This document shows, in pieces, positions 1 to 64,000 of a DNA stretch of 64,000 bases (the first letter of the stretch is position 1; each line of letters starts with the position of its first letter). The position numbers and the translations under genes are program-made. Location: contig NC_083424.1 in NCBI RefSeq assembly GCF_020745735.1, forward strand, positions 49,338,999 through 49,402,998, written 5' to 3'. The notes beneath the pieces are model-generated. The model had not been told where the DNA came from, did not search any database, and worked only from the letters and a program-made list of their open reading frames with translations. The stretch comes from Hemiscyllium ocellatum (lineage: Eukaryota).

Positions 1-446
1 GAGGGTATGTGTAAGGAATGAGCTGCCAGAGGAAGTGGTAGAGGCAGCTACATTTACAACATTTTAAAAGATATTTGGACAGATACAGGAATAGGAAAGG
101 TTTAGATGGTTATGGCCCAAAAGCAGGCAAATGAGACTAGTTCAGTTCAGGATACCTGGTTGGACCGAAGGGTCTGTTGCTGTACTATATGACTCTCTGA
201 CTCTGTTTTTAAAAAGGGTGAGTATGATGGCATTGGATGATTATTTGAATACGAAGAGTATACATGGAGAAAATGCAGGAGATTGGCACTGAGTAATCAT
301 GCTCATTTGAAGAGACTGTGCAGGGAGGATGGGCCAAATGGTCTGTTGCAAAATACAAATTCTGTGATTTCAGTTCATGATATTCAGTAGTATTTGAGAT
401 TGAATTACCCTTAATTTCCTTGTAAAATGTGCTTTCTCTTTCCAAG

Positions 447-535
447 GCACTTGAGATCTGTGTTCCTTTGATGAAGCTAGAAGAAACTATTTTGATCCTT
501 GCTGATGTGAGATATTGTTCCCCAAGTGAGGAATG
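447..535 (+). CDS. FKBP8-like: FKBP8-like immunophilin, internal coding exon (FKBP domain); upstream exons lie before the window
   Basis: ttccaag|GCA...GAA TG|gtaag. Encodes ALEICVPLMKLEETILILADVRYCSPSEE, similar to FKBP8 [26 protein letters not shown]. The phase-2 end fits the next exon. Confidence 0.8.
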
Positions 536-869
536 GTAAGATTGGATGGATCATTGTTTAATAGTGAACAGTGTTAATACTGTTGTTGTAGCATAACATA
601 AACTCACCATCAGTTGATATTAATTTGATAATGATATGAATATAAATAACCTGATTGTCAGAGTAAACTCCCTAGCAAGCTGCCCCAGCTCTGATGACAC
701 ACCTACAATTTTCAAGTCTCTAGTTTGTATCAAACTAGAGAGTTGTACAGGACTAAATAGCTCCTAGGCTGCTTGCCAGATGGTCAGTATCTGTGTGTTT
801 ATTGTTGGAGAAGGAGTGTCAGTCACTAAGTTAGTGTAAGAGGGCAGTTCTTTATTCTGGATAACTGTT

Positions 870-1975
870 TTGTTCATTATCCATGAGGATTCACACATTT
901 CATATTCCAAGATTAAATACCAAGGCTTTTGACACAGTCAATGGGGATCCGCAATGGAAAATCCTGTTAAAAACCAGCTGGCCAGTGAAACTTATCAACA
1001 TTCTCCATCTCCTCCACAAAAAGATGTCAGCAACAATCTTCATCAATGATAATATGACAGCATTCTTTGAGGTCAAGACGGGTTAAACAGGAATGTGTCA
1101 TTGCCCCCATCCTTTTCTCATCTCCACCACTACCATTCTTCATCTTGTGAAGAACAAGCTTCCCAGTGATATGGTCACTATCTACAGCATGGACAGAAAA
1201 CCCTCAACCGTAACCAGTTGAAATCAACAAAGAAAATGACATAGATGTCACTTATGGAACCTCAGTATGCAGATGACAATGTAATCTCCCCTCTGGAGAA
1301 GAGAAACTTCAAGCCTCGCTTGATGCCTTTGTGGAAACACTCCAAAAAAAAAATCTCTACCTCAACCTCGAGCAGACTCAAATCCTTTACAAACCCATCC
1401 CAGGACAAATTCTGGTCCACCCCTCCATTAAGATCAATGGAGAAATCTTACTATAGGAGTAACATTTTCCTTCGCTGGGAATCTACCTCTCATCTAAGAC
1501 TGACATCAGTCTGGAGATTCAATGTAAAATCCAATCTGTGAGTGCCACCTTTATATTCCTAAAGATGAGAATCTTTGACAGCTGTGACATCCATGCTAAT
1601 ACCAAGATCCTGCTGACACTTCTAACTGGCTCCAAAGCCTGGGCAGACATACTGACACCACATCAAGACCCTTGAGAAGTGTCATCAACATTGTTTGAGA
1701 TGGATTCTCTGCAGCAGCCGGGAGGACAGGCATAGTTACATCAACTTCCTTGAAGCAGCTAATAGTACCAACATTGATCATCTGAAACCAACTCCGCCAG
1801 GCTGGTCACTTAGGATGCCTGAGTTCTGACTGCCAGATCAAATCTTGAGGACAAAGGAAGCGTCTTGCAAACTACCTGAAGGTTTCCCTCAAGAAACACA
1901 GCATAGATACAATGCATGGGAGACCCTTGTTCAGAAGAAACAAAAGGATGCACAGAACTCATGACCAGTGACATG
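870..1975 (+). mobile_element. RTE-clade LINE RT remnant
   Basis: Motifs TKAFDTVN...WKILLK...ILHLLH, FEVKTG.KQECVIAP.LF and QYADD, heavily degenerate. Confidence 0.75.
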
Positions 1976-2264
1976 GAATTTCATGTGGATAATCATACTC
2001 ATTAATGACAATGAATGAAGTCAGGACCTCAGGCTACTTTTAGAGGAATTCCTTAACCTTACCAATCCCACAAGATAAATTCCAAATTTATCCTGAATTT
2101 TGATGTCTTTGGAAATGTTTGAGAGAATATGTTTCACCAATTATTCAAGTAATTTGGGCAAATAAATCAAACGTCAGTGGTAGTTCCTTTTCCTCACCCT
2201 GCACAGTGTCTTCTGATAAATGACCCATGTATTAAACCACTGCACAGAAGGCTCATTGGTTTGA

Positions 2265-4780
2265 CATAGAACAATACAGCACAGTACAGGCCCTTCAGAC
2301 TTCAATGTTGTGCTGGCTTTTTATCCTACTCTAAGATCAGACTAACCTACATACCCTTCATTGTGCTATCTTCCATGTGCATATGCAAGAGTTGCTTAAA
2401 TATCCATAATGTATCTGACTACCACCACTGCCAGCAGTGCATTCCATGCACCCACCACTCTCTTCCTCTGACATTCCCCTAAATTTTCCTCCAGTCACCT
2501 TAAAATTACGACCCATCATGATAGACATTTTCTGCCATGGCAAAAGTCTCGAGCTCTCCACTCTAACTATGCTTCTCAGCATCTTGTACACCTCTATCAA
2601 GTCATCTCTCAACTTTCTTCGTACCAGTGAGAAAACTCCTACCTCCATCAACCTTTCTTCCTAAAACATGCCCTCCAATCCAGGCAGCATCCTGGTAACT
2701 CTCCTCTGCACCCTCTCTAAAGCTTCCACATCTTTCCGGTAATGAGGTGACCAGAAATGAATGCAGTATTCCAAGTGTGGTCTAACCAGGGCACGATAGA
2801 GCTGCAGATAATCTCGTGGCTTTTAAACTCAATCCCTCTGCTAATAAAAGCTAACACACCATACGCCTTCTTAACAACCCTGTCAAGTTGGGTAGCAACT
2901 TTGAGGGATCTGTGGAAATGGACCCCAAGATCCTTCTGTTACTCCATACTGCCAAGAATCCTGCCTTAACCTGTATTCTGCATTCAAATGCAAACTTCCA
3001 AAATGAATGACTTCACACTTTTCAAGGTTGAGTTCCATCTGCCACTTTTCAGCCCAGTTCTGCATCCTGTCAATGTCCCATTCAACCTATAACAGCCCTC
3101 CACACTGTCCACAACTCCACGAGCCTTCATGTCATTGGAAAACTTACTAACCCACCCTTCCACTTCCTCATCCAAGTAATTTATAAAAATCACAAAGATC
3201 ACAGGTCCCAGAAGTGTTCCCTGCAGAACACCATTGGTTACCATGCTCCTGGTTGAATACTTTCCATCTACCACCACCCTCTGTCTCTGGGCCAGCCAAT
3301 TCTATGACCAGACAGCCAGGTTTCCCTGTATCCCATGCCTGCCCTGGAAATGTGTCACAACATGTCTGAACAGGTTGGTTAACCAACTGTATTCCACAGG
3401 GTTTGGTGCTGAGTCCATTTTTTTCATTTTTAAATGATTTAGATAAGAATATTATGTTAGGCATGGTTAGTAACTTTGTAGATGATACTTTCTAAATGAG
3501 CCTACAATGGGGAACCTTATCAAACACCTTGCTAAAATCCATGTACACCACATCCACCACTATACCATCATTAACATGTTTTGTCATACCCTCAAAGAAT
3601 TCAGTAAGGTTTGTGAGGCATGACCTGTCCCTCTCTCAGCCATGCTGACTATCTCTAATCAAACTATGATTTTCCAAATAATTATAAATCCTGTCTCACA
3701 GAATCTTCCCAATACTTTGCCCACCATCGACGTAAGACTGACAGGTCTGTAATTTCTAGGTTATCCCTCCTCCCTTTATTGATCAAAGGAATAACATTTG
3801 CCACCTTCCAATAATCTGGCACTATTCCAATCGACAGTGAGGATGCAAAGATCATTGTCAAAGGCGCAGCCATCCCTTTGCGCACTTCCTGTAGTAACCT
3901 TGGGTATATCCTGTTTAGGCCATGGGGTTTATCTATCCTTATGTTTTTCAAAATTTTCAGCACATCCTGCTTCCTAACAGCAACCTGTTCTAGCAATCAG
4001 TCTGTTTCACACTGTCCTCAGAAACATCAAGGTCCCTCTTAGTAGTAAATACCAAAGCAAAGTATTCAGTAAAGACCTCCTCTACTTCCTTCAACTCCAG
4101 GCACAAGTTCTCTCCTCTATCCCTTATCTCCCCAACCCTCACTTTGGCTATCCTCTTGTTCCTACTTAAGTGCAGAACGCCTTAGTGTTTTCCTCAATCC
4201 TACCCACTAAAGTTTTTTATGCCCCCATCTAAGTCTCCCAAGTCCATTCTTCAGTTCCTTCCTGGCTACCTTATAACCCCTGAAGCCCTGTCTGATCCTT
4301 GCCTCCTCAACTTTAAGTAAGCTTCCTTCTTCCTCTTGACTAGATGTTCAACATACCTTGTCACCCAAGGTTCTTTCAACCCACCATTTCTTCCTTGCCT
4401 CAGTGAAACAAACTAGTCCAGCACTGGCAGCAAGTGTTCCCTAAAGAACCTCCACATTTCTGTTGTGCATTTCACTGAGAACATCTGTTCCCAATTTAGG
4501 TACCCCAGTTTCTGCGTAATAGTATTGTAATTTCCCATACCATCTGCTCCTACCCCTCTCCCTTTCACTATCACCAAAATGCCCCTACCAAGAGATCTGA
4601 CACGTGGCATGATTTGTTGTGAAGCACCAAATCCAATATGGCCTCCCCTCTAGCCGACCTATCCACATATTGCGTCAGGTCCCCTTCCTAGACGCACCTA
4701 ACAAAAACTGCTCCATTTGAACTAAGTAAGTTCCAATCAATATTAGGGAAGTTAAAGTTACCCATGACAACAACCCTGTT
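2265..4780 (-). mobile_element. CR1 LINE ORF2 remnant with 3' tail
   Basis: Motifs IYPRLLQE...WKVANVIPL, GVLQGTLLGPVIFVIFIN, WAEKWQMELNLEKCEVIHFG and LRDDLIEVYK. Confidence 0.9.
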
Positions 4781-5049
4781 ACTTTTGTTTATTTTATGAG
4801 GCTTGGAACAGTGAATTTGAGGTAAGTCTTCTCTCAAAAATTGAAATGGTATAACCTAATAATAAATGATTCAGATGGAAAATTTGTTGTGGGAGTGTTC
4901 GTTCAGGTGTCTACCCAATAATTCATTTATGCCACAGGAGGTGATTGGGTGTTTGTAGTACAATGGTACTTCTGGGCCAGAAAATCCACAGTCGAGTGCC
5001 ATCTGCCCTGGAAATGTATCATAACATGTATGAACAGATTGATTTAACC

Positions 5050-5890
5050 AGCTGTGTTCTACAGGGTTTGGTGCTGCATGCATTTTTTTCATTTTTTTTT
5101 AATGATTTAGATAAGAATATAGAAGGCATGATTAGTAACTTTGTGGACAATGCCAAAATTGGGAGTATAGTGGACAGTGAAGGAGATTATTTAAGATTAC
5201 AAAGAGATCATGATCAATTGGGTCAATGGACTGAGGAGTGGCAGATGGAGTTTAATTTGGATAATTCTTTGAAGTTTGTGTCACGTGAAGACAGGTTGGT
5301 TAAGAAGGCATTTAGCACACTGGCCTTCATTACTCAGATCTTTGAGTAAAGGAGTTAGGACATCCTATTGACGTTGTACAGGGTGACTGTGAGGCCTTTT
5401 CTGGAGTATTGTGGCCAGATCTAGTTGCCCTGTATGATTAAGATATGATTAAGCTAGAGAGGGTTCAGAGAAGATTTACCTTGATGTTGCTGAGAATGGA
5501 GGGTTTGACTTATAAGGAGAGGTCGGATAGGCTGGACTTCTTTTACTGGAGCTTAGGAGGTTGAGGGGTGACCTTATAGAGACTTATTAATTCATGAGTT
5601 ATATAGATAAGGTCAATGGCAGGTGTCTGTTCCCTAGAATGGGGTATTTCAAGACTAGGGACCATTTTCTTTTAAAAACTGTGAGGGGCAGTTTTGTTTT
5701 ACACAGAGAGTGGTTCGTGTGTTTGGAATGAACTGCCAAAGTAAGTGGTGGATGCGGATATTGTTAGAATATTTAAAAGACGTTTGGATAAATACATGAA
5801 TAAGAAACGTTTGGATGGATATGGGCCAAGCACAGGCAGGTGGGACTAATTTAGGTTGGGATTATGGTCGAAGGGTCTGTAACCATCCTG
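5050..5890 (+). mobile_element. CR1 LINE 3' fragment
   Basis: Encodes NDLDKNIEGMISNFVDNAKIG...WQMEFN and carries a CR1 3' tail. Confidence 0.85.
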
Positions 5891-8800
5891 TATACCCACA
5901 ACGTTTTTTGGCAGAAGGAATTAACTCACTGCCTAGGGAAATTGAACACTGACATCAGCTCAGTTATGTACTGCATAACAAACAGTGATTATCGTAAAAT
6001 GAAGATCTTTATAGCATAGTAATTTCATACAATGTAGGATTAATGAGTTATATAATCTAGTGCACAGCTGCAATATGAATGAAACAGGATTTTCTATCTC
6101 TGCCTGTCTTGTAAGCTAATGTATTTTTAACTTTATTGACAATATTTTTCCATATTAATTGGTTAGCCACATTTTCATTGCCCAAGGTATAGTCATTATT
6201 ATGTTGCAAATATTTGACTGCTTCACTACAAAGTGAATGTCATCACTGTTGTCTGATAGACAACAGTCTATTGGGTATTAGACTAAATTCAGCAAGAATC
6301 TAGAACCATTTCTGATGATCAGCAAGTCAGTGGCGATCACTTCTTGTCAACATTTTCAACCATAATGGTCTAAACGGTTAATTTACTGTCAAGGTAATTC
6401 CATGTTGTTCTGTGAAACTTGTGAGCATGTTTCCTGTGGTAGCCCACATAATTTGTTGGATTACACCCAGGTAGCTCTCCATACACCAGATAGTGGAAAA
6501 TGACTGTATTATCAGTGACGTACAAAATTGGAAAATGACTAACAACTACAACAACATGTATTCGTTGGTGTGACCTGACTTGTTTCTGGTTTGTTAATGT
6601 GTTGATTATTGAATGCAGTGAATTATCTTCAAACTGGTTAGGTTTTTTGATTTATTTAATATTGTCATAGAGCCATTCAGCATGGGAACAGATTGTTTGG
6701 TCCAACTCTGAACACTGAACAGACTTCCTAGTCTGACCTAGTCTCATTTGCCAGCCTTTGGCCCATACCTCTCTAAAGTCTTCCTAATTATATACCTATC
6801 CAGATGCCTTTTAAATATTATAATTGTACCTGCCTCCACCTCTACCTCGGGCATCTTGTTCCACACATAATCACCTTCTGCATGAAAAGGTTACCTAGAT
6901 AAAGTGAAAAGTATATATTGTTGCCATGCTCTTTGTTACAATTTACTGTGACTTTGTTGCAGGAATGTTGCAAGTTGATATAAGAGAAAAAGCTAAATTT
7001 AATAGCTGTTTCAGAATAAGGATGAATTGTTGGGGACTTGCTCTAGTAGAAGCAGGCAACTTCACCCATATTGAGCAAATTGGGAGGAAGGGATTACTTA
7101 AATGTTTTACTTGAGAAGATCAGTGTTGTATTCCATTATTTTAGTAATAAGGTCTGAGTGTTTCTATGTCATCAGGAAGAATTTGTGTCTTCTTTTCAGA
7201 ATACAAGCTGATCTGGACAGGGAGCGAGTGCAGTTTACTGGTAAATAGATGATTACTGTATCAGTTAATAAATCATAAGACATTTTGGCAGAGATTGTCT
7301 GCAAAACCTTTATGGTTACTGATGACTCAGACCTTCAATAATGTTCTAGGGTGGAAGAGAGGGATCAAGAAGTAGTAATGATAATTGGGGCAAATATTTC
7401 TTTTGAACACTGGGTAAAGTTGATGGAAACAACACAAAAATATCACAATTATATCTCTGGACAGGAAGTTAGATGCTACAATGGCAGCATTTCATTTGAG
7501 ATTGAAAATGTATTTAAATAAGTATCTGATAAACTTATTTTCAGCATTTTGTTGTTTTATGATTGAAGACTTTTCAAAACCTGTGTTCAAAGTTTGGTTT
7601 AGTTGCCCTGTTCATTTATGTATGAAGATTTGGGTGGGGAGTGGTTTGGTATGTGAAAAGCTAGCAGTACAGGTTTCTGTCCAGTTTTTAAGGTTGGGAA
7701 ATAAATGTCTTTTGATTATTTTTGAACATGCCACCTGTCCAGAGCCTGCTGATTTACAGGCTAGAGGGTGGAAATCCTAAAGCAGAAGCCCTTTAGCCAA
7801 GCTGTTATAAGAGCAGATGAGTCCAGTAGAGAAGAATAGAAGAAATCATGAGGTGGATGGTTGTAGGAATGGTGAAATCAAATTGTGATAGGCAAATGGG
7901 GTTTGGATCTTGTCCAGGCAATCCATTCATAGTTTGGTGGAGGACGTGGGGAGGGGGAGGTCAGGTGGCAGATAGTTCAAGAGGGTGAGAATATCTCTGT
8001 GAGTTACCTATTGTGGCAGAAGAAAGTACTTATATTCTTTCTGACCATGAACAGAGCTGTAACGGCAATTAGTTCATCGATTCAAACTTTCTTGACATGA
8101 GAGCAATTTTTTCACAAAAAAATGTGCTACATAAATAGAACAACAAGGTAAATGTAGGTATAGTTAACATAATTTAAAAGACATTTGGACAGTACCTGAA
8201 AAGAAAAGGTTTAGAGGGATATAGGCCAAATTCAGGCAAATGGAGACCTAATTGGCATGGATGAGTTGGGCCAAGGGCCCTGCATGGCGCTATGACGTGC
8301 TGGGTTTTCTGAGGCTTGGGAAACCTAGAAAGCATGAGTTAAAAATAGGATTACTATTAACATAGGACATGTAACCTTATAACGTTTAAATGAAACATCT
8401 TCCAAGAGCAGGTTAATCATCACCCATCCCAGCCCGAGCTCTGTATATAACCAGATGTAGATATGATTGAGGGGGTTGATTTGCTGTTTCAAATTTTTTG
8501 AATTGCAAACTCTGATACAATCCAAATTTATCAATTTTTGAGAGTAAAATTCAGCCCAATTGGCATTTCCTGTGGCTAATACCAATGCATAAATCTCTTT
8601 GTGCATGATCAGAACGGTCAGTCTTGTATCTACTCTGCTTGATTTTACAATTGTAGAGATGGCTTTTAAAAATAGAAAAATTTGGCATAACGAAACTATT
8701 TAATCATTTATGCCTGGGCTATGTTCTTCACAAAGACTCCTGATTCATCTGATCAGCATTTTACTCTGTATGATTAATATAGTCCTAGTCATGCAGATCT

Positions 8801-8974
8801 TGACTTCTGGGTTTGTGTCGATCATAGGACAAACAAAAGAGAAAATCAGCCCAGAGGAGTGGTATTTCCATCACACTGGTGTCACCTAGCATCTTTCTCT
8901 TAAATAGAATGTGAAAGGACCTTTGGAATCCTGGGATTAAATTCTCCCCAATCTTAGGGTGGCTACAATAAATG

Positions 8975-9794
8975 AACAGGAGAATCGACGTTTTGGGCAT
9001 AAGCCCTTCTTCAGGAATGAGGAGGGTGTGCCAAGCAGGCTAAGATAAAAGGTAGGGAGGAGGGACTTGGAGGAGGGGTGTTGGGAATATGATAGGTGGA
9101 CGGAGGTTGTGAGGGTGATAGACTGGAGAGGGGGTGAGGGTGGAGAGGTCGGGAAGAAGATTGCAGGTCAAGAAGGTGGTGCTGAGTCTGAGGGTTGGGA
9201 CTGAGAAAAGGTGGGGGGAGGGGAAATGAGAAAGCTGGAGAAATCTGAATTCATCCCTTGTGGTTGGAGGGTTCCTAGGCGGAAGATGAGACTCTCTTCC
9301 TCCAGCCGTCGTGTTGCCGTGGTCGTGGAGCATGAGGCCAAGGACCTGCATGTCCTTGGCGGAGTGGGAGGGGGAGTTAAAGTGTTCAGCCACAGGGTGG
9401 TTGGGTTGGTTGGCGCGGTTGTCCTAGAGGTGTTCTCTGAAATATTCCGCAAGTAGGCGGCCTGTCTCCCCAATATAGAGGAGGCCACATCGGATGCAGC
9501 GGATGCAGTAAATGATATGTGTGGAAGTGCACCTCTCCACCCCCACCTCCTCTCTGGCCTATCACCCTTACCATAACCTCCTTCCACCTATCGTGTTCCC
9601 AACACCCCTCCCCCAAGTCCCTCCTCCCTACCTTTTATCTTAGCCTGCTTGGCACACCTTCCTCATTCCTGAAGAAGGGCTTATGCCCGAAACGTCGATT
9701 CTCCTGCTCCTTTGATGCTGCTTGACCTGCTGCTCTTTTCCAGCAACACATTTTTAAGCTCTGATCTCCAGCATCTGCAGTCCTCACTTCCTCC
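8975..9794. mobile_element. Penelope-like 3' fragment with inverted terminal halves and 15-bp TSD
   Basis: GIY-YIG C-terminal remnant (RRLEEESLIFRLGTLQPQGMN) on the minus strand, with the tail repeated in inverted orientation at about 9535-9794. Flanked by tggctacaataaatg at 8960-8974 and 9795-9809. Confidence 0.85.
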
Positions 9795-10184
9795 TGGCTA
9801 CAATAAATGTTAATGAGGTAATTAGGACAACAAATGTGAAATCTGGCAGTTTGTAGGAGACTTACAAAATGACTTGATTTGCAACTCTTAGGTCATATAT
9901 TTTTAACATGATGGGAGAGAAATTTGTTTTTCTAAGCAGACTTAATGCTAATTCCCCAGGGCAAGCCTGCTACTTACTTGACCACTGCACCTTTTTTTTA
10001 TTGTGGAAACTTGAGACCTGTAGCACTGTATACACTCAGTCCCCTAGCCCTGAAAAAGTTAAATTTAGAATGAGCAAACAAATTTCTTCCCACCCCCCCC
10101 CCCCAACCCCTCCACAAATCGGTTAAACTGAATGTATGAAGAATTGCTCCCAATTAAAACTGTTGCCCTTTTGCATGCCCTCAG

Positions 10185-10390
10185 CCAGCCACCAGGATCT
10201 CGACTTCTTCTTGAAGTGCAGCTCCTGTCAGTCAGTGGCCCTGGAATAAAGGATCGATCAGAGGAAGAGCAGTTGGAATTAATCAATAGAGAGAGGGAAA
10301 AGGGCAATAACCATTTCCAAAGGAAGGATTATCAACTGGCACTCTTTACCTATACTTGTGCATTGAAGATTATAGAGTCAAGTTCCAAAG
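10185..10390 (+). CDS. FKBP8-like: FKBP8-like coding exon (end of FKBP domain, TPR1)
   Basis: ccctcag|C CAG CCA CCA...AAA G|gtacc. Encodes QPPGSRLLLEVQLLSV...REREKGNNHFQRKDYQLALFTYTCALKIIESSSK, similar to FKBP8 IPPHAALCLEVTL...RKRECGNAHYQRADF. Confidence 0.88.
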
Positions 10391-11448
10391 GTACCAATGC
10401 ATAGTCAATATCATCTACATTCATATGTGAGATTGAAGCCCTAAAACATTTTCTATTGTCATCTGTTATTGTTAAAGCTGATAACTCAGTATTTTCAAAA
10501 GTTAACACTTGCTTTTTTGAATGGCTTTTTACTCACGACAGTTTGGGGGGAGAGCAGGTGTGTACCATAGTGGGGGAGGCAAGCGGGTCATATTGTCCAT
10601 TGACAGTTTAAGGTAAGTGTAAAATCCATTGGACATCTCCTTTATGGATAGGATTCTTGGTTGTGGCATAGATTCATGACAATTCAGAGGAGATCCTTGT
10701 GGGTTGGTGTGGAAGCAATTGAGTCAAACTAGAAAGTACTTCTTGGGCCAAGATATAGTCCAGTGGGAGGTTTCACTGTTGGTTGGGCTGGATAAGTTTG
10801 TTATAATAAGAGAAGGTTATTTGTTACTACAAAGTCATCTGTATGAACTTTTCCTTCCCTTTCTGCTCTTCTAATTCAATATCAGACAAAACACTTATCG
10901 ATCAGCTGTTTCTTGTCCTCAGTTGGAATTTAACAATTTGATGTTCCTACACTTTCCCCAAGTTTTACAGTGTTTGGGTTTTGAAATAGCGGAATTGCAA
11001 TTGGAGCAGAGATGAAGAAAACAGTTTTTAAAAATGTAATACTTCAAAATGAATGAACTGCGTGTACTGAAGCTCCATTTTGAAGTATACAAAACAAGTT
11101 GGACAAGTATTTGTGATTTGAAAGTTTTACTTCATTTGTTTCTTCTCTGACAGAGAAGCTGATTTTAACTGTAGGTGGCTATTATAAATGGGTGAATATT
11201 GGTCTGAAAATGAACTTGTAAAACTTACCGCACTTTTTGATGCTAGCTCTATAGCCATCACTAATTTGACAAGAGTTTTACATTGGCCAGCTGGATTATT
11301 AGTGGAGATCTGGGAGTGGCATGACTGTGTCTCCTCTTCCAGGAGATGTGAATCAAAGTAAAATGAACAATGAGCATAAACCAGGGTTTGTGGACTAATT
11401 ACCAGCATGGAATTTCTAAGGATGGTACTCATTATATTTTTTTTTAAG

Positions 11449-11621
11449 GTGAGATAGGATGTGAACAAAAGGATATGCTGCTTGATGAAAAAGTGAAATG
11501 TTATAGCAATATGGCAGCTTGTCATTTAAAGACAGGAAACTTAAAGGAGACAATCTCTTGCTGTGATATAGTCTTGCAGCATCGACCTCATCACTGCAAG
11601 GCGTTATTCAGGAAGGGGAAG
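11449..11621 (+). CDS. FKBP8-like: FKBP8-like coding exon (TPR2-TPR3)
   Basis: ttttaag|GT GAG...GGG AAG|gtatgt. Encodes EKVKCYSNMAACHLKTGNLKETISCCDIVLQHRPHHCKALFRKGK, similar to FKBP8 LKVKCLNNLAASQLK...KALFRKGK. Confidence 0.9.
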
Positions 11622-12257
11622 GTATGTCCATTATTTACTAGCAGTTAATTTATTTACAATGCTCTACAAATTTAGAATGCCAGGTGGGGTGATCTGTGTT
11701 GCATTTAGCAGTTCTATGCCATAAACATTTGAGTAAATTCACTGGGTGCTGGGCCATATGTTGTTTTCAGAGAAAATAGCCTTTCATATTTACTTTGAAT
11801 ATTTTTGTTTCCTTATATGGGCTACTTTTAAATTTTTGGTTGCACCATGGCCCCATGCTCTTCATTTATAGGCCCCTCTGTACAGAAGGTGGTGAGCAAA
11901 TTCAAGCCTTTCTCTGGGCTTGGGCAATTTAGCCATCCAGGTTTAGGAAGTGGCTCATGGAGGGGGTTGTTGCACCTTACTGCCAGTCCCTATTCTATGA
12001 TTATATTCTGGTGTCCATTAAGAGGGAGCATGCACTGGCACAGTAGAACATTCAGGGATTGGTTGACTCCACAGGGGTGGAGTCCATTATCATGCCAGTG
12101 CAGTAATTATATTTTGCTTTAGTTTTGCTAAGGTTCTGTTGACCTCTTGATCTTTTTTGTGATAGTGCCTCACTAAGGACTGTTAAAACTGTTACTGTAC
12201 ATTCAAAATAGTAAATGCAGTGAACTGCAATTAACAGTTTACTTGCAATTGTTTCAG

Positions 12258-12335
12258 GTGTTAGCAATGCAGCAAATATATCCCCTTTCCATTGTCTTCC
12301 TAAAGAAAGCCTTAGCTGTACAGCCAGAGCACCCG
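12258..12335 (+). CDS. FKBP8-like: FKBP8-like coding exon (TPR3, 78 nt)
   Basis: gtttcag|GTG TTA GCA...CAC CCG|gtgagt. Encodes VLAMQQIYPLSIVFLKKALAVQPEHP, similar to FKBP8 [26 protein letters not shown] (both 26 aa). Confidence 0.85.
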
Positions 12336-14155
12336 GTGAGTGATCTTTTATGTTCTTTGCAATGCTGTCTCTAATTTTATTTCTGGTGCATGGACTTCCA
12401 AGGTCTGTGTGCAGCAGCGAGTTCCGAAGCTGGCCGTCAAGCGTCGGCATGCCAACTGTCATGAGTGGAATCTCAGAACAGTTAAATGGGAAAACTGTTT
12501 ACAGGCAGGGTGTTGGATAAGGAAACAGAAGACAATTTGACTGTCTCCCTTTATCACTTACTAGCACTACTGTCATTGATTATCTCACCATAAGGATCCT
12601 GTAATTGACTTTGACCAAAAGTAAATAATGTGGCTGCAAGAGTAAGTCAGTGGTTAGATATTCTTTGGCAAATTATCTCCTGTAAAATACAGGTTTGGCT
12701 GCTGGTGGAATACTCTCCACTTAGCTGGATCAGTGCATCTCCAACAACACTGAGGAAGCTCAACACCATCCAGATCAAAACAGCTTGTTTCGCAGCCAGT
12801 CAGCACCTTTAAAATTTCACTGGCTCTGTCCACCACTGATGCACTTGCTGGATATTCTGAGTCTTGGGAATGGGGAGGCATTTTAAAATGGTAGAAGAAG
12901 ATTTCAGGAGAGCTTGAAGTCTTTTTGCTACTATCGGTATACAGTTAGATTGACTGTAGTTAATTGAACCACTTAATTAGCTAAGTAAGGGCCATTTCTC
13001 AATAAGGAGATCCAGCCTTATTGTTGACATTTGGGCAGCCTTCTGGAGAGACCCCTCCACTGTGAATATTCAACGGCCCATGGAGGACCCTCCAGTGCCA
13101 ATAGCTGATCCCACTCCTAAGTTTCAGTTTCATTCAGCAGGGCTTCCCTTCCAAGTCCTGGCTCCCATCAGCATTGTCTATCCTTCTTCAAGGGCACAAT
13201 AGTATTGAGGTCCCCTCCCTCTGGCCTTGTGGCCTGAGGGATGGTGGCATTGAAGCTGCAGCACTGCCAGCCCTCTGACTGGGATGGCAGCACTTGGAGA
13301 CAGGCTTTTGTTCTTAAATATCATCCAGGTCTGGAACTGGGGTTGCATCTCAATTTGCTTCCAATGGCAAGACTTAAGGCCTGTCTGCAAAATATGTCTG
13401 CCAATATATACCAGCTGTAAGATGCACTGCAGCAAGTTATCATGGCACCTTCAAAAACTACAACTTCTACCATGTAGAAGACATGGACTGCAGGCATTTA
13501 GGAACAATGCGCCTTCAGGTTCCTTGGCAAGTCACATACAATCCTGACATGGAACCAAATTGCTGTTCTTTCATTGTTGCTGGTTCAGAATCATGGGACT
13601 CCTATTTAAGAGCACTTTGGGCGAAAAGCACTGTATACACAATGATGTTTCAAGAAGATGGCTTACCACCACCACCTTCTCAAGGGCAGTTAGAGCTGTG
13701 CAATAAAGGCTGGCCCAGCCAGACATTTCCACATATTATGAGTGATTAAACAAAAATAGACATTCTGAACTTCTTATTCTGTGCAGTTGTGTGCAGTTAG
13801 ATACCAGGAGATAGAATAAGGTTGGAATAATTTCAAGTGAGGATAGTAGTACGTAGCTTGTGTCTGTGATGGTTTAAAGACCCGAACAGCATTTTCTTAT
13901 CCCATGCTTTGTTTCATTCTTAAGACTACAAAGGAATTCCTGAAGAAGGGCTTAAGCCCGAAACGTCGATTCTCCTGCTCCTTTGATGCTGCCTGACCTG
14001 CTGCGCTTTTCCAGCAACACATTTTTCAGCTCATACACAGGAATTCAGTGTGACGTGTCTGAGAATGTATTTTTGCAATGTAAAAATACTTGAAACCATG
14101 TAGAACAATCTGATTTCCTGTTCTTATGTCACTGTGCCACTGTTTACATTTCTAG

Positions 14156-14278
14156 GAAATCAAAGAAGAAATTAAAACTATTATTAGCACTTGGACAAAG
14201 CACAGAATATCTGGTATTACTGAGAAATTTGGACATGGCAGCTCAAAACAATCAGTCACCAGGCAGAGACCATTTCAG
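14156..14278 (+). CDS. FKBP8-like: FKBP8-like coding exon (post-TPR helix/linker)
   Basis: ttctag|GAA ATC...TTT CAG|gtaagc. Open phase-0/0 frame EIKEEIKTIISTWTKHRISGITEKFGHGSSKQSVTRQRPFQ at the expected position, but weak similarity to FKBP8. Confidence 0.7.
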
Positions 14279-14947
14279 GTAAGCCTGAAATTACAGACTG
14301 ACTGGTTCAGATGGGAGCCAATTGGATAGGCAAAGGGCTAATGCCCAAAATGTCAACTCTGTTGCTCCTTGGATGTTGCCTGACCAGCTGTGCTTTTCCA
14401 GCATCACACTTTTTGATTGATCTGCTTTCCTCACTTTCTCCTTTTCATTATCAGTGCCTCACATGCAGGCTTCAGGTAGGGGTATGCGAGGTTTCTGCTG
14501 CTTGGTATTTAAATTTAAAGTGCCTACATTCCCTGATTTTTAAATACTAGGGAAAATAACAATTGTACTGGTAACCACAGGAACATGTGAAATGTTGCAT
14601 TGTGTTAAATTATAAGAGGAAGTCTCTAGGATATGTGTTTGAATGCACTGTCACCTGAGCGAGGTCTACTCAGTTGGACAGATGGTGTTTGACAGCAAGT
14701 GGATTTCTAAAGTTTTTGCTGAATAAGGCAAGTCAATCAATTCTTCCCTGTCCTTTGCTTATGGTCATACAAGAGTATGCTGATGAAATACAGGAAAGAC
14801 CTGGTCAGTACAATACAGTGTAAGGATTAGAAATGTTTGCTGATAAGATGCGGTGAAATAGAATAGAAATCACAGTACTTTTACGACAGAAAAAGGCCAC
14901 TTGTTATTGTACCTGCTAAGAAACAAATCATCCAGCATAATTCTGTT

Positions 14948-15760
14948 AGAGACAAAAATACTGCAGATGCTGGAATCCAAAGTAGACAAGCAGGAGACTG
15001 GAAGAACACAGCAAACCAGGCAGCATCAGGAGGTGGAGAAGTCAATGTTTCAGCTGTAACCCTTCTTCAGGACTGGGGGTGGGTGTGGGGGAGCTGCACT
15101 TAAAGGGGGTGGTAGGGGCGGGGTGGTGAAGAGGGGATTGGCGATCACCAGATACAACCTGGTTGGTCACTGGGAGGAATGAATCCGGTTTGTGGCAGGG
15201 AGCAGTGGAAGGGAGAGGTAGGGGCTGGGAAAGGAGTTGGGGGATGGGAAGGGAAGTCATTTGAAATTGGAGAACTCAATGTTGAGTCCTTTGGGCTGAA
15301 GGCTGCCAGGCGGAAGATCAGTTGCTCTTCCTCCAATTTGCGGTGTGGTTCACTGTGGCACTGGAGGAGGCCAAGGATGGTCATTTCGGAAAGGGAATGA
15401 AATGGGGGTGACTGGGAGGTCTGGTGTGCTCGGTAAACCGTTCCCTAAGTTTACGTTTGGTCTCCCTGATGTAGAGAAGATCACACTGGGAACACCTGAT
15501 GCAGAAAACTAGTTTGGAAGAGAGGCAAGTAAACCTCTGTCTCACCTGGAAGGACTGTTAGGGGCCCCGGATGGAGTGGGGTGGTCTACTGACAGGTTTT
15601 GCTTCTTTTCCTGTTGCAGGGGAAGGTACCTGTAAGTTCAGGGGTGTCAGTAGGGGTGACTGGCGCAAACAGAGGACTGTCAAAATGAATAGAAAGATGT
15701 TCTTGGAGGTGGGGTCTAGTTGGAGTTCGTGGAAGTGTTTAAGGATGATGCATTGGATTG
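14948..15760 (-). mobile_element. Penelope-like 3' fragment
   Basis: Encodes RKLEEEQLIFRLAAFSP and carries a terminal CTGAAGA...GAAAC motif. Confidence 0.75.
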
Positions 15761-16097
15761 ATACTTTGCATCTGTCTTTTACCTGTGAAGGAAATGCTGC
15801 CAGACTATGGAGACAGACAGGAAACTCAGGCACGAGAGGGTTTAAAATTAAAATGGTGCTATTGGTAATTAATGTTGGTAATGCACCAAAACTGCGTGAG
15901 ATCCATTCAAGAATTTTGAAGGAAGTGAGAATGAAAATTGCAGAAGCACTGGCAATTATTTTTCAATCTTCCCTTGATTTGGGATTATAGTGCCAGAGGA
16001 TTGAAGAATTGCAAATGTTATGCACTTATTCAAAAAATGTTGTAAAAATCAGCCTAGTCATTTTAACTTCAGTGGTAGGAACAATGTTACTACCAAG

Positions 16098-16436
16098 CGT
16101 GGCTCAGTGGTTAGCATGCTGCCTCACAGCATCAGGAACCTGGATTCGATTCCAGCCTCCGGCAACTGTCTGTGCAGAGTTTGCACTCTCTCTCCCTGTG
16201 TCGGTTGGGTTTCCACTGGGTACTCCAGTTTCTTTCCACAGTCCAAAGATGTGCAGGTTAACTGGCTTGATTATGCTAAATTGCCCACAGTGTCTAGGGA
16301 TGTGCAGGCTAGGTGGATTAGCCATGGGGAAATGTGGGGTTTGGAAGGTATGGTAGGGGTTGGGTCTGGGTGGGATCCTCTTTGGAGGGTTGGGGTGGAT
16401 TTGATGGGCCAAATGGCCTGATTTCACACTGTAGGA
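16098..16436 (+). mobile_element. HE1-type V-SINE
   Basis: tRNA-like A box (tggctcagtggttagc), B box (gattcgattcc), V domain (ccacagtccaaagatgtgcaggtta) and CR1-like tail. Confidence 0.8.
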
Positions 16437-16652
16437 GGTCTGTAATAATCCTTCTCTGATAGTTCTTTTGCTTCTACTTCTCTCTGCTCTTTCTAGCTCC
16501 AGCATATTTGCCTTTAGGAATCGCTCCAGATTCTGCTAATGTTTACTGAAACTGTTGATTTGCGAATGGGATCATTGTATCCTCTGAGCTCATTATTGTT
16601 GTTGTTCAGTTATTAATATTCATTTTCTAATTCTATTGATTTTCTTTCACAG

Positions 16653-16727
16653 AATATAAACTGGAAGTGGACAATAGGAATTTCTGCTGTTGCATTGGGC
16701 AGTATAATTCTATATAAATGGAGATGA
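16653..16727 (+). CDS. FKBP8-like: FKBP8-like terminal coding exon (C-terminal transmembrane tail anchor)
   Basis: tttcacag|AAT...AGA TGA. Encodes NINWKWTIGISAVALGSIILYKWR*, similar to FKBP8 [28 protein letters not shown]. The six exons total 744 nt in one uninterrupted frame. Confidence 0.85.
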   Translation, partial: NINWKWTIGISAVALGSIILYKWR

Positions 16728-16929
16728 TCTTAATCAGAATGCAAACCCAATTTCGGATTAAATTAAGAATTTGCTTCAGATACTGCTGGAGTTGAGATAT
16801 GTATAAACTGTTGGTGAAAAGTAATTTGCACATCTGTGTGTCAAACTGATTTCAGCTCAGCAATTCAAACTGAGCTGATATGCTTAAATATATATATTTA
16901 CAAATATATTAAACTGTTTGGTGTCTTTT

Positions 16930-18075
16930 TTTCTTTAGTATGTAAAGAGAAAAGAACTGGTTACAACTAATGTAGATCCTTTACTGTGAGAAACGGGGGA
17001 ATTTACAACGGCTGATGTAAAATGGCTGATGAGCTAAATGCATACTTCGCTTCTGTCTTCACAAAGGAGGACATGAATAACATACCAGAAATGATGGAGA
17101 GTGCAGGGACATGGAGGAACCAAAGCAAACCTGTATCAGTAGAGAAATAATGATGGGACAATTGATGAAGTTGAAGGCCAATAACTTCCCAGGGTTTGAT
17201 AATTGACATCCTAGAGTACTTAAGGAAATGGTTCTAGAAATAGTGGACGTCATTCAGGACTCTTCAGACTGTAGAACAGTTCCTACAGACTGGAGGGTAG
17301 CTAATGTAACCCTACTATTTTAAAAAGGGAGGCAGAGAGAAAATTGAGTGGTTAACCAGCGAGTCTGACATTGGGTAGTGGAAAAGGTTAATGTAGAGTT
17401 CATTGTGGAGGATTTTCGAGCAATTAGAAAACAGTGGTAGAATTAAACACAATCAGCATGGATTTACGAAAGGGAAATATGCTTGACAAATCTTCTAGAA
17501 TTCTTTGAGGATTTAACTCAAAGAGTTGATCTGGGGAGCCAGTAAATGTAGTTTATTTGGACTTTCCAAAGGTTTTTGACAAAGTTCCATGAAATTCACT
17601 ATTTGTTTAATGACTTAGATGAAGGAACTGAATGTAATATCTTAAAATTTGCAGACGACACAAATCTGGGTGGAAGAGTGAACTGTTAGCAGGATGCAGC
17701 AATGTTACAGTGTAATCTGGACAGGCTGAGTGAGTGGGCAGATGTAGTGTGATGTGGATAAATGTGAGGTTATCCACTTTTGTCACACAAATAGGTGGGC
17801 GGATTATTTTGCTGTAAATTGAGAGAGGGAAATATTCAATAAGGATAAATTTGTTCTTTCAAAGAATTATTAGCCTTGAAAGTCTTATGTTCAATGAATA
17901 GTGGGATCTGGGTCATTGAATATTTGTACAACGGAAGTAGACAGATTTTTGATCTAATAGGAGATCGAGCATCACCGAGGGAAGGCAGGAAATTAGAATT
18001 AGAAGTCAGATTAATGATGCTCTTATTGAATGATGGAGCAAGCTTAAGGAGGCTGAATGGCCTCCTGTTATTATA
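16930..18075 (+). mobile_element. CR1 LINE ORF2 fragments
   Basis: Motifs DWRVANVTLLFKKG, QHGFTKGK.CLTNLLEFFE, VYLDF.K.FDKV and KFADDT. Confidence 0.8.
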
Positions 18076-18439
18076 AAATAGCCAGACAATGCATTTAATC
18101 TTTTGGAAATATACACCCCAATGTTCTGTAGCTCATAGTTCCCTCATCTGAGTCAGCATCAGTCATCAGTTTATCATGATTTTCAATCAACCTATGTCAA
18201 CTTTACCAAATCTCTGACTTTACATCTAGTTTTATTTTCTTCCAGGTGATGGCTCCAGTCTATTTGCCACACCTTCAAAGCATAGCTTGTGCGAACATAA
18301 CCAATAGCAACCAAATACACTTCACCTGACCAAGGGGTAGCACTCCAAAAGCTTGTGATTTCAAATAAACTTGTTTGACTATATCCTGGTGTCGTATGAC
18401 TTCTGACCTTGACCAAATTCAGTATTCTACATGAGTTTA

Positions 18440-18760
18440 AAATCTGATTGAAGATTTGTAGCTCGGGTATCCGTTGTTGTGGTTCTGCTCGCCGAGCTGG
18501 AAGTTTTTGCTGCAAACGTTTCGTTCCCTGGCTAGGGAACATCATCAGTGCTGTTGGAGCCTCATGTGAAGCGCTGCTTTGATGTTTCTTCCGGTATTTA
18601 TATTGGTTTGTTCTTGCCGCTTCCGGGTGTCAGTTTCAGCTGCAGTGATTTGTATGTGGGGTCCAGGTCGATGTGTCTGTTGATGGACGTTCTTGCCGTT
18701 TCCGGGTGTCAGTTTCAGCTGTAGTGGTTTGTATATGGTGTCCAGGTCAATGTGTTTTAA
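18440..18760 (-). mobile_element. Penelope-like 3' end (pLTR) with internal tandem duplication
   Basis: KHIDLD(P/T)IY..LQ terminal coding remnant, a duplicated ~80-bp block and a hammerhead motif at 18511-18551. Related to 23155-23725. Confidence 0.75.
18511..18551 (-). ncRNA. Minimal type I hammerhead ribozyme motif (Penelope-associated)
   Basis: Minus strand gca-CTGATGA-T-GTTCCCT-agcc-AGGGAAC-GAAA-CG-TT-tgc: intact core boxes, 7-bp stem II and 3-bp stem I. Confidence 0.65.
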
Positions 18761-19884
18761 TTTGCACATTTTGACTGCTACTCCAGACTTGAGATCATTA
18801 TTCCTATTTGTCCTTATCTCCAGGTTTGTTCTTTACTTCTCCTGTCATTATTTCTCCTTCTTTTCTTCACCTTCAGTTTTCTGCACTCACAAACATCAAT
18901 TCTTCAGTAACTACTCCTACATTCCTGCTCCAACCTTGGTGTCAAATATCTGCACTCTTAAATAAGCTTGCTCTCTTTGTGCTTGCACCAACTCTCTGAG
19001 TGACTATCATGACTGTGCCATTCTTCAGTCTTTTCCCTGTCACCCTACACATTTAAATAAACCTTTTGAATGTGTCAGTTGAACCTGCTTCCACATTACC
19101 AGGCAGTGCTTTCCAGATTGAAATACTCGCTTTGTGAAGAAGTTTCTTTCATCATGTTTAGTTCTTCCAGTTTCAGGAAATCATTTCCATCTGTGCCATC
19201 TTTATTTTGCTCATTTACAACTGGAAACAATTACTATATAGACCTTTACTATTATTATACAAACTTCAATCATATCTTCTCCTAGCTTTCTCCTGTTCAA
19301 GGAAAACAGTCCTAACTTCATCAATCTATCTTCAGATTTTACGTTTATCATCCCAGACCATTCTTGTAAACCTCTTCCACACTCTTGTCAATGCTTTTAC
19401 ATCCTTCCTAAAGTGTGACATCCAATTAGTACATAACATCCCAGCTCATGTCAAGCTGGCACTCATACAGTTTCAGCAAAACCCCCCTATTTTGTATTCT
19501 ATGCCACCAAAAATAAAATAGGTCAAATGGATCAAACAAAATTTGATTAAAGGAAGAGGTTGCTAAAAGAGCTGGCAGTCTTTAGCTCTTAGAAAAGTAG
19601 GATTTAACAAATTATCCTCAGCTCAGTACAAAGTGACTGCAATTATGTTGAATCTTTATAAAAACTGGTTACACCTCAGCTGGATAGCTTGCAATCAAAT
19701 TTCTACCCCAACCACATTACCAAGTTGACTCACCGGAGACTGAAATGCTATTCGATGCAACTATGACAAATCTAAAGTATACATTCTCTTCTACAACTAT
19801 CTACAGTCTTAGAAATAGTTGACCACAACATTCTACTCCACTACACGTGTGGTGTCTTCCCCACCTGACCTCCTCTAATCAAAA

Positions 19885-20470
19885 AATGTGTGATAGATTC
19901 GTAAGGTAAGGCTTTTTTTTTCATTTATTCAATCTCTTAGCAATTTAAAGCAGAGGGGATAGCGACTAGGGCAGTTGCATGCTCCTCTTGCAGGATGTGG
20001 GAGTTAAGGGTCACCATTGGTGTCCCTGCTGACTTCACCTGCAAGAAGCACACCCAACTCCAGCTCCTCACAGACAGTGTTAGGGAGCTGGAGCTGAATG
20101 AACTTCAGATCATTTGGGAGGCTGACGGGGTGATAGAGAGGAGTTATAGGGAGATAGTCACAACTACGTTACAGGATAAAGGTAACTGGGTGACCATTAG
20201 AAGGAAAAGGAAAAGGCATACAGTGCAGGGACCCTCTGTTCCCCTCAATAATAAGTTTACCATTTTGGATACTGTTGGGGACGGAAACCAATAACCAACA
20301 AAGCCTCAGTGGGCGGGCCTCTGTCACTGAGCCTGGCTCTGTGGCTCAGAAGGCAAGGAGGGAGAATAGGAGAGTGATACTAATAGGAGATTCAATAGTG
20401 AGAGGAAGAGACAGTAGATTCTGTGGGTGCAAGCAAGACTCCCGGATGGTATGTTGCCTCCTGGATGCCA
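19885..20470 (+). mobile_element. CR1 LINE 5' region/ORF1 remnant
   Basis: Zinc-finger/zipper CSSCRMWE...FTCKKHTQLQLLTDSVRELELNEL and esterase-like VILIGDSIVRG, both typical of CR1 ORF1. Confidence 0.75.
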
Positions 20471-23070
20471 GCAGTGATCCCAATGACACCACTGACAAAA
20501 CGGAACAGGGATCCACAGAGGAGCAACCAAAGAAGGGGTCAACTTGGACCCTACCGGAAAGCCGCTGCCTTGGGCTTGACATGTATGCTGAAACTGCTGG
20601 GAAATATGTGAATGCTCGATTCATCAGCCGCACCCACAAGGTAGAGCAAAACATCACATGATCACAATGCAATGCCATTCATGCTCTCAAAACCAATTGC
20701 AATATTGTCATCAAATCAGTAGATAAAGGAGGATCCATCATCATTCAGAAAAGAACAGATTACTGCAAGAAAGTGTACCGACAACTGAACAACCAAGAAC
20801 ACTACGGCAACTACCGTCCGATCCGACCAAAGACCACACTGGTGAACTAAAAACATTGATTAGGATTTTGGATCCAGTCCTTCAGAGTTCCCTATGTGCC
20901 CTCATTCCACGTATTTCTCACGTGGGCGACTTCTGCTGCCTTCCAAAGATACACAAAGGCAACACACCAAGACGTCCCATCGTATCAGGCAATGTGAGAA
21001 CCTCTCTGGCTACGTCAAAGGCATCTTGAAACTGATTGTACAGGGGACCGCTGGCTTCTGTCACTACACCTACAGATTTCTTAGAGAAACTCAGCACCCA
21101 CGGACCAGTTGAACTGGGAACATTACTCGTCACAATGGATGTTTCAGCACTCTACACCAGCATCCCCCATGATGATAGCATCACGGCAATAGTCTCAGTA
21201 CTCAATATCAACAACTGCCAATCCCCGAGACCATCCTACAACTCATCTGCTTCATTCTTTGACAACCAGTTCTTCATCCAGGCACAAGAAATAGCCATGG
21301 GGACCAAACTTGCACCCCAATAAGCCAACATCGTCACGTAAAGTTTCGAACAAGATTTCTTTTCTGTACACGATCTCCAACTAACACTATACATCAGATA
21401 TAATGATGACATTTTCTTCCTCTGAACCCATGGCAAGGAGTTATTGAAACAACTATGCAGTGATTTCAATTAGTTTAATTCCACCATCAGACTGACCATG
21501 GACTACTCTTTAGTATCTATCTCATTCTTGGACATGTATCTCCATCAAGGATCGTCACCTCAGCCCATCACTGTACCACAAACTCCCGGATAACCTCACG
21601 ATGCTGCACTTCTCTGGCTTCCACCCGAAACATATTAAAACAGCCATCCTCTATGGACAAGCCCTCTGCATGTACAGGATCTGTTCAGGTGAGGAGGAAA
21701 ATGTCGGACACTTAAAAGTGCTCAAGGGATGCCCCCATAAGAACAGGGTATGATGCTCAACTCATTGACTGCCAGTTCCAACTTGCCAAAGTGAGAATCC
21801 ATAATAATGTACTCAGAATACAGACACAGGCTGCAACTGATAGGGTATCCTTCATCGTCCAGTACTCCTGGGAGCTGAACGACTATGCCATGTTCTTCGC
21901 AGCCTGCAACACATTATCAATGAGGACTAGCACCTCGCCAAGACCTTTCCTGCGTCTCCTCTTCTCGCCTTTAAACAACTACCAAACCTTAAACGGATCA
22001 TGATTCATAGCAAGCTGCCTAGCCTTCAGGACAACAACATTGTAAAACCCTGCCAGAGCAGCTCCTGCAAGAATATCGACACAGGTAACACCATTACACA
22101 TGTGGACACATTCCACCATGTATGCAGCGAGTATTCATTGACTTGGCCAAAGTGGTCTATTTCATATGTTGCAGGCAAGGAAGCCCTGAGGCATGGTACA
22201 TTGGTGAGACCAAGCAGATGCTATGACAGCAGTTGAATGGACACTGCACAACAATCACCAGACAGGAGTGTTCCCTCCCAGTCAGGGAACACATCAGCGG
22301 TCAGGGACATTTGGCCTTGGACCTTCTGGTGACCATCCTCCAAAGCAGACTTCAGAACAAGCAATAACGCAAAGTGGCTGAGCAGAAGCTGATCGCAAAG
22401 TTCGGTACGAATGGGAGTGGCTTCAACTGGAACCTCGGGTTCATATCACACTAAAGGTGACCCCACTGCACAATACACTCTTTCTCACACACGCACACAC
22501 ACGCTCCTACATACTCACACCGATGCCGACCCTACCTCATACACAAGCTCTATTTCATTTGGATACACATACACCCCCCGCACTCAGTGACACACACACA
22601 CCCCATCCCACACACACACATACATAACTAAGCTGACACATACACTCTATCCCGTGCACTCACACGCACACTCAATCTATCACTCCTACATGCGTGCACA
22701 TATAAGCTCATGGGTGAATTGTTTTTGCAGAATTACATTTTATTTTGCTGCATGAATCCATGTAAAACGCTTTAAAATCTACAGAGGGTTTGTCAGTCTG
22801 ACATAACATTGGGACACAGACAGACTTCACACCTATTGTTTAAAAAGCTAAGCCATCTTGAGAATGTAATTTAAAAGATATTCTGGAATTTACATATCAA
22901 AGAACAGAAACCACCCTATCCCACTATAAAAGATGAAAGTTTTAATCTGACATTGTTTATTGTATCACATTTCCATGGCACTGGACTCGATTGGCAATAA
23001 ATTCTGTGAGCATGATCTTCTCCACAACCACCAGGTGCTCCGAAAGCTTCTGCTTCCAAATAAACCTCTA
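20470..23070 (+). mobile_element. Degenerate Penelope-like element (RT + GIY-YIG + CA-rich tail)
   Basis: Motifs IKSVDKGG, LPKIHK, LVTMDVSALYTSIPHDD, IAMGTKLAPQ, RYNDDIF and YIGETKQ, with many stops and frameshifts. Confidence 0.88.
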
Positions 23071-23154
23071 ACTATTTTCAATGCCTAATTCCATTTTCCA
23101 ACATGCCCCTCACCGACTTGAATGGATTGAAAACACAAATGCTGGAACTAAGTG

Positions 23155-23725
23155 CATTTTGTGGTTCTGTTCGCCGAGCTGGGAATTTGTGTTGCAGACG
23201 TTTTGTCTCCTGTCTAGGTGACATCCTCAGTGCTTGGTAGCCTCCTGTGAAGCGCTTCTGTGATGTTTCCACCGGCATTTATAGTGGTTTTTCTCTTTGT
23301 GCTTCCGGTTGTCAGTTCCAGCTGTCCGCTGCAGTGGCCGGTATATTGGGTCCAGGTCGATGTGTTTGTTGATAGAATCTGTAGATGAGCGCCATGCCTC
23401 TAGGAATTCCCTGGCTGTTCTCTGTTTGGCTTGTCTTATAATCGGTTTCCTGAAACGTCGATTCTCCTGCTCCTTGGATGCTGTCTGACCTGCTGCGCTT
23501 TTCCAGCAACACATTTTTCAGCTCTGATCTCCAGCATCTGCAGTCCTCATTTTCTCCTATAATCGTAGTGTTGTCCCAGTTGAACTCATGTTGCTTGTCA
23601 TCCCTGTGTGTGTCTACTAAGGATAGACAGGGGACGAAACGTCTGCAACACAAATTCCCAGCTCAGCGAACAGAACCACAACAATGAGCACCGAGCTACA
23701 AATCTTTGCACAAACTTTGAACTAA
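23155..23725 (-). mobile_element. Penelope-like 3' end with a nested ~110-bp tail of another Penelope family
   Basis: HEFNWDNTTIIG...AKQRTAREFLEAW is interrupted at about 23445-23557, and the insert is flanked by tataatcg repeats. Confidence 0.75.
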
Positions 23726-23864
23726 CAGCATCTCATGAAGAACCATCTAGACTCGGAACGTTAGCTTGCTCTCTCTCTCTCTATGGATGCTGTCTGACCC
23801 GCTGTGATCTGAAGCATTTGTTGTTTTCAGTCCAGGTTCCAAACTCTGCAGTAAATTGTTCTTG

Positions 23865-24090
23865 ACTTGATTGGACAGGACTGTCTGGGGCGGTGACGTC
23901 ACAATCGAGCCAGCGCCGTCCCGTCCATAGGTTGAACGGCTGGCTGCCTTGTGAATATTAATACATCATGGTTAAGCTAACGCTGATTGGTGAATCTTCC
24001 TTCCGGGGCTGGTGTCGTGGTTCCACCCCTGACCGTTTATTGGTCAAACTGCTAATAACGTGGACGCTGTCAGTCAAAGCGGAAGGATGG
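23865..24090 (+). promoter_or_regulatory. C22orf39 proximal promoter
   Basis: Locally CpG-enriched. GGGGCGG next to a palindromic CRE GTGACGTCAC (23893-23902), three ATTGG (reverse CCAAT) boxes and CTTCCGG/CGGAAG ETS-like motifs just upstream of the ATG. Confidence 0.65.
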
Positions 24091-24110
24091 CGGATGGGGA
24101 GTTCTGGAGA
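24087..24110 (+). CDS. C22orf39: C22orf39 (UPF0545) exon 1
   Basis: ATG GCG GAT GGG GAG TTC TGG AGA|gtgagt encodes MADGEFWR, similar to human MADGSGWQ. Confidence 0.85.
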
Positions 24111-24454
24111 GTGAGTGAGGGCCTTGACTGGGGCCAAACTGGGATAAGGTTCCAGGGAGGATATTTCACTATAGCTTTGCATTCTATTATAATAGAAAGT
24201 AGTTGGACATCAAGTGCAAAGGTTAAATGACCTAGTTTCTCCATTCGACATGTCTAGATGCTCAGTGCTCTCTGAAGTCAGGACTGCGCTCATTCAGTCA
24301 GTATTACCACAAACACGGCTTTGCTATATTTTACTGCGGAGAGTCTAAATTCTAGATATTGAAGTTGACAATAACCCTTTACTAATTTAGTTTACGGAGA
24401 TAAGGTAGTTCGTTAAACAATCCTGACTTCTCACTGCCTATCATGTCATTCCAG

Positions 24455-24622
24455 CCTCCTCGGGCGTGCGATGATTATCGGAGTGAGTGGAAACACTGCC
24501 GGAGTCTGAGAAATCTCTTCCATCACTATTACACGTATGGAAAGTTCCCCTTGTGTAAACAGTGGAAGAAAGATTACAAAAGTTGCATGGAATGGGAACA
24601 CTTTAAGTCTACTGAAGCTAAG
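24455..24622 (+). CDS. C22orf39: C22orf39 exon 2
   Basis: ttccag|CCT...AAG|gtgag. Encodes PPRACDDYRSEWKHCRSLRNLFHHYYTYGKFPLCKQWKKDYKSCMEWE with a twin CX9C-like pattern, similar to human PPRPCEAYRAEWKLCRS...HHYY. Confidence 0.93.
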
Positions 24623-25758
24623 GTGAGACTTTTATGTACAAATATTACATGTTCAATATATTTGGATTTAACCTAATATCACCCTGAATTTCAGAACCAT
24701 GCAGTTTATTGACTTACCTGAATCCCTATTTTGCTGCTTATTCTGTGACATTTCTATCCTCTTCTGAAGGCAGAGTTCTGCTTGATGCAAATGTCCGAGC
24801 AGCTACAGCCATCCAATTGAAGTTGTATTTTTAAATGCATAAACTCTATGAATGAGTGTTTCTCTGGGAGGCCTCATATCTTTTTCCAATCTTGCCCCAT
24901 GATGTTTAAATGCATATTGTTGGGATATGTTTGAGATGGGCATCACAGTTGACACAATCTCTAGCTGGAGGTCCCAGTAGGTATTGTGAATCTTGGTACA
25001 AACTCTGGAAAGATAGTTCCAGTTACCCAAAATATAAGTTGCACAGTAATTATTTAAAGTCTATAGATCAATAAAACATTCAACAAACAAAGTCATACTG
25101 GACTCAAATGTTAACTCTTTGTCTCTCCACAGATGCAGCCAGATGTGCGGAGTTTCTCCGGTTTTTTTAAATTTTAGATTTCCAACATCCTTATTATGTA
25201 AAATGCACCAAGATGTTTCACAGAAGCATTGTAAAACAAAAAGCCATATAATATTATGCCATGGCCAAAAGCTTATTTAAAGAGGCAGGTTTTTAAGGAT
25301 TGTCTTAAATGAGGACAGTATATTAAAGACAGTGATGGCCTTATTAAAATTGGAAATGGACAATATTCTGAATTAGAGGAGCATAGATATGAACCTTGTG
25401 AAGATAGAAGAGACTAGAGAGGGAGAAGAGGCCATGGGAGGATTTGTAAACCAGGATAAGAATTTTAAAGTTAAAACATTTCACTGGGAATGGGTGATAA
25501 AGCAAATTAAACTTGCTATGAGTTTAGCACAGGCAGCAGCATTTTTACAGAAAATTGTATGTGGGATATAATTTATGAAGTGCATTGAAAACACTAGACT
25601 TAAAAGCATAAATATGGGTTTCAGAAACAGATAAGCTGTTGTAGAAGTGGAAATAGATGATCTTGGGTAATGTTACAAACTTTTTCTATACCAGTTTTAG
25701 TTTTTAAGTCTGATGTTACTATTGTGGATCTAACTGCAAACTTGTTTTAAATTTACAG

Positions 25759-25884
25759 ACAGCTTTATGTGAGAGTGAGAAGAGGAGGTTAGAAGAACAA
25801 AAGATACACTTTCCAATCTGGGCAATGAGGAAAGATCCACCAGCTGAATGGCAGCTGCCCCTAAGTGACAAAGAAGAGAAATAG
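25759..25884 (+). CDS. C22orf39: C22orf39 exon 3 (terminal)
   Basis: tttacag|ACA...AAA TAG. Encodes TALCESEKRRLEEQKIHFPIWAMRKDPPAEWQLPLSDKEEK*, similar to human SLCESERAR...VWAPRQSPPPDWHLPL. Total protein 105 aa. Confidence 0.92.
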   Translation, partial: TALCESEKRRLEEQKIHFPIWAMRKDPPAEWQLPLSDKEEK

Positions 25885-26148
25885 TTGGAGTTGATCATAT
25901 CTCGGATCACATCTAGGATCACAATAGTCAGCAGGTGCTGCAATAGAGCCTTTGTGAGCATGTCCACTTCACTCTGCAGTGTCCTATATAACACTGGTTT
26001 TAAGGGAATCCAGTTGGAAGCAGCTTTGAGTCTTGAGACTACTATTTAACCTGGATTCATTTTATAGGAACTCACTGGAGATGGTAATCGGAATGTTATA
26101 TAACCGTCTGACTGTCACATCCTGTTATGCTGCAGCAAAGGTGTTTTC

Positions 26149-26158
26149 AATAAATAAA
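26149..26158 (+). terminator. Candidate C22orf39 polyadenylation signal
   Basis: Overlapping AATAAATAAA about 265 nt after the stop, followed by T/GT-rich sequence. Confidence 0.55.
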
Positions 26159-27673
26159 CTGCCAGCATATTAATTTAATTTAACTTCAGGTTCTTGTGAA
26201 TGTTTGTTAGGTCTGTGAGATGCTCAGAGAGGTATCCAAGATTTACTTGAAATTGAGATTGGGTCTTAATTTCTTACACAACTTGGGTTGGGAGCTAGGA
26301 AGGGAACCAATGCCAAAAAGGACACCAGCGCAGATTTCACTTGGAAGAACTGTTTTGGGTGTGGGCTGAACCAAGACCAGGCACCGTTATTGATTCAACA
26401 CGGAGCACGAAACCAGAGGAAGCTCTTAAGCTCATGCACAAATTGCAAACTGTCATAGGTGTGAGGCAACAATTTATCATAAACATACATTCCTTATTGT
26501 AATCATTCTGATAAAAACAATATTTCTCTTTGTTTATTCCCAGACCAAAGAAGTCACTGGTTTGGCCATCAGTTATTGTCCAAAGAATAGTTAAATCAAT
26601 GCCTTTGTTGTGGATCTGGAATCACAAGTAGGCCCTGACTAGGGGTATGGGTGGCAGATTTACTTCCCTAAAAGGTTATTAGTGAACCTGACAGATTTTG
26701 TTTTAATGACAATTGACAGTAGTTACATGGCTGCCACTAGGCTATTTTGTTTTTTGTATTCTAGATTTTATTGAATTCCAATTTGACCATCTTGCATGAT
26801 AGGAATGAAACTTATGTCCCTAGAACATTAGGCTGGGGGCTGGATATTTACTCCAGTAACATTACATCATTGCTTTCCTGGATTTAATTATATATAAATA
26901 AAATATACCTGCTAAATAAAGGAATATTCATCATAATTTTATGAAACAACTGCTGCTGGTCTAAATATCTCAATTGTTTTTAATGCTCTGATATGAAAAT
27001 TTGAATAGAATTCTGACAAGGATAAATATATTGGCTAACATCATCCCTTAATATTACTAATTCTTTTCCCAAAGCTATTCAAACAATATGTCTACATTTA
27101 ACCCGAATATACCTTAAGTCACACTTGCACAATCATATGTAAAACAAAATGACACTTTAATATTTTTAATCTGCAGAAGATTCTGTCTCTCATGGTCCTA
27201 CCTCAAAGTCATTTAATTTTCCAGTATGACTTTAACAGCATAATATACAGACTACTGCTTTTCAGTTAATGATGTCCCATCTGTAATACCATTCTTACAT
27301 CCTGATGACTTCAGAAAAAGGGAAAAACACTCTGGGTTTGCATGAAGTGACGACAATGCAGGCACTGAAAACCAGCACATTTCTACAAGTGAAATTTGTA
27401 AAATTAGTTTTACTCTGAAGGACTTCAATTTTTTTTATTCACTACTAAAGTCACTTGACTATACCGATAAGGCGAGAACCACAATTTGTAACCTGCACAT
27501 TGTTACATAGTTGTCCTTGCTATTGCACTGAGGTATTTCTGCTGCCTTGTAACTATCACAAAAGAAATTACAAACTTAACCTTATAAAACCTAGCATTCT
27601 TCCTAGAAACTTGTAAAATGTGTTAAAAATTAATACTGCAAGTGTTGTTTGACATTTACATGTCAATATTCCC

Positions 27674-27679
27674 TTTATT
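27674..27679 (-). terminator. Candidate MRPL40 polyadenylation signal
   Basis: AATAAA on the minus strand about 55 nt downstream of the MRPL40 stop. Confidence 0.5.
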
Positions 27680-27733
27680 TAGGAAAAAAAATCAGTTTGA
27701 AATGCCAAACCACAAGCAAGTATTTGATACATG

Positions 27734-28043
27734 TCATTGAGTGTAGACTTTAGTGATATCTCTATATTTTCCATCAGGTGCTTGGTAGTCGGCAATGGGA
27801 GGAGTAAAACTGCATCCTTGCAACTCCAATGGAAAGAGTCCTTGGTCCTGTTTAATGGCAGCCTGGTACAACTGTTCTGATTCAAGCCGCAGTTCCTGCA
27901 GGGCCTGTTGCTGTGCCTTAATCATGGACTGGATCATTTCAGCTTCTCTATCGTGTTCTTTTTGCTTATAACGTGACCACTCTTTCATCAGAAGTGCTCG
28001 CCTCTCACTCTCTTCCATTTTAAGCTTCGGAGGATCGCGGACT
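27734..28043 (-). CDS. MRPL40: MRPL40 exon 4 (terminal), mitochondrial ribosomal protein mL40
   Basis: cctacag|A GTC CGC... Encodes ESERRALLMKEWSRYKQ...[34 protein letters not shown], similar to human ETERRALLLKKWSLYKQ...[23 protein letters not shown]. Confidence 0.95.
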
Positions 28044-29892
28044 CTGTAGGCATCACACACAGCAAAACTTTATTTGGGCTCTATGTGCTTTTAAAAACAA
28101 TATTCACATTGCAGTTTGAGCTGAACCAATGCAATTTCAACATATGCATTCACAATTGTTATTTCTCAGAAATACCATTGAAGTACACTACTACAGATAT
28201 TTAATTATTTGGAAGTGAAATGACTATTGGGACCAAAATAATGAACATTTAGTGCACAGCAAGGTTCCACAAACAGTGTGATAAATGACCTGCCAGTCTA
28301 CTGTTGATTAAGGAAAGACACCAGAATTCATTCAGAAAACAAATCAAGCTTTGCATTTATAAAGTATTTTTCACAAACTTCAGAATGTCTCAAAACAATT
28401 TACAACTCATGAAATACTTTTGAAAGGCAGTCAGTGTTCTAGTGTATGAATGCAACAGTCAACTTCCACAAACAGCAATGTGATGATAACCAAATAATCT
28501 GCTTCAATAATATTAATTGAAGATAAATACTGGTCAATATTTCAGTGAGAATTCTATTTCTATTAATTGAAAAACAAATGAGTAGTTATGCCTTCCTTAA
28601 AAATAGTACTAAAAACAGATTGATCATTCAGCTGACTGGAGTCTTGTGTACGTTATGATCATTGTTACTTGGTTACAATAGACACTGCATTTTCACTTAA
28701 TGAATGGACTGAGAGATGCAGAACTTCAAATTATTTTCTTCAAGTTACGCCTTGGGAGCAGACAGAGTTTCAGTTGAATGGATTATCTGAAGGGCAGCAT
28801 CTGAATAGAGTGCAGCTCTACTGGTGTCCCACTGAGCTCAAAGCTGGGGGTTGAGATGTACAAAAGTCCTATTTAGTTATAAATTGGAGGGTCTGGACCA
28901 ACTTATCAGTTACTTGTACCAAACTTCATAGCCACCTGATCTCTGAATTCACTTTTCTGTCTTCACCTGCACTTACTGCCTAATTCCATCTCATCTAAAT
29001 ACAATATCCTCACTTGATTTGATTTTCCCTCTTTCATCTACACCTTGGACCCATTATTCTTCTCTCCTTAGTTCAGATGTGGATTCATTCAACTGGAGGA
29101 AGATGAACAATGCTGATGGTACAAGACCACTCTTACAAGAAAAAGCAGTCCAAGTTGGAGAATTCACTCTTTCAGCCACACAACAAAACAAATCCAACAC
29201 TGAAACACAATTGTTCAGAATGAGTATTTACAACTCACTAAAAGAACAAAAACTTTAACCAGCCTTTCAACAGTTGGCTCCCAACACAAAGAATTTAACC
29301 AAATGTTGGGATTATGCACAAAACATGTGCTGTATCGCAACAAGACTTCTCTATATATAATTATGGATAAAAAGTGAAATTGTATGAGGTATAAATGTCA
29401 GGTATTTATTTGGATTGTGCGGGATATTCATTAGCATGGTGATTGGTTTTTGTGTGTGTCAGGTACTTAGCAATGAAAAAGCCTCTTCTACCACCTGCAT
29501 TGTGAAGCCCAATATGTGGAATAAATAGATGCTTAAATGTACACTTGTAAGCTCTGAAAATTTTAACAGTTCAGCAAAGTGGTTCACTATCACCTTTGAT
29601 GACAATTAGGAATTGGCAATAAATGTTAGCAATGCCCAAATCTCAGGAGGGAATTTTTTTTTTAAAAAGTGGCCTTTCCTACAGGCTAACTTTGTCCTAA
29701 GCATTGGCATATATGCCATTTTAAATGTTTAGAAGTTGAACTTCTATTTATGTTAGGAGTTTAAAATTATTATGAGAAAACAAAACAACCACAAAGGAGC
29801 CTAATTTCCTGACCAAACCAGTATATTCAGAGAAGATCATTTTGCCTTTTGGAACTATATAATCTTTTAGATTTCTGTCGCATAACACAAAC

Positions 29893-30048
29893 CTTGATTC
29901 ATCAAGTAACTTCGTTGGAGTGTTAAAATCTTCAATTGGGATCAGCTCTGGGGGAACACGTTCCAACTTCTTTAGTCTTTTTCGCAGGCGCTCTCTCGCT
30001 GCCTGTTCTCTTTTGGGATCTATTTTCTTCTTTTTCTTGGGTTCAGCT
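29893..30048 (-). CDS. MRPL40: MRPL40 exon 3
   Basis: ttttgcag|A GCT GAA CCC...TCA AG|gttt. Encodes [41 protein letters not shown]. Phases match both neighbours. Confidence 0.94.
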
Positions 30049-30469
30049 CTGCAAAATAATTGCTTGCAACATTGAAGCATTAACATTGGCTACACCTTCC
30101 TCACACAGGCACAATACCCTTTGATGCAATGATTTCAGGATGAGATTGAAAGGGGAGTTATAATTTTCATGCCTTTTCAATATTTTATTTTTATAATGCC
30201 CCTTCTGTTCCCAAGCCAAATGCCTTGGTTTTATTCAGCTAACCTGTATGTTTTGCTTTCTGACCTCTGCAAATGAATGAAATTGCTGAAAAGTGATTGA
30301 CAGCATCTCATTTCCAAAGATGCATACTCATTATTTTTTTTCTCTCAAAATGGGCCAGGTTAGAACCCTTAAATAAGTTGACGTGCAACATTTACATTTC
30401 CTGCAACATTTACATTTCCAGCAACCTCAGAATTTTGCTTTATTACAGAGCACTATTAGTTATTTCACA

Positions 30470-30785
30470 GAATAGAATAGAACCCTTTCAGTGTGGAAAC
30501 AGCCCATTTGGCCCAACAAGTTCTCACCAACCCTCCGAAGAGTAACCCACCCCAAACTCATTCCCCTAGCCTATTTGTCTGTATTTACCCCTGACTGATG
30601 CACCTACCCTGAACATTGTGGGGAATTTAGCATGGTCAGTTCACACAACCTGCACATCTCTGGGCTGTGGGAGGAAACTGGAACACCTGGGAGGAAACCC
30701 TCGCAGACACGGAAATTTGCCTGAGGCTGGAATTGAATGTGGGTCCTTGGCGCTGTGAGGCAGCAGGGCTAGCCACTGTGCTGTC
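30470..30785 (-). mobile_element. HE1-type V-SINE
   Basis: Reverse complement of the same SINE consensus. Confidence 0.75.
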
Positions 30786-31059
30786 CTACTTCAGTTATTC
30801 TTTAGAATCTAATGTGCACAGTATACTTTTTTTGTACTAAATTTATCCATTCAAACACTAACTACTGAATGTGATGATTCAGGTAGCTTTAAATGATTTC
30901 AAACAGAAACTCATACATAGATTCTTCTTCACTGAATGTTTTTGCCGATTATTTAGGTGTTTATTATTCAGGTATTTATTCAAGAGTTACCTTTAATGTA
31001 ATAAAGTGTCCCAGGGCATTTCACAGGGAAAGGCAGTAGTAGTAATCACTACTAATGAA

Positions 31060-33150
31060 GAAGTTAAATTGATAAATCTGAATTAAGAAGCGGTCTAACG
31101 GTGATCATGGAACCACTCTTGTTTGTTGTAAAAACCCATCTGGTTCACTAATGTCCTTCAAGGAAGTATGTTCTGCTGTCCTCACCTGGTTTGTTCATAT
31201 TTCACTCCAGACCCACAGCAAGTGGCTGACTCACAACTGCCTTCTGAAACAATGTGGCAAGTCAGCAATTGTATCAAATTGCTACAGACTCCAAGGAAAG
31301 GAATGGACACAGTTGGATGACACAGCATTAACCTGGACGCCAGAAACAACAACGGCAAGTAGAGTCCTATTGACCCTGCCAAGTCCTCCTTGCTAACATC
31401 CAATGGCTTGTGACAAAATTGGGTGAGCTGACCCACAGATTGGCCATGTAACAGTCTGACATAGTGATATGCACAGAACCTCATCTTACAACATCCCAGA
31501 CAATCCACTCATGTTCCACCAACAGGACAAACCAGAGTTTGATGTCACAGTAGTATACACTCAGGAAGGAGTTGCCCTGGGAGCCCTCAATATTAATTCC
31601 AGACCCCAAAAGTCTCATAACATCATGACTAACATGGACAAAGGAACCTCCTAATTACCACCTACTGCATGAGCACTAACTGAAAGAAGCACGGAGGGTA
31701 GCAAACTCACAGAAAGTACTCTGGATGGGGGACTTCAATGTCCGTGAGATAGACAGCCTCAGTAGCACCATCACCAATCAGGCTGGCTGAGTCCTAAAGG
31801 ACACAGTTGCTAGACTGTGAGTGGCAGGTACTGTGGGGATCGATATAAAGGAAAAATCCACGTGTCTTCATTCGCACCAGTTTAACTGCTGCAGATGCAG
31901 TGGTGTGGCACAGTGTAGTCATTGTGGTGTCTTCATATTGAGGATACCCTCCATCATGGTGTGACACTACCTTTGAGCTAAATGGTATATATTTTGAACA
32001 GATTTCACAACTTCAAACTGGGAATCAGGAGGTGATTGAGGCCTTTAGCAGCAGGATAATTTTGTTGAATCACATTTTGGAGCCTCATGACCTGGTATTC
32101 CCCACCCCCAACAATACAATTGCTTATAAACCTGGGATCAACTCTAGTTTACTAAAGAATGCAGCAGGGTATGCCAGGAATGTTATCAAACATGTCTAAA
32201 AATGAGGAAATAACCTGGTGAACTCAGGACTATTCTATGCTAAAACAGCAGAATCAACAAACAAAGACTGACTCTATGAGTAGTGATACCACAACAACCA
32301 GTTCAGATCTAAGCTCTGCACTGCTGCCTCGTCCAGCTATAAGTGGTGATGGACAATTAAAATAACTCATTGGAGGAGGAGTAGAGTCACAAATATTCCC
32401 ATGCTCAATGATGGGGAGCCTAGCACATCAGGTCAAAAGACAAGGCCCAGTATTTGCAACAATCTTCAGTTAGAAGTGCCAAGTGGATGATCCATCTCAG
32501 CCTCCTCTAGAGGTCATCAGCATCACAGGCATTTCAGTTCATTCCATGCAATATCGAGAAATTATTGAAGGTACTGAATACTGTAAAGGCTATGGGGCCT
32601 GGCTGCATTCCAGCATTGGTACTGAAGAGACATGCTTCAAACTTAAATGTGACTCTAGTCATGCTGTTCCAGTACAGATATGACACTGACTCTGACCCTA
32701 CACTGTGGAAAATGGTCTAGCTTTTCCATGTTGGCAATAAGCAGGATTAGAGTCAAGATTAGTGTGGTGCTGGAAAAGCACAGCAGGCCAGGCAGCATTA
32801 GAGGAGCAGGAAAAATCGACATTTCGGCAGGAGTCCTTCATCAGGAAGTGGTCGATTTTCCTGCTCCTTGGACGCTGCCTGACGTGCTGTGCTTTTCCAG
32901 GACTACGCTAATCTTGACTCTAATCTCCAACATCTGCAGCCCCTACTTTCACCTAATAAGCAGGATGAAACAACCTGGCCAACTACTGCTCTATCAGTTT
33001 ACACTCAATCATCAGCAAAGTGACGGAAGGGATCTTTGGCGGTGCAATCAAGTTCACTTGCTCACTGAGCTCCAGACCTCATTACAGCCCAGGTCCAAAT
33101 GTGGTCAGAAGATTTAAACTCTAGAGGTAAGTCGAAAGTGTCTGTCCTTG
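31060..33150 (+). mobile_element. Degenerate non-LTR retrotransposon (CR1/L2-group, second family)
   Basis: Endonuclease-like WMGDFNV and linker remnants. The same family recurs at about 12560-12830, 40690-43200 (IYKGQVSSVMEYS.LVWMS) and 57650-59000 (-). Confidence 0.6.
32748..32954. mobile_element. Foldback mini Penelope-tail element with 12-bp TSD
   Basis: Inverted arms of about 75 bp around a hammerhead-like core, flanked by aataagcaggat at 32736-32747 and 32955-32966. Confidence 0.75.
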
Positions 33151-34070
33151 ATATCAAAGCAGTGTGTTTTTCCCTGGAGCGTCAGAGCCAGAGGGGTGAC
33201 TTTATTGAGGTTTATAAAATCATGAGGGGCGTGATCTTTTCTCTGGGGTGGCGGAGTCCAGAACTACAGGGCACAGGTTTAGGGTGAGAGGGGAAGATTT
33301 AAAAGGGACCAATGGGGCAGCTTTTTCCACACAAAGGATGGTGCATGTATGGAATGAGCTGCCAGAGGAAGTAGTGGAGATTGGTACAATTAGAACATAG
33401 GCATCTGGACATGTATATGAATAGGAAGGGTTTAGTGGGATATGGGCCAAGTACTGGCAAATGAGACTAGATTAATTTGGGATATCTGGTCAGCATGGAC
33501 GAGTTGGACTGAAGGGTCTGTCTCCGTACTGTATATCTCTATGACCCAATGTGGTACCAAGGAACAGTAGCAAAACCGTTCTCAAATGGAAATTTTGGAA
33601 AGCATCATTCTGTAGAGTCACACTCAGTCCAAAGGAAGATGACTATCTTTCTGGAGGTCAGTCATCTCAGTCCCAGGACATCACTACAAGAGTTCCTCAG
33701 GCTCTAGATAGTTTCTAATCAACATGTTCAGAGATGCTACTACATACCTCTGGAGCAAGTGGGATTTGAACCCAGGCCTTCTGGATCAGAGGCAGGAACA
33801 CTATACTGCATCACAAGGCCCATACCTTCCTCAAGGTCTAGTGTCCTAGCGCTACCATCGTTAGGGATTGGCAAAAAAATGCTGGCCAGCCAGCAAAACC
33901 CCCATCCCACAAATTAACGTAAAGAAGCTGCTTTATCAATGATTGCCCCTCCCATTATAAAGGCAAGAAAATGGGATGTTCTCTGACGACTGCACAATGT
34001 TCAGCACCAATTGCTTTTTCCAAATCAACACATGCAGGAAGATTGCAGCTTGTCTTAAGATTTACTGTAC

Positions 34071-34154
34071 CTCATTGGTAAGGATGCTCGGAGTCCCAAG
34101 AGGGATATCTGCCAGTGACTATCTCGAATAGAAGCATTCCATACTGCACGAGGA
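34071..34154 (-). CDS. MRPL40: MRPL40 exon 2
   Basis: cttccag|T CCT CGT...CCA ATG AG|gtacag. Encodes PRAVWNASIRDSHWQISLLGLRASLPMR, similar to human ...RETHQRASLLSFWELIPMR. Phase 2/2. Confidence 0.88.
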
Positions 34155-34933
34155 CTGGAAGAGAAGGAAAGATATTGTTCTAGGTTTCAGATGAGATCTA
34201 CACATTTGATTGTTGCTTCAACAAGTCAATACCTCCTAACAGCTGTATCTAACTGAGACAATATGAATGAAGAAAATGAAAAACTGGCCCAGAGGAACCC
34301 AGGGGAAAAAATGTGACTGCTTTAAGCAATTGTATCTCAACAACATAGTTCTGTCAACGTACAAACACAGATGACACTGGGCTGTGCCCATTCTCTGCCA
34401 GCAATGTCAAATCCACATTCATCAATGTGTTGTTAGGTTACTTGTCTCAATAAGTTGAACATTTCTCTAACAGCAGCAAAGATTATTCAGGCCTAGGCAA
34501 AAGTCCAGCATCCCAGTTCCAGCTTCATCTCTCTCTTGCAGTACTTTGCAGTCTCCTGGTTGATCTGGAGTTAACTTTATCCTTTGCTAACAATTATATA
34601 TCCCCCTCTGCATCACTTGTCCAGCTCAATCTGTGCCTTAACCTTCCCTCTTACTTTAGTTGTTTGAAGGCTCAGTTCTCATACTTTGTTCTAAGTCCAT
34701 CTCTTTTGTTCCACATTTTATAAACTTGCCTCCCTCTCATCTCCAACAAATTTAATAATTCTGTTCTCCTTTAGAATATTCCACTTACCTAGTTCACAGG
34801 AAGTCTCATCGTTCTTTCCATCCAACAATGAAAAGTCTCGATCCTGAAGCTTCCTCTCATTCCTTACTTTCCCCCTTCAAACATCTGCTCAAAAGGGCAG
34901 ATTTAGGGCAATGAATTCAGGTACCTCCAACAG

Positions 34934-35590
34934 TCATAGAATCATAGAGATGTACAGCATGAAAACAGACCCTTCGAACCAATCTGTCCAAGCCGACCAG
35001 ATATCCAACCCAATCTGGTCCCACCTGCCAGCACCTGGCCCATATCCCTCCAAACCCTTCCTATTCATATACCCATCCAAATGCCTCTTAAATGTTGCAA
35101 TTTTACCAGCCTCCATCACATCCTCTGGCAGCTCATTCCATACACGTACCACCCTCTGCATGAAAAAGTTGCCCCTTGGGTCTCTTTTATATCTTTCTCC
35201 TCTCACCATAAACCTATGCCCTCTAGCTCTGGATTCCCCGACCCCAGGGAAAAGACTTTGTCTATTTATCCTATCTATGCCCCTCATAATTTTGTAAACC
35301 TCTATAAGATCACCCCTCAGCTTCTGACGCTCCAGGGAAAACAGCCCCAGCCTATTCAGCCTCTCGCTATAGCTCAAATCCTCCAACCCTGGCAACATCC
35401 TTGTAAAACTTTTCTGAACCCTTTCAAGTTTCACAACATCTTTCCGATAGGAAGGAGACCAGAAGCAATATTCCAACAGTGACCCAACCAATGTCTTGTA
35501 CAACTGCAACATGACCTCCCAACTCCTGTACTCAATACTCTGACCAATAAAGGAAAGCATACCAAATGCCTCTTCACTATCCTATCTATC
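34934..35590 (-). mobile_element. Relatively young CR1 LINE 3' end in MRPL40 intron 1
   Basis: Open 208-aa frame ...[24 protein letters not shown]...LRGDLIEVYKIMRG...VVRVWNELP, ending in a tail of short TCTATGA-type repeats. Confidence 0.92.
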
Positions 35591-37061
35591 TATATGTCAG
35601 CATTGGCTCATTGTAGTTCTCTTACTTCCTCATTCATGGGTTGCCAATTCAAATGCCATTTCAGAGGCATAAGGCAAGAATTCAAGCTAACCATCCAGTG
35701 TACTAGTGAAGGAATGCTGCCTTTTCCATGACAAATTGGGCTGAAACTAATGCAAAAAGATGGCACTGATGACACAAGAGGTTATGATATGAAATAACTG
35801 AACTCAATGTTCTAAAGGCTGTAAAGTATCCAGTTGAAAGATGAGTTGCTTTTCCTAATGCATAAGCCTCACTGGAACAATGCAGTAAGTCAAGGGTAGA
35901 AATGAGAGCAAGTGGAATTAAAGTGAAAGGCCACCAAAAGCTGTGGGTCAGACAAAATGGTCACCCAACCTGAATGTTTGGTCTTTCAAATCCACTCAAC
36001 CCTTGCTCAAGATCTTGGTTTTCATTGTAGTATGGTAGTGCGCTGGCAAGGTCTGCATTTGTTACCCAGTCCCTGTTGCCCTTGACGTAATTGGTTCTCA
36101 AGGCCAATTCAGAGGCAGTTAAGAGTCAGTCACATTGCTGAGAGTCTGGAGTCACATGCAAGTCTTCTTTTCCTGAACAATCATCGATTTTTTATTTTGT
36201 CACCACAAAATCAGATTTATGTTGATTTCAAATTTCACCATCTACCACAGCAGGATTGAACCCCTGTCCCCAGAAAGTTAGTTCTTGATTACTGGACCAG
36301 CAAGATGGGAGACACAGGAGAGGTGCTGGCTTAGTGGCATTATCACTAGACTATTCATTCAGAGACCCAGATAGTGTTCTAGCGACCTGGGTTTAAATTC
36401 TACCATGGCTGATGGTAAATTTTGCAACATCTGGTATGGAGAGACTAATAACGACCAAGAAACCATTGTGGATAGTCAGGGGAAAAAATCTGGTTCACTA
36501 ATGTCCTTTAGGGAAAGAAACTGCCATTCTTACCCGGTTTGGCCTATATGTCATTTCAGGTCCACAGAAATGTGATGGACTCTTATCTGCCCTCTGGGAT
36601 GGGCAATAAGTGATGGCCTAGCCAGAGAAGCCTACATCCCATGAACAAATGAAAAAAAAAGTGACATTATTACACACCACTGCCTCCATGACAGTTTTCT
36701 CTATCTGATGAAAGGCCGCAGATCTGAAAGGTTAACTCTGCTTCTCTCCTGTTGTATATTTCCAGTATTTTCTGCTTTGATTTCAGATTCGTAACAGTCA
36801 CAGAGTCCTATTTCCTGGTTATCCGGTTGCTGTTTGTGAAATCAAGTTGGGCCATATGTGGCACAACCTAAACTTCATCAGTTGTGATTCCAAAGACTAG
36901 TGGGCGCTATATAAATGCAAATTATTTCATTTATTTCATGGGCCTTTGCCTACACATGGGCTTGACACTAAAGGCTGGCGAAATGGCCTCACAATCCTCC
37001 TAGAGAGAGACCACTTCACTGACCCAAAGCCTCTCCCATCCCAAACCTAGTACATACTTAC

Positions 37062-37096
37062 ATCAGGCCAAAGGCCGGCCGCACTCCCCACGACAT
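37062..37096 (-). CDS. MRPL40: MRPL40 exon 1 (start of mitochondrial presequence)
   Basis: ATG TCG TGG GGA GTG CGG CCG GCC TTT GGC CTG AT|gtaagt. Strong donor, phase 2 fits exon 2, and it lies in a CpG-enriched patch. Total CDS 585 nt. Confidence 0.75.
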
Positions 37097-37300
37097 ATTC
37101 TCCGTGTGAAGCCAGCACCTCCTCCGGTCACTCCCTCCACCTTTCACCAACCCTCTTCTACCCCAGTGCCAGCCTCCGTCTCCACTCACACTCGAGTCAT
37201 TTTCAGCGACGCACCAGCACCAGCGTTTCATGGTCACGGAAATACGGTCCGACTGGCGTGCAACGTTCACGCAGAATGTTCCGAGTCCACCCAAGAGTCT
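37097..37300 (-). promoter_or_regulatory. MRPL40 promoter/5'UTR CpG-rich patch
   Basis: CpG density is high relative to the flanks. Contains a CGGAAAT ETS-like motif and a GTGACCATGAAAC X-box-like motif. Confidence 0.5.
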
Positions 37301-38711
37301 CAGCAAAAGCTGGGGTTGTTGCAAAATTGAACTGCTGTTCTTAAATTATTATGTCAATTATATTATGAGGCACACGGTGCTTTTTTGTTTGGCGAAGCGG
37401 TGGCATTGCGATTATGTCACTGGATTCAAAGTCATTCAAAGCCCCTGAGCAATGACTGGAACAGGAAATGCTGGAGAAACTCAGCAGGTCTGGCAGCATC
37501 TGTGGAGAGAAAACAGAGTTAACGTTTGGAGTCCAACCTATGTTTGCAGTAATTTGTTTGTGCTTATAACGTTATGGGTTTGAATCCCACACAGCAGATG
37601 ACAAAATCTGACTTAATAAGAATGTGGAATTAAAAGGCAGCCTAAAATCTCACTTGGTTCACTGATGCCATTTATGGAATTTACTATCTTTATGCCATGA
37701 AGTCTCTGGTTGAATATGGGCAAGAAAACATTCTGATTCCCCCACCAGTTGAATCAGTATTCCTTCAGGTTGAATACTAATTCTATTATGCGTTAGGGAA
37801 CTTCATTACTGGTCACAAAGAATTGGCCTAGCCCAAAAGGATGTAACTGCTAGACTGGGTCTGCCTGAGGTAGTGATGGACAATGTCAGTGCCAATAGGA
37901 CTGCGCACAGATGCTGTGGACACGAAGTTCCGTTATTACATTGAGTGTACCTCCTATTTTGGCAGTTACCACAGTGCTCATTGGGACAGATTTTCAATTG
38001 ATTGAAACTGGGTAATCATGAGAGGCCATAATCAGAAGAATTGTATCCAATCCGCATGGCCCAGCATATTCTGCCAATACTATCAAGCTGGGAGAGCAGT
38101 CCTGGTTCAATAAAGTCTGCAGAAAGGCATGCCAGGAACAATATCAGACATGCCCAAAAATGAGATGAAGCTGTATCACAGGACTACTTGCTTGCCAAGT
38201 AGTGGGTGCAGCTTGCAACAGACAGGAGAACTCCCCTGCAGTTTTGCCAGATCCAGTTGTGACTGGTATTGAATAATTAAACAAGGCAATGTTCTAGTGA
38301 TATTATTAAATGCAGGGGTAAGGGTGTACGTATTAGTTGGATGCTCTTCAGAGGGTCAGCATGGGCTCGATGGGCTGAATAAGCTGCTTCCACACTGCAG
38401 GATGTCTATGGAGACAGCATAGTGGCTCAGTGGTTAGCATTGCTGCCCCACAGCACCAGGACTGTCGGAGCATCTGTTCACTCTGAGAGTTGGCTCTGAG
38501 GGAGATGGATCATTGTTATTCAGTCACAGGATGTCGACGTTGCTGAGTATTTCTTTCCCATCCTTAATTGCCCAGAGGGCAGTTAAGGATCAACCACATT
38601 GCTGTGGGTCTGGAAACACATGTAGACTAGACCAGGTAGGAAGGCAGTTCCTTTTCCTAAGGCGCATTCATGAACCTGATGGGCTTTTCCTGACAATTAA
38701 CAATTCACAGG

Positions 38712-39995
38712 CATCACAGAGTCATACAGCATGGAAACAGATCCTTCGGTCCAGCCAGTCCGTGCTGAACATAATCCCAAAACAAACTATTTCCACCTGC
38801 ATGTTCGTGATCCGTAACCCTCTAAACCTTTCCTATCCATGTACTTATCCAAAAGTCTTTTAAATATTGTAATTGTACCCACATCCATCGTTTCCTCAGG
38901 AAGTTCATTCCACATGCGAACCACCCTCTGTCTAAAATATTTGTCCCTCATGTCTTTAAATCTCTCACTTCTCACCTTAAAAACTTGCCCTCTAGTCTTG
39001 AAATCCCCCATCCAGGGAAAGACAACTACCATTAACTCTGTCTTTATCCGTCATTATTTTATAAACTTCCATCAGGCCACCTTTCAACCTCCTACACTCC
39101 AGTGAAAAAAGTCCCAGTCTTCCTTTATAACTCAAATCCTCCATACCCAGCAACATCTCTCAGAATTTGCCAAAGATGGGGAAGCATTAGACCATATCTT
39201 TTTAAACCTATTCATATACCCATCCAGTCATCTTTTACATGTTGTAAATGTACCAGCGTTCACCACCTCCTTGGGCAGCTCATTCTATACGCACACCATT
39301 CTCTGCATGAAATAGTTGCCCCTTAGGTCCCTTTCATGTATCTTTCCCCTCTCACTTAAAAGTTTACCTTATCCCTACCCTGGGATAAAGACCTTGGCTA
39401 TTCACCTTATCTATGTCCCTCATAATTTTATAAACCTCTATATGGTCACTCTTCATCCTGCAATGTTCCAGGGAAAATAGCCTTAGCCCCTTCAGCCTCT
39501 CTCTATAGCTCAAGCTCTCCAACCCCAGCAACATCTTTGAAAACCTCTTCTGCATCCTTTCAAGTTTAGCAACATTCTTACCTCTATCAGAGATACCAGA
39601 ACTGAACGCAGTATTCCAAGAGTGGGCTCACCAATGTTCCCAAATCCTATACCTTATGCACTGACCAATAAAGGCAAGTGTACCAAATGCCTTCTTCCCC
39701 ATCCAGTCTACCTGCAACTTCGCCTTCAAGAAACTATGAGGCTGCACCCCAAAGTTAGGCAACACTTCTCAGGAATCTACCATTAAATGTATATGTCTTG
39801 CCCTTACCAAAATTCAACACCTCACATTTATTTTAATTAAACTTTATCTGCTCTCCTCAGTCGATCTGATCAAGGTCCTGTTGTACTCGGAGATAACATT
39901 CTTCACTGTTCACTACATCACCAGTTTTGGTGTCCTCTGCAAACTTTCTAACTATTCCTCCTATATTCACATCCAAATCATTTATATAAATGACA
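38712..39995 (-). mobile_element. Two tandem CR1 3' fragments
   Basis: CR1 C-terminal motifs RVVRMWNELP and SYRERL...IEVYKIM. Confidence 0.8.
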
Positions 39996-40375
39996 TCCAG
40001 TTCCTATTTGTTTAGTCTCTTTTTCACTTCTGCATAATAAAATTCCATCCTGTTGTTAAGGAACATTTACAGCTTTATGTATATTTTCATGACTAATCAT
40101 CAGATTAACTAAAATAAAATTAAACATATGGCCCTCAAGTCAGGTTTCATTCTATTATCTGGTTTGTCCAGCAAATCATCAGCCAAGTTCATAACATATA
40201 CTGTAAGATTACAATGCATCTGCATACCCCACACAAGATCATTCCCCAAAACAGCATGAAAATTATTTTCCAAAATTTGATTCATGTTCATTATTGGATT
40301 CTTATTTCCAGATTTTGTTTTGCCTCAAATTCCACCATCAGCCATGGCAAGATTTGAATCCAGGTCCCCAGATAT

Positions 40376-40672
40376 CTGGGTTCGATTCCAGCCTTGGTGA
40401 CTGTCTGTGTAGAGTTTGCACATTCTCCCTGCACCTGCCTGGGTTACCTCTGGTTTCCTCCCACAGTCTAAAGATGTGCAGGTAAGGTGGATTGCCTGTG
40501 CTAAATTGCTCACAATGTCCAGGGATGTGTAAATTAGGTGGATTAGCTGTGGGAAATACAGGCTTATCAGGATAGGGTGGTGGGAAGTGAGTCTAGATGG
40601 GATCCTCTTCGGATAGTTGATATGGACTTGTTGGGCTGAATGGCTTGTTTCCACACTGTAGGGATTCTATGG
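40376..40672 (+). mobile_element. HE1-type V-SINE (5' truncated)
   Basis: B box gggttcgattcc, V domain and tail ...ccacactgtagggattctat. Confidence 0.75.
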
Positions 40673-42159
40673 AACTAACAGGAACCGCAAGTTCCATAAA
40701 TATCCTGATCCAAAATGATGGGGGAGCCTGGCACAGCCAGACATACTGAGTAGATCATCCATCTTGGCCCTCTCCTGAGGTCACCAGGATCACAGGGACC
40801 ACTTTTCAACCAATTCCATTCATCCGTATAATATCAAGAAATGCCAGAAGACACTGGATGCTACAAAAGCTATTGCAGCATCCAGTGCTACAATATCCCA
40901 ACAGTACTGAACTGAATAATAGTGAAGACTTCTGCTCCAGAACTACATCGAGCTTCCAATACAGTTACAACACTGACAATTGTCTCATGACGTTGCAAAT
41001 TGGCCAGGTACATCCTGTGCAGAAAAAGCAGACAAATATATCCCGGCCAATTAATGCATTGTAGTCTACTCTCAGTCATCAGCAAAGTGATGACAGAGAT
41101 TGTTAACATTGGTAACAAGTGAGACTTGCAAAGGAAAAACCTGCTCACTGAAGCTTAGGTTGGCTTCTGCCAGGGTCACTTGGCTCCTAACCTCATTATG
41201 GCCTTGTCCAAACATAGAAAAAAGAGCTGAACTCCAAAGGTTAGGCGAAATTTGTTGCCCATAACATCTAGGTAGCATTCAACCAGGGATCAAGAAGCCC
41301 AAGCATACCTGGCTCAAAGGAAGATAGTTGTGGAGGTTGAGGTCCATTATCTCAGCTCCAGGATATGTCTGCAAGAGTTCTTCAGGGTAGTCTCCTAGGC
41401 CTGACCATCTTCAGTTGCTTCATCAATAACCTTCCCTCCATCATAGGGTTAGAAGGGGATAATTGTGATTATTGCACAATGTTCAGCACCTTTCATGACT
41501 CCTCAGATACTGAAGCTGTTCATTTTCATATATAGCAAAACCTGGATACCAACTACTCTTGGGCTGAGTCATAGCACACAAATGCAAGACAATGACCATT
41601 TTCAACAAGACAGAATCTAATCATTAAACAAAATAAAATGAAAGAACTGCAGATGCTGGAAATCAGAAACAAAATCAGAACTTGATGGAAAATCTCAGCA
41701 GTTCTGGCAGTATCTGTGGAGAGAAAGCAGAGTTAACATTTCCAGATCTAGTGATATTTGTTCAGAACTGATTGTCACCCTGAAAATATGCTGAAGATGG
41801 GATGCGGGGGTGGGGGGGGCGAGAGGAATAAATGATAGGTAGAGATGAAGCCCAGAGAGAGAGAACAACAAGGGAGTGGGTAAAGGTTAGCCTGGAGGAA
41901 TCAATAGTTGCTAATGGGGATCATTAGGAGCTGACCGTGGGATAGTTGTGGTACCAGCCCGTGTGAGGACAAGGCCTGGTGTGGGGGTGTTGAGAGAAGA
42001 ACATGGGAAAAGGCACTCAGGCCTGAAACTTAATTGAACCTGATATTGAGTCCTGAAGGTTGCAGGGTCTTCATGGGGAAAGTAATATGCTGTTCTTCCA
42101 GATCTTGGGTTATTATGTTGGTCATCCGTATTTCAGATGAAATCTACTCTTTCTAGTGA

Positions 42160-42303
42160 ATGGGAGAAAGTGAGGACTGCAAATGCTGGGGATCAGAGTT
42201 GAGAGTGTGGAATTCCTGATGAAGGGCTTATGCCTGAAACATCGATTCTCCTGCTCATCGGATCCTGCCTGACCTGCTGTGCTTTTCCAATACCACACTC
42301 TCG
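42160..42303. mobile_element. Mini Penelope-tail element with 14-bp direct repeat
   Basis: actctttctagtga at 42146-42159 and 42304-42317, with CTGATGA...GAAAC inside. Confidence 0.7.
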
Positions 42304-43315
42304 ACTCTTTCTAGTGACTGTAAAATATCTCAGAAAGATACTATTTTCAAGAGCAAGGGAGCTATTCCTGATACTTTAGACAATATTTAACCCTCGAACG
42401 ACATCATTTAAAAAATTACATTGTTGCCTGTGGCAGCTGACGGAATGCACATTTACTACCATGTTTCCTACATTGCAATAGTGACCACCATTTATGATTC
42501 CTCAGACTCTGAAGCAGTGTATGTCCAAATGTGACAAGATCTGACAATGTCCAGGCTTAGGCTGACAAGTCGCAAGTAATGTTCCCCTCACTATCAACAT
42601 GCTGGGGGTTATCATTGACCAGAAACTTAACTGGACTCACTTTACAAATATGACGACTGCAACAGCAGGTCAGAGGATAGAAATACTGCAAAGAGTAACT
42701 CATCTCCTGACTCCCCAAAGCCTGTCCACCATCTACAAGGGACAAGTCAGCAGTGTGATGGAATACTCCCTACTTGTCTGGATGAGTCTAGTTCCAACAA
42801 CATCTCAAGAAGCTTGACATTCTCCAGGACAAAGCAGCCCACTCGATTGGTACCTCATCCACAAACATTCAGTCATTCTACCATCGAATTGATAATAGCA
42901 TTGTGTGCTATCTACAACATGGATTTCAGAAGTTCACCAAAGATCTTTAGACAGCGCCTTTCAAACCCACAACCACTTCCATCTAGAACGACAAGGGCAG
43001 CAGATATGTGGGAACACTACCATGTCTCAGACACCCATTATCCTGACTTAGAAGAATTGTTGTTTCTTCACTGTCACTGTGTCAAATTCCTACAATTCTG
43101 TCCCTGATGGCATTGTGTATGTACCTACAGCACATCCACTGCAGCAGTTCAAGAAGGCAGCCCACCACCACTCTCCAGACATGGGCAATAATTGTGGTCC
43201 ATGATCTATGAGTTAAAAAGAAAAAGTATTTAATTAGCTGGAATGTGCTTTGGAATATTTGGTGAGTCATGAAAAACACTATATAAATGCAGGTCTTTCT
43301 TTTAGTGAAACTATT

Positions 43316-43961
43316 TATTAGGTTCTTTTCCTGAGGTTTCACACACGAGATGCAATTTGCACACACCAACTTCTGCAAACAATTAAAGTTTATTAAAGCC
43401 TGTACAAGCTAGGTACCTCCTTTGACACTCTCTGCAGGCCTGCGAAGTCAAGTCAAAAGAGGCCCCGAACAAAGGATACACATCCCCTTTATACAGGTCA
43501 CTTGGTAATGCTCACAGGTACTCCAACCATCCCCCCCCCCCCATAACCACATGTTACCCCAGGTACAATGGTAAGATGAGGTCATCCTCGGAGATAATGT
43601 AAATGCCCTAATATGAAAACAATTGCCTGACTCTGTGATTCCCCAAAACAATGCAGGTGTGATGTGCTTCAGTATCAGGGGATGGTCACGCAAACAAACT
43701 TGATTGGCTGGGGATGGCTATGAAAGCATATCTGATTGGAAGGAACTGAATGAGAGTTTAATCTGATAATAGCAGTAGAATAGTGTAAATGTCTGCCCAA
43801 ATGAAGCATGAATTACAATAGATAGTCATCCTGTATGCTATCTGTGAGTCAGAAAGTTGCCCCCACCCACTTCCAGAACGTTCAGCTTCTTGGAGAAAGA
43901 CAGGACAGGACATTCCATTAATGTCCAGAGAGATAGTACAATTTAATCTTTTAATATTACA
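43316..43961 (-). repeat. 3' LTR (about 645 bp)
   Basis: Starts TGTAA on the minus strand directly after the purine tract ATAAAAGGGTGAAA. Contains CCAAT (43703-43707, 43735-43739), TATAAA (43488-43493) and AATAAA (43389-43394). Homologous to 50828-51217 plus 52367-52533. Confidence 0.8.
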
Positions 43962-43975
43962 TTTCACCCTTTTAT
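43962..43975 (-). other. Polypurine tract
   Basis: Minus-strand ATAAAAGGGTGAAA immediately abutting the LTR's TG. Confidence 0.7.
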
Positions 43976-44127
43976 CATCCCATGATAATCACTGAGATGA
44001 CACTACCAGCTTTCATAAGACTCTGACAGCCAGTTTTTAAGCAAGTTATTGACACACAACATGCAATGATTATAACAACAAAAATTACTAGTCCATGCAT
44101 TGGTTAGGATCTCCAGGATCCTCCCAT
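43975..44127 (-). pseudogene. env-like transmembrane/cytoplasmic tail remnant
   Basis: Frame reads MGGSWRS*PMHGLVIFVVIIIACCVSITCLKTGCQSLMKAGSVISVIIMG*: a Trp-containing pre-TM segment, a hydrophobic TM and a Cys-containing tail, with the stop at the PPT. Confidence 0.55.
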
Positions 44128-44314
44128 ATGGAAAAAAGTTCACAAGTAAAGTTCTTAAATCCACAGTCCTTAGTGACCACTCCACCCCCTCCAAGTCAAG
44201 TGGAAACAAGCTAGTTCTCTAAAATCTCCTTCAGTAAAGTCCAACCTAAAAACAAAATCCAGTCTGTCCTTCTGCATCACTCCACTGAATGCTTGGATAA
44301 GCGCAGTTAAATAC

Positions 44315-44635
44315 TTAACAAGACTGACAAGACTTTCATCCTTGCAGAGATGCTTCAGATGGAGGATACTGAGTGTGCAGTGCAGCAGCTGTAGCTGCAG
44401 CAGCAGGCGAGGTAAACACAGCATTCTTTGCTGCTTCTGCTCCCGCTCTGTTGTCAAATGTAATCAAGCCAAATGGCTGTTGTGACGTTAGCTTGATCAA
44501 TGAACCTTCATATCCCTCAAATGATCGAAAGAGAAGATTAAACTCATATAGTTTAATGTCCATAGGACGGCCACTGACAAAAAGTGTCCGCACCTCCTCT
44601 TCACTATTGCTAGCTTCTTCACTTTTTGTGCTCAA
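44315..44635 (-). pseudogene. RBPMS2: Processed RBPMS2 (Hermes-type RRM) pseudogene with internal deletion
   Basis: Intronless (L)[27 protein letters not shown]...[32 protein letters not shown] joined to [33 protein letters not shown] (parent ends GWKSRQFC*). TTG replaces the ATG and a TGG has become TGA. Confidence 0.88.
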
Positions 44636-44836
44636 GACTAGGGAACTGATTGAATCTGTTGGATCCGGTTGTGGAGAAGAGGATGATGGTCCAAAGGCAT
44701 GATTTACCTATGAATGGAGAAACTCTAGAGACGATGTTAGCTGCTGAAAGTATCTTTGCATTTCCTCTCTCATTCCTTCCTTGCCAAGGTGGTTATCATA
44801 TGAAGACAGTCACACATTTAACTACACTAAATTTTA

Positions 44837-45549
44837 AGACCATAAGACATAGGAGTGGAAGTAAGGCCATTCGGCCCATCGAGTCCACGCCGCCATTTAA
44901 TCATGGCTGATGGGCATTTCAACTCCACTTACCAGCATTCTCCCTGTAGCCCTTAATTCCTTGTGACATCAAGAATTTATCAATCTCTGCCTTGAAGCTA
45001 TTTAGTGTCCCGGCCTCCACGGCACTCCGCAGCAATGAATTTCACAGGCCCATCACTCTCTGGCTGAAGAGATGTGTCCGCATTTCTGTTCTGAATTTAC
45101 CCCCTTTAATTCTAAGGCTGTGCCCATGGGTCCTAGTCTCCTCGCCTAACGGAAACAATTTCTTAGCATCCACCCTTTCCAAGCCATGTATTATCTTATA
45201 TTAGATCTCCCCTTAACCTTCTAAACTCCAATGAATGCAATCCCAGGAGCCTCAGCCGTTCCTCGTATGTTTGACCTGCCATTCCAGGGATCATCCGTGT
45301 GAATCTCCGCCGGACATGCTCCAGTGCCAGTATGTCCCTCCTGAGGTGTGGGGCCCAAAACTGGACACAGTACTCCAAATGGGGCCTAACCAGAGCTTTA
45401 TAAAGTCTCAGTAGCACATCGCTGCTTTTATATTCCAACCCCCTTGAGATAAATGACAACATTGCATTCGCTTTCTTAATCACGGATTCAACCTGCATGT
45501 TTACTTTAGAGAATCCTTGACTAGCACTCCCAGATCCCTTTGTACTTTG
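44837..45549 (-). mobile_element. CR1 3' fragment nested in the ERV-like element
   Basis: Encodes [21 protein letters not shown]...RRLRGDLI, with aatttt at both flanks. Confidence 0.85.
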
Positions 45550-45831
45550 TAATTTTGTTGGCCGATTTCAACACTCTTTGAATTTGCAATATGAAGGGGG
45601 CCAATGAAGTCTTAGCAATAATTGACAGAACTGAACCAGCTCAGCCTCAAGTTCTAATATTGTCTAAAATCTTAACAAACCGTCAAAATTAAAATGCACT
45701 TGTATTTTTGTGAAAACTCTGCATTAAAAACACAACAGCAAAGATATTTTAATACAATACACTCATCTGGCTAAAGCATGACCACTGACACAATTGTTTT
45801 GTTTTAAACAGGCATTGTAGAATTTCAACTA

Positions 45832-48800
45832 GGAGAAAGTGAGGACTGCAGATGCTAGAGACCAGAGTTGAAAAATGTGGTGCTGGAAAAACACAGCAGG
45901 CCAGGCAGCATCCGAGGAGCAGGAGAATCGACGTTTCGGGCATAAGCCCTTCTTCAGGAATGAGGCTGATGTGGCAAGCGAGCTGAGATAAAGGAAAGGG
46001 GGGAGGGAATTTGGGGGAGGGGCACTGGGAATACGTTAGGTGGAAGGAGGTGAGGGTGAGGGTGATAGGCCGGATAGGGGATGGGGACGGAGAGGTCGGG
46101 AAGAAGATTGCAGGTCGAGAGGGCGGTGCTGAATCCGGGGTTGGGACTGCGATAAGGTGGGGGGAGGGGAATGAAGAAGCTGGAGAAATCTACATTTATC
46201 CCATGTGGTTGGCGGGTTCCTAGGTGGAAGATGAGGCGCTCTTCCTCCAGGCGTTGTGTGGTCAGGGTCTGGCGATGGAGGAGGCCAAGGACCTGCATGT
46301 CCTTGGCGGAGTGGGAGGGGGAGGTAAAGTGTTCAGCCACTGGATGGTTGGGTTGATTGGTGCTGGTGTCCCGGAGGTGTTCCCTGAAACATTACGCAAG
46401 TAGGCGGCCTGTCTCCCCAATGTAGAGGAGACAACATCGGGTGCATCGGATACAGTAAATGATGTGTGTGGAGGTGCAGGTCAACTTGTGGTGGATATGG
46501 AAGGATCCATTGGGGCCTTGGAGGGAGGTGAGGGGGGAGGTGTGGATGCAAGGTTTGCACTTCCTGCGGTTGTAGGGGAAGGTGTTGGGAGTGGAAGTGG
46601 GGTTGGTGGGGGGAGTGGACCTGACGAGGGAGTCACAGAGGGAGTGGTCTCTCCTGAACGCTGATAGGGGTGGGGAGGGAAATATATCCCTGGTGGTGCG
46701 GTCTGTTTGGAGGTGGCGAAAATGACGGTGGATGATACGATGTATCCAGAGGTTGGTGGGGTGAAAGGTGAGGGCCAGTGGGGTTCTGTCCTAGTGGCAA
46801 TTGGAGGGGCGGCGGTGCGGGAAGTGGAGGAGATGCGGTGGAGAGCATTGTTGACCACGTCAGAGGGGTAATTGCGGTCTTTGAAGAAGAAGGCCATTTG
46901 GGTTGTTTGGTAGTGGAATTGGTCCTCCTGAGAGCCGATGCGGTGGAGGCGAAGGAATTGGGAATACGGGATGGCATTTTTAGAGGGGGCAGGGTGGGAG
47001 GATGTGTAATCTAAGTAGCTGTGAGAATCGGTCGGTTTGTAGTAAATGTCTATGTTGATTCGGTCGCCTGAGATAGAAATGGAGAGGTCTAGGAAGGGGA
47101 GTGAGGAGTCTGAGACGTCCAGGTAAATTTGAGGTCGGGGTGGAAGGTGTTAGTAAAGTGGATGAACTGTTCAATCTCCTCGTGGGAGCATGAGGTAGCG
47201 CCAATACAATCATCGATGTAGCGGAGGAAAAGGTGGGGGCTGATGCCGGTGTAGCTGCAGAAGATGGACTCTTCCTCATATCTGACGAAGAGGCAGGCAT
47301 AGCTGTGGCCCATACGGGTGCCCATTGCTACTCCTTTGGTTTGGAGGAAATGGGAGGATTGGAAGGAGAAGTTGTTAAGAGTGAGGACCAGTTCAGTCAG
47401 TCGAAGGAGGGTGTCAGTGGAAGGGTACTGGTTGGGTCGGCGGGAGAGGAAGAAGCAGAGAACTTGGAGGCCTTCTTGATGGGCGATGGAAGTGTATAGG
47501 GACTGGATGTCCATCATGAAGATAAGATGATGGGGGCCGGGGAAGCGAATCATGGAGGAGGTGGAGGGCGCGGGTGGTGTCCTAAACATAGGTGGGGAGT
47601 TCTTGGACTAAGGGGGACAGGACAGTGTCGAGGTATGCAGGGATAAGTTTGGTGGGGCAGGAGCAGACTGAGACAATAGGTCGGCTGGGGCAGTTGGGTT
47701 TGTGGATTTTGGGCAGGAGGTGGAAACGGGTGGTGCGGGGTTGTGGGACTATGAAGTTAGAGGCGGTGGATGGGAGATCTCCTGGGGTGATGAGGTTATG
47801 GATGATCTGGGAGATGATGGTTTGGTGGTGGGAGGTGGGGTCATGGTCAAGGGGACAGTAGGAGGAGGTGTCTGCGAGTTGGCATCTAGCTTCAGCAGTG
47901 TAAAGATCGGTGCGCCGAACCACCACTGCGCCTCCCTTGTGCACAGTGCTAGTTTGGCACTCCGATGCTCTCCACCGCATCTCCTCCACTTCCCGCACCT
48001 CCAATTGCCACCAGGACAGAACCCCACCTTTCACCCCACCAACCTCCGGATACATGTATCATCCACCGTCATATCCACCACCTACAAACAGACCCCACCA
48101 CCAGGGATATATTTCCCCCCCCTCCCCTATCAGCGTTCAGGAGAGACCACACCCTCTGCGACTCCCTCGTTAGGTCCACACCACCCCATCAACCCCACCT
48201 CCACTCCTGGCACCTTCCCCTGCAACCGCAAGAAGTGCAAACTTGCGTCCACACCTCCCCCCTCACATCCATCCAAGGCCCCAATGGATCCTTCCATATC
48301 CATCGCAAATTCACCTACACCTCCACACACATCATTTACTGTATCCATTGCACCCGATGTGGTCTCCTCTACATTGGGGAGACAGGCCACCTACTTGCGG
48401 AACGTTTCAGGGAACACCTCTGGGACACCCGCACCAATTAACTCAATCAAACAAATTGATTGAGGGCCGTGAGCCCCTGATTTGTTTGAAATTCTACAAG
48501 TTGAAAAATGTGGTGCTGGAAAAACACAGCAGGCCAGGCAGCATCCGAGGAGCAGGAGAATCGACGTTTCGGGCATAAGCCCTTCATCAGAAATGAGGCT
48601 GTTGTGCCAAGCGAGCTGAGATAAAGGGTAACTCCCCCTCCCACTCTGTCAAAGACATGCAGGTCCTTTGCCTCCTCCATCGCCAGACCCTGACCACACA
48701 ACGCCTGGAGGAAGAGCGCCTCATCTTCCACCTAGGAACCCTCCAACCACATGGGATAAATGTAGATTTCTCCAGCTTCCTCATTTCCCCTCTCCCCACC

Positions 48801-48976
48801 TTATCGCAGTCCCAACCCCCGGATTCAGCACTGCCCTCTTGACCTGCAATCTTCTTCCAGACCGCTCCGCCCCCACCCCCTCTCCGGCCTATCACCCTCA
48901 CCCTCACCTCCTTCCACCTATCATATTCCCAGCACCCCTCCCCCAAATTCCCTCCCCCCTACCCTTTATCTCAGCT
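45832..48976 (-). mobile_element. Rearranged Penelope-like element (RT + GIY-YIG) with inverted segments
   Basis: Minus-strand RT motifs LLPKIHKP..RPIVS, MDIQSLYTSI, QTKGVAMGT and RYIDD. Plus-strand inverted copy of the GIY-YIG region (IIYCIHCTRCGLLYIGETG) at about 47960-48437. Terminal repeat present twice. Confidence 0.9.
48563..48590 (-). ncRNA. Minimal hammerhead motif (Penelope tail); sister copies at 9669-9696 (+), 13940-13967 (+), 42216-42243 (+) and 45930-45957 (-)
   Basis: CTGA(T/A)GA-A-GGGC-TTAT-GCCC-GAAA-CG-TC. Confidence 0.55.
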
Positions 48977-49112
48977 GGTTCTAATTCAAATAAGGCAAAA
49001 CTGATACTGCGTTATTTTCTGAAGCAGTGTTTTAACAAACTGAAATATTTAAATATCAAACACTTTCAGTATGGCATAATTTACATTGAAACATCCCCCT
49101 CGATCTAAGTTT

Positions 49113-49915
49113 ACAGAGTCATAGAGATGTACAGCACAAAAACAGACTCTTTGGTCCAACTCATCCATGCCGACCAGATATCCCAACCCAATCTAGTCCC
49201 ACCTGCCAGCACCCGGCTCATATTCCTCCAAAACTTTCCTATCACATACTCCAGATGCCTTTATATGTTGCAATTGTACGAGCCTCCAGTATTGTGTGCA
49301 ATTCTCCTTTCTATCGGAAAGATGTTGTGAAATTTGAAAGGGTTCAGAAAATATTTACAAGGATGTTGCCAGAGTTGGAGGATTTGAGCTATAGGGAGAG
49401 ACTGAACAAACTGTGGCTGTTTTCCCTGGAGTGTAGGAGGCTGAGGGGTGACCTTGTAGAGCTTTACAAAATTATAAGGGGCATGGATAGGACAAATAGA
49501 CAGTTTTTTCCCTGGGTTGGGGGAGTCCAGAACTAGACGGCATAGATTTAGGGTGAGACGGGAAAGATGTAAAAGGGACTTAAGGGGCAACCTTTTCATG
49601 CAGAGGGTGGTGTATGTGTGGAATGAGCTGCCAGAGGAAGTAGTGGCAGCTGGTACAATCGCAACATATAAAAGGCAATTGGATGGGTATATGAATAGGA
49701 AAGATTTGGAGGGATATGAGCTGGGTGCTGGCAGGTGGGATAAGATTTGGTTGGGATAACTGATCAGCATGGATGGTTTGGACCGAAGGGTCTGTTTCCA
49801 TGCTGCACATCTCTATGACTTTATGACTTCCTCTGGCAGCTCATTCCATACACGCACCACCTCTGCATGAAAAAGCCTAATCAACCTCCCCTATAGCTCA
49901 AATCCTCCAATCCTT
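49113..49915. mobile_element. CR1 3' end with internal inversion
   Basis: Minus-strand tail 49113-49290, plus-strand body and tail 49290-49828, then minus-strand sequence resumes at about 49828-49915. Confidence 0.75.
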
Positions 49916-50394
49916 CTCGTTTTTTTTTGCATTCGCTCCATGACATTACACTTATAAAAATAGAAAACCCTTGCAGCAGACCACAAGGTGCCACAGTGCA
50001 AGCCACTCCCCTTCCCTCACAGAGTTGAGTTTGCAGCCCAGAAACAGAGACTCCCACAACAAAACCTGGAGAAAGCTTTCCCAGCAGTCAGTGCACTTCA
50101 CTGTTGGGATCCGAATGGACTGGCTTCACTTTCTTCCCCTTTTCATGGTGACGCCATGTTGTACGAAACGTACTTCCCAGGAGTGGAGTGGGCGATAAAG
50201 GCAATAACTTTAAGATGTATCAAATTTTGTTTATATGTTTTTCTTTGAAGTTTCTGATTTCTAATTTTTTAATGCTCTGGAGCCTCAAACCTTGTGTCTG
50301 TAGAACATTAACCCCTTTTACCAAGGGGCTCTAACTCCTTTCTGATTTTACGTCTCAGAGGGACACGGACCCCTTTTCTTACTCTATTATATCT

Positions 50395-50607
50395 GGGGAT
50401 TTGAACCCCAATTAAAACCCGGGGGTCTCTAACCCCAATTAAAATCCAGGGGACTCTAACCCTAAGTGATCCAGAGATCTCTAACCCCAATTAAAACACA
50501 GGGAACTCTAAGCCCAATTAAAATCCAGGGGACTCTAACCCTATGTGATCCAGAGGTCTCTAACCCCAATTAAAACACAGGGGACTCTAACCCCAATTAA
50601 ACCCCAG
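50395..50607. repeat. Tandem minisatellite, about 8 units of 25-28 bp with a 3-unit higher-order period
   Basis: Repeated ggg(g)actctaaccccaattaaaa..ca and ggggactctaacccta.gtgatcca units. Confidence 0.85.
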
Positions 50608-51217
50608 CTTCATGCAAAACGACTCGTTAGTGTACGAGTTACCTCAAAGATTCCATTACCACCAAGTCCCAGGAGTCGAGGAGTCAGCTGAGTGTTAAGT
50701 TTAGAGAGGCAGAGAAAGAGATCAAGGTGAATCTTACCTTGTGGGCCCATTCATCTCATGCAACCAACACTCAGATGATTGCATATTCAAGTTCCATTTA
50801 TGTTGGAGTCCTACTGCAGCCGACATATGTTGGGTTTGTTTCCCGAGGTTCCATACATGAGATGTAATTCACACACACCAACTTCTGCAAACAATTAAAG
50901 TTTATTAAAGCCTGTATAAGCTAGGTGAACATGGTTGAAACTCTTCGCAGGTGTGTGAAGTCAAGTCAAAAGAGGCCCCGAACAAAGGAAATACGTCCCC
51001 TTTATACAGGTCAGTTGGTAATGCTCACAGGTACTCCACCACTCCCCACCCCCATAACCACATGTTGCCCAGATACAATGGTAGGATGATGATGTAAATT
51101 ATCCTCGTAGGTAATGTAAATGTATATGCCCAAATCCTAGGGAATCATTATACAAATGATTTCCTGACTCAGTGATTCCCCAAGATAATGTGGGTATGAT
51201 ATGCTTCAATATCAGGG

Positions 51218-51806
51218 CTACGAACAGTGATCTGTTTGAGGTTTGGTGGTTGTTTAAAGGCAAGTAATGGAGGTGTGGGGAAGGTTTTGGTGAGGTGCTC
51301 ATCCTCATTGATAACCTCAAACAGATCACTGTTCATAGCAAACTGCCCGGCTCTCAGGACAACTCCATACAACCCTGTCACGGTGGACGCTGCAAGACAT
51401 GTTAGATTGTGGACATAGATACCACTATTATGCGTGGGAACACCTCCCACTTTGTACATGGTAGGTACTCATGTGACTCAGCCAACGTTGTCTATCTTAT
51501 ACGTTGCAGGCAAGGATGCCCGGAGGCATAGTATATTGGGGAAACCGAGCAAAGGCTACGACAACGGATGAATGGGCACCGCACAACAATCAACAGACAG
51601 GAGGGTTCCCTCCCAGTTGGGGAACACTTCAGTGGTCCAGGACATTCAGCCTTGGACCTTTGGGTGACCATCCTCCAAGGTGGACTTCGGGACAGGCAGC
51701 AGAGGAAAGTGGCTGAGCAGAGGCTGATAGCTAAGTTCAGTACCCATAGGGAGGGCCTCAACCAGGACTTTGGATTCAAGTCACATTACAGGTGATCACC
51801 ATTGCA

Positions 51807-51844
<38 letters not shown>

Positions 51845-52366
51845 ACAGACAGACAAAGACCTACATGCACACATGTATTTTGTGTGGTGAATTTGTGCTT
51901 GCAGAGTTACATTGCACTTTGCTGAAAAACTGCATACATCCATGTAAAACTCTGAGCTCAAAAACTGCATGAATTTATGCAAAACTCTGTTATCTCACTT
52001 TTTAGATTAGAATCAATCTAAACATCAGGTCATAGACAGAGAACACAGGGGGCTAACACCTTCAACATATTGTCTAGCTGTCACCATTGTTAACAGCTAA
52101 CCCGAGAATGCAACTTTAAAAAAAAGGGTTTTGTGATTTACACATGAAAGAAGTGAAACTATCACTGTATTCTAACAGATGAAAGGCTTAACAATCAATT
52201 TTTCAATGTATAATTTCAGTTACATCACACTGCAAATTTTTGCTATAAATTCTGTGTTACAATCGAGCCCTCCACAATCACCTGATGAAGGAGTATCGCT
52301 CTGAAAGCTAGTGTGCTTCCAATTAAACATGTTGGACTATAACCTGGTGTTGTGTGATTTTTAACT
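51218..52366 (+). mobile_element. Penelope-like element 3' fragment (GIY-YIG region, CA-rich tail, hammerhead motif) with inverted 5' segment
   Basis: Encodes VYLIRCRQGCPEA*YIGETEQRLRQRMNGHR. Same family as 20470-23070. 51221-51243 is an inverted copy of sequence near 51314-51336. (CA)n at about 51808-51849. Confidence 0.85.
52279..52313 (+). ncRNA. Minimal hammerhead motif (third Penelope family)
   Basis: cac-CTGATGA-A-GGAG-tatcg-CTCT-GAAA-GC-TA-gtg, with palindromic AAGCTA/AGCT stem III. Confidence 0.5.
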
Positions 52367-55300
52367 TTACAATAGATAGCCATCCACATTCCTGCATTGC
52401 TGCCTGTGACACAGAATGTCACCACCACGCCACAGCATGTCCAGCATGTTCAGCTTTTTGGAGAAAGACAGTACAGTTTAACCCTTACGTTAATGTCCAG
52501 AGAAATAGTACAATTTAATCTTTTAACAATACAAATTAAACTGGCAAACAAATTCAACAATTCAAATAAAAGGATGAGGATGCTGCATCATTTGTTGTGG
52601 AATATTGTGTATATATTATCTTTCTGCTGACTTGTTGGATATTATTGCTTTTGTACCACAACTGGGATAATTAAAATGCAATCATGTAAATTATTTTAAT
52701 TATCGGAAATGACAATAAATCTATCCTTTGTTTTCATACTACCCTTCCTATTAAACACCTCTAAATTGGTTTTCTCTCTAGAAATAGAATAATAATTTGT
52801 TTCTTAATCCCATTTACCATACATCCTTTAATGATTTGAATTTTTCATCATAGCAGATTATTGATCCAAGCTAATTTGCCTGTTCTGTATACAATAATCT
52901 GGGAAACTAAGTCACATCAAAGTGTAACTTCCCTCCAAATGAATCAAGTACAATTTTCTTAGAACTTTAAATGACTTAAGCATATGATCTAGGCTGATAC
53001 TTGAATGCAGTAATGAGGGTGTGTTGCACTGTAGCAGCAGGTTTTTTTTTAAATGTTGGGATGTCCAACATGTCCACCTTAAAAATTGAGCATTCCACAT
53101 CTCAGGTCATAAAGAGAAAAGTAATCCCTGGTTTCTCCCTGACAAATTATCTTATTTTGTTACTACTTGAGGGATCTTGCTGCACTTTAATTTGTTGATG
53201 CATTTCCTGTTAATTCCAAGAATTATATTTAAAATACTTGATTAACTATAATTACGTTGGGATACCTGAAGTGTTGAAAGCGTCATAAAACCATGGGATG
53301 GCTACAGTGCAGCACGACATCTCATTTGCTTCACACTGCAAATGTGAAGTTGTTCTTTTGGAAAGAAGAACAAAACGAAGAGTATTACTTTAATGGAGAA
53401 AATCAAAAAAACCTGCAACACAAAGGGACTTGGGGGTATTTGTGTATGAAACTTAGACAGCTAGCACACAAGTGTAGCAGATAATCAGTAAGGCTAATGC
53501 GATGTTGGCCCTTATTTCAAGGGGTTTGGATTATAAGAGTAAGGAAGTTTTATTGCAATTGTACAGACTGCTGAGTACTGCGAGCAGTCCTAATCCCCTT
53601 ATTTAAAAAAAAATATTTTACAGAAGATTTGCTAGGAAGATCTCTCTACTGAGGGGTTTTCTTATGAGCAAGGGTTAACTGGTGTGGGACTCTATTCATT
53701 GGAAGTTAGAAGACTAAGTGGTGATCTAATTGAAAGATATAGATTCCTTAAAGGACTTGGCAGGGTAAATGCTGGGATAATGTTTCACTACATGGGAGTG
53801 TTGTACCCGCCACACAGTGTGTTTAAATTCTTATATTCAGCAAAAGAACTGTTAGTTGAGTCTTATCGACAATAATATTTGTTTATTGAACACAATTAAT
53901 GTTAGAACAATAAAGTATATTATAAACTAATGAAAAAATACTGTAAACTATCTTATGCTTTAACTTTGTATGATTGTATACCATCACACTAGAACTTGGC
54001 TGGAATCCACATGGCGATGTCTTCTTCTTCTGATGGTCTTACTCTCAAGTTACCACCCTGAGTGGGGTTTTGCGATGATTCTTATCCTCCTGACTCTTCT
54101 GGGAGAGTCTTGAGGATCTGCCAATGGATTAATCAAGTTTGATTAATCAAGTTTGATCAATCAGACTCAAACAGGTGTTGGCACATTGATGGCAGACTGG
54201 CCCTTTGGTGTCCATTTATGGTAGGTACTGGATGCATGTAGCCCCCTCCAAATAAGGGTGCTTGGCATCTCTGCATTTAGTAAATGAGTCACTGCTCCCG
54301 ATTGTCCCAAAGGCAACATTCCATGGTCCTGTTCAAGTTCAACTTCAGGTGTGTATTGCAGGGTCTACAGCTGTCAAGTTTGTTTGCAAATCATCTGTGG
54401 GCAACTGGAGGCTGTCTGGATTGTGCAGCATGTGAATTAGCACAGTCACTTTCATCAAGGCTGGGTTCTATTTCCCATTGTCCATCTTTTGTAACTCCAT
54501 GATAAGTTTATTATTGTCCATCATAAGTTCATTATTTCGAGTGCCTGGCCATGAGAGAGTGTAGGATCATTTCTGTGGGTTGTCTTTGGAACTCCTTGCT
54601 ACAGACAGCTGTGGGGACAGAGTCCTTGTGTACATTTAAGGCTGAGCTGTATAGGTTCTTGATCAGTCGGGTAATTGAGGGTTGAAAGGAAATGGCAGGA
54701 ACGTGAATGAGGAATGTTGGATCAGTCATTATCCTATTGAATGATGTATCAAGCTATAGGTGCTGAATGAACTACTCCTATTTCTATTTTTTATGGTTTT
54801 ATAAATTCTGTGCAAAGGTAATTTAGTTTGTCTCCACAGTTTCCATACAGTCCTGCAGTATCTTTTCCTTCAATATGTTATTGTTTTATTATTTGCAATC
54901 TGCTTTCAGTATTCTTTCAGATAGTGAATTCTGGACCATAGCCACTCGCATTGGAGAATATTCTTCCAAATGTCGACTTTTTGGTCATTTTGCCAGTCAT
55001 CTTTATTCTGGGATTGATGGATCTCAATCCTTCTGGAATAGTTTCTCTCTAATCCGTCTACTCAGCCTCAAGATTTTGAGCTCATCTGCTAAATCTCTTT
55101 TCAGTTCTCTTCTGGGAATGAAGAGAACAACATCTTCAAATTTATCTACTTGAATAAACTCCTTCATTCACTGAAACCATACAAGTACCTTCTATCCATA
55201 AATGGAAACCTTAGGGAGTAACTGGATTTCACTTCCGTGTAGTGACTGGGACTGCATTCTCTCCAGCAGGGCGCTGAAGGATTTACCAGTTGCTGAATAC

Positions 55301-55539
55301 ACTAGTCACAGACAAATAGGATGGGGATTTAGGTTTGTTGGGTCATCAAACACCATTCATTCACCCAACTTCTACAACATATATAAATAAATGAATCAGT
55401 TAGATTGGTAAGTGTTCAGGTTAAGAGCTGCAGATATGTTTGAAAGTCATAATTCCTGCTCTCAGAGCACTGACCGAATGGATCATCTTTTGAGGGAGGG
55501 AGGGGGTTGTTCATTTCGCACAGGAACGTTTATTCTGAC

Positions 55540-55840
55540 CTTGACTTTTCCTCGGAGCGTTGCGGCCGCGGTTCGCGGCTTTCCGGGGAGTGCTGAGTGC
55601 GTTGCTCCCTTCCGGCGGGAGCGGAGTGAGAGACCGGGGCCACCCCGGGGACGGTGACACCAGGACCGAGCGAGGAGCAGCTTGAGTCCCAGGCATCAGG
55701 GCCCAGCATGAAGCTGCTGAAACCCGCTTGGGTCCATCACAATGGTGAGCGGGTGCGCGGGGTTGGGGGGGGGGGGAGCTGTGCAGGGGAGCGGGCGAGC
55801 TCCCCTCTGGCAATGGGAGGTAGGAAGCCGGGGAGAGCAA
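55540..55840 (+). promoter_or_regulatory. HIRA promoter/5'UTR CpG island
   Basis: GC/CpG-rich stretch (gcggccgcgg, TTCCGG twice) around the HIRA start exon. Confidence 0.7.
55708..55744 (+). CDS. HIRA: HIRA histone chaperone, coding exon 1 (gene continues beyond the window)
   Basis: cagcATG AAG CTG CTG AAA CCC GCT TGG GTC CAT CAC AAT G|gtgagc encodes MKLLKPAWVHHN(G), versus human MKLLKPTWVNHNG. Head-to-head with MRPL40 as in human. Exon 2 was not found in the window. Confidence 0.92.
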
Positions 55841-57287
55841 AGGTGACTACATCTGTCACACACACACAGAATGGGAGTTAATAGCAGGGACTTAACACCT
55901 GGTCAGTCTCTGAGGTGAATGGGAAGGAAGCTGGAGCCCTGAATGGAGAGTTGGAGATCCAGGAGACCCAGCAGCCTTGAATGAGTGAGAAATCCAAGAG
56001 GGAATGGGTAGGAGTACCAGGTTCCAGAGTTCTGCCTGGGTATCTGTATGCCCAGAGCGATGGGGTTCAGGGTCCAGGCATGCACAGTGTATGTATTGGT
56101 GGATTTAGAGGACCAAATGCGAAGTGGGATATGGGGACTGAACCAGTCACCGCAGAGACTATATACTTGGGATAACTAACTACAACAGTCTTAAAATAAG
56201 AAATCGGATCAGAAATAGACTGCATAGTTCCTGGAGCCCACTTTGCCATTCAAAACTTTTAACCAATCTACAAACCCACTTTTGTACCCACTTCCCTGAT
56301 TTCCTGCGCATTCAAAATCTGTTGATCTTGACCTTGAATATACTCAACAATTAAGCAGCTATAGCATCCAGGAAAGAGAATTCTAAAGGCTTTTGACCCA
56401 TTGAGTGAACAACTTCTCATCTCAGTCTGACATGACGTCTCCTTAACCTGATATTTCCTGTAATTCTAGACACTCCAACTATGGAAATAGTTTCTAAATA
56501 TCTAACATTTGGTGCTTTCAAAGAACCTTTCATGTTTTAGTAAGATCACCATTGATTCTTCAGAGATTATAAACCCATTCTAGTTAATTTCTCCTGTTAG
56601 AACAGTCCTCTCACCCCAGGAGTCATCTCTTGAACTTGTGTTGTACCCCTTCTAAGTAAAGTATAGTCTTCCTCAAATATGGTGGCCAAAATTGTACAAT
56701 ACTATAAGACATGGGAGTAGAAATAGCCCATTTGGTCCATTGAGTCTGCTTACCATGAGATTGTGGCTAATAGACTGCACTTTCCTGCCTTTTCCCATAA
56801 TCTTTGAATCCCTTTTCTGATTGAAAACCTATCCCATCCTTGAACATACTTAACGACCCAGCCTCTACAGCTCTCTGCGGTAAGGAATTACACAGATTCA
56901 CTACTCTGAAAGATGTCTCATGAAAGCCTTGTGTAGCTTCCATCAGAGTTTGACTGACATAGTTTACCCCTTTCAGTCATGACCTACTAACACGAATCTT
57001 AACTGCTTGCTCAAACTACCAACGTGTTAACCTTCTCTTTCTTGTACAATGACATCCAAATTCCTCTGAACACCAACATTTAATAAATTTGCAGCATTTA
57101 AAAATATTGTTTTTCTTCACAACAAAACAAGGTGAACCTCTCTTTTCCCTGATGGCTGTTTGCTCACTCACTTATGCTATCTAAATTTCTAATCTTTGTG
57201 TCTTTATCATACTTTTTCTTCTAGCTTTCTTCAGTATTTTCACGTATGAATATGAACATATGTGTCAAAGACAGCATCTATTTTTCT

Positions 57288-57617
57288 TAGAATCCCCACA
57301 GTGTTGAAACAGGCCATTTGGCCCAACAAGTCCACACCAAACCTCTGAAGAGTATCCCACCCAGACCCATTCTCCTACCGTAAAACTCTACATTTCTGAT
57401 GACTAATGCACTTAACTTACATGTCCCTGAACACTCTGGGCAATTTGGCATGGCCAATTCACCTAACCTGCACATCATTGGTCTTGGGAGGAAACTGGAA
57501 CACCAGGAGGAAACCCACGCAGACAAGGGAAGAATGTGCAAACTCCACACAGACAGTTGCCTGAGACCAAAGTCGAACCCAGATACTTGAGGCTGTGAAG
57601 CAGCAGTGCTAACCACC
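57288..57617 (-). mobile_element. HE1-type V-SINE in HIRA intron 1
   Basis: Reverse complement of the SINE head, V domain and tail. Confidence 0.8.
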
Positions 57618-60600
57618 CGATTTTTCCACCCCAAATTGCCCTTTGAACCACAAGGTTGAAACACTGTAGTCCACATGGTTTAAATACACTCAAAATGCTG
57701 TTAGGAAGTGAGTTACAGGTTTCTGACCCTCTGACTGTGAAGAATGATGATGTATCTCCAAGTCAGGATAGAGTGTTTTTAGGTGCGGCTCTTGGTGTTC
57801 CCATGCTCTTGTCCTCCTATATTGCAGATGTGGCAGATTTGGAATGTTGTGGAAGGACACTTGGCAAGTTGCTGCGGTGCACCTTCTAGATGGTACATAC
57901 TGCTGCTCCTCTGCATCATTGACAGAAGGAGAGGACATTTGGTCTGTTGGTTGGGGTATTTACCAAGTGGGCTACTTTGCCTTGGAAGATTGAGGTAATT
58001 GCATGCTGTTGGAGCCACACTCATCCAAGCAAGCGCAAAGTATGTTCTCACTTGCAGCTTTTAGTTAGAGGACAGATTTTGGGAAGCCAGGAGTTGAATT
58101 ACTCACAATTTAACAACCCTAGCTCAAGAATGTTAGGTTTTCCTGCATGTTATCATGTACCTACAGAGACATGAATGATACTGAATGCAATGCAATTATC
58201 AGTAAACGCCCTCACATCTGAATTGTGATGAAGGAAGGTCATTATTGAAGCAATTTCAGATTGTTGGGGTGTTGCCCTGAGAAACTGTAGTGATGCCTTG
58301 GACTGAAATGATTGGCCTCCAACAACTTCCTTTGTTAGTATGACTCCCAGCAGTGGAGAATTTTCCCCAATTCCCATTGGCTTCGATTTTACAAAGACAC
58401 CTTCATGCGATATTCACCTTACTATTTGAACTAAACTTTGACCATGTTTGGACCAAGCTGTAATGAGGTTTTGTATTGAGTGGCTCTGGCAGGCTCCGTA
58501 TTGCATGTCAGGGAGCAATTTATTGCTGAATAAGTGCCATTTGAGAGAATGGTTGATGACACTTTCCATCATTTTGCAGATGGAGATGTAATTAGCTTGA
58601 TTGGATTTGTCTTTTTGTAGAGAAGATATATCTGGAAAAATGTCCAAATTGTCAGGTAGATGCCAGTGTTGCAACCATACTGGAGCAGCTTCATCTGTGG
58701 GTGAAAGTATTTCTAAAGCGTAAGTCTGGAACCTTGTCAGTGCTGATAGCCATTGCAGTATCCAGTGCCTTCAGCCTCTTCTTGCTATCACTTGGAGTGA
58801 ATCGAATAGGTTGAAGACTTCAGAACGGGCTGATGTGCCAATCTGATGTGTTGGCCTCTCCATCATTGAGAATGTGGATGTATGTGGATAATTCTGCTCC
58901 AATTAGTTGCTTAATTGTTTGCCACCTGGCAGCAACTGGACTGTTGCACTTTGACCCATTGGGCATGGGATTGCTGAGCTCTAAGCATGCTGTTTCTTTC
59001 AATCATATGGATACAGTCTGGTTAGTTGCTTCTTCTAGATTATTTATGTAGTTTGTAAAAGAAAAGGCCCAGCATTGACTCTTTCAGTACCTCACTTAGA
59101 GTCTATAAGCTGAAAATTACATTTCTATTCCTCATCTCTTTTCTATCCATGAATCATTCCTCTATCCATGAGATATATATAACTTACAACCCCTGAGCCC
59201 TTGTGTTGTGCAACAACATTTTGTGTGACATTGTATTGAATGCCTTTGAAAGGTCCAAATATATTATAACTGCTAGGTGCCATTTACATTCCCTGCTGAT
59301 CACATCCTCAAAACTGTAGATTGGCCAAACATTGTTTCCTTTCTTCAAAGTGCTTGAGTTGAGGCAGTGACCACAAGCACCAACAGAAGCAAAGGGATTG
59401 AGATGAGATCCAGCAGATCAACCATGAATTTAAAAGTTTCTCCTACTGACATACATTTTTGTTCAAACTGTATGGTTTCATTTGCCCTGTGGAATCATTT
59501 TGGTTAACTATTCAAACTCCTAATTTAGCAAAGAAACATCCTTTCATCCTTAAGTTTAGCATTGACATTTTCATTAGACTACCCTGATATTCCATTTGTA
59601 TTCAGTCAGAGTACCTGGAACTTTTACAAATATAAGACAGTTGTTAGCAAGCATATTCTTCATGTCCTTTTTTTTCCCCTTCAAGATGTTCATAAAAATC
59701 TACCTCTTCATAGAATCTCTTCAGTGCAGAAGCAGGCCATTTGGCCCATTGACCTTCTTTGACCAATATTTGGATATCTAATTTAATACGTTGTCATGAA
59801 CCAAACTTTTAGCTCCTCCTTTTAGCTCTGTATCAATTGTTGTAATGTTCCTGTGAAGTGTCTTGGATGGACTCACTCTGTTGCATGATTGCAAATTCAT
59901 CTAAATGTGCCCAAAGTAGTCCAGTCTTTCTGCTTTCAAGTCTTGCAATGTTGCTTCCATATTTTTGGTGATTATGTAATTGTCAAGGTAAACACATCCG
60001 AAATATTTTGAAATACATGAAGCAGTTTGTATGGCTTTGAATTTTAAAACATGAAATGCATTCTACTTATAAATTTGCTTAGTCTATTTTCAATTAAAAC
60101 TGTTTGTTTTATGCACCTATTAATTTGATTTCAGCAGAAAGAAGATAAGTATAGTTTGACTTGGTTTTCTTTGGCCCAAGAAACTTATTATATTTATAGT
60201 CTTTAAAAACAGAGGAAGACTAAGTTTTGGTTAGGCAATGTCAAGAGCAACTGGTTGATAGGAATGCAGATGGCTGAAGCAGCTGAGAACTGACCACAGT
60301 GGAGTGAATTCATGTGGTCCTGTTGTTGCTAGGTTGATGGATGGACATTTACTAGTGGTACTTCTCACATCTTTTGGGAATGGTTTAAATGGTGTGGTTA
60401 CAGTTTACCTGTCAATGTAAATCCCGATCATGTTATGAAAGAAGTGTGAGAGAATACTTAATGAAATTCATCATATAATGGGACTTGAGGGAGCGGTGAA
60501 AGCAGATTCAATTGTGTCCCCTAAAAGGGAATTTGATAAGCACCTGAAGAGGAATTTGCAAGGTTATAGTGAAGAAATGTAGACGTGAAACTAGATGATT

Positions 60601-61249
60601 GCCCTTGTAGTATGTCAAGATGGATATGATGAGCCAAATGGCCTCTTCCTATGCTGTAATCATTCCATGCTGCACAAGGGGGATGAGTTTCTAATTAACT
60701 TATCCACTGGATGGATCTGACAGACTATCAGGTTCGATGACATTTGTGAGCATAACCTAACAATGCTAACCAACATGACCCTTGACTGGTGGAGGATTGC
60801 AGGTGGTCAGTATATCTGGGGGCCGGGGCTAAGGAGGTAAGCTTGAGTCTTATGATTGATGTTGAAACTCTTGTTGGGTTTGGTTCATTACAACATATTC
60901 ACGTTCTCGCTTTTATCCTGCTCTGTCTTTAATCTCATGTCGACGCCTAGTTTCTGGTTTAGTCTCCAGGGTGTTGAAGATGTGTGTTTCATTGTCTGTG
61001 TTTTCAGCACATGGAGTTTCCTCTTGTGTCATAGGTGTCAGACCTCTGGGGGAAAGGAGGAAATGTAATATCATTTTAACTTATGTGAAATGACTTGTTT
61101 AGGTCGAAAAAATGAGGTTAGTAACTTGAGGACCCAGATGTAAAATGACCAGCAATGTGAAATCATCATATTTTTGCATTGAGTTGTTGTAGGTTGGAAC
61201 AGTGGAGGTAACTTCAGTAGTAGCTGGCAGAAGGAAACTTGCTAGATTT

Positions 61250-64000
61250 TGGAGAAGGTTTGTAGTTCATGTTGTGAATCAGGTTGTAAGTTTGCTCGCT
61301 GAGCTGGTAGATTTGTTCTCGGAGGTTTTGTCACCATGCTAGTTAACATCAGCAGTGAGCCTCTGATCCAGCACTGGTGTTCTGTTCTGATTGCTATTTA
61401 TGTGTCTTGGTCTGTTTTGGTGGGTGATATCACTTCTGGTTCTTTATCTGATAGGTTGGTAAAGGGGGTCCAAATTCATATGTTAATGGAGTTCCGGTTT
61501 GATTGCCAGGCCTCTAGGAATTCCCATGCCTGTTATTGTTTAGCCTGTCCCAGGCTGGATGTAGTGTCCCTCTTCGTCTGTGTATATGATACTAGTGATA
61601 TGTGTATTGATACTAGTGATAGTTGGTCATGTCTTTGGTGGTTAGTTGGTGCTCATATATCCTGGTGGCCAGTTTGCTGTCTGTCTTTCCAAAATCACAA
61701 ACACCTCTGGGCACAATATGCTCAAATTAGCCCGAAGGTGGGAAACCAATCCCATCTGACTGAGCGCCACCTGCCAATAACTGTACTTCCTACATGAATG
61801 CCTCAGGAAACAGGTATTACCATGATATGTCAAATACAAACCACCTCTGAACATCCCAGAAGCCAGAAGAACAGAACAGCTACAGGATGCTACGAGAAAT
61901 GATAAGTCATGCTCAACTGACTCCACAAATACAAGCGAGAAGTTTTGTACCAAAGATTTCTGTACACTAACGCGACTGACCTTGAATGGACAAGTGCGCT
62001 AGAACGAGCCATTAACACTAAACGACAGCGGATCAAGACAAAGAAAAGACTAGCCCTACAAGAAAAACTGGCCAAGATCATGCACAGCAATAACACTGAC
62101 AATTCAGAGACTTGGATAAAGAACCTGTTGAACCGACCACTCGCAGATATGGAAAAAGCCATCCTAGTAGAAGGAATGAACTTCAACCATAGGGACACGG
62201 ACGAAAAGGACATCCTAGCAGCACTGGAATCAACCCTGAAAGACAATGACTTAGAGAAAAATCCAGCAGGCCATCAGATAGACAGTACCACCCACACTTA
62301 ACAGAAGGAAAAAAGGGAACACCCTCAAAACATTGGAAAGGAAAGCCATGGAAGGACTCAGAAAAGACAAATAATGTAATCCTATTGGAAGACAGAGCGC
62401 ATGACCGTCATGACCTGAACAGAACACAATACATTGAAAAAGCAAACACACCCCTTGCAGATACCGACGCCTACCAACAGGTGGCAATGGACCCCACCCC
62501 ACAGCTAGAAAACCGTACTGCAGTATCCCTGAGGAAACTACACAATAGAGGTGAAATTAACAAGACAGATCTCCAAAGAGTGAAATCTGAAGGATCCAAC
62601 ACAATCCATTTCAATGGATTATCAAAGGTATATAAACAAGGTACCCTTAGACCCATAGTCTTACTTACCAGTACACTGACATACAGACTAGCAAAGGAAC
62701 TGCAACGTAAACTGAAACACCTAGTTGAAGACTCCAGCCACTCCATCCACTCCACCCAGGAATTCCTTAACGTCATCAAAGACACCAAGGTAGAGGATGA
62801 TGAGATCATAGTTTCCTTTGATGTGGTGGCCCAATTCACATCTATAAACTTCACCCAGGCCAAAGAAACACTGGCTTCACTGTTAGACAAATCAAGGACA
62901 CAAGCACGCAAAAACTCCATCAACAAGGATATCATCCTCAAAATAGTAGACCTGTGACTCTCAACCCACTTCACCATTGATGACAGGATCTACAAACAAA
63001 TCAATGGGATCTGTTTATAGGATCACCAATATCAGGACTCTTATCAGAAGCAGTTAAGCAGAGCTTAGAACGAACAGCCCTTCCCATGATCCATCCCAAG
63101 CTTTGGGTCTTCTATATGAATGACACCTTTGTCACCACAAAATGCAACAAGTTAGAAGAACCCACAAACACACAAACAACATATTTACCAGTATAAAGTT
63201 CACCAAAGAGGAGGAGAACAACAACAGACTCCCCTTCCTAGATGTCACAGTAGAACGAAAAGCGAATGGAGAGTTGCAGATCAGTGTCTACAGGAAAGCC
63301 ACACACACTGACCAGATACTTGGTTACAGCAACAAACACCCACAACTGGAGCTGCATCGGAACATTATGTAAGCGAACACACTGCAGCACCCCGGAACCA
63401 CGAGAAGCTGAGGAAAAAACACCTGGACAATGGGTACCCGATTAAGCGCAGTCCGCCGATTTCCTACACAACAGACCTAAACAAGAAGACATAACACGCC
63501 TTGAGACTCTAGCCACCCTGCCATACAATAAAGGTATCTCTGAGATGATGACCAGACTACTCTGGTCTCTAGGCATCATGGTAGCCCACAAAGCTACCAC
63601 TACATTGAAACAGCTCCTGATGAATTTAAAGAATCCTGTACCAACAGCCAGCAGAACAAATGCCATATACAAAATACCCTGCAAGGACTTGGAGGCTGCT
63701 ACAATTACAACATTTTAAAAGGCATCTGGATGGGTATATGATTAGGAAGGGTTTGGAGGAATATGGATCGGGTGCTGGCAGGTGGGACTAGATTGGGTTG
63801 GAATATCTGGTCGGCATGGATGAGTTGGATGGTTTCTGTGCTGTACAACTCAATGACTGCAACAAATGTTACATTGGACAGTTGGGAAGGAAACCAGCCA
63901 CCAGGATGCATGAGCGCCCAACTAGCATGACCAACTATCAATAGTATCCATACGCACAGACAAAGAGGGACACCAGTTTGACAGTTAATCCATCTTGGGA
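61250..64000 (+). mobile_element. Degenerate Penelope-like element with inverted 5' tail, in HIRA intron 1; nested CR1 tail at about 63690-63857
   Basis: RT motifs GLSKVYK..LRPIV, IVSFDVVAQFTSI, GSPIS, YMNDTF and LPFLDVTV...SVYRKATHTD, plus GIY-YIG start AIYKIPCKD. Confidence 0.88.

What the first reader, a model, noticed from the sequence alone, without database searches (positions are those of the whole stretch)
43316..52533. ERV-like provirus whose interior appears replaced by a captured, spliced host mRNA (RBPMS2)
Seen, reading the minus strand: 5' LTR (52533-50828), PBS-like site, AG|GTAAG donor (50739-50733), leader minisatellite, non-viral-looking sequence, intronless RBPMS2 CDS (44635-44315), env-like TM remnant, PPT, then 3' LTR (43961-43316). 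No gag/pol motif remains once the nested CR1 and Penelope insertions are removed. The cDNA is in the sense orientation of the provirus and has no poly(A) tract or obvious TSD of its own. Established: LTR elements and retroviruses capture cellular mRNAs by template switching (as in acutely transforming retroviruses), whereas LINE-made retrocopies normally end in poly(A). RBPMS2/Hermes is an oocyte-enriched RNA-binding protein in fish and frogs, so germline co-packaging is plausible. Inference: this is a non-autonomous, host-gene-transducing endogenous retrovirus in a cartilaginous fish, possibly an amplified family.
Basis: partly seen in the sequence, partly recalled or inferred. Interest (0 to 1): 0.88.

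Follow-up and report, generated by a model that had tools for sequence, protein, structure and literature searches.

The report
Shark retrovirus relic carrying captured RBPMS2
This is a dead copy of a retrovirus-derived element in a shark genome that carries a spliced copy of the host's RBPMS2 gene and sits at hundreds of places, likely spread by helper retroviruses with the gene as a passenger; such captures are known in other vertebrates, but not at this scale in the papers I read.

Summary
Confirmed, with corrections. The element has two LTRs (K2P 0.16), a decayed tRNA-Leu primer site, a polypurine tract and a near-perfect 4-bp target duplication. Its cargo is spliced RBPMS2 mRNA, mapped to the parent gene on C181. 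Searches list 258 distinct loci; overlap estimates give about 370-430. Copies share an 8-nt microhomology between the RBPMS2 3'UTR and env of class I ERV relics found in this genome, and show no poly(A).

Corrections: integrase remnants lie just upstream of the cargo, half of the 'env remnant' is RBPMS2 3'UTR, and the reading frame lacks 85 codons. Three cargo classes sit on three LTR types. Two of these types match gag-pol-env relics of two distinct ERV lineages, so the cargo likely changed helper. Copies decayed neutrally (pN/pS 0.94 against 0.86 expected), so the gene is likely a passenger. A 1.1-kb AT-rich insert remains unexplained.

Precedents: crocodilian KIT-ligand and nectin3 captures, and LTR-mediated retrocopies. 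This scan noted the same family earlier in two other genomes. Verdict: new member of a known kind, notable for scale.

The parts
52534..52537 (-). Left target-site duplication (AATT)
   Evidence: sequence; 3 of 4 bases match the right copy
50828..52533 (-). 5' LTR, type C (TG...CA), split by a Penelope-like insertion at about 52369-51209
   Evidence: 75-81% to the LTR of gag-pol-env relic L111
50808..50825 (-). Decayed primer-binding site, tRNA-Leu type
   Evidence: type-C sister copy L025 matches the 3' end of genomic tRNA-Leu genes exactly; the window copy differs from it at 6 of 21 bases read by eye
50733..50739 (-). Leader splice-donor motif AG|GTAAG (predicted)
   Evidence: same motif in carriers of all LTR types and in ERV relic L117; use as a donor not tested
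50395..50607 (-). Leader minisatellite (27-bp unit, 79-bp higher-order unit)
   Evidence: related arrays in sister copies
45568..50020 (-). Remnants of a ~1.1-kb AT-rich non-coding insert of unknown origin (about 50020-49914, 49110-48981, 48499-48449 inverted, 45828-45568), interrupted by later insertions
   Evidence: collinear in sister copies; no match to ERV relics or to the 200-kb parent region
49115..49915 (.). Nested CR1-like LINE fragments (later insertion)
   Evidence: matches other repeats in the window and is absent from sister copies at this place; the CR1 label rests on recalled motifs
45830..48976 (.). Nested Penelope-like element with inverted partial copy (later insertion)
   Evidence: RVT_1 at 47089-47607, long inverted arms; the Penelope label rests on recalled motifs
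44837..45567 (-). Nested CR1-like fragment lying where sister copies have about 430 bp more of the AT-rich insert
   Evidence: no hit of that piece in the window
44687..44812 (-). Fused integrase remnants (zinc-finger part 44812-44769, C-terminal part 44773-44687), containing a predicted splice acceptor at 44709-44708
   Evidence: Integrase_H2C2 in relic L101; acceptor use not tested
44315..44661 (-). Captured RBPMS2 5'UTR end and coding sequence, spliced, lacking CDS nt 214-469; start codon and frame broken in this copy
   Evidence: 85.7% identity to the parent mRNA over 530 aligned nt
44119..44314 (-). Captured RBPMS2 3'UTR (exon 7 tail plus exon 8), ending in the 8-nt microhomology TGGGAGGA at 44126-44119
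43975..44126 (-). env transmembrane and cytoplasmic tail remnant
   Evidence: 91.7% to env of relic L108 over 84 nt; env of sister relic L102 hits TLV_coat at E 0.001, below the curated cut-off
43962..43973 (-). Polypurine tract
   Evidence: AAAAGGAGGGAA in most copies, decayed here
43316..43961 (-). 3' LTR, type C, with AATAAA at 43394
   Evidence: 78% over 688 aligned nt to the LTR of relic L111
43312..43315 (-). Right target-site duplication (AATA)

Best explanation
The window holds one dead copy of a family of several hundred class I ERV-derived elements whose interior carries spliced RBPMS2 mRNA, likely captured once by reverse-transcriptase template switching and then likely spread in the germline by helper retroviruses with the gene as a passenger. 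Shown: the cargo is spliced and sense-oriented, joins an RT fragment at its 5' end and the env tail at its 3' end, and is flanked by LTRs, PBS, PPT and 4-bp TSDs at dispersed loci. Shown: three cargo classes (full length, deletion 1, deletion 2) and three LTR types, two of which match gag-pol-env relics that carry no RBPMS2. Inferred order: capture into a defective type-B element; two independent internal deletions; gain of the AT-rich insert in the deletion-1 lineage; recombination onto type-C (this copy) and type-A LTRs and leaders, the last being the most numerous among copies sampled; then neutral decay and later LINE and Penelope insertions. Inferred: capture occurred in oocytes, where RBPMS2 mRNA is abundant in zebrafish and Xenopus.
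For: Parent with eight exons on C181. Exon junctions crossed without introns: junctions 1-3 in 58-59 of 59 copies, 4-5 in 16 of 59, 6 in 46 and 7 in 43. 150 of 150 scored candidates matched, of 658; 258 distinct listed loci on 42 contigs, overlap estimates 374-428. 3' switch point: TGGGAGGA shared by parent 3'UTR and env of L108; 5' switch point: an RT-derived piece (74-80% to six relics) meets the 5'UTR at CCCCT. TSDs read by eye in 17 copies: 7 exact, 2 exact if the end is shifted, 3 with one mismatch, 5 with two or more. PBS complementary to genomic tRNA-Ser(AGA) or tRNA-Leu genes. RNase H remnant matches MLV/XMRV; relic RT best matches MLV. Type C LTR equals that of L111/L101/L102/L110; type A equals that of L220, with rve and TLV_coat above cut-off. 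Neutral decay: pN/pS 0.94 (del-1), 0.90 (full) against 0.86 expected; between classes 1 synonymous and 8 non-synonymous differences; TAG at codon 160 in 20 of 36 readable del-1 copies; all five interior segments diverge alike, 0.15-0.17.
Against: The del-2 class has pN/pS 0.68 against 0.82 expected, a mild deficit not tested for significance. Class yardstick versus parent shows 15 synonymous and 2 non-synonymous differences (full+del-2), which looks like purifying selection; it is also what parent-lineage drift alone predicts, and no outgroup gene DNA was available to split the two. Deletion 1 is in frame. The order of events rests on structure; the tree is star-like with little support. No intact helper was found, and no gag-pol-env relic with a pure type-B LTR pair was shown. 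Internal deletion ends have only 1-3 nt of microhomology.
Confidence: 0.8

Rival explanations
1. Same capture and spread, but the RBPMS2 protein was expressed from the env-type spliced mRNA and helped the early element in oocytes, like a viral accessory gene; function was lost later.
For: Cargo sits in the env position behind a predicted acceptor; 15 synonymous versus 2 non-synonymous differences between the full+del-2 yardstick and the parent; del-2 pN/pS 0.68; NCBI models in Chiloscyllium plagiosum read leader-to-cargo open frames (P0002, P0003); crocodilian captures show purifying selection (PMC4299795, passages).
Against: The commonest class lacks the last strand of the RRM (fold knowledge recalled) and often carries a stop; differences between classes are neutral (1:8 and 3:13); 50 of 59 copies are broken by a stop or shift in the aligned part; the synonymous excess (13.8%) is close to the 9-12% that copies gained since insertion.
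Confidence: 0.1
2. The captured RNA itself was favoured: RBPMS2 UTR or coding sequence carries a Balbiani-body localisation signal that would steer element RNA into the germ plasm and raise germline transmission.
For: Xenopus hermes RNA and zebrafish rbpms2a RNA are enriched in the Balbiani body (PMC6049948, section 6). All three classes keep exons 1-4 and about 140 nt of 3'UTR. Copy number far exceeds the precedents read.
Against: No segment is better conserved than the others among copies (this tests decay after insertion only). Retention follows from descent from few masters. L105 is a two-LTR derivative that has lost nearly all cargo. Whether sharks set germ cells aside by germ plasm was not checked.
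Confidence: 0.07
3. A LINE-made RBPMS2 processed pseudogene landed inside a provirus, and the chimera was then copied by the ERV.
For: LINEs are abundant here; a poly(A) tail could have been removed by a later deletion.
Against: No poly(A) and no flanking duplication; the cargo ends about 200 nt into a 3'UTR exon that runs on, exactly at an 8-nt word shared with env; viral sequences on the two sides are not neighbours in the ERV (RT on the left, env tail on the right).
Confidence: 0.03

Closest known systems
Crocodilian ERVs with captured host mRNA: CrocERV31 (nectin3) and CrocERV29 (KIT-ligand), Chong et al. 2014, PMC4299795 (passages read)
   Same: Spliced host mRNA inside an ERV, replicated in the germline, shared across species; nectin3 replaces env as RBPMS2 does here.
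   Different: Six and nine copies there, several hundred here; ERV4 (nectin3 case) versus class I here; purifying selection reported there, neutral decay here; three LTR types and two helper lineages here.
LTR-mediated retrocopies, Tan et al. 2016, PMC5131818 (passages read), including FAM8A1 in HERV-K, mouse IAPEy cases and maize Bs1 as cited there
   Same: Retrocopy flanked by discontinuous LTR-element sequence, microsimilarity at switch points, no poly(A), secondary retroposition as a non-autonomous element.
   Different: Their cases have one to a few insertion sites (Bs1 one to five); no shark was examined; no change of LTR family was described in the passages read.
ERV-Hako relics with SUSD6 or SPHKAP 3'UTR pieces, and RecKoRV as mentioned there, PMC11905727 (two passages read)
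   Same: Defective ERVs carrying host UTR sequence at several loci and depending on helpers; a possible parallel for the AT-rich insert.
   Different: UTR pieces only, few copies named; here a whole spliced coding sequence was taken.
Acutely transforming, replication-defective retroviruses (recalled; outlined in PMC4299795)
   Same: Host cDNA replaces viral genes between 5' and 3' viral remnants and needs a helper.
   Different: Those are somatic and selected for the protein; this is germline, fixed and shows no protein-level selection.

Membership tests
LTR retroelement / provirus | Paired LTRs with TG...CA ends | tested here: met
   23 of 62 carriers gave a pair of at least 250 aligned nt within the fetched 10 kb; the window 3' LTR ends TA
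LTR retroelement / provirus | tRNA primer-binding site next to the 5' LTR | tested here: met
   Ser(AGA) for type A, Leu for type C; the type-B and second type-A sites were not matched to tRNA genes
LTR retroelement / provirus | Polypurine tract before the 3' LTR | tested here: met
   pattern found in 43 of 62 carriers
LTR retroelement / provirus | Short target-site duplication | tested here: met
   7 exact 4-bp TSDs of 17 readable copies; 3 of 4 bases in the window
Class I (gamma/epsilon-like) ERV | MLV-like pol and gamma-type env TM in the source element | tested here: met
   the L102 env hit is below the Pfam cut-off, the L220 env hit above it
Class I (gamma/epsilon-like) ERV | Placement in an RT tree with named gamma and epsilon viruses | not tested
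   no named reference sequences were fetched; gamma versus epsilon is open
LTR-mediated retrocopy (Tan et al. 2016) | Intronless host mRNA between discontinuous parts of the element | tested here: met
LTR-mediated retrocopy (Tan et al. 2016) | Microsimilarity at switch points | tested here: met
   8 nt at the 3' end, about 5 nt at the 5' end; read from alignments of old copies, no shuffle test at the junction
LTR-mediated retrocopy (Tan et al. 2016) | No LINE hallmarks (poly(A), own TSD) | tested here: met
   for the window; for seven more copies
LTR-mediated retrocopy (Tan et al. 2016) | Transcription from the LTR | not testable with these tools
   only contigs of guessed RNA runs were available
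Functional retrogene / selected viral accessory gene | Intact frame under purifying selection | tested here: not met
   for present copies; the earliest stem could not be resolved
LINE-made processed pseudogene | Poly(A) tail and TSD around the cDNA | tested here: not met

The most novel reading that the evidence does not exclude
The family spread to hundreds of copies because the captured RBPMS2 RNA carries a Balbiani-body zip code that delivered retroviral RNA to the germ plasm, making a host localisation signal a selfish germline-targeting device that three LTR lineages took over in turn; the AT-rich insert would be a second captured UTR with a like role.
Probability: 0.08. Interest if true: 0.85.

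Novelty: new member of a known kind. Interest (0 to 1): 0.5.

Why it matters
It is a large, well-preserved fossil series of retroviral gene capture in a vertebrate germline: parent gene, pre-capture virus, both switch points, successive deletions and helper changes can all be read in one genome. It shows that an ERV, not a LINE, can make hundreds of processed pseudogenes of one gene, and that cargo can be carried without protein-level selection. In practice it explains spurious 'RBPMS2-like' gene models in bamboo-shark annotation, gives insertion markers for shark phylogeny, and raises a testable question about small RNAs from these copies acting on a gene needed for ovary fate in zebrafish.

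Tried and rejected
Source of the AT-rich insert: two genome searches with natural copies. All 30 + 30 loci returned and 4 more fetched were family copies or truncated copies; the other listed rows were matched to known loci by position or not checked. No match in ERV relics, in the parent's 200 kb or in Rfam. A cargo-less variant formed by recombination at a PPT-like stretch in integrase was suspected in L130, L157 and L159; they are truncations by other sequence. Pfam found nothing for the short gag, RNase H, integrase and env pieces of L061. A search for longer homologues of a relic pol fragment found none; a search with the chimeric N-terminus found only P0001. The tree gave no usable support for the order of classes (L034, L042, L064 left out). 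Sequencing runs: no RNA holder listed. Contigs of two guessed-RNA runs cover the element and the flanking repeats alike, so nothing follows on expression. One contig of organism B runs from the flank 29 nt into the LTR end, short of the 31 needed to count as bridging. Dating in years was rejected: the only shark rate read is per generation (7e-10, PMC10587355 passages) and would imply about 1e8 generations. Paper searches for RBPMS + retrocop + shark and RBPMS + shark + LTR + pseudogene returned 0; subscription journals, Repbase/Dfam and supplements were not seen.
Full report
Observation. On the minus strand the window shows two related repeats, 52533-50828 and 43961-43316, aligning at 75-80% with gaps and 14.1% substitutions over 509 nt, K2P 0.159. 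The first is split by a Penelope-like insertion. Flanks read AATT and AATA.

Parent and cargo. Protein hits were mostly RBPMS2. A skate RBPMS2 query located the parent on C181; 200 kb fetched there gave eight exons over about 110 kb with GT-AG edges. The window copy is 85.7% identical to the spliced mRNA over 530 aligned nt and lacks CDS nt 214-469. It crosses exon junctions 1, 2, 3, 6 and 7 without introns. Window 44284-44132 is exon-8 3'UTR, not env. There is no A-run and no AATAAA between the stop codon and the 3' LTR.

Family. The window peptide matched 150 of 150 scored candidates, of 658. Listed rows, plus 60 rows picked, give 258 distinct loci on 42 contigs; overlaps of 13-15 of 39 with the first list give 374-428. 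These are biased to well-kept copies, and not every locus was inspected. Forty copies were fetched at 10 kb: all 40 hold the cargo, 39 the integrase piece and 38 the downstream piece, in the same order. Twenty more came from the full-length query. Three classes emerged: full length (8 used), deletion 2 (10, starting at CDS nt 456-459) and deletion 1 (41 with the window; 33 exactly 214-469, 40 starting at 211-216, one irregular). L066 was dropped as a duplicate of L064; L074 and L077 were not classed.

LTR hallmarks. A PPT pattern was found in 43 of 62 carriers and an LTR pair in 23; median K2P 0.156, range 0.10-0.21 (one pair, L053, is probably another repeat). TSDs read by eye in 17 copies: 7 exact 4-mers, 2 exact with a shifted end, 3 with one mismatch, 5 worse. 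Primer sites differ by LTR type. The type-A site is complementary to tRNA-Ser(AGA) genes (3 of 3 loci scanned) and the type-C site to tRNA-Leu genes (2 of 2).

Source virus and junctions. Full-length and deletion-2 copies keep gag, RNase H and integrase pieces; the RNase H piece matches MLV and XMRV. Searching with it and fetching 20 loci gave relics with longer pol and env and no RBPMS2, among them L101, L102, L104, L108-L111 and L117, besides two more carriers and several deletion derivatives. Their RT is closest to MLV among solved structures; Pfam hits are weak but consistent. At the 3' end the parent UTR and the relic env share TGGGAGGA, and the element switches there; two random break points would share 8 nt about once in 10,000 (my arithmetic). 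At the 5' end an RT-derived piece meets the 5'UTR at CCCCT. The deletion-1 class has lost that piece. Window 44812-44687 is fused integrase and 44126-44043 is env.

Helper switching. By the sequence after the PPT, full-length copies are 7 type B and 1 unassigned, deletion-2 copies 10 B, and deletion-1 copies 30 A, 6 B, 3 C (the window among them) and 2 unassigned. The three example LTRs do not align with each other at E 0.01, though B and C share a 3' part in some comparisons. The window's LTR is 78% identical over its length to that of relic L111. A search with a type-A leader gave 27 of 30 loci with the AT-rich insert, two unresolved and one with gag; that locus is a gag-integrase-env relic with type-A LTRs from a more distant lineage. 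I infer that the cargo-bearing interior recombined onto new LTRs at least twice. The tree puts full-length and deletion-2 copies near the parent but is star-like with little support, so the order rests on nested structure.

Selection. Against per-column yardsticks, copies show pN/pS 0.94, 0.90 and 0.68 (del-1, full, del-2) with neutral expectations of 0.86, 0.86 and 0.82. Between classes the counts are 1 synonymous to 8 non-synonymous and 3 to 13. Codon 160 is TAG in 20 of 36 readable deletion-1 copies. Against the parent, full+del-2 shows 15 to 2; pS 0.138 is near the 0.09-0.12 that copies gained since insertion, so drift of the conserved parent can explain it, but early selection is not excluded. 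50 of 59 copies have a stop or frameshift. Five interior segments diverge equally.

Age and range. L050 shares 7 of 12 rare residues with a C. plagiosum model, so insertions likely predate that split. DNA-type runs labelled as two other organisms hold about a fifth of the window's words, and their contigs cover all 30 bins of the laid stretch, mostly at 90-95%; no listed contig bridges the insertion site by the tool's standard. No age in years is given.

Comparison. Tan et al. (PMC5131818; passages) describe the mechanism and secondary spread at a few sites. Chong et al. (PMC4299795; passages) report nine KIT-ligand and six nectin3 copies under purifying selection. PMC11905727 (two passages) reports UTR pieces in ERV-Hako. 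PMC6049948 (abstract and section 6) gives oocyte and Balbiani-body localisation of the RNA in zebrafish and Xenopus. PMC10587355 (passages) gives the per-generation rate. Shark ERV papers were seen as listings only. Searches found no paper on this family; Repbase, Dfam, subscription journals and supplements were not seen. This scan's earlier notes e1-8025832 and e1-8023565 describe the same family in other genomes; they are not independent evidence, and their claims were tested here.

Verdict. A real, old, dead copy of a host-gene-carrying, non-autonomous class I ERV family. The mechanism is known. The scale, the three cargo classes, the change of helper lineage and the unexplained insert make it a good case study. 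New member of a known kind; interest 0.5.

Noticed in passing
window 55708-55744 (+) and 29895-30050, 27743-28048 (-): A first coding exon that reads like HIRA (identity recalled, not tested; a next-exon motif was not found in the window) lies 3.2 kb from the 5' LTR. PF09812 exons (MRPL40 by recall) lie on the minus strand, so the element likely sits in sense orientation in a 5' intron or upstream of that gene; its first exons were not located.
   Followed up: partly
L060 5670-6815 (oriented); remnants in window 50020-45568: 1.1-kb insert, 33% GC, stops in all six frames, confined to the deletion-1 class; source not found. Possibly a second captured host UTR.
   Followed up: partly
L050 (G000:C4:17541198) and P0001 (XP_043545055.1): L050 shares 7 of 12 rare residues with this C. 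plagiosum model; the next best of 41 copies shares 2. Likely one insertion, older than the split of the two species.
   Followed up: partly
P0001-P0003, P0088: Four NCBI 'RBPMS2-like' models in C. plagiosum look like copies of this family; P0001-P0003 begin with integrase-derived residues and P0002-P0003 with leader residues.
   Followed up: partly
L220-L221 (G000:C2:77533778 onward): A gag-pro-integrase-env relic with type-A LTRs, about 40-60% amino-acid identity to the type-B/C relics in short aligned stretches: a second class I lineage.
   Followed up: partly
L061 6745-6930: In full-length and deletion-2 copies the viral pieces are out of order: integrase C-terminus, then a weakly gag-like piece, then an RT piece, then the cargo, pointing to several switches or a recombination between two defective genomes.
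   Followed up: partly
L064/L066, L060/L163, C200:16263952/16287948: Near-identical neighbouring pairs (94-98% in parts for L060/L163; the C200 pair judged from position and similar match rows only), likely segmental duplications; they slightly inflate the count of independent insertions.
   Followed up: no
G000 C189, C262, C579, C881, C53: Long tandem arrays (about 3.6-kb spacing) of the tRNA-Ser 3' motif.
   Followed up: no
L036, L040, L050, L055: A type-A subgroup has a different primer site (TGGCGAGCC...), resembling tRNA-Arg by recall; type-B copies resemble tRNA-Ser(GCT) by recall.
   Followed up: no
L052 and L213 (same locus, G000:C3:80009704 onward): The leader minisatellite has expanded to more than 1 kb.
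   Followed up: no
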